Assembly (NCBI GenBank): GCA_951406725.2
Contig: OX597821.1
Location: 45,880,001-45,944,000, forward strand
Length of the DNA stretch: 64,000 nt
Reading direction: 5' to 3'
Source: Octopus vulgaris
Taxonomy: Eukaryota
In this document: positions 1 to 64,000 of the stretch, piece by piece
How positions within the stretch are numbered: the stretch's first letter is position 1
Layout of the letters: every line of letters begins with the position of its first letter
Made by a program: the position numbers and the translations under genes
The notes under the pieces: model-generated
Databases searched by the model: none
Told to the model about the DNA's origin: nothing
Seen by the model: only the letters and a program-made list of their open reading frames with translations

Positions 1-842
1 CGGGACGTCCTACGTCCCAGATATAAAGGTAAAAGTAAAATATTTCCCCTTTGCAAGTTCGAGTCGAGTACTCCCTTGCACGCTCCGTTGACTCGAACCT
101 TGCTTCTATTGTGGCGAATTTACCGCCTCTGATTAGATACCTTTCATAGTCGCACCAATACACTTTTCGAAGGTGCTTTCCTCCATGTGTTCAAATCTTC
201 TTTTTTCGCTACATTGTATACTTTATAGACAATAGTCTTTTCTTTAATTTAATTTTTTATTATCCATCTTGACTATTCCATTTCTTCACGCTAATTTTAT
301 TTTTAATTTATTCCCATTCATGTGAAACCACTTATTCAAGTTCAAGTCATTGATGCAATTTTATACCAATTGTTAGTTTTACTTTTGTTATGTTACGATT
401 ATATTATACTTTAGTTTGATTTTAATTATTACTTACTACATATAATTCAATTGTTATTATTATTTTTATTGTTAAAGTGAAAGTATCTGACATAAAATAG
501 AGAAACGTTCTTGTTTCAGTTTTAACACGTAATACTGAAATAGTGGAGAAGATATGATATTGCAATGGGCTCGCTCTAGGCAAGAAGTTGAACATTAAGT
601 TGAACTCTAATTAAGGCATGTGTAAAATTTGAATGGAATTGGTTGCGTAGTTCTCAAGTTTTAGGGAATCGTAGTGGAGAAGATATGATATTGCTGCGGG
701 CTCGCCCTAGGCAAAAGTTCAAAATTAAGGTATGTGTAAAATTTGAATGAAATTGGTTGTGTAGTTCTCAAGTTTTAGGGAAACACACAGACAGACAGAC
801 AGACAGACAGACACATATTCTCAGTTTTATATATATAAAGAT
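1..842 (-). mobile_element. Non-autonomous Helitron-like element, 5' end on minus strand, with internal ~130-bp tandem duplication
   Basis: The reverse complement begins atctttatatatataaaactgagaatatgtgtctgtctgtc..., followed by aactacacaaccaatttcattcaaattttacac. This TC-TATATA / (GTCT)n start is typical of non-autonomous Helitrons. The block tagtggagaagatatgatattgc...agttctcaagttttagggaa occurs twice (about 541-668 and 672-782). The left boundary is uncertain. Confidence 0.5.
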
Positions 843-1334
843 ATATATATATGACGGGCTTCTTTCAGTTTCCGTCTACCAAGGTTTCATACAGTGGAAC
901 TGAACTCGAAACCGTGTGGTTGCGAAGAAAACATCATACCACACAAGAGAAAGATACAGATAGATAGGTACCCATGTTTACTGATATCGAATGATAAGTT
1001 CTATTGTTAGCATGCAAGATTCATATAAAGTTTCTATCATGTATTGGTAATCATTGAACTTAAAATCGCGCTATTGTTTTTCGTTTATTTATCTCTTTAG
1101 TTGATTAATGTTTGAAAAATTTATGAATGAGTAGCTTCTTAGCAAAGATGTGAGTTAACTTTGTAGAGCAAAATGAACAGTGAAGCCTAACAGTTCGCAT
1201 AACATACTTAAACCATAACACACTTATGATGCACATGAGTGTATAAACACACAGACACAGTGACAAACACAGACACAGACACACACAGACACACACACAT
1301 GCACACACATACACACACACACACACACATAGAT

Positions 1335-1365
<31 letters not shown>

Positions 1366-1673
1366 TACGCACATATATCTTTTATCATCAATTTGCTTCA
1401 GTCAAACGGTTGCAGCAATGCTAGGGTAATACTTTCAGGAACTTTTATCGAATGAAACAATCCTAGTAGATTTTTGTTTAAGCCTGGTACTTTTGTTTTG
1501 CCGAACCGTCAAGTTGTGTGAACATAAACAAACCAATACCGGTTGTGTAGCGGTGGTGGGGGACATAATATTGTATATTATTTGTCTATATATGTGCATA
1601 AACATGTATGTATGCATGTATGTATGTATGTATGTATGTTTTTATGTATGTATGTATGTATGTATGTATAAAT

Positions 1674-2012
1674 GACGTGGCACTCCGTCGTTTACGACGA
1701 CGAAGGTTACAGCTGATCCAGTCAACAGAACAGCCTGCTCATGAAATAAGGTGCAAGTGGCTGAGCACTTCACAGACACGTGTACCCTTAACGTAGTTCT
1801 CGGAGAAATTCAGCGTAACTCAGAGTGTGACAAGGCTACCCTTTGAAATACAGGTCCAACAGAAACAGGAAGAAAAAGTGAGAGTAGTAGTGAAAGAATA
1901 CAGCTGGATGCGTCACCATCCCCTGCCGGAGCTACGTGGGGCTTTAGGTGTTTTCACTTCATAAAAGCTCGCAACACTCGGTCTGGGAATCCTAAACACT
2001 GGGCCATTGCGC
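1674..2012 (-). mobile_element. tRNA-derived SINE, family B
   Basis: Reverse-complement copy of the element at 18122-18475, sharing the gtacccttaacgtagt, tcaccatcccctgc and ggtctgggaatc segments. Confidence 0.75.
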
Positions 2013-2045
2013 GGCCACATGTATAAATAAGAATATACATACACA

Positions 2046-2489
2046 CGTGGCTGTATGGTAAGAAGATTTCTTGTCAACCACATGGTCCTGGGATCAGTCC
2101 CACTGCGTGGCACCTTGGGCAAGTGTCGTCTATTGTAGCCTCGGGACGACCAAAGCCTTATGAGTGGATTTGGTAGACGGAAACTGAAAGAACCCCGTCG
2201 TACATATGTATATATTTATGTATATGTATCTATGTTTGTCCCCCTATCATCGCTTGACAACCGGTGTTGGTCTGTTTACGTCCCCGTAACCTTTGTCCCC
2301 CTATCATCGCTTGACAACCGGTGTTGGTCTGTTTACGTCCCCGTAAACTAGCGGTTCAGCAAAAGAGACCAATAGAATAAATACTAGGCTTAAACAAAAA
2401 TTAGGCCTGGTGTCGATTTCTTCGACTAAAAACTCTTCCAGCTTGACCGTAGTCAAAAGACTGAAACAAGTAAGAGAGTAAAAGAATAG
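2046..2489 (+). mobile_element. tRNA-derived SINE, family A (major octopus-type SINE), near full length
   Basis: A-box-like tggctgtatggtaag and B-box-like ggatcagtccc. The body ggcaccttgggcaagtg...ggatttggtagacggaaactgaaag is followed by an internal microsatellite and the tail cgcttgacaaccg...gactgaaacaagtaa. There is an internal ~55-bp tandem duplication (2234-2345). Many copies occur in the window. Confidence 0.85.
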
Positions 2490-2578
2490 AAGATAATATA
2501 TATATAAAGACATGTAAAAAAATGGATAGATATGTGTGTGTGTGTGCGTGTATTTATTCTTAAGCAAGAATATTATCG

Positions 2579-2623
2579 ACAGTGACTTCGAAGTTTCGGC
2601 CATTTAAGTCATCGTCGGACTAT
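2579..2623 (-). ncRNA. Type-I hammerhead ribozyme-like motif (degenerate stem II)
   Basis: The minus strand reads AUAGU-CCGACGA-U-GACUUAAAUGGCC-GAAAC-UUCGAA-GUC-ACUGU. It has a 5-bp stem I, a palindromic stem III (ACUUCGAAGU) and a GUC cleavage triplet. Confidence 0.55.
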
Positions 2624-2718
2624 TCTACAACAGTATAGAGTAACCTATCACATGGATGTAAAACTGTGTTTATTATAACCGAATATAGAAACAAACATTA
2701 ACAATCAACACACGCACG

Positions 2719-2764
<46 letters not shown>

Positions 2765-3814
2765 CACATACACTCACACGCACACGTACACATGAATATA
2801 TATATTTACATATCTTATTTTTATGAGCCTATACCTCCCATACATCACCATAGCTATTATTTGAAACTTTCAGGTGTTAAAAATCCACGTATGTCGAATA
2901 ATTTTAATACCCGTCTGATGAACCATAGAATGTGTTCCAAATCTCAATACATATGCACTTCACCCAACCGCTATCAACACCATTTGCCAACTACGTAACT
3001 GAGTGGTTCAACAAAGGAGGCTGATTGAATAACCAAACTTAAATTAAATAATGTGGTCGATTTATTTGACTTGTTTCTGTCGCTGTTTAAGTGTAACCAT
3101 GTTGGGGCCTCGCCTGGAATGATTTATCAGAGTAGATCAACCTCATTACGTATTCTAAAAGTTTGTACTTACTTATTCTACCGTTCACTTTTGCCAAGCC
3201 TCTAACTATATAGATATGAACAAACCAACTCCGGTTTCAACTGGTACTGGTGGTGGTCCATATTTATACTGAGATTTAGAACTTATAGTCTGTGATTTAT
3301 TAAATGAGTATTAAATTTATTAAGCATAGTGTGTTTTAGCAACTCAGTTTCAAATAGTACGTATTTTGTTATTGGATCTACAGGCTCATAAGAATCATAT
3401 TAAAAGTTTGGCTATTGTAAAACTAAAATCGAAACTGTGATATGAATTAAATGAATATAAAACTAACCTGGATACATTAATGATATCAGCTTGATGCAAT
3501 CTCTTGATACTGGAAGAGAACTTAAGTCTTTTTAGCTGTTCATAACACTTTAAAAAGTGTCTCCTCTGATACAGCTTGTATATTAATATTCTTTAAAGTT
3601 TTGGAAATATAGTAAAATTAGTAGAAATAAAATTTGTCATAATATTCATCTCTTATTGCAACTAATATAAAATATTTTTCTGACATAATGACCTCTAAAT
3701 CTTAGATGATGGTCCAAATTACTATTGAAATATTAAAATATTGAAATAACCTTCACACATCCACACATATATGTTGTGTGTGCAGAGGCGTGTGTGTATA
3801 TATATATATATATA

Positions 3815-4764
3815 TTGGGTCATCCCATAAATAATGCATTTTTTAAAAATAATTCTTTTATTTTCAAAATTAAGACAAGCAAAGTTTTTATTTAATCTAA
3901 AATATACAATACTTCATTTTCTATAATGCTCTCCCATCCATATGGCAGACTTGGAAGTCCCTGCTTCCAAAATTCCCTTGTCCGTGAAGAATAATACTCC
4001 TCCAGTATTGTTCTGATCTTGTCTACAGAATTCACATAATCTGTTGAAGACCTTCTTCAGCCTGGGGTGCCGGTGTTTCTCCTTTCTTTACCCATTGTCT
4101 TCGGCGCTTGACATTTTTATAGAGAACTGATTTCTCGTCAACAGTCATTATTCAGTCCAAAATGGTCCATTCGTGAGACGTGACAGCAGACAAGAGCTGC
4201 GATTAAACTGCGCGCGATTTGGCTCGGAACGTTTGTGAAGAATCCATTGTCCCAATTTGCTGACTTTTGCGATGGCACGCAGGTGTCGATGAATGGTTGA
4301 AAGACCAAATCCAAGCTTCCCAGCTAGTTCCTCAACAGTTACGATCGAATTTTGTTCCACGTGAGTTTGCAGGACGTCGTGCTCTGTATATCTTCCAGGA
4401 TGTGGCTCGTCTTCTAGACTGTATTTTCCGGCTCGGAATTTCTGGATCCACCCTTGACACTGGGCTTACACTTATTGTCTGATCCCCTTATACTGCGTTA
4501 ATATTCCTCGCACATTCTGTTGCATTGTTGTCTTTTTTGAACTCAAAGCAAAATATGCCCAATATACTCTTTTATTACTTCCATTATAGCTTCGAAACAA
4601 TAACTGTTAAAATCGATCTGCACTCTTCAAAACTTGCTCTAATTACTAAACACAAGGTAAAATTACTACCTGTTTTAACAGCAAGCTGATGCAGGTAGTT
4701 TATCGCATCTCACACCGACTTTTAGTTCATGAAATTGAAAACACCGTATCATTTATGAGATGAC

Positions 4765-4768
<4 letters not shown>
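3815..4768 (-). mobile_element. Mariner DNA transposon remnant (internally deleted, pseudogenised transposase)
   Basis: TIRs ttgggtcatcccataaat / atttatgagatgacccaa flanked by TA. ORF 4148-4360 reads TVEELAGKLGFGLSTIHRHLRAIAKVSKLGQWILH, matching the mariner HTH and WVPH-like motif. Confidence 0.85.
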
Positions 4769-4826
<58 letters not shown>

Positions 4827-5561
4827 ATGTGATATGTCTCTGTAGGTTAAATGTCCGTATTTAAGTGAATTGTGTATTTGCTTCGCATAGTCTTCGCAGA
4901 AGAAGTGTGCTTGTGTTAAGGGTTTGTGTTAGCCCACAAAGTAGTCAAAGTAGGTGTGAAACTGATAATTATCGTTATTTAACATGTTTAGCAAATACAT
5001 ATGTCCTTCTCTTTATCTACATCTGATGAAGAAGAAAATATATTAGCTTTCTAAATTTAGCAAATATATGTTGTACTGGTTATGAAATATTTACAAAACC
5101 TGTGAATTATGGAAAATCGTCAATTCTTAATTGAAGACTGAAAGGTTAAATCGACCGCAGTGTCAAATGATTGAGACAAAGCGGAAGAAATGACGCTCAA
5201 GCATTTTCTCTGTCAGCTTACCGCATTTACATTTGTATACATATATTAAATATATATATGTGTATTTATCTTACATTATGAATGTGAATTATATAGCATA
5301 ATATATTTATGTTTAAACTAGAACGCCCGCACACACACGCATTCATATGCATATAAATGTGTATTGTGTCTGTGTGCGTGTACATAGATGAATACATGCA
5401 CGAGGAAAGATATTACACTTCGTTTATGAGACACTAACAATCTTAGTTTAATCTTCCACTGAATTGAAACATGTCGGCGGCCTACGTCGTTGGTGCGTTT
5501 TGTGAACGATTAATCCATTTTACTTAATATAACATGTATCATGCATATATATATATATGTA

Positions 5562-5594
<33 letters not shown>

Positions 5595-5707
5595 TCATAC
5601 ATACATACATGCATACATACATACATACATACATACATACATACATACATACATACATACATACATACACATATGTATGTATGTAAATCTAAGAATGAAA
5701 TAATATA

Positions 5708-5979
5708 TTCTTTATTCTTTTATTTTTTTTACTTGTTTCAGTCATTTGACTGCGGCCATGCTGCAGCTCCGCCTTTAGTCGATCGAACCGATCCTAGGAC
5801 TTATTCCTTGTAACTCTAGTACTTATTCTATCGGAAATTTTTACCGAACCGCTAAGTTACAGGAACGTAAGATGGCGGGGGACGAACACAGACACATACA
5901 CACACACACACAGGTATACACAACGGACTTCTTTCAGTTTCTGTCTACCAAATCTACTCACAAGGCTTTGGTCGGCCCA
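5708..5979 (-). mobile_element. SINE family A, partial
   Basis: Reverse complement of the family A body and tail (ttgtttcagtcatttgactgcggccatgct...tctttcagtttctgtctaccaaatc). Confidence 0.8.
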
Positions 5980-6006
5980 GTGTGCCGTTTATTGTATTTT
6001 TTAACT

Positions 6007-6051
<45 letters not shown>

Positions 6052-6076
6052 ATCACCTTGAACAAGTGTCTTTTCC

Positions 6077-6136
<60 letters not shown>

Positions 6137-6159
6137 TGTGTGTATTTATCTATCTGTGT

Positions 6160-6350
6160 TTATTCTCCCACCATCGCTTGACAACCGAAGCTGTTGTATT
6201 TACGTTCACGTAAGTTAGCGGTTTGGCATAAGAGATCGATGGAATAAGTACTAGGCTTACAAAAAATAAGTCCTGAGATATCTATTTGTTCGAGAAAAGG
6301 CGGTGCTCCAGCATGGTCGCAGTCAAATGACTGAACCAAGTAAAATAATA
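6160..6350 (+). mobile_element. SINE family A, 3' part
   Basis: ccatcgcttgacaaccg...aataagtactaggcttac...gcagtcaaatgactgaac. Confidence 0.8.
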
Positions 6351-6515
6351 AATGTATGTATGTATTATCTAGGTTTGAATTTATTCATGTTTATATACTT
6401 ATATATGTGTATGTATGCATATGCATAGAGCTATAGATATACATATAGATATAGATAGATTGATAGATGCATAAACATATGCATATGTACATGTATGTGT
6501 ATACATTTATATGCG

Positions 6516-6619
<104 letters not shown>

Positions 6620-6766
6620 GCATCCATATGAACATGCTTATATATATACACACATTTATATACATAATTATATATGTGTATATTTTTTCGTATATACATA
6701 AACATTGATAGATGTATAGCTATGTAGATATAAACACATTTGAGTGTGTGTTTGTGTGAGTAGCAA

Positions 6767-6800
<34 letters not shown>

Positions 6801-7106
6801 ACAGAGAGAGAAAGAGAGAGAGGGTGAGAGAGAGGAAGAAAGTAAATGTTAAAGAGTTTTTGATAGTATTGTTTCATTTGTTCCTTTATTTGATTACTCT
6901 AGTGCAATCTCTAGGAATGTTTCTGACGTTCACATCTACTGTTTATGTATTTTAAAGCCTTATGCTAAGATTATGGACACTCTTAGCAAACCACTAGATT
7001 ACTATGATACAAACAAACAAGCACAGGCATTTAGGTGAGGGAAAAAAAAGAACAAACACAGATGCAAAAAAGGATACAGCCTTAGCCCTACAGCTTTGTG
7101 TGTGGC

Positions 7107-7160
<54 letters not shown>

Positions 7161-7556
7161 TATATTTGTGTTTCTATTTTCATTGGATTAAGGCTCGTGT
7201 TGCATTGGGTCTTTTAAAGTTGAGTAATTTTAATCTTAAAGGTTCATAATTTACTACGAAGTTGTAATTTAATCGCTAAAATCAGTTAATGATGTTTTTA
7301 TGTCTAGTTATATATAAGAGAACTTAGCATTACAATGAAGGGTTACTGAATGCGTTTTTAAATATAGAACAAGTATATGAAAACTTTACAAGAAGAGTAG
7401 CAATGACTTCGAAATTATAAATTATTATATGCATGATATACATCGGTATATGTACAAGTACGCGCGTGTATATATATATCTATTCGTGTGAGCGGACAAA
7501 CGAAAGATAAAGGCACGAAAGATTACCGAACGGGTTGGGTACCTTTAAGTCGCTTA

Positions 7557-7557
<1 letters not shown>

Positions 7558-7619
<62 letters not shown>

Positions 7620-7706
7620 TAATAATGATGATGATGATGATGATGATGTTGTTGTTGATGATGATGATGATAATAATATTAAGGATGATGATGATGATGA
7701 TAATAA
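7558..7706. repeat. Compound (AAT)n/(ATG)n trinucleotide microsatellite
   Basis: Read directly. It is the source of the poly-I/poly-M pseudo-ORFs and abuts the tail of a SINE. Confidence 0.95.
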
Positions 7707-7915
7707 TCCTTTTTACTAAAGGCACAAGGCCTGAAATTTAGGGGATGGGGTAAGTCGATTGCATCGACCCAAGTCCTCAACTGGAGCTTATTTTATTGAC
7801 CCCCTAAAGGATGAAAAGGCAAAGTCGACCTCGGTGGAATTTGAACTCAGAACGTGTGACAGATGAAATACCGCTAAACATTTCGCCCGGCGTACTAACG
7901 ATTCTGCCAGCTCGT
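7707..7915 (-). mobile_element. tRNA-derived SINE, family C (Nin/Deu-domain-like)
   Basis: The minus strand reads gagctggcagaatcgttag...gttctgagttcaaattccaccgaggtcgactttgccttttcatcc..., i.e. a tRNA-like A/B-box head plus a central segment resembling the Nin domain. Other copies lie near 10730-10870, 16583-16810, 24770-24910 and 38335-38540. Confidence 0.75.
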
Positions 7916-8943
7916 AGCTTTAAATAAAAAAAATATGAATGATAACAATAATAACTCTTTCTACTAAAAGTAAATGGCCTGAAATTTTGGAGTAAGGGAC
8001 TAGCCGGTTACATCGACCCGAGAGCTGAACTGGTGCCTATTTTATCGACCCAGTATTAATGATAATAATAACAACAACAACAACAACATCAACAACAATA
8101 ATAATAATAATAATATGCGTGTGTATATATATATTTGTGTGCATGTATATATATATACATATATGCCTACATGCACACTCATATATATGCACATATCTGA
8201 ATGTATGTATGTATGTATGTATGTATGTATGTATGTATGTATGTATGTATGTATGTATCTATCTATCTATCTATTTGCGACCATATTGAGTCACCTACTT
8301 GAAGAGGTTTTAGCCGTTCAAAATAATTCTTTAAAATCTAGTCAATATTTTATGAGCTATGTGAAGGGAAATAAACAGATCCATACGGGTTCTCAAGCGG
8401 CGACAGAAACACACATATCGAGCTTCCATATAGTTTCCATCTTTCAAAATTATTCACAAGACAATAGACTGTTTGTTTGACGTTAAAGCAGACACGTGAC
8501 AATGTTAGCTACGCAGTGGGTCTGAAAGGAAAATTATGTGGCTACGAAGCAAAGTTCTTAGTGGCACATACGCACAAACACATACATACCCACATACAAA
8601 CAAATGCACACACACACACACACACACACACGTCCACACACACGTCCACACACACATTTATATTAACGTCTGTTTTATGAATTTTTAAAAGCAATTAATT
8701 ATGTATTAAAAGAAATCTTAGCTAGCGTATCAAAAAATATATTGATAAGAGAAAGATTCATAGTGGCATCTAAGTTTCGGCTCACAACAGTATGTATGTA
8801 TATACGTAGAGATAATTATTATATAGTACGTGCATGTATGTATATATATATGTGTATATATGGATATACGTATATACATATATACATGTATATATATATA
8901 TGTGCATATATATATACATATATGTATATACAAATATATACAT

Positions 8944-9005
<62 letters not shown>

Positions 9006-9053
9006 TGATAAAAATGTTAAGACAACAAAATAAGTGTCGCATATTACATTTAC

Positions 9054-9101
<48 letters not shown>

Positions 9102-9383
9102 TCAGGTGTAGGATTAGTAGAATCCTAAGCATTTCAGAGTGTAGAACGTCAGGAGAGACCGGGTACCAGTTTTGCAATATTCAGTTGTCGTTTGCTAGTG
9201 GTGTTGCAAGCATGGGTATATATGCGTCTACACGTCTATCAGTATATAAACACACGTTTATATAAACATACGTGCTTCAGCAGCATTTTATTGATGGAAT
9301 TTTAGATTACACCATGACAAAAAGCTGCCATCTTCAGGTGGTAAGGTAGAAGATTTAAGTTGATTAGCTACACATGTTAAAAA

Positions 9384-9463
<80 letters not shown>

Positions 9464-9509
9464 ATATATGTATATATGTATATATACATATATATGTATA
9501 TATATATAT

Positions 9510-9577
<68 letters not shown>

Positions 9578-9955
9578 AGGCGCAGGAGTGACTGTGTGAT
9601 AAGAAGCTTACTTTCCAACCACGTGGTTCCAGGTTCAGCCCTACTGCATGACACCTTCGACAAGTGTCTTCTACTATAACCATTTGCCGACCAAATCTTT
9701 GTGAGTGGATTTAGTAGACAGAAACTGAGAGAAGCCTGTCGTATATATATGTATATCTATGTGTGTATGTGGGTGTTTGTCACCACTTGACAACCGGTGT
9801 TGATGTGTTTACGTTCCTGTAACTTTGCTATTCGACCAAAGAGACCGATAGAATAAATACCAGGCTTAAAAAATAAGCTACGGGGTCGATTCCTTCGACT
9901 AAATATTCAAAGTGGTGCCGTAGCATTACTGCAGTCTAATGACTCAAATAGGTAA
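9578..9955 (+). mobile_element. SINE family A, full length
   Basis: aggcgcaggagtgactgtgtgataagaag...ggttcagccctactgc...gcagtctaatgactcaaatagg. Confidence 0.85.
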
Positions 9956-9970
9956 AAAAAATATATAAAA

Positions 9971-10136
<166 letters not shown>

Positions 10137-11439
10137 TAGCTGTATATTACAAAATTGTAAACTCTCCTTAACATAGATATTACAGTGAAATTGTGAAGCC
10201 ATAGAGTACTTTAGTTATAAGTAATACAAATGTATGTATCATACACACACTCTCAAAATACTAACTCCTCTTTTAGCGAAGTAAGTTTCCAGAAAAATCG
10301 AAAGTGAGTCCCAGATTTGATTTGGAAAGAACAAATCCCTCTACAGACCTTTTCTTATTCCAGAGAATGAACATAATACAGTGCAATATAGGTGTATTGT
10401 TAGAATTCTTAGGTCGTCAGAAAGATGGGTAAAAACCCCGCCGAAGACTACGGCATTTATACCTCCTCTTTATGTTTTACCTTGAAATCCGATAGCGATA
10501 GCATTTTTATCATTCCAGCATCAATAAAATATTGTACCGGTCAGGTGCTGGAGTTAATTTAATTTCCAAAAAGCGCTTTATAGTATTGATCATATGTTAG
10601 AAATAATTCAAGGCAGTGGTAAATTTGCCTTTAATTCCATTCATGGTCCGTAAAATAATGTACTAGTCAAATGCAATATTCAATATAAATGAATGTTACC
10701 TCCTAAACATTTATAGCCTTGCGTCTATTTTCGAAAATATTAAGGGCAGTGAATTGATGGAATCGTGAAAGGGTTGAACACAATTGCAAGCCGTATTTAA
10801 TTACAAATCTTTAATTTTTGATTTCAAATTCGACCGATTTCTCATAGTCGAAAAATTAAAGTACCAATAGACACTTCAAATCGTATATCTATGCATATGT
10901 GTGTGTTTATATGTGTGCATATATATGCGTGTGTGAATGTATTTCTTTTTCTATGTACAGAAGAGATTACTTGTTGACAGTGATGAAGGTGAGATAAAAC
11001 CAACATAAAACGCTATAATTTCATTTCTAAAATGAAAGTCTCAAAGAACTGTCAGACACTACAATTTAATCTCAGAAATTGTATCAGTGATAGTTATAGG
11101 AACCCCTTCCGATTTAACGGTGTGTAATACCATCAATATAAATAAAAGTTAATATAAAGTCATATGACTGGTTTTCAGTTGTTCTCGTGAAGCTACTTCG
11201 TTACATACACATGCACATGCACGCACACACACACACATACACACACACACACATATGCGTACATAAATATATACATACACACACAAATACACACGCAAAC
11301 GCTCACATGTAAGTATAAATCGGTGGATAGAGAGAATCAAAGCGATGAATTGCTTATTCATTTTAGTACGTTCCAGGGGATTCGAACGTGAAAATGCCAG
11401 TCATTATTGTGTTTCGTTATTAGAGAACAACTTCTTTCA

Positions 11440-11724
<285 letters not shown>

Positions 11725-12076
11725 ACATCTATCTACATATATACGTTTGCATGTGTTCATGTGTGTATGCAGTAATCTATTTACACGCATATATGGAAAG
11801 TGTGAGAAAGAGAAAGAAATTACACTTTATTAATTCGGCACGACTATCGTGAAATCTTCAATTTCTTATGCACGTACAGAGATATATTCACCCCACACAC
11901 ACCCACACACACGCACACATACACGCACATACACATACACACACACATACACACACACACATGCTCACGCAGACACAAACACACACTCACACACACCACA
12001 CACAGAAAAAGAAGGGGAGCGATGGAAGGAGTAAGTGAAGGATAGGAATGAAGGAAACAGAGGGGTTGAGACATCG

Positions 12077-12124
<48 letters not shown>

Positions 12125-12597
12125 GGAGCGAGAGAGAGAAAAGAGAGAGACGGAGAGAGAGAGAGAAGAGAGAGAGAGAGGGAGGGAGAAGAAAGGGAGA
12201 GAATTACGTTAAAAAAGTGAAGGGTTGAATCAACTGATTTCAAATAAATGAACTTCAGTCATCGACGCCCAATAGGCGGCACCAAAAGAGCTGTGCCATA
12301 TCGTCTCATAACCTAGATATAAATACATTATAATATATGCATGCAATGATTTTTGAGAAGTGCAATATTAAGAAAGAAATTAATGAAACTTCACAAAAAT
12401 TAATGAAACTTCTTGCAAGATATGTCATATGTCATATCTAGCAGGACGCGTATTAACAAAATACATTACGAGCGTGATTTAATTATTACAGAAATACTGT
12501 GAAGATTGAAAAAGAAATAAATTGGAAGTTTTAGAAGTATGTAATTTGTGTGTGTGCATGTGTGCGCCTGCGTATGCATGTATATTATAATTCGTTA

Positions 12598-12664
<67 letters not shown>

Positions 12665-12666
12665 AG

Positions 12667-12925
12667 AGTAAAGTCTATTTGCCAATATAAATGGCAGTCC
12701 TGATTAGGAAGGTGTTACTACCATTTTTTAGCCCCAGTAGAACATCTTTTCCAGCTGGCTATCGACGCACAACTAGGTCGGACGCAGTTGTGCGTCGATA
12801 GCCAGCTGGAAAAGATAATTTACTGGGGCTACAAAAAAGTAGTAACACCGTCCTAATCAGGACTGCCACTGTAAGTTGACAAGTAGACTTTACTAATTAT
12901 TTCTCGCTCAGAAATTTAAAACTAT
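12667..12925. repeat. Fold-back element (~105-bp inverted arms, ~10-nt loop, plus an unpaired tail)
   Basis: agtaaagtctatttgcc...ttttccagctggctatcgacgcacaact / agttgtgcgtcgatagccagctggaaaa...tagactttact. Same family as 42012-42800. Confidence 0.85.
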
Positions 12926-13305
12926 ATGTATGTATATATATATATATACACACACACGCGCGCACACATAAATATATATATATATATGCACGTATATAAA
13001 CATGTGTATGTATATATATATATATATTTATGTATGTATATATATATGTATGTATTTATATATGTATATATATGTATGCATAGATTCTTGTCGTGTTGGC
13101 ATTTGAACGGTCTTCCCTTCGTTGCATCTCATGACTCGATGTATGTTCATCTGGCACAACATATTACTTTGTTCAGATATTCTTTACAGATCACTACATC
13201 TATACCTTGCATATATCTGTTGAAACCCAAACTCATATAGTATGGGTGCTTATTCTAGATGGAGAAGATGGGGGATTTGTCAAAATACATAAATATATAA
13301 ATATA

Positions 13306-13400
<95 letters not shown>

Positions 13401-13785
13401 CAGTGTGAATGGTTATTTAAACGGTGCCGTGTTTTACAATCCTGTAAATATTAGTAGTGATCACAGAACAATGAATAATGAAAATAGTCTAATAAAAGGG
13501 CCATTGACAGAAGAATACGAAGGATTCCCTATCTGTGTGGGACTCGAACAAGCATTCCTTTGTTAACGCAACTAAGTGTGTTACCTTTACACAAGCGAAT
13601 TAGCCTCCCGGGTTCCTGTCAATTTCAAGAACGCATTTGTTTCTATATAAGCAAACTTTCTATATGCTTTCGGTGAGAATGGTTTTACATTTTTTTTTTA
13701 TATACGGTGCCGTGTTTATAATCCTGCAAATAATATAAATGTGTGTGTGTCTGAGTGTGTGTATGTATGTGTATGTGTGTGTATG

Positions 13786-13817
<32 letters not shown>

Positions 13818-14416
13818 AATGTATGTATGTATGTATGTATGTATGTATGTATGTATGTATGTATGTATGTATGTATGTATAAATAATGAATGAATATATA
13901 ATAGATATATTATGAATATATATATTCTTTTATATGTTTCTGCGCTGAGACTGTGGCCGTGCTGGGATACCGCCAATGTAATCACATTATAATTGGCCAA
14001 TTCTATGTGATTTGCTTTTCGTGAAGGTGGGAGTTCGATAAGGCTGCCACCTTTTGCGTTTCCTACCTTGATACAGGTTCATTTGGGATCTTGGACAGCA
14101 ATAGGTCAAGTTGTTTCTTATATATATATATATGTATGTATATATATACATATATGTATATATATATATATATAAGTTAAGAAAAAATTTAGATTCAAAT
14201 GAATATGGTGCTTAATTTAGATGCACCAGAATATTGTATGGTGTTATCCATAAAAAACCGTGGGGTGATTATAATCAGAATAAGCAACAAGAATGACTCC
14301 GGAGTCATTCTTGTTGCTTATATATATATATATATGTATGTATCTATGCATGTATTTATGTATGTATGTATGTATGTATGTATGTATGTATGTATGTATG
14401 TATGTATGTATGTATG

Positions 14417-14468
<52 letters not shown>

Positions 14469-14781
14469 GTATATATATATAATACTTGTACATAAAGAAT
14501 ATATATATGTATAATGAATATATATATATATAACACATATATTATTTGCACATAATTATATACACATTATATAAACGCTATTAAATGCATATTTCTGTTA
14601 TATATGCGTGAATACATTTATGTTAATTCATACATCACTCTCTCTCTTTGCTTCTGTCAATCTATCTATGCATCTATCTGTATGTACATATATATATATA
14701 TATATATATAATAACAATTTAATAAATAAAACATATATATACATATATTTTTACATCTATATATATATATGTATATATATT

Positions 14782-14821
<40 letters not shown>

Positions 14822-14834
14822 TAGATAGATAGAT

Positions 14835-14892
<58 letters not shown>

Positions 14893-15061
14893 TTATATAT
14901 GTATACATTCATACATCCATATATATATACATATATATCAATATATTTATATCTATATGTATATATACATAAGTCCTGGGGTCGATTTGCTCGACTAAAA
15001 AGGCGATGCTCCAGCATCGCAGTCTAATGACTGAAACAAATAAAAAGAAAAGATGGCAAAA

Positions 15062-15101
<40 letters not shown>

Positions 15102-15251
15102 TTATTCTATTTATATATATGTTCATCAAGTCATATATATATATATATTGCAAGGATGATCCGGTTCTTGACTGAAGAGTAGAGGCTTCTAATGAAGCCT
15201 CCGTTTTTTTCTATCGTCTATTTGGATATTTTGCGTTCTTGTCCTATTTTG

Positions 15252-15401
<150 letters not shown>

Positions 15402-15438
15402 ATATATATATGATATATATATATATATATATATAAAA

Positions 15439-15474
<36 letters not shown>

Positions 15475-15562
15475 TTTTGCCATTTTTTCTTTTTATTTGT
15501 TTCAGTCATTAGACTGCGATGCTCGTGCATCGCCTTTTTAGTCGAGCAAATCGACCCCAGGA

Positions 15563-15637
<75 letters not shown>

Positions 15638-15638
15638 T

Positions 15639-15698
<60 letters not shown>

Positions 15699-15706
15699 TA
15701 GATATA

Positions 15707-15789
<83 letters not shown>

Positions 15790-16190
15790 ATATATATATT
15801 TATATTTATATTTACATATACATATATGTATCTATATGTATAAATATATATATCAGAAAATTAAACCTTTGTTAGCATTTAACCAAATGCTTTGAATTCC
15901 ATATGAACTACGGGCTAGTACGGAAATATATATATATAGGTTTGTTTCATATTTTTTTTAGATTTATAAGTATTTTATATTTACTATTTATTTGTATTGT
16001 TATACTTTTAAAAAAATTCAACATCTTTAGATGATACAAATAAATTATTCATACAGCCATAATTTCTTCATTTTTTTTCATTCAATATTAATAATATGAA
16101 ATTCTACACTAATCCCTAAGATTTCGCAGAGACTTTCGCATTATATAATCTCTAATGTTGAACTAACTTCTTGGAATTGACTATATACAT

Positions 16191-16231
<41 letters not shown>

Positions 16232-16812
16232 CACACGCATTTGTATGAAAACGTATATACATATATTTATAACTATGTATAAATATATATATAAAAGGGT
16301 CCCGATAGAATAAGTGTCAGTCTTTAACAAAATTAGTACCAAGTCCTTTTCATCTATAAAAAATTCTACAAAGTTCTATACCATCATGTCTACAGTCTTA
16401 TGACTGGAAGAACTTGAAGATATGTGTGTGTATAAATACATACATACACTCAACACTTGCACACACACATATATATGCTTTTATATGTTGTATATATACA
16501 TACATATGCTTTTATATGTTGTATATATACAAACATATAGATATACTTTGGTGTCCAATTTTGGCTCGAGTCCATTTACATGTTGGCAGAACGGTTAGCA
16601 CAGCGGGTGAAATAGGGTTATTTCGTCTTCCATTACGTTCTGAGTTCTGCAGAGGTCAACTTTGCCGTTCATCCTTTCGAGGTCGATTAGATAGGTAACA
16701 TTTACACATTGGGGTCCATGTAATCGACTTAATCCCTTTGTCTGACCATGTTTGTCCCCTCTATGTTTGTCCCTTTATCCACTCTATTGCCCTGTGGGCA
16801 ATAGAGAAATAA

Positions 16813-16852
<40 letters not shown>

Positions 16853-16923
16853 TTCCTGAGCGTCCAATAACACTATACGTCCTCGCGTTGTTGTGTTTTC
16901 TCTTTGTGTTTTCATGTTTGGAT

Positions 16924-16968
<45 letters not shown>

Positions 16969-17372
16969 TTGTATAGAATATGAGGGGTTTAGTTCACTAG
17001 TGATCTAAACGAATAGTTACGTTGAGTAAGTGTTCATCCGTTAGGTTCCAAGTTCACAACTAAGCTTGGAGCTAGGGATCGGTATTATGCTTCCGAGATA
17101 GCAAGTATGTATTACATTAGAAAAAGTACAAGGACAAGGCAGGAGATACTTATGCAAGGCAGGACAAGTATCTCAAGTCATTTAGAATATTTAGGGTAAG
17201 GTGAATCTGAAGTCTTACAACTTTTTCTGGGATATTCAAATTGATAGGTAACCTGTCCGTATTCCATAACCAAAGACGAGTTGTCCCTTTTCTTTCTATT
17301 ATATGTTTATATATTTATATATGTGTGTGTGTGTATGTGTGTGTGTGTGTGTGTGTGTGTCTGTATGTATTT

Positions 17373-17895
17373 CGCAGGAGTGAGTGGGTGTGTGGTGAGA
17401 AAGCTTGCTTGCCAACCACATGGTTCCGGCTTCATTACCACCGCGTGGCACCTTGGGCAAGTGTCTTCTACTATAGCCTCGGGCCGACGAAAGCCTTGTG
17501 AGTGGATTTGGTAGACGGAAACTGAAAGAAGCTCCTCGTATATATTATATATATATGTATAATATATATATATATATATATATACATATATATCTTTAAA
17601 CGGCTGGAAGAATTGATAAAGTTTTGCATTGAAAATATAATAATCGATGGTAGTCAATTTGTTAGTTGGATTTTCTTCATTTTCTGCTTATATATATATA
17701 TCTGTGTTTGTACCCCCAACATCACTTGACAACCGATGCTTGCGTGTTTACGTCACCGTAACCTAGCGGTTGGGCAAAAAATGTTTAATAGAATAAGTAC
17801 TAGGCTTACAAAGAATGAGTCCTGGGGTCGATTTGCTCGACTAAAGGCGCTGCTCCAGCATGGCCGCAGTCAAATGACTAAAACAAAGAAAAGAA
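17373..17895 (+). mobile_element. SINE family A with expanded or interrupted internal microsatellite
   Basis: Head and body at 17373-17540, tail at 17705-17895. Confidence 0.8.
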
Positions 17896-17964
17896 TATAT
17901 AGTTTTATCTATCTATATATTGTATTTATATATTGATATATGCATGCTTAACTATCATTCTGTC

Positions 17965-18027
<63 letters not shown>

Positions 18028-18032
18028 ATGTA

Positions 18033-18119
<87 letters not shown>

Positions 18120-18121
18120 AT

Positions 18122-18616
<495 letters not shown>

Positions 18617-18678
18617 TATATTATATATATATATGAATAATTATATATACACATATAAATATTATATATATATATGAA

Positions 18679-18732
<54 letters not shown>

Positions 18733-18763
18733 TTTGTATACATAAATACATACATAAATATAT

Positions 18764-18802
<39 letters not shown>

Positions 18803-19765
18803 TATGAAAATTACATATATAAATTGTTTCGTATATTATATATATAACATATTAATCATATTTACATTAGATGTGTGTGTGTGTATAAATATATATATAT
18901 ATATGTAAACACGCAAAAAACACATGTATGTGTGTGCGTGTGTGTCTATGTGTGCTTGTGTGTGTAAATATACATGTACACGTTCAGACACACACATGTA
19001 TATAAAGGCGCAGACTATTATACATGTGTCTATATGTGGAAGATTAGAACTATGGCTTCCTAAGTACATGTTCCTGGGTTCAATACCACTCTCGTGGTAT
19101 CTAGTGTTTGTGACTATTTCTATAGCCTCGGGTAGATGGATGCTTTACGTATGGATGTACTTTACGGAAGCTGGGGTGTGTCTGTAGTTTGTGTGTTGTA
19201 TGAGTGTGCATAGACACAGAAACGCGTATTATACCTCCCCCTCACACACATATACTCTCCCCCCCCACACACACACAAACATACATCAAGTAAATATGTT
19301 CTCGGTAATTTTTAGTACTTATACTCATCTCATGGAAACTGGCACATGTATATTGCTAGTAATTTTCAACTTACCTCTATTGCAATCCTTGAGAGGTGAA
19401 ACACTTGGGTACCACTGAGATAACATTTTACGAGGTCTGTCATACACTAAAGAAGTTCTAATTTCTGATATATAAATATATATATATATATATATAATGC
19501 TTATATAATTATGTACTTAATATATACACTAATATACATATACATGTATATATGTGTGTGTATGTGTGTATATGTATATATATATTTTATACACATATGC
19601 ATATATATGTACATATTTATATATATATATATGCATATATATGTATATAATTATATATATGCATATATATGGACATACTTTTATATATACACATATATGT
19701 ATATATTTATATATATATATATACATGTGTACATATTTATATATATGTACATATGTATATATATA

Positions 19766-19825
<60 letters not shown>

Positions 19826-19976
19826 TATATGTGTATGTATGTATGTCCTTTTGAACTCCCCGTCTTTCTTTTGGACTTTTTTAAGTCTTCTGTTTACGAA
19901 GACGGACCTTGCTCGAAACGTAAAACCACTCTTTCTTTCATTCTTTGACGGTTTCCTTAATAATTGTCCGTACAAG

Positions 19977-20099
<123 letters not shown>

Positions 20100-20139
20100 T
20101 ATAAATATATATATATATGTATATTACATATGTATATTG

Positions 20140-20226
<87 letters not shown>

Positions 20227-20262
20227 ATACTGATATATTATACATGTTTATTTATTAAATGG

Positions 20263-20413
20263 AGTTTCCAGATCAAAGTAGCAGGTGAATGTCACTACTA
20301 CTTTAACTCCAGGTAAATTCTCCGCTAACGTTGCAACGAAAACCAGGTGGTGGAGAATCTCCTTGGGCTTAAACTAGTAGTAATATTCACCTGCTACTTT
20401 GATGTGGCAATTC
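20263..20413. repeat. Fold-back / MITE-like inverted repeat
   Basis: atcaaagtagcaggtgaat (20272-20290) is the exact reverse complement of attcacctgctactttgat (20385-20403), and pairing extends inward. Confidence 0.75.
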
Positions 20414-20846
20414 GATTTACTGTTCAGTACACGTTACTACTCTATCTCGTCCTGAGATTTTATAACTTGTTACCTTGCTTATATTTATTCATATATACAT
20501 ACATGCATTCATATATATACATACATACATACATACATACATATATGTGTGTGTGTGTGTACTTAAAAGTATTCTTAATTCCTTAGGGAATTAAGCACAA
20601 TATGTTGGAGTTGTCTAACTACATACAGTTGTGGTTTTATATATACGTTCGTAATGTATAGTAATATAGTGCTTATAGTAATATAGTGCTTATAGTAATA
20701 TAAGCACCAGGCTTTAGAAAATAAGTGCATGGCTCGATTTGTTCGACTAAAACTTTTAAGGCATTATCGCAGCATGGTAAATAGTCCAAGGAATAAAACA
20801 AAAAAATGTATATATATATGTATATATGTATTAATAAATATGTATA

Positions 20847-20909
<63 letters not shown>

Positions 20910-21100
20910 ATGAAAATGGTAAAACAACAAAAGAAAGAAAAAGACATCGATATTATGTAAAATAGAGGAATTTATTTGTAAATGTAATATGTGACAATTA
21001 TTCGGTAGCCATGATAGAACTCCGAGATGGCGCGTTTGTTTCCACCTCGGCATCCGAAACTCAGAGTTTTATCATGGCTACCGAATAATTGTCACGTCAC

Positions 21101-21146
<46 letters not shown>

Positions 21147-22475
21147 TGTATTTGTGCATGTGTATACTATTATATATGTGCGTGTATGTATATTTTTGTG
21201 TTTGTGTATATGCGTTTACATATGATTATATATATATATACATTTTTTTTCTTTTATTCCTTGGACTATTACCATGCTGCGATAATGCCTTAAAAGTTTT
21301 AGTCGAACAAATCGAGCCATGCACTTATCTTTTAAAGCATGGTGCTTATTCTATCAATGTTTGCCTAATCACAATGCTGTAGGGGTTCTGGTTTTCAAGC
21401 GATGTTAGGAAAATACACAAACACTAAGACTCATACATGCATACAAACATACATACATACATACATACATACATTGCATATACGATCAGTCCTCGTGTGT
21501 TTGTATATATATATATATATATATATACATACATACATACATGCATATATATATATATACACACACGCATACATATTTATAATAAGCAGTAAGCAGTTTA
21601 TTCTGCGTCTATTGTTGAAAAGGAAATATTTATAACATAGTGTAACCATTGTACATACGCACAAACAAATGCTTTTATAATTAATTTCCGTTTATCTCTT
21701 AAAGCAACAGTCCATTATGAAATATTGAAATGTTTTGTCGCACCTCTGCGTGCTGATCACCGATGAATTTCCAACTAAACGCTGAATGAAATCTTATCAA
21801 TGACGAATGTCGTAGAATGGCATCGAAATTTTGTTCATTTTGTTAAAAATATTCAAAAATGTAATCGACGTGTTTCTATCAGGTTGTAATAATAGACTGG
21901 CAATTACAGGAGTTTGAATAGATAACCTAATATAATTTTCCATATACTAAAATATTTCTAAAATATACTAAAATATTTCACCGAAAGTGCGATCAAGTTT
22001 ACCTTTATAATAGATGCTGCATTTGAAATGGAATATTTACTTTCCGTATTTGCTTACATACGGACCTTACTTGATTATGCATAGGTGTCATGTTTACTAT
22101 AGAAACCATATATGGGTTAATGTTAGTAGCTTTGAATTATAGTAATGCCGTAGAATAATAAGTTAAGTAAAACACAAGTATTGAATGGAAGGAATTCAGT
22201 CTGTTAATCTTACTGTAACATTTATGTTGTTCTTAAGAGTAGGTAATGTCACTTTATCCATTTTTGTATCTAAATATATATGCATTTATGTATTGTTTCA
22301 TATGATTACTGGCTCGTGGATGTCTTTACAAAAACGTTAATTGAATACAAATATTGCTTACCATTCAGGACCTAGGAATTTTTATATACAGAGAGAGACA
22401 ATTGTGTGTATTTGTTATGCATACTTGTATGCGTGTGTGTGTGTGCTTATTCATACACACTCATTCTTTCTCCCG

Positions 22476-22541
<66 letters not shown>

Positions 22542-23012
22542 TAAATTTATACAAACATATATAAATTTATACGCATATACTCACACACACATATATAATA
22601 TGCACATGCATATATATAATATGTGGTATATACGTAACACCCACTCATTCACCACACAAACACACATATATATGTATATGTATATGTATATTAGTGTTTA
22701 TATGAAGTTTCTCACACAAATTAGCAGGTTTAAATCTTTGTTTTCAGTAATAAATTACAAAGTGTAACTTTTCTGTTCAATCACTTATCATTACATTTTA
22801 CACTCACCTATCTCCTTTTGGTTCCCAATGTCGCATATACAAACTGCCCCATAATATATTCCCATGTTAATAAGACTTTCATCTATGTGTTGGTGTTAAC
22901 GCTAGAACAGATGGCTATGATGTAGAGGCAACTTCGAAATAATTTTAGCTTAAGGAAATGTCTGCGTGAGTGGGTGCATAATTGCATACATCAGATACAT
23001 ATTCATACGATC

Positions 23013-23043
<31 letters not shown>

Positions 23044-23117
23044 GTTAATCCAAACAAGAAAACACAAAAAAAACACAACAACGCGAGGACGTGGAACAAA
23101 TAAAGTATTATTGGACG

Positions 23118-23165
<48 letters not shown>

Positions 23166-23639
23166 GGTATGTAGAAAAATACAACATGGACAAGAACGTA
23201 TAACTCAAGAAGACGATACAATAAACACGGACAGGACATTCGAAACCCTCAGTCTTCAGTCAAGAACCGGATCATCGTAGTAATTTCGGCTGATTAATCT
23301 TGAGATTACTAGATCACGGCCAGCCCTCCAAGAAAAACTAAGCAACGAGCATTAGAAAAACTAAGCTGGGAGCGTAGATTTCCTGGAAGAAGGATCGAAT
23401 GCATACGGACACCAGGACAGCAAAAGGGACGAATATAAAAAGACAAAAAAATAAAGGAATACAGAAACATGAAATACAGAAGCATTAACGGTGAAAACAA
23501 CAACAAGTGTCTTACGACTGATAACAAGCAAACAAATTTTTTCTCTGGCACAAGGAAAGGAGCCTTATCGGCGATGCCTATAGCGGCGGACGAAAAACAA
23601 CGATATATATATATATATGTATAGTATATATATATATAC

Positions 23640-23870
23640 TCATAGAAATGGTAAGACAACAAAAGAATGAAAGAGATCTCGATAATATGTAAATAGAGGA
23701 ATTTATCTGTAAAAGTAATATGTGACAATTATTCGGTAGCGATGATAGAACCCCGAGTTTCGAATGTCGGGGTGGAATTCCACGTAGCCATCTCTTCAGT
23801 TATCCGGCCATCGGAAAAAAAGATTTTTTTTATCATGGCTACCGTATAATTGTCACATATTACTTTTACA
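23640..23870 (-). repeat. Fold-back repeat with a hammerhead-like motif between its arms (family also at 20908-21095 and 32530-32690)
   Basis: Arms aatatgtgacaattattcggtagcgatgata / tatcatggctaccgtataattgtcacatatt. The minus-strand loop reads GAUAA-CUGAAGA-GAUG...CAUUC-GAAAC-UCGGG-GUU-CUAUC. Confidence 0.6.
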
Positions 23871-23871
23871 G

Positions 23872-23915
<44 letters not shown>

Positions 23916-23947
23916 ACATATATATATTATGTATATATCAATCATAA

Positions 23948-24364
23948 GCGCAGGCGTGGCTGTGTGGTAAGAAGATTGCTTTCCAACCACATGGATCCAG
24001 GTTCAGTCCCTCCGCATGGCACTTTGGGCAAGTATCTTCTACTATAGCCTCGGGCCGACCAAAGCCTTGTGTGTAGATATGGTAGACGGAAACTGAAAGA
24101 AGCATGTCGTATATATGTGTGTGTGTGTGTGTGCGTGAGCGTGCGTATGTGTATTTGTGCGTGTGTATGTGTCTGTCCTCCCACCATCACTTGACAACCG
24201 GTGTTACTGTATTTACGTCTCCATAACTTAGCGTTTCGGCAAGACAGACTGATAGAATAAGTACTAGACTTATAAAGAATAAGTCCTGGGGTCGATTTGT
24301 TCGACTACGTGAAGGGCTTCAGCATAGCCGTCGTCAAATGTCTGAAACAAGCAAAAGAATAAAA
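23948..24364 (+). mobile_element. SINE family A, full length
   Basis: gcgcaggcgtggctgtgtggtaagaag...ggttcagtccc...ctgaaacaagcaaaagaataaaa. Confidence 0.9.
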
Positions 24365-25496
24365 TGATGTATCGTATATATAAATATACAAATACATTAT
24401 TATTAATACTAAATAATATTAGTGGTTGTCCAAAGTATGAACCGTACAGGCAAGCTTAAAAACATAGATATAATATATACATAATATATATGACATTTAA
24501 TCTCTCTCTCTCTCAATCTATCTATCTATCTAACTCTTTATATATATATATTTTATATACATAATATATATGATATAACATATATATGATATATATGTAT
24601 GATATATATATGATAATATGATATAATATATATATATATACACGCACACACTTACGTTTAAATAGACATAGTGTAAATAAACTAATTATAACATTTCTAA
24701 CTTAAAATATAAAAGTTCAATGAGATACTACGAAAAATTAAGAATACATGAAATATATTTCTCAACAGCAGATTCTGAGTGTAAATTCCGCCGAGGTCCA
24801 CTTTCATCCTTTCGGGGTTGATAAAATAAATACCAGCTTAGAACTTTGTTCTATGTAATCAACTTACACTCTTCTCACTAAGTCGCTGGCCTTGTGCCAA
24901 AATTTGAAATCAGTATTTCTCAGCATATAAGGCACTACTTTCAAAACAAAATTTACAAACATGCTAAGTTCGAATAGCAATTTTCAATAAAATACATTAA
25001 ACCCGAAAGAGTATTAGAATTTCTACAGTAAGCAGCGTCCAAAGTATGCTACACGTTCAAATATATCAAGCGGTGCAGAAACAGGGACCTTGTTAAACAC
25101 ATCAGGGGTTGCATTCACCTATACCATTGATTCGATATTTTTCTCATCCCAAATTAAATATGTGTATATAACCATACAAAAATACACATACGCATATACA
25201 TATACATATACATACATACCTACATACATCATATATATATATATATATATAAATTAATAAATAAAACATATGCATATATACATACATATATGTACGTACT
25301 TACCTCTACATGTATATATACATGCATATATGGATACAGGACACCAAAAAAAACGTCGAACACAATGAGAGACGAAAACATAAACACAAAACCAAGGAAC
25401 TGGACATTTTTCTTAAACAACGAAAAAATAGAGAACAGGACAAATAACACAAGGAAAATTCCCCTTCTTCAGTCGCCATGGTTTTATCTACTCTGC

Positions 25497-25597
<101 letters not shown>

Positions 25598-26313
25598 ATT
25601 GCGGAATTCCTGAAGCAGATCCAACGGAAATAAGCACCAACTGCGAATAACATCAGGTAGCTCAAACCGTACTAGTGTTTTCCTCAACACATCAACTGCT
25701 TGTTGACATATACCCATTAGTCCCAAAAAATTACACACACACACAAATATATATGTGGTGGGGGGAGAGAAAAAGAGAGATAACTAAGATAATCGCGACC
25801 ATAGACTTCTTAGACTATATCAAACACCGTGTGATCTACACGACGGGCAATTTGGACTACCCCTAGGCACTAAATACTCGTATCGGTGGATTTTCTCTGT
25901 GTGCACAGCCCAAATATCTCACTGGATCATTTCAGCACCCAGTATATGGATCCGATTAATGGTGCTGCTTACAAGTTAAATCAACCCTACCTGGTGCGTA
26001 CCATTTGAATACCTGAATCTCACCAGGATCTTTCAGTTTCCGCGTGCACATGTGTATAAGTATACGGTATGAATTAAACATTTTCGCGGTCTTACTGTAA
26101 TAACATCTATCATATCAAACTTCGTCCTTATGACGTTATAACGTCGAATATATTTTACCAATCTCCATTCAGTGTACCAAAGATTAGGACACATAAAAAG
26201 AGAGATTCTGTTTTGTCAATTAGTTTGAGATCAAAGATTGACGTAGAGACAAACGCCCACGCATGAACAAGCATATAAACGTACATACTTATAGCCACTC
26301 GCATAAGTGTATG

Positions 26314-26364
<51 letters not shown>

Positions 26365-26662
26365 TAAACAGTAAAAATAATTACAGACATGGACAAGAAC
26401 ATGAAACGCCACAGAGACGACACAAGAACCACAGGACGGGACATTCGAAGCCCTCAGTCATCAGTCAAGAACCAGATCATCTTAGCAATTTCGGCTGATT
26501 AATCTTGAGATTGCTCCGATATGGCCAGCCCGCCACGGGAAATCTAAGCCAAGTGCATTAGATCCCCTGGAAGAAAGCTTCGAATGTATACAACACGAGG
26601 ACGGAAAACGAACGAAGTACACGAACAAAAATACATACCTTTATTTATATAAATATATGTAT

Positions 26663-26698
<36 letters not shown>

Positions 26699-26784
26699 AT
26701 TCGAGATGTTAATTTTTCCTTGTAAACACAAGCACTATATATTCGTTCTTCACGGAGTAAGAGTATACACGAAGACGGAAAGTG

Positions 26785-26824
26785 TCGCTGAAGAGGTCCC
26801 AGATGTGTGACGAAAGATTTCCGG
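26785..26824 (+). ncRNA. Hammerhead ribozyme-like motif
   Basis: UCG-CUGAAGA-G-GUC-(ccagaugugu)-GAC-GAAA-GAUU-UC-CGG. The core is canonical, stem I is short and stem III is weak. Confidence 0.4.
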
Positions 26825-26920
26825 ATAATGGACATGAGTTAAAATAAGAACAGTAATAAACGAATGAAAATTATATAGTGCGTATGTATATTTGGCGAAA
26901 AAAGATGACAGTCCCGAAAT

Positions 26921-26959
<39 letters not shown>

Positions 26960-27039
26960 CATACATAGACGTATGAATATATAAATGTATGTATATATAT
27001 AGATATATCTATGTATGTATACGTATGTATATATGTATG

Positions 27040-27071
<32 letters not shown>

Positions 27072-27294
27072 CGTATATATATATTTATGTATATATATAT
27101 ATATATATGTATGTATATATGTATGTATATATATATATAGATACATATACATATATATATAATTGTATATATGTATATATATGTACGTATGTATATATAT
27201 ATGTGCATGTATGTATATATATACATGTATGTGTATGTATATATATATATATAATATATATGTATATATAAATTATGTATATATATATATAATT

Positions 27295-27326
<32 letters not shown>

Positions 27327-27390
27327 CATACACATACATGTGTATGTATATGTATATGCATGTATGTGAGTGGATATCCATGCATATTTG

Positions 27391-27600
27391 TACGAGGGGG
27401 TGGGGGAACGATAAGTGCCTGTCTTTAAGTGTGTCACGAAAGGCCTGGTTGGAGGTTCAACCTTTTAAAGAGCTTAGAAAAATTGAAGGGCCGCTGCAAT
27501 AAGTGTGTGAATTTAGAGGGGAATATGTTGAACAAAATCATTATTGATCCTTCTGTAATTTCTTATACTCAAAGCTAGGAAATTTTGCGCACTCTGTTGT
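27391..27600 (+). mobile_element. Mariner-derived miniature element
   Basis: Starts tacgaggggg (mariner TIR start) and retains the transposase C-terminus tgtgtgaatttagagggggaatatgttgaa-like (CVNLEGEYVE). Confidence 0.6.
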
Positions 27601-27671
27601 ATGTTTGTATGCATGTAAGTATGTATTTGTGTATGCATGTATGTATATATGTATATATGTGTGTATGTACA

Positions 27672-27786
<115 letters not shown>

Positions 27787-27931
27787 AGATACTGAAACTA
27801 ACGGGAAAAAGAAACTTGTCGCGGAATATGTTAAATTGTCAACGAGTTGGAAATTTATGATATTACATTTTACTAAAACGTAATACCATAATTTCTACTC
27901 TTTGACTATAGATGTTTGTCTCTGTAAGTGA

Positions 27932-27987
<56 letters not shown>

Positions 27988-27991
27988 TATA

Positions 27992-28045
<54 letters not shown>

Positions 28046-28238
28046 CATACATACATATATAGATAGATAGATACATAGATAAATAGATTGAGAGAGAAAG
28101 CTCCTTGGCACACAGCCACATCTGATATATGTATGTGTGTGTGTGCGTGTGTGAGATATATGTTTGTATATATAGATAAAGCGCTAATAATAATGAAGAA
28201 ATAAAAGGACTTTTTCCCAAAATTCTGACGACTTTTTG

Positions 28239-28272
<34 letters not shown>

Positions 28273-28300
28273 CAAACGTACACACACACACATATTTTCA

Positions 28301-28434
28301 ATTTACTTACTTCGAAATTCACCGTTTCCAACAACAGTTTACTTATATATAAGTGTCGTTCTGAATTTAGAATCTTCGTGACCACGATATAAGTCAACTC
28401 TTGTTGGGAGACGTGAATCTCGAAGTAAATAAAT
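28301..28434. repeat. Fold-back repeat
   Basis: atttacttacttcgaaattcaccgtttccaacaa / ttgttgggagacgtgaatctcgaagtaaataaat inverted arms. Confidence 0.65.
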
Positions 28435-28749
28435 CTATGACTAATAGTGTGGATATATTGAGTTAAAACTCTTATGTAAAATATGTAAATACAAGGCTAC
28501 TCTTGAGCCCAATATGCAATACTTGTCGGTTAGAATTAAGTTTCTCAAATGAATGAAGAAATCCGAAATATTTCGTTGATCCAATGATTGAACGGACATT
28601 ACTTTTACAAAAGATGTGGGTTCGCTTTCACGAACACTCTTCGTCTCTTTCTCCTCAAAGTGTGCTTTTAATCTAATTTCAAATTGTCGTATTTACACCT
28701 TCATTCATTTTGATATATATATATATATGTATATATATATCTATATCTA

Positions 28750-28873
<124 letters not shown>

Positions 28874-29177
28874 GTTGCTTAGCCATATACCGAAAAAAAT
28901 TAGAAATAGCAGTCAAAGACTGTTCATTTCTATTTTCTACAAATGAGACTCTACATACGACATATCCCTGTAATTCACACTTTGTTATCGTTATTTCTTC
29001 CTTCTGTTTTGCATACGTGAATTACAGGGATATGTCGTATGCCTCTTTTATTTATATATAATATATATATTGAACTTTTATAGAAGTTCCTACCGTTAAT
29101 GGTTATATTTACATGCCGAAACCTACCAGTAAATAATTGTTGGCTTTTTTTAAAAACCATTAAAGATATTATTTACT

Positions 29178-29211
<34 letters not shown>

Positions 29212-29408
29212 ACCGCGTGTGTACCGTTGGCGATTTTTTTCCCTCTGTCTTCTCTTCTCTGGATCTTTCCTTTCTCCTATGTTTCCGATGAAGAGCTCGA
29301 AACGTTAAACCCTCCTTCTTTCCTTCTTTCTTGAGCGTCCAATAATACTACATTTGTTCCACGTCCTCGCGTTGTTGTGTTCTTTTGTGCCTTCTTGTTT
29401 GGATTAAC

Positions 29409-29513
<105 letters not shown>

Positions 29514-29993
29514 TAGGAGTGCGTCAGAAAGAGAGAGAGTGTGTGTGATAAATTGTTTTACAGGCATATAAATTATATACGATGGCATGTGGATAAAATG
29601 CTCGGTTTACAACTACGCGAGTTCAGGTTCACTTCTACTGCATGGTGTCTTGTGCAAACCTTCGAGGCGGACCCATGTCCTGTGAATGAATCTAGTTTAC
29701 AGAAATTGCGTTTAAGCCCATTTAATATTTGTGTGCGTGTCTGTCCCACACACAGCATGACAGCAGATGTTGCTGGTTTGTTTACGTCCCCGTAGCATTA
29801 TCGTTCAACTAAGGACACCTATAGAACAACTGTTAGTTATATATAAATATGTCCTACTGTCGATTTCCGGTTAAGCCATTAAAGCTGTGATTCAGCTTGG
29901 CTGCAGTCAGATAACTGAAGCAAGTTAAAGATACAAGATATATAAAATTCATATACATACATACATACATACATACATACATACATACATACA

Positions 29994-30027
<34 letters not shown>

Positions 30028-30032
30028 CATAT

Positions 30033-30075
<43 letters not shown>

Positions 30076-30954
30076 TGGTTTCAATATACAACATCCAAAT
30101 ATGTTTGTATGTGTTGTTTCAATGTTTAATAAGTTTGAGTACATGTGTCTGGGATTGTTGCTTCTCTTTCATATTCTTCGAAATCGTTTGGTAAAACGGC
30201 TTAAATTACATAATCCTGCCTCGTCGTAAAAGCATCAGATGAAAGAGAATACCAGTAAACAAATGGAAATTAAATTTTTCATACATTTCAAGTGTACATT
30301 TATAATTCACTACCTAAAGAAATCATTTCACTGAAAAGTCAGTATTTTGAAATTTGTTTATGAATTTTCTATTAAAATTTAGTGCTACATTTCGAAAAAA
30401 TATGGTAAGATAAAGTGATTATTGTCTAAGAGTGCTACGAGCGGACATACATAATGTGTGTGCGCGCGCGCGCGCGCGTGTGTGTGTGTCTGTCTGTCTG
30501 TCTATCTGTCTGTCTGTTTAGAGGTAAGTATGTATGTATATAGAAGAGAACATCTTTGATGAGGTCTGAAAGAGTAAGAATTACGTAAATTTTCCCTTGG
30601 AAGTTTCGCACGAAATTATGTTGGGAGGAGAGTTTATACAGAGGTAATTACATCTGGTCCTTAACGATATCTTAAAATGCTTTCTCGGCCCGGAGCAATT
30701 TTACAAAGCACTCACCTGAGGACTGAACCTAAGACTATGGAAATGGAAAGCTCAATTTTGAGCACAAACACATGCAAAAAGACACATACACACACAAACA
30801 AACAACACACACATACACATACACACTCACACACATATATATTGTATGTATGTATATTTATATTTATATATGTATACATAAAATATAAGTGTACAAAAGT
30901 ACATGCGTATATACATGTGTGTGTATATATAGACATATGAAATATGTACGTATG

Positions 30955-30990
<36 letters not shown>

Positions 30991-31389
30991 CATAAATATT
31001 CATATATATGTATATAGATATAGAGAACATATAAATAATGACATTATATATTCGTATATTCCCTTTACACACATATATGCATATTAATGTATATATATAT
31101 CTATCTATCTATATATATATACATATATATGTATGCATGTATATATATATATGTATGTATATATATATACATGTATCTATATATATGTATGTATACATGC
31201 ATATATATATATGTATGTAAAAGTGAATATATCTATGCACCATTGGTTATTGGTTTCTATACATCAAACTTCATTAGCTTACAGCTGATTCTGGATTAAT
31301 ACCGGTGGGAAAATGTGATAGGTAGAAAGGCACAAAATCCGATACAAACATACAAACATACATACATACATACATACATATACATATAG

Positions 31390-31432
<43 letters not shown>

Positions 31433-31699
31433 TATATGCATAGAGAGAGAGAGGAGAGAGATCGGTAGATGCAGACAGACAGATAGATACATACATACAT
31501 ACATACATACATACATACATACATACATACATACATGCATACATACACGCCAACATTTATACGAATACATTCACACAAATACAGACATATGTACGTGAAT
31601 ATCTGTGTCTATCTATCTGTCTATCGATTTCGACCGAAGCCTTATATGTGGATTTGGTAGACGGAAACTGATAGAAATCCGTCGTATATACATACATAC

Positions 31700-31779
<80 letters not shown>

Positions 31780-31804
31780 GTATATATATATATGTATATG
31801 GATA

Positions 31805-31865
<61 letters not shown>

Positions 31866-31957
31866 TATAAATATATATATATGTTTGTTTATTTACTTAC
31901 AAGGTGAGTAAAAGTCTATACGTATATATAAATTCAAAAAATGGAACTATGTCGATG

Positions 31958-32019
<62 letters not shown>

Positions 32020-32351
32020 TATATACTAAAGCATTGTGAGTGGTTTAGATTATACGAAACTGTAAGAAACCTATGCTTGTGTGTCTGTGTTTGTCTCTCT
32101 ACCATAGCTTGACACCGATGGTAGAGTGTTTACGCCTCGTTACTTAGCGGTTCGACAAAGGGAAGCTAGAATAAGTACTAAGCTAACAGAAAATACCTCC
32201 TGGGATCGTTTTGCTCGACTAATAGTGGTGCTCTAGCATGGCAACAGTCAAATGACTGAAACAGGTAAAGAAAAGAAGAAAAAGTATATATATATATATA
32301 TATATGCATATATATAAGTATATATACATATATAAGTATGTATGTAGAAGC

Positions 32352-32418
<67 letters not shown>

Positions 32419-32723
32419 CATATATATATGTGTGTATATATATATATATATATGTATTTATATAAATATATATATGTGTGTGTGTGTGTGTGTATAAATA
32501 TATATATATGTGTATATGTAAATATAATATGTAACCTATTATTCGGCAGCTATAATAAAACACCGAGTTGCGGATGACGGGGTTTTATCATGGCTATCGA
32601 ATAATTGTCACATATATTTATTGATAAATTCCTCTAATTACATAATATCGAGGTCTCTTTCATTCCTTTGTTGCATTGCCATTTCTATCAGTATATATAT
32701 ACATATATATACATACATACATG

Positions 32724-32781
<58 letters not shown>

Positions 32782-32872
32782 CATGTATTTATGTATATAT
32801 ATATATTATATATGTATATATATATATTATATATATATACATATATAATATATATATATACATAAATACATG

Positions 32873-32916
<44 letters not shown>

Positions 32917-32943
32917 CATGTATTTATGTATATATATATATTA

Positions 32944-32981
<38 letters not shown>

Positions 32982-33020
32982 TAATATATATATATACATA
33001 AATACATGCATACATATATA

Positions 33021-33064
<44 letters not shown>

Positions 33065-33382
33065 CATTTTTGGATTTGGTTTGCAAGATTCTTTATATGA
33101 GTTCGTGTGTTGAAGCATATTCTGTTGTGTCTGGGGAGAGTCATTCTCTTTTTGTGCCTTATTATGTAACAAATTCACCGGTAAAATTTCCGCTTCTTTT
33201 TTTCTTATTTTTATTGTCCTAAAATTTTCGTTGCGTTTTGCAACCTTTTCAATAGTTTTGACTCTGTATATATGTATATATATATAGATATATATATACA
33301 TACAAACACACACATACATGCATATACATACATATATATACATATATATATGTATTTATTTATACATATATATATATATATG

Positions 33383-33438
<56 letters not shown>

Positions 33439-33634
33439 TTTGTGTATCTATCCATGTATGTGTGCCTGTCTGTCCCTGTTTTGAATGAACAGATATACTT
33501 CTGTTCCGTGTAAAAATGTAAACCATGCTGGCAATATACACGATGCTACTTTACGTTGTATTGGAAAGTGTCCAGATGTAGGGCTTTGAAGTTTAAATTC
33601 TGTATTGATTTCTAACAATTTATTATTGGTACAC

Positions 33635-35135
33635 CTATCGTATTTTCACTCCACCCCTAGGGCATTTTCAAGTCAGCAATCCAACTGACTTCTTTACCAC
33701 TGCAGATATAAAATCAGAGGCAGCGATGATTGATTACTTCAATATAAATGAAGACGATGTAATAAAGGCTATAGATGAAATGAAAACAAACTCAGCTACT
33801 GGCCTCGATGGATTCCCAGCAATCCTTCTAAAAGTATGTAAGAGAGTCCTAGCAAGACCACTGCAGTTCCTCTTTCAGAGCTTCCTTGCAACTGGCAAAC
33901 TTCCAGGAAGGAAGGTAAAATATGCCCTATTCATAAAGGAGGTAGTAGAGCTGAGGCCAAGAACTACAGACCTATCTCTCTGACCTCACACATCAGCAAG
34001 GTCATGGAACGAATAGTCAGAAGGAAACTAATCACCTTCCTTGAAGAAAATGACTTGCTGCCTGACACCAAACATGGTTTCCGACCAGGAAGAAGCTGCT
34101 TAACTCAGCTCCTACAACACTATGACTGGGTGCTGAAACGACTGCTCAACCACTCAAATGTGGAAGTCATATATCTCAACTTTGCAAAGGCCTTTGATAA
34201 AGTCGATCATGGAATGATATGTCACAAACTGCGTGATCTTGGCATAGTTGGAAAATTAGGAGAATGACTTCATGACTTTCTGAAGGATAGAAGTCAGGTG
34301 GTAGCAGCCAATGGGGCCACTTCCATTAACACGCAAATAGTGAGCGGTGTTCCGCAAGGCACTGTTTTGGGACCACTATTGTTCATAATGGCCCTCTCAG
34401 ACATGCCCTCATCCACGCAGAGAGTCACGATTACAAGTTATGCAGATGATACAAAAGTTTCACAGGCAATACAGAACCCTGAAGACACTAAGCACCTGCA
34501 ATGTGAGCTGGACAAAATATACAAGTGGGCTGAAAAGAATAGCATGCAGTTCAATGCTGAAAAGTTTCAAGCTTTATGCTATCAGCATGCAAAACTAAAT
34601 GCAATACCCAATGAATACACTGGTCATGGAGGGATTGCAATCCTAGAGGCACAATCAGTGCGAGACCTGGGTATTTACATGAGTGATGATGCAACCTTTC
34701 ATGTGCATGTTGCTAAATTGGCAATGAAATGTAGGCGGCTGACCGGATGAATTCTTAGAACCTTTAGAACAAGAGACCAGGAATCCATGATGGTCCTCTG
34801 GAGGACACTTGTCCTAAGCCACTTTGACTATTGCTCTCAGCTATGGTCACCATCCAGTGTCAAGTTAATCACAGAACTTGAGGCGATCCAACGAAGCTAC
34901 ACGAAGAAGATAGCCTCTGTGCAGCATATAAGCTACTGGGAAAGACTCAAGAGATTAAGACTCTATTCCTTAGAGCGTAGGCGAGAAAGATATGCCATAA
35001 TATACATCTGGAAGATCCTAGAAGGACTTGTCTCAAACTTTGGCATCGAGAGTTACACAAATACCAGAACTGGGCGCCACTGCATAGTGCCAAGGACTCC
35101 AAATTTGCCATCAAGATGTAGGACAAGATACTGTG
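33635..35135 (+). mobile_element. CR1/L2-group LINE reverse transcriptase remnant (5'-truncated, frameshifted, with stops)
   Basis: Consecutive ORF fragments give GLDGFPAILLK, HGFRPGRSCLTQLL, NFAKAFDKVDH, SGVPQGTVLGPLLF, YADDTK, RDLGI and LYSLERRRERY. There are in-frame TGA stops at 34265 and 34748 and a frameshift near 33910. Confidence 0.92.
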
Positions 35136-35136
35136 A

Positions 35137-35172
<36 letters not shown>

Positions 35173-35407
35173 TGTATGTATGTATGTATGTATGTATGTA
35201 TGTATGTATGTATGTATAAAAAAATGATTATTCTGAAATACAATAATATCTGTTTCAACACACGACTTCACATCACGAATCCTGGAACACAAATTCATAT
35301 ATATGTGTGTGTGTATGCATTATCTCCCCCCTCTCTCTCTCCCTCTCTCTCTCTGTCTCTCTCTCTCGCTCTTTCTCTCTCTATATATATATACATATAT
35401 ATATACT

Positions 35408-35438
<31 letters not shown>

Positions 35439-35454
35439 CGGCGCCATATATAAA

Positions 35455-35553
<99 letters not shown>

Positions 35554-35844
35554 TATACGTATATACATATATATACTTATATATATGTATATATACATAT
35601 ATATACATATATATATATATTATATATATACATATATACATATACATATATATATGTATATATATATATATACATATATATATATACATATATTTTTTTT
35701 TCTTATTTCAGCTCAGAGCTGCGGCCATACTGATGCACCGCCGTTTTGTGCTATACTGTCATTACGAAGAACCTCCTCTAATATGCGGCACTTGGTGAAG
35801 AATGGAGTTTGATACAGCTACTCTCATTTGCACCTCTTGCTGTG

Positions 35845-35961
<117 letters not shown>

Positions 35962-36484
35962 AAGGGAGTTAGGGCGAAAACTTCAAGTATGCTAAAGACA
36001 TGTCGTTTTCGCCCTATGATACAATAATATATCTCACTTGATACAATTATATACTTATGTACATTATTATTAATTTAGTGTATAAATTGACTATAAATTG
36101 TTAAAGCATGCTGACTAATTGATAAAAATCATTAACATTATTTTCATCCTTGTATTCTTTTATGAATTAATAATTTATTATATATAAATATATTTAAATA
36201 TATATATATATTCAACTTACGTTGACAGTGAACAAAGTTTGCTTGAGAAGCGTTGAGATGTATTGGAAGATACATGTTTGATTATAAATTATTTCTGTAT
36301 CTTATGTATATATATATATATAGATATATATATATATGGGTGTGTGTGATTGTGTATAGAAGAATATATTAATAAAAAAGAATTCCAACCTTGTCTGATT
36401 TTCACGTTTTATTTACAATCTTATAATGATATATTATAAGATAATATATTATAATTGAATAAAATAAAATGAAATAGTAGAATG

Positions 36485-36657
<173 letters not shown>

Positions 36658-36773
36658 TTATATATATATATACATACATTCTTATATATATATATATATA
36701 AATATACATGAAAAAAAAATATATATATATATTTGTATATATATATATATACACACATATATATATATATATT

Positions 36774-36845
<72 letters not shown>

Positions 36846-36967
36846 GGTCCCGGGTTGATTCGGGGTTAACCACAGTAAATAAGGTACTCAATACATAGCA
36901 GAGTAAAATTAATTTATTATATAGAAGGAGCTTCTACAGGACTAGTACTGTTTCATTCAAGAGAAAT

Positions 36968-37039
<72 letters not shown>

Positions 37040-37357
37040 AATATATATATATATATATATAAAAGAGTTGAGTACCGAAATCTTTCAAAGAGGTGTTAAA
37101 CATCCAAGTCCAACGGTACAGTCCAAGTGAAGAATATATATAAAAAATACATATTCCGTAGTTGCAAAAGTAGTAAATTAAGAATAAGGAAAGGAAAACA
37201 CTTGTAAGTGTAGACGAACTTTCATTCACTTCAATTCTTGAAATTGCTTTGTATAAAGTATATTGGTTGTGTAACAACTTGGATTTGGATTGAATTCACG
37301 TTCCTCTGCACTTACAATGTTTTTCCTTTCCTTATATTTTATTTACAATATATGTAT

Positions 37358-37402
<45 letters not shown>

Positions 37403-37776
37403 TATAAACAGTTACTTGAGGAAGGGCATCTTACTCCTTGGATGGATTGCAGAGATTATACCTGTAAATTTTATCATCTCACCAGCGTCGACGCAATTTT
37501 AGAGAATTTAGATAAAGAATGTGGTTCAATGTCCGTATTGTTTGTTCTTTTATGCGTATTTGTATATAAGAATGTGTGTTTGGCTATATATTCCTTTATT
37601 CTGTTACTTGTTTCAGTTATTTTGTTGCGACCATGTTGGAGCAACGCGTTGAAGGGTTTTAGACGAATAAATCGACCTCAAGAATTTATCGGTTTCTTGT
37701 GCCGAACCACAAGGTTACGGTGACGTAAACACACCAACACCGGTTGTCAAACGGAGAGAGGGGAGAAGCACAAACA

Positions 37777-37829
<53 letters not shown>

Positions 37830-38232
37830 GCACTCACGCTCATATATGTCCCCATATGTGCAAAAGCAAGGTGGATAAGACAGCACTAGCATATCAAACA
37901 CAGAGTAAGTTAGTATTCCCGTTTCTCAGAGATTCACTTGACCGTTCGTTAGACATTCTTGAGTATTCAGAACTACTAAGTTGTTCTGGATATTCTAGAC
38001 ACTTTTATGTGCAATTACGTGATCTATCAGTTATAGTATCTGACGTCTTTCTAGCTTCATTAATATACATACATATATCTATATGTGTGTGTGTGTGTGT
38101 GTATATCAAAGAAGAAAAAGAAAATGGATGGATGAAACCATCTCTCCGCGAGGTTAACACACCCTCTAATCGAATATATATATATGTATGTATGTATGTA
38201 TACATACATATATTTATTTATTTATCTATCCT

Positions 38233-38333
<101 letters not shown>

Positions 38334-38334
38334 C

Positions 38335-38540
38335 TTTACTACCCACAAGGGCTAAACATAGAGATGACAAACAAAGGGATTAAGTCGATTATATCGACCC
38401 CAGTGCGTAACTGGTACTTAATTTATCGACCCCGAAAGGATGAAAGGCAAAGTCGACCTCGGCGGAATTTGAACCCAGAACACGTGTCAGCAGACGAAAT
38501 ACGGCTACGCATTTCGCCCTGCGTGCTAACGATTCTGCAT
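38335..38540 (-). mobile_element. SINE family C
   Basis: aagtcgattatatcgaccccagtg...ggatgaaaggcaaagtcgacctcggcggaatttgaac...ctaacgattctgc. Confidence 0.8.
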
Positions 38541-38690
38541 CTGAGCAGATGCAGCACGGATTTTTTTCAGTGAACTGGTCGCGGTCTTATAGCGACGAAA
38601 ATATTTTGACAAATTAAACTTAAATGTTGAAGTGAATCGAACGGCTTTTGTGTGTTTCTTAAATGGCTTACAAACACTTTCCACGCTGCA

Positions 38691-38739
<49 letters not shown>

Positions 38740-38763
38740 CAGGCGTCTTTTATCTTCTGTCTG

Positions 38764-38877
<114 letters not shown>

Positions 38878-38971
38878 GGAGTAAACACATAAATGTGAAA
38901 CAAGGTGGAAAAAAGAGTACTCAAATACCAAGGGTAGAGTAATATGCTTTATATAAAAGCAGCAGAAATTC

Positions 38972-39024
38972 AACAAAACCTGTTACTCGAGTTTCACGTT
39001 CCCGTTCGTCGGACAGTTTTTGTT
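38972..39024 (-). ncRNA. Type-I hammerhead ribozyme motif
   Basis: The minus strand reads AACAAAAACUGU-CCGACGA-ACG-GGAA-CGU-GAAAC-UCGA-GUA-ACAGGUUUUGUU. Stem I pairs at 11 of 12 positions, stem II is capped by a GNRA loop, stem III is palindromic and the triplet is GUA. Confidence 0.7.
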
Positions 39025-39783
39025 AACTCAAGCAACGTGCAAAAAATCCTTTCTCGAAGAGAGAAACTTCTTGCTGCCAGCAAGAAGCTCTCTGAACTTA
39101 ATTCGCCATATATTTATTCTGATTAATGTACTTTCAAAGTATCCTCCTTTACTATTAATTGTTACGCCTAGGTAAAAGGAAATATCAACTACATCTATAG
39201 AACCTTCAGAACATTAAAAAGAAATTGTTTTTTGCAGATGATTTGACTGATATACACACCGGTAGATCTGCTACAAATAAAGTCATCATTCATTATTAAC
39301 TCACCTTTGATTCCACCACTCCTCTTGTGATTCTACTGATCATATTGAAGACACTGCAGAACGAATATGGCCATATCTTGGATGACATAAAAGTCTTGTT
39401 TTCTTTGCTATCCATCAAAATTTTAGTCTTCGCCGAGTTTACTCTAATTCTAGGGTTTCCTTCTACCTATGGAATTTCTTCTCTCAGTCTTCTGCTTTAA
39501 AAAGGACATCATTAGCAGATAGGAGTTTTCAAGGACAGCTGGTCTTAAACTTCTGTTATAAATTGAAAAACTTTAATATACAGAAGGAGTAGAGACCAAG
39601 CCTTGATGAAAAGTTACCTACCTGTATGCTAAATTCCTCACTGAACTTATTGCCAAGTCTTAATTTGCAGGCTGCATCGCTGTACCCGGCTTGTACCGCT
39701 CTTTCAAATCGCACGTAGTTTTTCTCGGTGACCGCCAGACCACGAATCGTAGCAATCTGTTAAAGATCTATAAAATGCTATAC

Positions 39784-39868
<85 letters not shown>

Positions 39869-40280
39869 TGTGTGTGTGTGTGCGTGTGCGTGTGTATGTG
39901 CGCGTCTGCGTTCGTAAGTGTGAGTACAACTGAATGTTAATCTGCCTCCATATGCATATATACATGTAATTATAACAGCATACTTTTACCTTTATAAATG
40001 TAGAGTTTTGTGATTAGTTTAAGTTAAAATATCAGTAATATTAATTATTGCAGACAGAAGTGATAAAATCAAGAAGTGATATAAATTTTTAGTGTCCAGC
40101 ATGAATAATATTCCTTAAGAGTGTCTCAGAAGGTTGGTGTATTAGAATATAGGTGGAAGATAAAAGCTAAATTCGTTTGAAATAACAGTCACTGAAATGT
40201 GTAACTATTAGTAAAATAGAAATGACCTTTCAAGCTTTGATAACTTAAAGTAACTTCGCATATTTTATTTTATTATCCAG

Positions 40281-40395
40281 AGATTGAAAATTACTATGTT
40301 GAAGCTACTGGTGAGGACTGTGGTGAAATGACTGATGAAAGAATAATATACACTGATGATGAACAATTTAGTGTCTCACTCGAACTCACACCGAA
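40281..40395 (+). CDS. BMI1: BMI1/PCGF4/Psc-like Polycomb RING finger protein, internal exon (phase 1 to phase 2)
   Basis: tattttattttattatccag acceptor and gtaag donor. Encodes IENYYVEATGEDCGEMTDERIIYTDDEQFSVSLELTP, which aligns with BMI1 [26 protein letters not shown]. Confidence 0.88.
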
Positions 40396-40618
40396 GTAAG
40401 TTATAACTTTTATATTTTATTTCTACATTGTTTGCGCTAAAATTCTCTCACTTTCAAATGTCACTCCAGTAATATTTAATTAATGCCTAATTCGAGTATA
40501 ATTTTGGTTCACTGCACTTAATTATGTTAATTTTGAGTCATATAGGCATACTATTGTGCATATGTGTGTGTGAAAATATGTGCGCGCACACCTACGCTTG
40601 CGTACGTGCGTAAGAGAA

Positions 40619-40656
<38 letters not shown>

Positions 40657-40717
40657 TTATTATCAACGACTATATACATATGTATGTATATATATACATA
40701 TATATATATATATATAC

Positions 40718-40775
<58 letters not shown>

Positions 40776-40777
40776 TT

Positions 40778-40922
40778 TGCGGTTCGGCAAAAAGACCGAT
40801 AGAATAAGTACTGGGCTTACAAAGAATAAGTCCCGGGGTCGAGTTGCTCGACTAAAGGGGGTGTCTCCAGCATGGCCGCAGTCAAATGACTGAAACAAGT
40901 ACAAGAGTAAAGAGAGTAAAGA

Positions 40923-40925
<3 letters not shown>
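40778..40925 (+). mobile_element. SINE family A, 3' part
   Basis: gcggttcggcaaaaagaccgatagaataagtac...gcagtcaaatgactgaaacaagt. Confidence 0.8.
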
Positions 40926-40968
<43 letters not shown>

Positions 40969-40975
40969 ATGTATG

Positions 40976-41039
<64 letters not shown>

Positions 41040-41546
41040 TGTATATATATACATGTATGTGTGTGTTTGTGTATACAATTTTTTTCTAAAATAAATGAAG
41101 ATGAATATAACATAGACGTCGGTTCAATTCATTCAATTCATCTACGTACGCTTTATTAGAATAGTAATTTATTTACACACAAGGTATTACATATGATGTG
41201 ATATTTTATAATTGTTTGATGTTTAAAATTCTGTATTACTTGCCCTCTCGTCAGGTTTCATGAAGTATCGAAAGATATATCTGTGGTATGTACAGAATTT
41301 GGAGCGAATGAGAAACCTGCGATCATTTAACAAAGTTAAGATCGCTGTAACCGACCTACTGACCGGGAGAGAAAAGAAATATTCTTCAGTATTCTCCCTA
41401 AGTACCATGTCAGCCAAGTATACGCTGGCGTGCGACTGAATTGATAACCATGATCACTGAGATCCCCCACCCATTAATGCGTTGTCCCAGTATGGCTATA
41501 TCCCTATGGCTGAAACATATAAAAGAATACACAGTCACACACACAT

Positions 41547-41604
<58 letters not shown>

Positions 41605-41616
41605 ACATACTCAAGA

Positions 41617-41790
41617 GTTAAGGAATGGCGAAGATAAAATCCGGGTTACATATATTTCATAGCAAGCGGAACCGTAGTAGTGGTAAATATCCAAGAGGTA
41701 AATACACCTCGCTTGGATATATACCGCAACCGAGGTTCTGCTCGCTATGAAACTTTTGTAATCTGGATTTTATCTCCTCCATTCCTTAAC
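41617..41790. repeat. Fold-back / MITE-like inverted repeat (~80-bp arms)
   Basis: gttaaggaatggcgaagataaaatccgggttaca...tttcatagcaagcggaacc / ggttctgctcgctatgaaa...tgtaatctggattttatctcctccattccttaac. Confidence 0.8.
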
Positions 41791-42011
41791 GCTTTGATTT
41801 TTATTCGCATACCTGGCAAAACTGGCTGCCAACCATGAAATGTAGAATATTTTTTTCAGTTCATCGTACTTCGATACGGGAAAAATTCACAACGTCCCAG
41901 TGAAGCGTTATTCTTCCTGAAAGTTGTGTTTCATATTTTCTACGAATTACTTGAAGTATACTTTCTTCCTACACCTCGATCTTTGGATCTTACATTGATA
42001 TATATATATAT

Positions 42012-42795
42012 AGTAAAGGCTATTTGCCAACGCAACGTAACAGCCCTATGTAGGACGATGTTACTACTTTTTAGCCCCAGGAAAACATCTTTTCCAGCTG
42101 GCTACCGACACATGCTCTGTGTCCGTATACAGTGAGCAAGCGAATCTACCGCTCCCTTTCTACTCGTAGCTATACCTGTAGACCAATGGTTTCTGGGTAA
42201 TTTCCCTTCGTCGGTACAGGACAACCACCGGTTAGAGATAGCAGCCACTTGCGTTACACTCCCTTGCTCACAGTATACAGACACAAATCATGTGTCGGTA
42301 GCCAGCAGGAAAAGATGTTTTCCTGCGACTAAAAAGTAGTAACATTGTCCTACGCAGTACTGTCACGTTGCGTTAGCAAATAGATATTACTATACGGTAC
42401 CGTTAAGATATATTTCTCACTTAGAGATTTTAAAACTTTTTCTCTTTACAATATTGGCAACAGCGTGTCGCTTTCAAAGTATATACTGTGAGCAAGAGCG
42501 AGTGGCTACTATCTCTAGCCGGCGGTTGCTCTTTACCAACGAAGGGAAATTACCCGGAAACCATTGATCTTCAGGTATCGCTACGGCTAGAAACGGAGCG
42601 GTAGATTCCATTGCCCACAGTATACGGGAACAGATCATGTGTTGGTAATCAGCTAGAAAAAATGTTTCCTAGGGTTAAAAAGTAGTAACATCGTCCAGAG
42701 TAGGACTTCTACGTTGCGTTGGCAAATAGACTTTACTGTATGGTACTGTTCATACATATTTCTCGCTCGGAGATTTAAAACTAGTTGTTTTTCTC

Positions 42796-42800
<5 letters not shown>
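42012..42800. repeat. Two adjacent copies of a fold-back element whose loop contains a hammerhead ribozyme (42175-42220 minus; degenerate copy about 42530-42576 plus)
   Basis: Copy 1 has arms at about 42012-42140 and 42262-42392, then a tail tatttctcacttagagattttaaaact. Copy 2 (about 42482-42800) has the loop in the opposite orientation. The arms match those at 12667-12894. Confidence 0.8.
42175..42220 (-). ncRNA. Type-I hammerhead ribozyme motif
   Basis: The minus strand reads CCUGUA-CCGACGA-A-GGG-AAAUUA-CCC-A-GAAAC-CAUUG-GUC-UACAGG. It has a perfect 6-bp stem I, a 3-bp GC stem II, stem III ACC/GGU and a GUC triplet. Confidence 0.7.
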
Positions 42801-42847
<47 letters not shown>

Positions 42848-43076
42848 TACCTGCATAAATATATACATATATACATACGTGAATATATATATATACATAT
42901 GTATGTATGTCATTATTCAGTTTATTTCAAGATTTTTTGCCAATAGAGAAAGAATCGCTTTCTAATCTAGATCCAATCGCCTTCATTGGAATTTCAACAT
43001 CAACAACTGGGTATTTTGTATGTATGTTTGTTTGTATGTATGTATGTATGATTCTGAGTTTGATTCCAAGCAGTGA

Positions 43077-43080
<4 letters not shown>

Positions 43081-43148
<68 letters not shown>

Positions 43149-43171
43149 TGATGATAATGATAATAATAATG

Positions 43172-43237
<66 letters not shown>
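43081..43237. repeat. (AAT)n microsatellite
   Basis: Read directly. It is the source of the poly-N/poly-L pseudo-ORFs. Confidence 0.95.
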
Positions 43238-43240
<3 letters not shown>

Positions 43241-43306
43241 CCGACATCGATGTTATTATTATTATTATTCCTTAGGAATGAGAACCCAGGTTCGATATTT
43301 CCCCAA

Positions 43307-43352
43307 GATACCTGATGAAGGCTGGAGGGTATATCAGCCGAAACGTTGTGTT
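43307..43352 (+). ncRNA. Minimal hammerhead ribozyme motif with canonical core
   Basis: GAUAC-CUGAUGA-A-GGCUG-(gaggguauau)-CAGCC-GAA-ACGU-U-GUGUU. Stem I is 5 bp with two GU pairs, stem II is 5 bp, and palindromic ACGU replaces stem III. Confidence 0.6.
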
Positions 43353-44112
43353 AACAACAAACAAGATGAGGACAAATATCCGTCAAATGTAAATGATGTA
43401 CACTATTCCTCGTCTCTTAAATATAGAACTGTATTAGACAAGGAATGTTGCTCAAGGGGCTGCTTTCCAAGTCTTATGATATCAGCCTCATGTATGTAAA
43501 CTTGGTCAAGGGATGCACTTCGACACCTGGTGGTTAAAAGCTGTTGCCGAAGGGATATGATACGATAATCAAAGGCATTTTGGATCGATGTTATGCCTCT
43601 ATCGCCTTGTTAGTATTTTCCGGGTTTCACATCAATGGCTCGTATCTCATCAAGCGTCCGGTCAAGCAGCCCATATGTTGGTATGAGTACTGGCACTGCA
43701 AACACATTGTGGGTCACTGCTTTATTGAACGCAGTGAGTTGTGAGGTCCAAATTTTCTATATTCGGCTGTAATATTCCTTAGTGACACGTGTTTTGTTAC
43801 AAGTGTCATTGTAAGATATATTTTTATCCACCCTTGTGTGTACGTATGTACGTATGTATGAATGTATGTATGTATGTATGTATGTATGTATGTATGTATG
43901 TACGTACGTACGTACGTATGTATGTATGTATGTATGTATGTATGTATGTATGTATTTATGTATGTATGTATGAATGTGTGTAGGGATAGCAAGGCAAAAT
44001 AAGAGTTTATCTTTCATGTATATTTTCTTTAATTGATAAGCAACTGTTTATTAAATAATTTCTAGAAGACGAATTTTCTACTCTCATTGAAACACATTGA
44101 TTTATTTTGCAG

Positions 44113-44161
44113 CGGGCAACCTCCTGATGTGGACTTTGATCCTCTCTCAGATACTAGAAAG
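44113..44161 (+). CDS. BMI1: BMI1/PCGF4/Psc-like, internal exon (phase 2 to phase 0)
   Basis: tttattttgcag acceptor and gtaag donor. The 49-nt exon encodes (N)[16 protein letters not shown]. Its phases exactly bridge the flanking exons, and it corresponds to the variable linker exon of BMI1. Confidence 0.75.
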
Positions 44162-44189
44162 GTAAGATATATGCACACACACACATCTA

Positions 44190-44225
<36 letters not shown>

Positions 44226-44248
44226 CATACATATATATATACATATAT

Positions 44249-44281
<33 letters not shown>

Positions 44282-44283
44282 CG

Positions 44284-44323
<40 letters not shown>

Positions 44324-45366
44324 CATGAATTGAAAATTTATCGTTAATGGCAAGAATCATTGCCTTAAAAGTTCTAAGTATTTAATTACTATCATACAAT
44401 TAAATATTTTATTGACCAATAAGTGTTCTTTTTATAACTTAGTTATTGTATAGACTTTTTCCTTTACCAATTGTTTGTAGCATATCACTCCAACCAGGGA
44501 TTTAAAACCTATCGAATATCGTACACCTTTCACACGCGGCAACTGCCAATTTTATATTGGCGCAATAGGTCGCGAATGCTACACGAGAACAACCGTAGCT
44601 GACCGAATTGATGCAGTTTATCTGCTTGCAACTGAAATGGGAACAGGTTCATTTCTCTGTCTTTCTACTCTTCAGTTCATAATACCTAGTTCAATAATGG
44701 ATCAATTTCCTTAATGCAGATAATTTCGTGTTGTATGAACACTTTGACAGTGAACAACTTTCGAGATTGTCGAGACATTCAATTATAACCGAAAATATCA
44801 TCCGATGGAAAAAATGTTGAAGTGTCTTCCATCATGCTTTTACCTGTAGTACACTTTGGTAATGGATCGCAGAATTGTATATCGGAGTTGCAAAAGATCG
44901 CTTATAGTTTTTCCGTATGAGATATAGGGAAATATACGAGAAAGTAGTTTTTCTTTTCTCCGTCTGCAAATTTCTGTTAAATGCAAACATTTTCTTTACC
45001 CGCTTAGCTATTATGTGTCTCTTGATAGCACTACAGCTTCCACAGCTTTTCTGATTACTCTGTCAAATCTAATACATTGATTTGAGATTTCAATGATGTG
45101 ATTGTTGATTTTTACAATGACATTGTTAATCGGTGTGAGAAGCCAGATCTGGTCAGTTTGAACATAAAACAAGTAGAAAATTTGGGTCCGGTTTAAATGC
45201 CTATGATTTTCTTTATTTATATTTTATCTTCCTATCTCTCTGTCTTTCTGTCTTCCAGCTTTCTGTCTTTCTAATTGAATCTTCCCACTTTTATTTGTGT
45301 TTTATAATCTTAACGATATTATGAACCAGCTCGTTAAAATATATTGGTATATTTCTGTTTTTTTAG

Positions 45367-45465
45367 CCCGAAGACCGCCGATATCTGTCATGTCCTGCTA
45401 CGTTTCCAGTTAAGCATATCAAAAGATTTATTCGAATAAAGCATTCTCTTCCTGAAAAATATCAG
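45367..45465 (+). CDS. BMI1: BMI1/PCGF4/Psc-like, RAWUL domain exon (99 nt)
   Basis: ttctgtttttttag acceptor and gtttg donor. Encodes PEDRRYLSCPATFPVKHIKRFIRIKHSLPEKYQ versus BMI1 [33 protein letters not shown]. Confidence 0.92.
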
Positions 45466-45884
45466 GTTTGGCTTTTTAATTTTTTCAGAAACTCACTACG
45501 TTCTGTAATTTTAGTAAAAATGCATTTAAGTATTATTTCTGCATCCTCGAAAGTGTACCTACCGTATTATTACCGCCATGTACATTCATTCATTTAATAT
45601 ATCACCCAAAGTAGCTTAATCTGAGAATTGTTTTATGTTAACAGCTATATACGATTAGCTTCTAAATACTCAGGTGTCCATCTTAAACCCTTTGCAACAG
45701 TTTGTTATCGTCCTCTCGTATATGTGACTGGCCCACAGGCACTTTCAAATATTCTTGATCACATTCTCACCTTTAAAATCAGCTCTTATGAAATTCCAAA
45801 GATATCTTTACTTATCGGATCGATCAACTGCCTAATCACGGTCAATAACTATGCATCAACGAAACTTATGTCCTTAAAACAGAT

Positions 45885-46706
45885 GGCGGTACACGATTGC
45901 ATGTACAGTGAGTTAGCAGTGACCTTCATGTGACAGTGTGCCGAGTTACGATGCTGGGTTTACTCTGCATGTTGTGGAATTTTTGATTTTGTGATCATGG
46001 AGAGGCAGTTGGAACAAAGAGTCAACGTGAAATTTTGCTTTAAACTTGAGAAATCTGCTATAGAGAAATTGAGAATGCTTACGGCAATGAGGCAATGGCG
46101 CGTACGCAATGTTTCGAGCGGCATGGGTGCTTCAGAAAGCACGATAGCACCGCAGCTCAATCAAGACCATGCTCAACGTTTTCTTTCGACATGTGCAGTA
46201 TTGTACACCGAAAATTCGTCCCCCAGGGCCAGACCGTCAGTCGAGAATTTTATCGCGACGTTTTATAGCGTTTGAGGGAGGACATTTGGCGAGAGCGACC
46301 GGATCTGTGGAGTGCGAAGAATTGGATTCTTCACGATGACAGTTTATCATACTACCGAGCTCTCCTCATTGGTGAGAGTCTCGCCAAAAACAACATGGCA
46401 TCGCTTCCGCACCCACCCTATTCGCCAGATTTAGCATCTGCGCGCTTCTATTTCTTACCCAACATGAAAATGTAGCTCAAAGGTCACCGCTTTACACCGT
46501 TGTCGAGATTAAGGGCGAATCGTGGAAGGTCTTTGACTGGCTGACAGAAAACAACTTCAAGGCCGGATTCCAAAAGTGGCAGGAACGCTGGGAGCGGTGT
46601 ACTGGTGGCAAGGTGATTATCTCGAAAGAGATGATGTTAAAATTTAGGTAAATAAGTTATTTTTTATCAAACATAGCTAGTCCGGGAACTTTTTGATACC
46701 ACCTCG
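45885..46706 (+). mobile_element. Mariner transposon remnant (5' TIR missing, internal deletion)
   Basis: Contains EQRVNVKFCFKLEKSA and WILHDD...LPHPPYSPDLA (mariner YSPDL motif). The 3' TIR is gaactttttgataccacctcg followed by TA. Confidence 0.88.
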
Positions 46707-46750
46707 TATATGTGCGTGTGTCTGCGCGTGTACGTGTGTGTGTGCATGCG

Positions 46751-46788
<38 letters not shown>

Positions 46789-46882
46789 TTAACAATAACA
46801 AAGGGTAAAATTAATTAATAATTAATAATTTTACCAAGTAGTTCGGTATGTTAAAAGAACCATTATCGGTAAACTTACACAA

Positions 46883-47032
46883 AATTTCTATAATTAGGAG
46901 TATAATTATAATTAGGGTTCAACAAAATTTACTTCATAGTAGTAGTTTAACTGGTATTTCTAAATTTCGATATGTGGTGAAGCAAATTTTGCTGAACCTT
47001 AAATTATAATTATACTCATAATTATAGAATTT
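46883..47032. repeat. Fold-back repeat
   Basis: ttctataattaggagtataattataattagggttcaacaaaattt / aaattttgctgaaccttaaattataattatactcataattatagaa. Confidence 0.7.
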
Positions 47033-47081
<49 letters not shown>

Positions 47082-47717
47082 AGGGGTTTCAGTTTTCACT
47101 GCAAAAACCTCTCACAAGGCAAGAAGCTATAGTAGAATATGCCTACCCGATGTGTCACGCAGTGGGAATGAGCGCCAAATTAACCAAATTAACAAAGGAA
47201 GAGTACTTATCAACATGATGTATATATATATATACACACATATATATGTATATATATATATACACACACATACACGCATGTGTGTATGTATGTATGTATG
47301 TATGTATGTATGTATGTATGTGTGTATGTATGGAGGTATGTATGTATGCACGTATGCATGTATATTACATATGTGTGTACATATGTGTGCGTTTGTGTCT
47401 GGCAAAAGGTATTGATTTATTTACGTCCCCGTAACTTAGCGATTCCGCCAAAAAAGTCCGATAGTATGAATACTAGGCTTAAAAAATTAAAGACAATGGT
47501 CGACTTGTTCGACAAAACCCTTCAAGGCGGCACCCCGGCTTAGCCGCAGTCAAATGACAGAAACAAGTGAGAGAAAATTAATAGAAATATATGTATGGAA
47601 TTAAAATATAGTTAGTACCGGTAAGAAAACAAACTAAAAAATGTGCTGTACGATGTTCTCTTATCTATTATATTTCACTTATAAGAACCCTCGTTTACTC
47701 TCACCATCTCAGAAATA

Positions 47718-48908
47718 TTCTGTTTGCCAAAATGTCCGTTCGCTTTTTGTCAACAGTAAACTTCATGCACTCTAATAGGAAGCTACCTTTAGCTTGTTCC
47801 TTGCGCAATCGCAGTCGTTAGATATTTGACACTTTCAAGTAGTTCGACGCTACAGATTGCTTTCATGTGCTTAGAATCACCCTGAGAAAGGAGAACCAAA
47901 ACAAATATTATCAACACCTCAGGCATTTTATTTCTAAAATGGCAAGAAAGCGGTGGAAACATTCAAGTATATACAGAGAGGATGCTGTTACAGAATGTGT
48001 GTGCCAAAAATGGGTTTCAAGATTTCACTGGGGAAATTTTTCAGTTCAAGATGCACCTTGCTCTGACAGGACAAGAAAGATTAACAACGGCAAAATGAGG
48101 ATCTTAATCGAGACCAACCCCAGTTATTCGACCAAGATGATCGCAAATACTCTGCAAATATACAAAAAGCGACTGTTGAAAGCCATCTGCACCAACTAGA
48201 TTAGGTCAGCAGGCTCGATATTCGTGTTCTACATCAATTGAATGAGGCTAACCTCATTTGCAGAAACGTGAGGAAGACGATCCTTTTTTGAAGAGGATAG
48301 GAACAGGAAAAAAAGGGATCGTCCATAACAATGTGAAGTGCAAACAATCATGGAGAAGGTGCGGCGTGTAAGCACAAACAGCCTCCAAAGACTTCATCTG
48401 AAGAAGGTTATACTTTCTCTTTGGTGGGATTGGAAGGGTGTTGTTTTTTATGAGCTTCTCACTGACAGGACCATCAATTTGGATGTGTACTGTGACCAAC
48501 TGGCCAAATTAAACGCGGTAATCCACCAGAGAGTCCAGGACTTGCTAGTCGTAAGAGTATCGTCTTTAGCACAACAATGCCAGATCACACACTTGTTTGC
48601 AGACGCGGCAGAAGTTCCTAGAGCTTTGCTGGGAAGTTCTATCTTCATACTCGCCCGGCTCTATACCATCAGAGTCTGCCTGTTTCGGTCGCTTCAGAAT
48701 TTGTTGATAGGACAGAGCTTCAACTCTGAAGAAGATGTAAGTATTATAAAAAGGAAATTCTTTGAGCTGGAAATAATGGATCTACTCACAAGATGGCAGA
48801 AAATGCAGGAACGAAACGATAATTGAATCATTTATCGAATACATCGTTTTGTGATAAAAATTTGTCTTTTATTTTTGCTTAAAAAATCGAACTTTTTGGC
48901 GAACCCAA
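47718..48908 (+). mobile_element. Mariner transposon, near full length, pseudogenised
   Basis: Contains YREDAVTECVCQKWVSRFHWGNFSVQDAPCSDR (GRP-like motif), KKVILSLWWDWKGVVFYELL and TINLDVYCDQLAKL. Degenerate TIRs ttctgtttgccaaaatgtccg / cgaactttttggcgaacccaa with TA flanks. Confidence 0.88.
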
Positions 48909-49511
48909 TACAAGGAAACTGTGATCGGCCCCCTGGAAACATCCAACAATAATGCGATATGACACATTTAGCCTTACTATATTAGACTGTTTCACATGAC
49001 TATAGCGTATTTTATAGTATCATATTATATCTATAAAGGTATGTATATAAAATACCAGTATAATATTAGAGTAATTCTCGTGTCTTTTATGGCAACACAT
49101 TATATGTATAAAAACGTTTATAAATATATCAGTCATGTATTAGTGATTCACAAGACAGTAACGTCTTCTCTTGTTACACACTATATGTATAAAAACATGT
49201 TTACAATATACCCGTGCTATATTCAATATATCGGTACTGCATCAGGGTCATTCCCATTACTATATCGTTTTCTCTTGTAAGACATGTATAAATGCACATT
49301 TATAAATGCATCAGTATTATAGTATATGCATTTATATTAAAGGCATGTTTACAAAAAAAAAAACTTTTGTTGTAGCATAAAAATCAATGTAAATTTTCAT
49401 GTCTCACAAATTAAATTTATTGAATAGAGTCCATTAGTAAAATTACCACTTATTACGTCTTATTGTTTTAATTGCAATTACAATTAAGTTGTCTTTCTTT
49501 TCTACGCTTAG

Positions 49512-49592
49512 ATTGAAATTTATCACACAGATGAGCCTCTTGTTGACAATTACACATTAATAGACATCGCTTATATTTACATGTGGAAAAGG
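49512..49592 (+). CDS. BMI1: BMI1/PCGF4/Psc-like, RAWUL domain exon (81 nt)
   Basis: ctttcttttctacgcttag acceptor and gtaagt donor. Encodes [27 protein letters not shown] versus BMI1 [27 protein letters not shown]. Confidence 0.95.
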
Positions 49593-50056
49593 GTAAGTGA
49601 TTTTTCAGTGTTGTATTTATCTAGCAAGTCCCTTGATATGAGATCGTAATATAAAGCTGAAGCAATTACAACGTGGATAGGCTACACAAAATCTGTTACA
49701 TTCAGTTTCATTTATTTCTTGAGGTTTCAACATTTTCGTCGCTCTTCTATGACATGGTCACTGACATAACTCCACTACAAGCTGGTTAAATAATTCATTT
49801 AACTTAGAACAGTAGTATAAATGACCTGGTCACAGAAGTTTAATAAAAGATTTGATACTTCAAGAAATTAGCAAGAAGTGAATGCATCGAGTTTTGTATA
49901 ATTTTAAATAACTAAAATGCCTCTTTCAACAAATAAGTTTATTGTATTGCATTTTTACTTTCATTCTCGATTTCTCTGAATTATACTTAATTTACTATTC
50001 CTATAACTGTTATCCATTTATTCACAAATTATTTAATTTTTTTTTTCTATTACCAG

Positions 50057-53000
50057 AAAGGTCCACTTCGATTATTTTATTCAGTTTCATATGAACCAAT
50101 TAAGAAACGAAAAATAGAAATGGTAACAAATTTAAATGAAGAAGTGTCTGTTCCTGAATGCTGTAAAGGCATAGATGAAACCATTCACAAATCAGTCACA
50201 TTCGCTGAATTAAATCATGAAGAAGAAAATATTCAAAACAATACTTCAGAGACAATAAATCCTCCTAAGGGAGAATCAGTATCACCTCTACCATTGTTAC
50301 CTGCTTCTTCTCAATATTTACCGCAAACGATGCCAAAAATCCCAGAAGCAAATTCTTTAGAGACTGTGGTAAATGAATCAACTAAAAGTATATTGCCGAG
50401 CATAAATGAACACACCCAGCAGGATCTATCAGTGGAGATGCAACCAGACTCTACTAGAAACTGTGAACAGATAGTATCAGGGCATATTCCACAAGATTCT
50501 CCAAGACACATTGAACAGGATTCACTGGAACATCTTCAGCAAGATTTAGTTGAAGACATGCAAGAAGATTCACCTGAAAATGTGCCTCAGCATTCATGTG
50601 AACATGTGCAAGATCAGACACCAGAAGACATCCAGCAAGAATCTCCTGAAACTATCCAACGCGAGACTTCTGAACACATGCAAGAAGACTCTCCTGAACA
50701 GATCCAGCATGACTCCCTGGAACAGCCTCAACAAGATTCTTCTGAACACATCCGACAAAGCTCTCCTGAACATATCCAACAAAGCTCTCCTGAACACACC
50801 CAGCAAAACTCTCCAGAACACATTCATCAAGATACTCCTGAACACATCCAAGAAAACTCTCCTGAACACACCCAAGAAAACTCTCTTGAACACATCCAAC
50901 AAGATACACCTGAACACATCCAACAAGACACACCTGAACACATCCAACAAGACACTCCAGAACATATCCAAGAAAACGCTTCTAAACACATCCAACAAGA
51001 CACTCCTGAACACATCCAACAAAGCACTCCTGAACACATCCAACAGGACACTCCTGAACACATCCAAGAAGGAACTCCTGAACACATCCAGCAAGATTCT
51101 CCTGAACCGACTCAACCAGATTTACCTGGCCATATCCAACAAAACTCACCTGAACACATCCCACAAGTCTTAACTGAAGACGTCCAACCACATTTACCTG
51201 AACACATCCAGCAAAACTCTCCTGAACACATTCTACGAGAAAACTCCGAGCAAGAATTATCTGAAGACATTCAGCAAGGGATAACAGAACAAACCCAGCA
51301 AGAAATACAAGAAACCATGCAACAAAGCTCTCCTGAGTCTATACAGCAAGATACACGTAACAAGGTACAGCAAGACTCACTAGAACAGTCACCCAAAGAT
51401 TCCTTAGAGCACACGCAACAAGATTTACCAGATCACATACACGAAGATGCATCTAAACCTAACGTACAAGATTCTTCAGAACATATCCCAACAGTTTCCC
51501 CTGAACACGTCCATCAGATTCCCCATGGAGCAATCCAACACAACCCACTACAATCACAAGACACACCAAAAAGCATGCAACAAAATTCACCTGATACTAT
51601 TCATGAAAATTCTTTGGAGGCTGTTCACCAAGACTCACCTGTACCAATTCAACAAGATTCACCTGCGACAATTCAGCAAAACTTGCCTGTTCCCAAACAA
51701 ATTGACTCGTCTCAAGGTTTTCAGCAATGTGTACCTGAAACTGCTCAGCAAAAGACTGTTCAGCCCATTGAATCAAAACCTTCTCAGTATATAGAACCAG
51801 CGTCACCTTATACCAAAGAAAAGATGCAACAGGAATGTCCATTGCTCATGCAACAAAAGTCAGTACAACATATGAAGCTTTCTCCACGACAACATTTAGA
51901 ACAGGATTTACCTCAACACTTCGATGAAAAATCATACCAACATTTTCAACATGAATCACCTCATAAAATACAAGAAAATTCTCAACCGGTTCAACAATTA
52001 CTATGTCACAACATGCAGCAAAGATCGCCTCTAAAGGTGAAAAAAGAATCACCAAGACTTGTACAAGCAAAATCACCTCAGCATATTCAACAAATATCCT
52101 CCCATCATATGCAATTAGAGTCAGCTCATCATTTGCAATGGGACTCTCCACAAAGCTTGCCACGAGATTTACCACAACAGCTGCAAAGAGTATCACCAAA
52201 ACGTTTTGAGCAGACAACTTCTCGACACTTACAACAGTCATCCCCCAGAAATATACGGCAATCACCTCCAGGGCATTTACAACAAACTTCTCCAAGACAT
52301 GTTCAACAAATGTCTCCCAAACATGTACAACAATCATCACCCAGACACATACAACAGTCATCTCCTAGACATATGCAACAATCTTCACCAAAACACATGC
52401 AGTCATCTACTAGACATATAAAACAATCATCTCCCAGACATGTCCAGCAGACATCTCCCAGACATGTGCAACAGTCATCTCCAAGACATATGCACCAGTC
52501 ATCTACTAGATTCTTGCAGCAATCCTCAACATGTTTGCAGCAAGCATCTCCCAAGCACCAAGAACAGATATCTCCCAAGTTCTTACAGCATGCATCCCCC
52601 CAGCAACTACAGCCAGCATCCCCTCAACAATCTCCTATGCCATCACCCGACCAGAGTCCAGTCGCGTCACCTGATCAATTGTTTCTGCAACCAAATGATA
52701 AAATGCTTGTTCATTCATCTGAAAAATTGTCCATATCCTCCCCTGATCAGCTGTGTATGCCTTCCACACACCTATCACCAGTTCGATCCCCACACCTTTC
52801 ACCTTTGCCTGCTTCGCTTCCTACTCCGTTGCCGACTGTACAAGAACGAAACCAGGAGCATCAAAGCAGGGCATCTTCACGAAAGAACAGTAAACTCTCA
52901 AAACAATGCCATATAAATGAAACAATGCAAGTGACGCCAACGACTGTTCCTTTAACATCACACCAAACATCTACAAATCTAAAAAACCTATCTCTACCAC

Positions 53001-53857
53001 CACTGATGCCTCTTGTTTCAAAACCCTTGCCAAAGCCTACATTAATTCGAGTACCACCAGTTCATGTACCACAACCTCAGTTAGTGAAATCACAAAGAAC
53101 AGCTGAACAAAAACTAAAGCAACAATATCGATCAAGAATAGTGCAACCGACAGACCATCTTTGTGAACACCAGAAAAGTCTTTTGGAAAGACAAGAAGAA
53201 TTACAAAAAGAATATATGAAAACACAAGAAAAAGAACAAGTAATGGAACAGCTGCAACACCATCACCAGCAACATCAACACAATTTACATCAACATAAGC
53301 AGCAACGCAAGCAATCACATCAGAAACAACATTACCAGCAACACCAAGAACAAGAATTCAAACATAGGCAGCAATATATACACAACCAGCATCAACATCA
53401 ACACCAACATTGTCACATGATGAAGCAATCTTTACATCATGGAGAGAGGTGCCAACAACACTGTAAAGAGCAAATGAAATCGATGTCTTCAAATAGAAAT
53501 GGTTCACCTTATAAGTTCTATCCTGAGCAAACAGAACCACTTTCATTGAAAATTGAAGTTAAAGGCAAAGAATTCTGCAGTGGTCACAAAAGTAATGGCA
53601 AGGCGCCTAAATTATCTGAAAAAATTGTCCCTTCTTGCAACGTGAATGGCAGCAGATGTTGCATATCATGTAAAAATGAAACTCATTGTGTATCTAACAT
53701 GATGAATCCTTTATCAAATCATACTGTAACTAAATTCTTAGTTACAGGCCCAATCTATACTCCACTAAATTTAATAAATGGACAGATTGAAGATAGTGCG
53801 CCATTAAATCTGAAAAAAGAACCAGAAAAAACAACAAAACAGCCACAGCAGACATGA
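50057..53857 (+). CDS. BMI1: BMI1/PCGF4/Psc-like, terminal exon: end of RAWUL, NLS, and ~1250-aa repetitive low-complexity C-terminal region
   Basis: ttttttctattaccag acceptor. The first 21 codons [21 protein letters not shown] (BMI1 NGPLPLKYRVRPTCKRMKI) run in frame into the 1245-aa ORF at 50120. Stop TGA at 53855-53857. Confidence 0.93.
   Translation, partial: [1266 protein letters not shown]
50480..52680 (+). repeat. Coding 24-bp (8-aa) degenerate tandem repeat
   Basis: Unit cctgaacacatccaacaagacact (PEHIQQDT) is best preserved at about 50690-51240. Unit cccagacatgtccagcagacatct (PRHVQQTS) is best preserved at about 52210-52620. Confidence 0.9.
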
Positions 53858-54015
53858 ATCATGTCCTAATCGACGTGAAACTGAATATTCCTATACATGC
53901 ATGCATGCATGTATGCATGTATGTATGTATGTATGTATGGATGTATGTATGCATAGATGGATGGATGGATGGATGTATATATGTACGTGTAAATATGTAT
54001 GTGTGTGTATGTGTG

Positions 54016-54094
<79 letters not shown>

Positions 54095-54644
54095 CGAGAG
54101 AGAGTAAGAGAGCGAGCGACAGAGTGAGAAAAAAGAATAGAAAGTGGGGAAAGTCTGGAAACTTTATGCTAACATTTGATGCAGTTTCACCACATTACAA
54201 TGTGCGTTTACTTACATTCAACAATACATATATGTTTATATATATAGATAATGCACACAAACAAACATACACATACGCATCAGCGCACACGTGCATAATA
54301 CATAAACATGCACACACACACACACATAAACATATGTATATATTTGTACATGAACATTTGTAAATGCTAATGTCTACTGGAGTTTCGTACATACAAAAAT
54401 CGAGTCTAATCATTTGGTATTTGCCATGACTTTGAGCCACATGCAGCCCGGTCGGTAGGTCCTTATAGGTCGTTAGTGAGCTTGGTTTCTCATCGATTAA
54501 CAATGACCTGCCTTTCAAGTCACCCATGCTGAGCTGCACGATTTATCTTGTGTCCACAAAGCTCTTAGTAACCGTTCATCTACAAATATATACTCTACAT
54601 AATATCCTGGATACTATTTTCTGTCTTCGGGCACATAAATGTGT

Positions 54645-54695
<51 letters not shown>

Positions 54696-54717
54696 CAGAT
54701 GTCCACATATATGTATA

Positions 54718-54824
<107 letters not shown>

Positions 54825-54921
54825 TTGTGTGTATATACATATATACATACATATTTATATACATATATATACATACATATATACTTATATACATGCGTGT
54901 ATATATATATATATTTATATT

Positions 54922-54957
<36 letters not shown>

Positions 54958-56582
54958 TATGCATATATGTATATATATATATATGTATATATATACATTC
55001 ATATACACACATATGTGCACGCACACACACGCACACACGCAGACACACATAATACAATAGTAATACGTGCATATTTAATGCAATCATAGATAATCACATA
55101 CACGAACACATTTGAGAAAGATGCCTATATATCCTAATGTAAAATGTATAATACATATGTATAGAAACATGACCTAATTGCAATGTAGATATTCACTGAT
55201 CAGGCCAAAGTTAGTGGAAACACTTAACGACATATTTGTACAATTGTGTATGCTTGAAAACTATCACCAGTTAAATACTGCTGAAGTTTTGTAAAAGATC
55301 CAAACATTTTTATGTTAATCAATTTCAAATATTAAATGTAAATAAATGATATTACTAGTTGTCCTTGAAGGACTACATACGCGACTGGTTAATTGGTAGC
55401 TAACCAGCCAATTTTTGAAATAATGTTATGCCAAACGTATGTCGTACACAGAAAATATCGTGGCTGAATAAAGGGTTTGATCAATTTTTATTTGTTATTA
55501 TACATTTCTTTATAAAATTTCCTTGCTTGAGAAATTATTTTTCGAAAGCGTGCTGATACTGTCATGTTCATTTATGTCTAAGCGAATATGTAAACCTCAC
55601 AAACTTACAATCTTAATATTTAAACCTTATATTAATTTTTTTTTAATATTTTAATATTTAAATCTTATTTTTCATTATATAATTACTAAGAGTTATGTTA
55701 GAAAAAAATTTAACATAAGACTTCTGTGACTTGATAAATCGATAGCTGTGATATACTTAATGAAAAAACAACAGTGTACTAAATGTCATGACTTTTTGTT
55801 ATTGCTTTAATCCATTTATCAAATCATCTAACCGCTGGATAAAGCCCTTCCATCTTATTTCCCCAGATCTGGTTTGTTTGGGCTGTCCAATCTCCAATTA
55901 TTTTCAATTCTCTTTAATTTGGTCTCTCACATTTTTTTTTTGTGGTCGTTCTCTGTTCCTTTCGTAATTGTGTAAATGTTGAAGAGTACAGAAAAATGGT
56001 GAATTCCTTTTACTAGCAGTACCTGAAATCAAACTTGACATGCGAAATAAAATTGACTTCTATAGGGCTCCAGTAATACTGCCTGAATGTTTTGAATATT
56101 TTCCTATTGAGTAAATGAAAATATCTTGCCTAAAGGCATTAGTAAACTACCATTTATTTTGATGACATTTATTATAAGATAGGACTTGGCAAATTAACAA
56201 TTTAATTACCTTCTTATAAGCAAATATTTATATATATATATAACGAAATAGTGGTACCTTTTTTGGCCACAAAAAGCTTCATCTTCAACTAGTTAACCCC
56301 TTCTCTCGCATTAAATGCACCTAAAGTAAGATCGTACTCAGATAAAGTTTCCATGTAATCAGTAAAATACTTTGAAAGCACGGGGGTAAATGTTTTATTG
56401 CTTTCAGAGTGACAGACGATTTTGTAATTATTTTCTCCGAATGTTCTTCTCTGAGCTCTTTTGCTCCAGGAAATGTTCCCATTTGGAAGGAAACCTGATA
56501 GCGTTCAATCCCACAAAGCGTGTTTACATATTATTATAAATGTCTCTCTCTCCTCTCTCTCTCTCTCTTATTTTCAATCTCT

Positions 56583-56637
<55 letters not shown>

Positions 56638-56835
56638 TCTCAGTACACACACACACATATGTATGTGTAAGCAGTATTGTCAGAGATGTAAAGTACTATA
56701 ACAAATCCATTTTACAGGTTGCAAATATCGTATATAGAACTCAACATGTTCTGTAGAGTGGATGAAGATATTTATTATAACAAAAGTTGAGAGTCAGCAT
56801 TGATTTTCGATATTATATAATATACATACATACAT

Positions 56836-56944
56836 GGGTTCAGTTCCACTGTGTGGCACCTTAGGCAAATATCTTCTACTATAGACATGTGCCGACCAAG
56901 GTTTCGTAGGCGGAAATTGAAAGAAGCCTATCGTATATATATAA

Positions 56945-56983
<39 letters not shown>

Positions 56984-58465
56984 CAGGAGTTGGACAAAAT
57001 AATGGAAACACCTTAAAATTTCAAACAAATTTATTTTAATATAGTTTAGGACCGCCTTTGGCATTAATTACAGCTTGAATTCTACGAGTTATAGACTCGT
57101 ACAAAGTTTGAATTGTTTCCAAAGGAATTTTTGTCCATTCTTCAGGTAAAACAGTCTCCACTTCTTGTAGTGATGATGGTGGAAGATATCGACTCCTTCC
57201 TTGTTTTTCTAAAATGCACCATAAATTTTTAATAATACTGAGATCTGGGAACTGTGGTGACCAGGTAAGATGTTCAACTTCACTAGACTGTTCCTCGTGC
57301 CATTCAGTAACAACTTTAGCTGTGTGATCTGGTGCATTATCATCCTGAAAGATTGCGTTTCGATCTGGAAACAGTACCGCAAACATAGGATGAATTTGAT
57401 CAGATAAAATGCTTAAATAGTCTTGGCTATTAATTCTGCCATGAAGGGAAACTATTGGGCCGGCGGATTTGAAGATATAGCTCCCCACCCACGATCATCA
57501 CAGATCCTCCTCCATGTTTAACATTTGGAAGAAGGCAGTCTGGGTCAAATGCTTCTTTTGACTGTCTCCACACGTATACTCAGCCGGTGGTCAGAAATAA
57601 GGTAAAGGATGACTCGTCCAAGAAAATAACATTCTTCTACTGCTCTAGGGACCATTTCTGTGGGTTTTTACTCCACTCTAAACGCTTTGCAACGTTTGTT
57701 TTTGAAAGTACTTTTTAAAATGTTTTTGCAATGATTGCAGCCCTCCCGTAAAATCCGGCTTTGTGCATCTCCTGGCGAACAGTTTTTGTGGAAACTGGGT
57801 TCTCTTGGTGGTCATTAAGCTCTGCAGTACTTTTGTGATCCTTTCTAACAATTCGCGTTAAAAGTCCGTCCAGCAGTCCCTATCTGAAAGTTTTGGTTTC
57901 CTTCGGAGGTTCTTTCCTCTTTCTTAAAGGCTGTCATTACTTTCGAGACAGTACTTCTTGATACAACAAATATTTCTCATTTCGACTGCCATACGAGGAC
58001 CAACAATTTGACCTCTTTGAAAGTCCGATAGATCTGTCATTTTAATGAATTTTAATTAACTTTTTCTGATATCTGAAAGAAACAGCAATTTTAGCAAAAC
58101 CTATTAAGCAACACTAATAATAAATAAAAAAAAAATAAAAAACAAGTTTTTGACGGTTTTATAGATACTTCAGAATTATGATGCTATGATGCTAGGTGTT
58201 TCCATTATTTTGTCCAATCCCTGTATATATATATGTATATATGTGTTTGTGTATATATATGTTTGTGTATCTGTTTGTCCCCTCACTATCGCTTGACGGC
58301 CGATATTGGTGTGTTTATCCTCCTATAACTTAACGGTTTTGCAAAAGAGACCGATAGAATAAGTACTTGGATTGCAAAGAATAAGTGCTGGAATTGATTG
58401 GTTCGACTAAAGGCGGTGCTCCAGCATGGCCGCAGTCAAATAACTGAAACAAATAAAAGAAAAGA
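56836..58465 (+). mobile_element. SINE family A split by a Tc1 insertion
   Basis: The SINE body at 56836-56933 and its tail at 58270-58465 flank the Tc1 element. Confidence 0.8.
56984..58223 (-). mobile_element. Tc1-family DNA transposon, near full length, pseudogenised
   Basis: 28-bp TIRs caggagttggacaaaataatggaaacacc / ggtgtttccattattttgtccaatccctg with TA flanks. ORF 57036-57488 has IFQDDNAPDH, WSPQFPDLSIIKNLW and RRIQAVINAKGG. Confidence 0.93.
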
Positions 58466-59044
58466 AAAACATATTCTACTCTATTCTATTTTCTCCCTCA
58501 TCTTTTTCTCCTCTACACCGTTTTCTATCTCTCTCTCTCTCTCCCTCCTCTCTCTCCCTCCTCTCTCTCCCTCCTCTCTCTCCACTTCTTTCTCTTTTTC
58601 TCTCTCTCTCATTGCTCACACGTAACTATCGTCCATCTTTCTTTCCCTCCCGTGATCATCTTTCTTTTCCTTCAGGACTGTCCTAAAGACTGGACGTATT
58701 CTATCTCTTTCGTATATCTTTTCTCTTTTCAAAGAAAATATTTTTCCAACGTTCGCTATTTTACCCTCTGGTCTAACGACCCTCCATTTCCTTGTATGTC
58801 TGCAATGTCCTGTTTTTTATGGGAGCAACTGTCTTCGAAGACCCATATTGTCGTTCAATGCTCGAAATGAGGAGTAGATAGACAGAAAACCGATGAAGGG
58901 CCGTTCTTTGTGTTACTTGTCCTGTTTTCCATTGGTTTCTCTCGCTGTTTGCATATTGAAATCAGTTGTTTTCATATTTCATGTTTACTGTTGGTGACGT
59001 CCTGTACCCATATATGCATATATGTATGTGTGTATATATTTGTG

Positions 59045-59100
<56 letters not shown>

Positions 59101-59212
59101 TTATATTGTTCTTTTATTCTTTTACTTTTTTACTTAAGTCACTTGACTGTGGCCATGCTGGAGCATCGCCTTTTGTGTTTTCATGTTTGGGTTAACTTTA
59201 TATATATATATA

Positions 59213-59244
59213 ACTTCCGAGCTGTTTCCACTTTTACTTTTTAA

Positions 59245-59339
<95 letters not shown>

Positions 59340-59378
59340 GGGAGAGTTAAAAAGTAAAAGTGGATACAGCTCAGAAGT
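59213..59378. repeat. Near-perfect palindrome centred on (TA)n
   Basis: acttccgagctgtttccacttttactttttaactctc(tc)n(ta)n(ga)n...gagagttaaaaagtaaaagtggatacagctcagaagt. Confidence 0.85.
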
Positions 59379-59780
59379 ATGTTTAAATATTATTTTAACC
59401 TTTATTCTTTAATAGGACAGGATAAGCATTTTTATATTTGTTACATTAAATGATTTTCATAAAAATATTACCGGTTTCGATGTGGATATTAATCTTATCC
59501 AATAAAAAATGTCAAAGTCAAGAATTAGGAAATAAGAATGAAAAATTGGAAATTGAAACAGTTTGTTCTCATTTTCTGTACGTAGTTATTAACATGTTTG
59601 ATATTTTCTCTTGAAGACTCCTCTTATATATACTGTTTATCTAGGGATGTAGAACGGGTTCAAGGGGGTCAAGCGTCAAATATTCTATAGAATTGAATGG
59701 CAGAATTCTTGTGTCAAAAATTCTGTTGAATGGAAACGATTTATTTTCTATTCAAAATATGTTGAGCAGTGTGCGTATGT

Positions 59781-59917
<137 letters not shown>

Positions 59918-60554
59918 CCTGAGTGTGAGTGCATGTGTGTTTCGTGTTAAATGGTAAAAAAAAGAAGTCTATTAATAGGGTTTGGAAGAAATTATTTTCC
60001 TTTCGCTTTGCAGCGCGCGTGTGAATCTATGTTGTGTTTGTGTCCGTTTTGCATTTTTGGAAATATTGTTTTGGGAAAGAATGTATTGTTGTGTCAAAGA
60101 TTCTCTTGAATTGAATTGCAGGTTTTCCTACTCAAAATATCTTCAGCTGTATGTGTTTGTCTTGTGATAAATGTTCAAATAGGTTTGAAAAAGTGATTTA
60201 AGGATGGTCGCAAATCCTTTTAAAAGGGTTTGGGAAGAAATTTTTTTTCTTCTTTTCTTTTACTTTGTGGTGTGTGTGTGTGTGTGTGTTTGTTTTCCAT
60301 GTGTGCGCGCGAGCATGTAGCTGGAACTCTCCATAACAGGTGCATATGTAAGTGCATAACAGTGCATATACAAGCATATACAACATTTGCGCGCACGCAC
60401 ACACACACACACACGGCACGAGGCGATCATTTATTTATACAGATAAATTTCCATTTTTGGAGACAGTTGAAGACTCATAAACTCAGTAAAATGATGATGA
60501 AGATGTGTAAACTATACACCCTAATTTATTGACGACTAATGGTGGATGGTTCCA

Positions 60555-61480
60555 CCTTTAATTGTGATTTATATTTGTTAATAAATTGTTTTTCTGTAAT
60601 CATTCTTTATTGTTTTGTAAAAAGGTCTGAACATTTGTAGAGAGGGAAGATTTTGAAGTTAGGTAACTCCATTCCTGCACAAACTGTAATGTGACTACTT
60701 AAAGGAATTTTCCTTGTATTTTCGTCTCCGCTCTCTTGATGGTTAACCGTTATTCTTTTGAGTAATGACACACCCATCTGTCCAATGTAGTTTTGCTGAT
60801 ATCCACCGCGTATGATTGCAAAAATTTAATTTTGTGAGTTGCAGATGAAGTTGACTTTTACTTTGAAAGTTTGGCCATCTTTAAATTTGCATTCTGGTCC
60901 ATCAGTTAGGTATAGGAAGGTGCTACACTTTGTTCTTCCACATTTTGTCACAATTAGGTTAGATAGTTGTTTTTGTGATTGTGTTCCAGTCAGAGTTTGT
61001 TTTATTGTTTTGGGCTGTCTTTTGCATTTAATGATTCGGTGTCTTTCCAGAATTTTCTTCATTTTGTTCAGATAGGATGGGCAAGCTTTTTGGATGTGTT
61101 CAAATATTTCGATGTTTTGGGTGTTAAAGGTTGAGCATATGGTAAAACATCTTTTCTTGTTGTTTGTTTTGTTGCTGTTTTTTGTTTCTTTAATTCTTGG
61201 ATATCAATATGTTTTGCCCTGTTTATGCCATTGGTGATTATACCTAGTGGGTATGCTCTTTGAGGAAGTTTGTTCTTCATTTCATCCAGCCTTTGTTCAC
61301 GTTTAGATGGGCCTGATATGGTGCATATACGCTTTGCTATGTTAAAAGGACTGATCAGTTTCATATGTTTTGGATGACATGATGTGGACAGAAGGTACTG
61401 GTTGGAGTTCGTGGGATTATAGAACATGTCTATTTCTATTCTTTCATCCATGTTTGTGATTAAAATATCCAGAAAGGCAG
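60555..61480 (-). mobile_element. Penelope-like retroelement remnant (RT C-terminus, linker, GIY-YIG endonuclease)
   Basis: PFLDILI...IDMFYNPTNSNQYLLSTSCHPKHMK...RICTIS...RAYP matches the PLE RT thumb. It is followed by a KCGRTKCST zinc-finger linker, then IFAI...NYIGQ...KRI (GIY-YIG). Frameshifted. Confidence 0.85.
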
Positions 61481-61619
61481 GGTTTTATCTTTTACTTGTA
61501 TAATTCATTGGACTGCAGTCATGCGGAAGAAACATCCTGAAGGATTTTAGTCGGATGAATCGACTCCAATGTTTATATATTTTTTTAAAGTCTGTTATTT
61601 ATTCTGTCAGTGAATCTTC

Positions 61620-62420
61620 CAATTTAAACGCATAAAAATTAACAATTTCCTGTTCAGATTTCGTTATGCCTTCATACTTGAAGTACCTAGCTACAAGGCG
61701 TTCACGATGAATAAAAGAATGAAACACTTTTCATAAGCGCAATTAATTCTACGTTTTTCCCGCTCTTGCAAGAGCATCATCTGTTGCAACACTGACAAGG
61801 TTATTCAGCGGAACACCAGCATTTTTTGAGACTCTGACTGGCGCATTTGTTATGTCAGCGTCACGAGTATTTTCAACAAACAAATAATGCTTGTTGTGGG
61901 TTGCTTAGTGTGTCGGTTGATTCATCAATCTCTAAACTAAATGCAAGAGATTTTTAAAAATCATTTTGCATTTTGGTTTGCAACGTCAGCACTGATTTAA
62001 GAGATACACCTATCTGTGGTGTGGCGTGGATCCACATTGCAACAAGTGCAGTTATATTCTTTTTGACAAAATCGCCATCAAAATATGGGCGTTTAGTACG
62101 AGCAATGTTCCCTTACATAAAACTTCAATCGTTGCTTTGGCTTTCTTGCTGAATGTTTTCAACAGCGCCTGCGGGCTATTTGGTGATATGCTTTTTAACG
62201 CTTAATTTGTTTTACCTTAATTCTGATTTAGGTAGATAATCATGCGAAAAGGCTTTGTGATATGTTTCACACTGGCGATTCAAGTTGTTGGCTTTGTAAT
62301 GAAACATGGCAAATAAGGCCCACAGGTTTACCTCTTTTATTGATGAATGCAAAATCTTTCTCTCACTTCGCCTTAAAATTTCTACTTTCATCTTCGTATC
62401 TTCATTTCTTACAAGTTTGT
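61620..62420 (-). mobile_element. hAT (Charlie/Buster/SPIN, GTF2IRD2-like) transposase remnant
   Basis: Manual minus-strand translation gives FAFINKRGKPVGLICH...KANNLNRQCETYH (BED-like), KRPYFDGDFVK, LVSVATDDA and FIHRERLVA...EIVNF. Heavily decayed. Confidence 0.6.
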
Positions 62421-62963
62421 GATGCCATCTTTGTTCGCAAAATTTTCACACACACTTGTAAATGGAACTTATATCCAAAATCTACCAACAAGGTATGAAC
62501 GGTCGATCGGTTTGTATTAAACTTTGTTAATATATACTCTTTTACTTGTTTCAGTCATTTGACTGTGGCCATGCTGGAACACCGCCTTTAGTCGAGCAAA
62601 TCTACCCGTAGTAATGTCAATGGTTTCATTCAAGAGTAGAAAATAAATGTACATTATATGATATTCATTCTGCTCCGAAAGCCAGCAGCAGCATCGAAGA
62701 AGAAAATCAGTACCAAACATTAATATTAAATGACAACTGATTTATAAAAAGCTTACCTCAATCTCAAGTCATCGTATTAGAGTTTGGTCTAACTATTCCG
62801 GCAAAGACGAATTAACGAAAAAAATTTCTAAAATGTAAACGTTAGTAGCTAATAGATCTCCCTCCTTAGTATGTATAAATAGATTAACTTGGAATTTCAC
62901 TCCATAACTCGAATATATTAACATAAACTTTTTTTATTTATTGCATGATTTATTACTCATTTC

Positions 62964-63454
<491 letters not shown>

Positions 63455-63756
63455 ATTATTTAGAATACTTTATGATTTCATGCGATATAAAACAAATACC
63501 ATTCTGCATTGTTTAACCGTCCAGAAAAGCCTTTAACCATACCACTGGCAAACAGTATAAATAACCTGCATACAAGGGTAAAAAAAGCAGAGTGTATTAA
63601 GTTCATGATAGAAAATAGGAGAAATTATAAGAGAATGTCTTATACATTTCGAGCTAAAGCTCTTCTTCTGAAAGAATAAAAGAAAGAATGGAAAAAAATG
63701 GAGAAAGAACAGAAAACACGGGTGTCTGTTAAACGGTCTCGGCAATTTGAAGTATA

Positions 63757-63888
<132 letters not shown>

Positions 63889-64000
63889 CATATATACCAG
63901 GGATCGTCTAACCACTTTTTACGAGACGCACACAGTTGTTTGACCGTTAATATGTGTGGATCATGGGAATATATTGGCTGAGCTCTTTTTTATTACAGTA

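What the first reader, a model, noticed from the sequence alone, without database searches (positions are those of the whole stretch)
50480..52680. Polycomb tail made of an octapeptide repeat that switches from acidic to basic
Seen: on the order of 90 degenerate 8-aa units, estimated as length divided by 24 bp. The N-terminal block is [S/T]PEHIQQD (acidic) and the C-terminal block is SP[R/K]H[V/I/M]QQS (basic), in the same register with near-constant His and S/T-P. Established: Psc-type chromatin compaction depends on positive charge in a disordered tail, SPxx/SPKK-type repeats bind DNA, and S/T-P sites are proline-directed kinase targets. Inference: a block polyampholyte in which the acidic block could mask the basic DNA-binding block, tunable by multisite phosphorylation and by His protonation or metal binding, like a CTD-style code on PRC1. 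I do not recognise this repeat from any described PCGF.
Basis: partly seen in the sequence, partly recalled or inferred. Interest (0 to 1): 0.75.

Follow-up and report, generated by a model that had tools for sequence, protein, structure and literature searches.

The report
Acid-then-basic repeat tail on octopus Polycomb
An octopus gene-silencing (Polycomb) gene is spliced to a 1,266-amino-acid tail, missing from its public annotation, in which one eight-residue unit runs first as a long acidic block and then as a short basic block; many invertebrate relatives share that acid-then-basic order, and it likely lets the tail damp its own DNA binding.

Summary
The repeat is real and lies in the last exon (50057-53857, 1,266 aa) of a RING-RAWUL PCGF2/4 (Psc/BMI1) gene. 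Assembled contigs from four studies splice into it in frame; the NCBI model (276 aa) uses an acceptor 4 nt downstream and misses the tail. There are 86 octamer slots with six register slips: 52 acidic units (net -77), 19 degenerate neutral ones and about 17 basic ones (+16). The whole tail is net -46, so it does not look like a positively charged PSC-type compactor, and SPKK or CTD-like features are not met. The acid-then-basic order is not unique: 30 of 33 other long PCGF2/4 tails (12 of 14 lineage groups) share it, and 11 of 62 tails carry repeats of their own, while only 2 of 119 unrelated octamer arrays switch charge. The octopus tail is the most extreme case. It is one of three neighbouring paralogues and has a fast-evolving core. 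Best reading: a lineage-specific 24-bp expansion exaggerating a shared charge layout, with the acidic block likely acting as an internal polyanion that damps DNA binding; untested.

The parts
40280..40393 (+). Coding exon between RING and RAWUL (P0001 residues 144-181; edges approximate)
   Evidence: exact match to P0001
44114..44161 (+). Short coding exon (P0001 183-198; edges approximate)
   Evidence: exact match to P0001
45367..45465 (+). RAWUL exon, first half
   Evidence: Pfam PF16207 E 2.9e-7; AG/GT ends; its 3' end is joined to 49512 in contigs of 3 of 4 runs (loose ends)
49512..49592 (+). RAWUL exon, second half
   Evidence: Pfam PF16207 E 3.1e-5; donor used in 4 of 4 runs
50057..53857 (+). 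Last exon: end of RAWUL plus tail, 1,266 aa, net charge -46, stop at 53855-53857
   Evidence: open frame; GT..AG joint skipping 464 nt in 4 of 4 runs and single contigs across the whole exon; charge
50061..50117 (+). Out-of-frame end used by the NCBI model P0001 (acceptor 4 nt downstream, stop after 18 aa)
   Evidence: this joint was seen in 0 of 4 runs
50402..51682 (+). Acidic block, 52 octamer units, consensus SPEHIQQD, net -77
51683..52192 (+). Degenerate neutral middle, 19 slots, net +2
52193..52594 (+). Basic block, 15 octamers plus two 7-mers, consensus SPRHIQQS, net +16, 13 S/T-P
52595..52834 (+). Ser-Pro-rich linker (11 S/T-P in 80 aa)
52835..53854 (+). Non-repetitive distal tail, net +20, with a His/Gln-rich tract and three P-L-x-L motifs near the end

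Best explanation
This is the spliced, in-frame tail of an octopus Psc/BMI1-type Polycomb subunit, in which a local 24-bp tandem expansion has built an extreme form of the acid-then-basic layout common in long invertebrate PCGF2/4 tails, and the acidic block likely works as an internal polyanion that damps DNA binding by the basic half. Shown: gene identity, splicing, block charges, shared layout. Inferred: the tail is disordered; the acidic block (-77) folds back on the distal half (+36 in all, of which the basic repeats give +16), so this paralogue would be a weak or normally-off chromatin compactor; phosphorylation of the one S-P per basic unit would cancel its one K/R and reinforce the off state, whereas dephosphorylation, His protonation or a basic partner taking up the acidic block would open it. 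The peptide of the basic units appears selected; the acidic block appears selected for bulk charge and length only.
For: Splice 49592 to 50057 in 4 of 4 runs from 4 studies, intron uncovered in 3 of 4. Strongest acidic segment precedes strongest basic one in 30 of 33 other tails of 450 aa or more; proximal third more acidic than the rest in 13 of 15 lineage groups counting the octopus; only 2 of 119 unrelated period-8 arrays hold both a -6 and a +6 window. Charge decoration z -27, the most negative of 34 tails. Unit-against-unit dN/dS 0.11 in the basic core (synonymous sites near saturation) and 0.46 in the acidic core. In the more distant organism E, listed changes are 10 synonymous of 12 distal to the repeats and 4 of 11 in the acidic block (Fisher p 0.036). 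The fly PSC tail makes contacts within itself (bioRxiv 2020.06.02.130492, abstract and two sections read) and is hypothesised to be off by default and controlled by phosphorylation or polyanions (PMC10821450, Discussion read).
Against: No binding or compaction data, and no peptide evidence that the tail is translated. The runs are only guessed to be RNA, though an intron is removed. Homologous tails are related and are the best 120 of 252 hits; 2 of 15 groups run the other way and four others differ by 0.064 or less per residue apart from clam_B. The basic block is weak (+0.12 per residue, one SPKK-type site), so there may be little DNA binding to mask. The acidic block varies freely (a whole unit missing in organism B; 9 coding differences in its 5' contig against 0 in the 3' one), which also fits a plain spacer. 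Organism E data are low-depth fragments, 40 of 82 variant rows were shown, block order was not bridged, and two contigs there show single frame-shifting indels at 52911 and 53019. Orthology to the long bivalve tails is unresolved.
Confidence: 0.45

Rival explanations
1. The acidic block is a loosely constrained spacer grown by slippage; only the basic repeats and the distal tail matter, and no masking occurs.
For: Higher dN/dS among acidic units (0.46); whole-unit loss and most variation fall in the acidic half; repeats arise often in these tails (11 of 62); the charge switch needs only positions 3 and 8 to change.
Against: A charge switch is rare in unrelated octamer arrays (2 of 119) yet matches the order seen in most long PCGF2/4 tails; E is kept at position 3 in 38 of 52 acidic units.
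Confidence: 0.28
2. The acidic block acts in trans: it binds histones or the basic region of another PRC1 subunit, as a histone-chaperone-like arm next to the ubiquitin ligase core.
For: It sits directly behind RAWUL and has more charge than the tail's own basic half can neutralise (-77 against +36); one CBX-type exon in this genome is net basic with an AT-hook-like motif. That long acidic stretches bind histones is recalled general knowledge.
Against: Charge density is modest (-0.18 per residue) and the block has no aromatic residue; no partner was tested.
Confidence: 0.14
3. The array is a CTD-like docking platform whose S/T-P phospho-pattern recruits readers such as Pin1 or Polo-box proteins.
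For: 62 S/T-P sites in the tail, 13 in the basic block, six as S-S/T-P (the Polo-box motif is recalled); basic peptide conserved; the fly tail is heavily phosphorylated (PMC10821450, Discussion).
Against: S/T-P in only 43 of 86 slots, six register slips, only 1 full S/T-P-x-K/R site in the basic block and none in the acidic one; no such unit in any of 62 other tails.
Confidence: 0.09
4. The tail is mostly untranslated and the protein ends 18 residues into the exon, as the NCBI model has it.
For: P0001 is annotated so; no long orthologue was found in three protein searches.
Against: 4 of 4 runs use the in-frame acceptor; it restores the conserved end of RAWUL seen in both paralogues; a 3.8-kb open frame with an excess of synonymous change.
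Confidence: 0.04

Closest known systems
Drosophila Posterior sex combs C-terminal region (PSC-CTR)
   Same: RING-RAWUL core followed by a tail of similar length (about 1,150 aa in the fly per bioRxiv 2020.06.02.130492, Introduction; 1,266 aa here), many S/T-P sites, gene lying in a cluster of paralogues (the Psc/Su(z)2 pairing is recalled).
   Different: The octopus tail is net -46 with a 427-aa acidic block and is built of one octamer; the fly tail binds DNA through lysine-rich patches. The fly sequence was not among my hits, so its charge profile was not computed here.
Long-tailed PCGF2/4 proteins of bivalves, annelids and brachiopods (for example Mercenaria P0081, Mya P0031, Owenia P0120)
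   Same: Tails of 800-1,230 aa with a proximal acidic and a distal basic segment.
   Different: Their acidic segments are weaker (-28 to -72 against -89) and non-periodic; no sequence similarity to the octopus tail; orthology unresolved.
Repeat-bearing PCGF2/4 tails of Batillaria (13-mer, basic, S-P-K), horseshoe crabs (8-, 9-, 18-mers), Saccostrea (7-mer), Patella (6-mer)
   Same: Tandem peptide repeats, several with S/T-P, grown independently in the tail.
   Different: Different units, shorter arrays; none reaches lag identity 0.25 over the whole tail.
SPKK motifs of histone H1 and sperm histones; RNA polymerase II CTD (both recalled)
   Same: Repeated S-P followed by a basic residue; many proline-directed sites.
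   Different: Unit has one basic residue followed by His, not two; repeat is degenerate, slipped and variable in number.

Membership tests
PCGF2/4 (Psc/BMI1/MEL18) | N-terminal C3HC4 RING | tested here: met
   P0001 carries PF00097/PF13923; its RING exons map upstream on the same contig
PCGF2/4 (Psc/BMI1/MEL18) | RAWUL domain after the RING | tested here: met
   two exons hit PF16207; PF16207 precomputed on P0001
PCGF2/4 (Psc/BMI1/MEL18) | Closer to BMI1/Psc/PCGF2 than to PCGF1/3/5/6 | tested here: inconclusive
   named hits among the best 120 include BMI1, Psc and PCGF2 but no PCGF1/3/5/6 (only proteins over 483 aa were searched); it nests among mollusc and annelid members on a long branch, but the tree had no PCGF1/3/5/6 rows
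PCGF2/4 (Psc/BMI1/MEL18) | Basic nucleosome-contact residues at BMI1 62 and 64 | tested here: met
   K and K in P0001; role of K62 and R64 from a passage of PMC6771824
PCGF2/4 (Psc/BMI1/MEL18) | K73 and D77 near the ligase active site (typical, not strictly defining) | tested here: not met
   N and N in P0001, 1 of 113 scored proteins; D77 kept in 106 of 113
PCGF2/4 (Psc/BMI1/MEL18) | Assembles with RING1, Polyhomeotic and CBX | not tested
   RING1-like and two CBX-type loci exist in the genome; binding not examined
Chromatin-compacting PSC-CTR | Long disordered tail | tested here: inconclusive
   composition fits (27 aromatic residues in 1,266); single-sequence AlphaFold2 mean pLDDT 40, which cannot prove disorder
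Chromatin-compacting PSC-CTR | No extended negatively charged stretch; net positive charge (criteria recalled from Beh 2012 and Grau 2011, neither held) | tested here: not met
   net -46; negative run of 425 aa; largest acidic segment of 48 tails of 300 aa or more
Chromatin-compacting PSC-CTR | Tight DNA binding, inhibition of remodelling, compaction | not testable with these tools
   needs biochemistry
SPKK DNA-binding repeats | Tandem S/T-P-K/R-K/R (recalled) | tested here: not met
   1 match in the tail; 12 S/T-P-K/R with one basic residue in the basic block
Pol II CTD-like phospho-code | Strict consensus in unbroken register, conserved across species (recalled) | tested here: not met
   six slips, 43 of 86 slots with S/T-P, unit loss in a relative, no such unit in 62 other tails
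Pol II CTD-like phospho-code | Patterned phosphorylation read by partners | not testable with these tools
   needs phosphoproteomics

The most novel reading that the evidence does not exclude
Acid-then-basic charge order is a conserved autoinhibitory switch of long invertebrate Psc-type tails, kept without sequence similarity, and octopus paralogue A has rebuilt it from a single octapeptide; with both K73 and D77 replaced, it is a specialised PRC1 subunit whose chromatin grip is off by default and set in steps by unit number, phosphorylation and pH.
Probability: 0.2. Interest if true: 0.75.

Novelty: new variant of a known kind. Interest (0 to 1): 0.5.

Why it matters
How a poorly conserved disordered tail encodes Polycomb chromatin compaction, and what keeps it off, is an open question; a recent paper proposes control by phosphorylation or polyanions. 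This tail offers a natural modular reagent: one peptide unit in acidic and basic versions, so that charge, block order and copy number can be changed separately. It also corrects a public gene model that drops about 82% of the protein, and shows a three-gene Psc cluster in octopus whose tails differ sharply in charge (-48, +25, +2 as trimmed).

Tried and rejected
Word-seeded search with the tail: 4,599 candidates, none significant. Full HMMER scan: 295 hits, best 150 listed, best-scoring stretches all in the repeat region; 27 scanned by Pfam had no RING or RAWUL and 9 of 10 looked up were named as unrelated proteins of bacteria, amphioxus, crustaceans, a springtail and algae, one had no name, so no cephalopod orthologue of the tail was available as protein. 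Pfam hits of the tail (Fibrinogen_BP, DUF2345, Cornifin, Gp5_trimer_C) are treated as composition and period-8 effects. AlphaFold2 on 731 aa of repeats without alignment gave pLDDT 40 and no solenoid; no fold search was run on it. RNA editing: A>G at 51326 and 51359 also stand in DNA-type runs of related organisms, so I read them as alleles; 52903 and 53407 were seen in one run only. The unit is not a dispersed satellite: best matches are in this exon, other loci reach E 5.5e-9 at 26% identity at best. No RNA holder was on record as RNA; kinds are guesses. The protein atlas gave no answer. Beh 2012, Grau 2011 and Taherbhoy 2015 could not be read; their criteria are recalled. Supplements were not opened. 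No complex prediction or polymer simulation was run.

Full report
Observation. The finding lies in one open frame, 49991-53857. Identity at lag 8 is 0.42 inside it, against at most 0.13 off-period and 0.10-0.12 in the flanks. The array has three parts: 52 acidic units (427 aa, 11 K/R, 88 D/E), 19 degenerate neutral slots (18/16) and 15 basic octamers plus two 7-mers (134 aa, 18/2). The two consensus units differ at positions 3 (E to R) and 8 (D to S) and at 8 of 24 nt, and each block finds the other as its best non-self match in the genome, so both descend from one unit. His at position 4 (47 of 86) and S/T-P (43 of 86) are near-constant only in the cores.

Gene. Two upstream exons hit RAWUL. 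The only protein found with the first of them is P0001, named by NCBI as BMI-1-like of Octopus vulgaris; it matches five stretches of the window exactly and its RING exons lie further upstream on the same contig. P0001 ends 18 residues into the last exon because it uses an acceptor 4 nt downstream. Contigs of 4 of 4 runs from 4 studies instead skip 464 nt (GT..AG) from 49592 to 50057, in frame, and one contig per run covers the whole exon; the intron is uncovered in three runs and at depth 4 in one. The tool only guesses these runs are RNA, contigs drop rare isoforms, and translation is not shown. The in-frame end of RAWUL matches that of both paralogues.

Relatives. A DNA-type run of organism B has the whole exon, lacks exactly 24 nt at 50848, and has 9 coding differences in its 5' contig and none in the 3' one; organism D is near-identical. 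In the more distant organism E, low-depth fragments cover the acidic block (18 of 151 and 24 of about 250 nt differ), the middle (12 of 169) and the basic block (8 of 184). Block order is not bridged there, 40 of 82 variant rows were shown, and two contigs each show a frame-shifting indel distal to the repeats (52911, 53019) at depth about 3. Of the listed E changes, 4 of 11 in the acidic block and 10 of 12 distal ones are synonymous. Between units, dN/dS is 0.46 in the acidic core and 0.11 in the basic core, where synonymous sites are near saturation and the estimate is rough. The basic peptide therefore looks old and held by selection; the acidic block looks younger and looser.

Family context. 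The genome has three PCGF2/4-type genes within about 1 Mb of contig C8; the other two have last exons of about 350 and 290 aa with tails of net +25 and +2. Octopus sinensis P0003 has the same tail figures as the second, and Argonauta has proteins that fit both by tail figures and core motif. The core of this gene sits on a long branch (0.96) in an open fork (60 rows, no PCGF1/3/5/6). It has N/N where BMI1 has K73/D77 (1 of 113; 8 proteins lacked the anchor motif, among them paralogue C orthologues with Q/N). A passage in PMC6771824 says these residues orient ubiquitin and that mutation lowers activity; my recollection of the primary paper is that their loss relieves autoinhibition. The direction is unsettled here.

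Charge layout. Of 252 longer homologues the best 120 were fetched; 62 have tails of 150 aa or more, 47 of 300 or more, 33 of 450 or more; the rest, mostly vertebrate read-through forms, were dropped as too short. None of the 47 has an acidic segment as large as the octopus (-89) or whole-tail periodicity of 0.25, but 13 are net negative. In 30 of 33 the strongest acidic segment precedes the strongest basic one; by hand-drawn lineage groups the proximal third is more acidic in 13 of 15 including the octopus, with Patella and a partial Solemya protein reversed and the arthropod groups weak. Seventeen of 33 have charge decoration z below -4; the octopus has -27. As a control, 2 of 119 unrelated period-8 arrays drawn from the 150 hits contain both a -6 and a +6 window; these arrays are often shorter and were selected by likeness to the query, so the contrast is indicative only. 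Local tandem repeats occur in 11 of 62 PCGF tails, with other units. So the unit is new, repeats in such tails are recurrent, and the charge order is shared.

Mechanism. The tail is net -46. By the criteria I recall from Beh 2012 (reference seen, text not held) an extended acidic stretch marks PSC tails with weak activity, so this paralogue is predicted to be a poor constitutive compactor. The simplest use of a proximal -77 block and a distal +36 half is intramolecular screening. The fly tail makes internal contacts and compacts on DNA (bioRxiv 2020.06.02.130492: abstract, Introduction, model section and passages read), and Seif and colleagues' paper PMC10821450 hypothesises a default-off state relieved or imposed by phosphorylation or polyanions (Discussion and passages read). 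Here full S/T-P phosphorylation would move the basic block from +16 to -10 and the acidic block to -131, while full His protonation would move the whole tail to +53. These are bounds, not physiological states. SPKK and CTD features are not met. All of this is inference from sequence.

Literature. Ten searches of the held library found no paper on cephalopod PCGF; octopus + PCGF + PRC1 gave 0. The cephalopod epigenetics paper PMC9476566 has no mention of Polycomb, PCGF, BMI1 or PRC1 but reports H3K27me3 (passages); the Polycomb evolution paper PMC10638273 has no mention of octopus or molluscs in its main text (passages). PMC8760139 (passages) gave only background. Subscription papers and supplements were not seen and may hold such data. 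The scan's own index had nothing on this gene; two notes on other genes of this genome with large repeat tails are unchecked leads for the drift rival.

Verdict. Real, expressed as a spliced transcript, unannotated and unusual in degree; a new variant of the long Psc-type tail rather than a new system. Interest 0.5.

Noticed in passing
G000:C8:45.73-46.72 Mb (L001, L002, L010-L016, L020, L022): Three PCGF2/4-type genes within about 1 Mb, the second and third convergent, with unrelated tails of net -48, +25 and +2. Several bivalves also have two hits on contigs of equal length, so the cluster may be old.
   Followed up: partly
P0001 residues equivalent to BMI1 73 and 77: Both residues are Asn (1 of 113 scored homologues); paralogue C orthologues also have Asn at 77. 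May change ligase activity.
   Followed up: partly
window 50057-50061: Two acceptors 4 nt apart; the NCBI model takes the out-of-frame one and loses 1,266 aa. If used in vivo it would give a tail-less isoform; not seen in four runs.
   Followed up: yes
window 53530-53820: Three P-L-x-L motifs at the end of the tail; several homologous tails end in P-L-D-L-S/T motifs. Likeness to CtBP-binding PxDLS motifs is recalled, not tested.
   Followed up: no
L028 (C29) and L029 (C9): Two CBX-type last exons: one net +10 with an AT-hook-like motif, one net -56 with Asp/Glu, Asn and His tracts.
   Followed up: no
window 53260-53460: His/Gln-rich tract; PMC10821450 mentions His runs as polyphosphate binders, but runs here are shorter than five.
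   Followed up: no
P0123 (Branchiostoma) and P0135: Unrelated proteins with octapeptide arrays: one drifts from acidic to near-neutral His/Arg units; one is a SAND/PHD/bromodomain chromatin protein with about 45 His-containing octamers.
   Followed up: no
window 33609-35227, 45934-46475, 47843-48826: Broken reverse-transcriptase-like and mariner-transposase-like frames in the introns of the gene (likeness recalled, not scanned).
   Followed up: no
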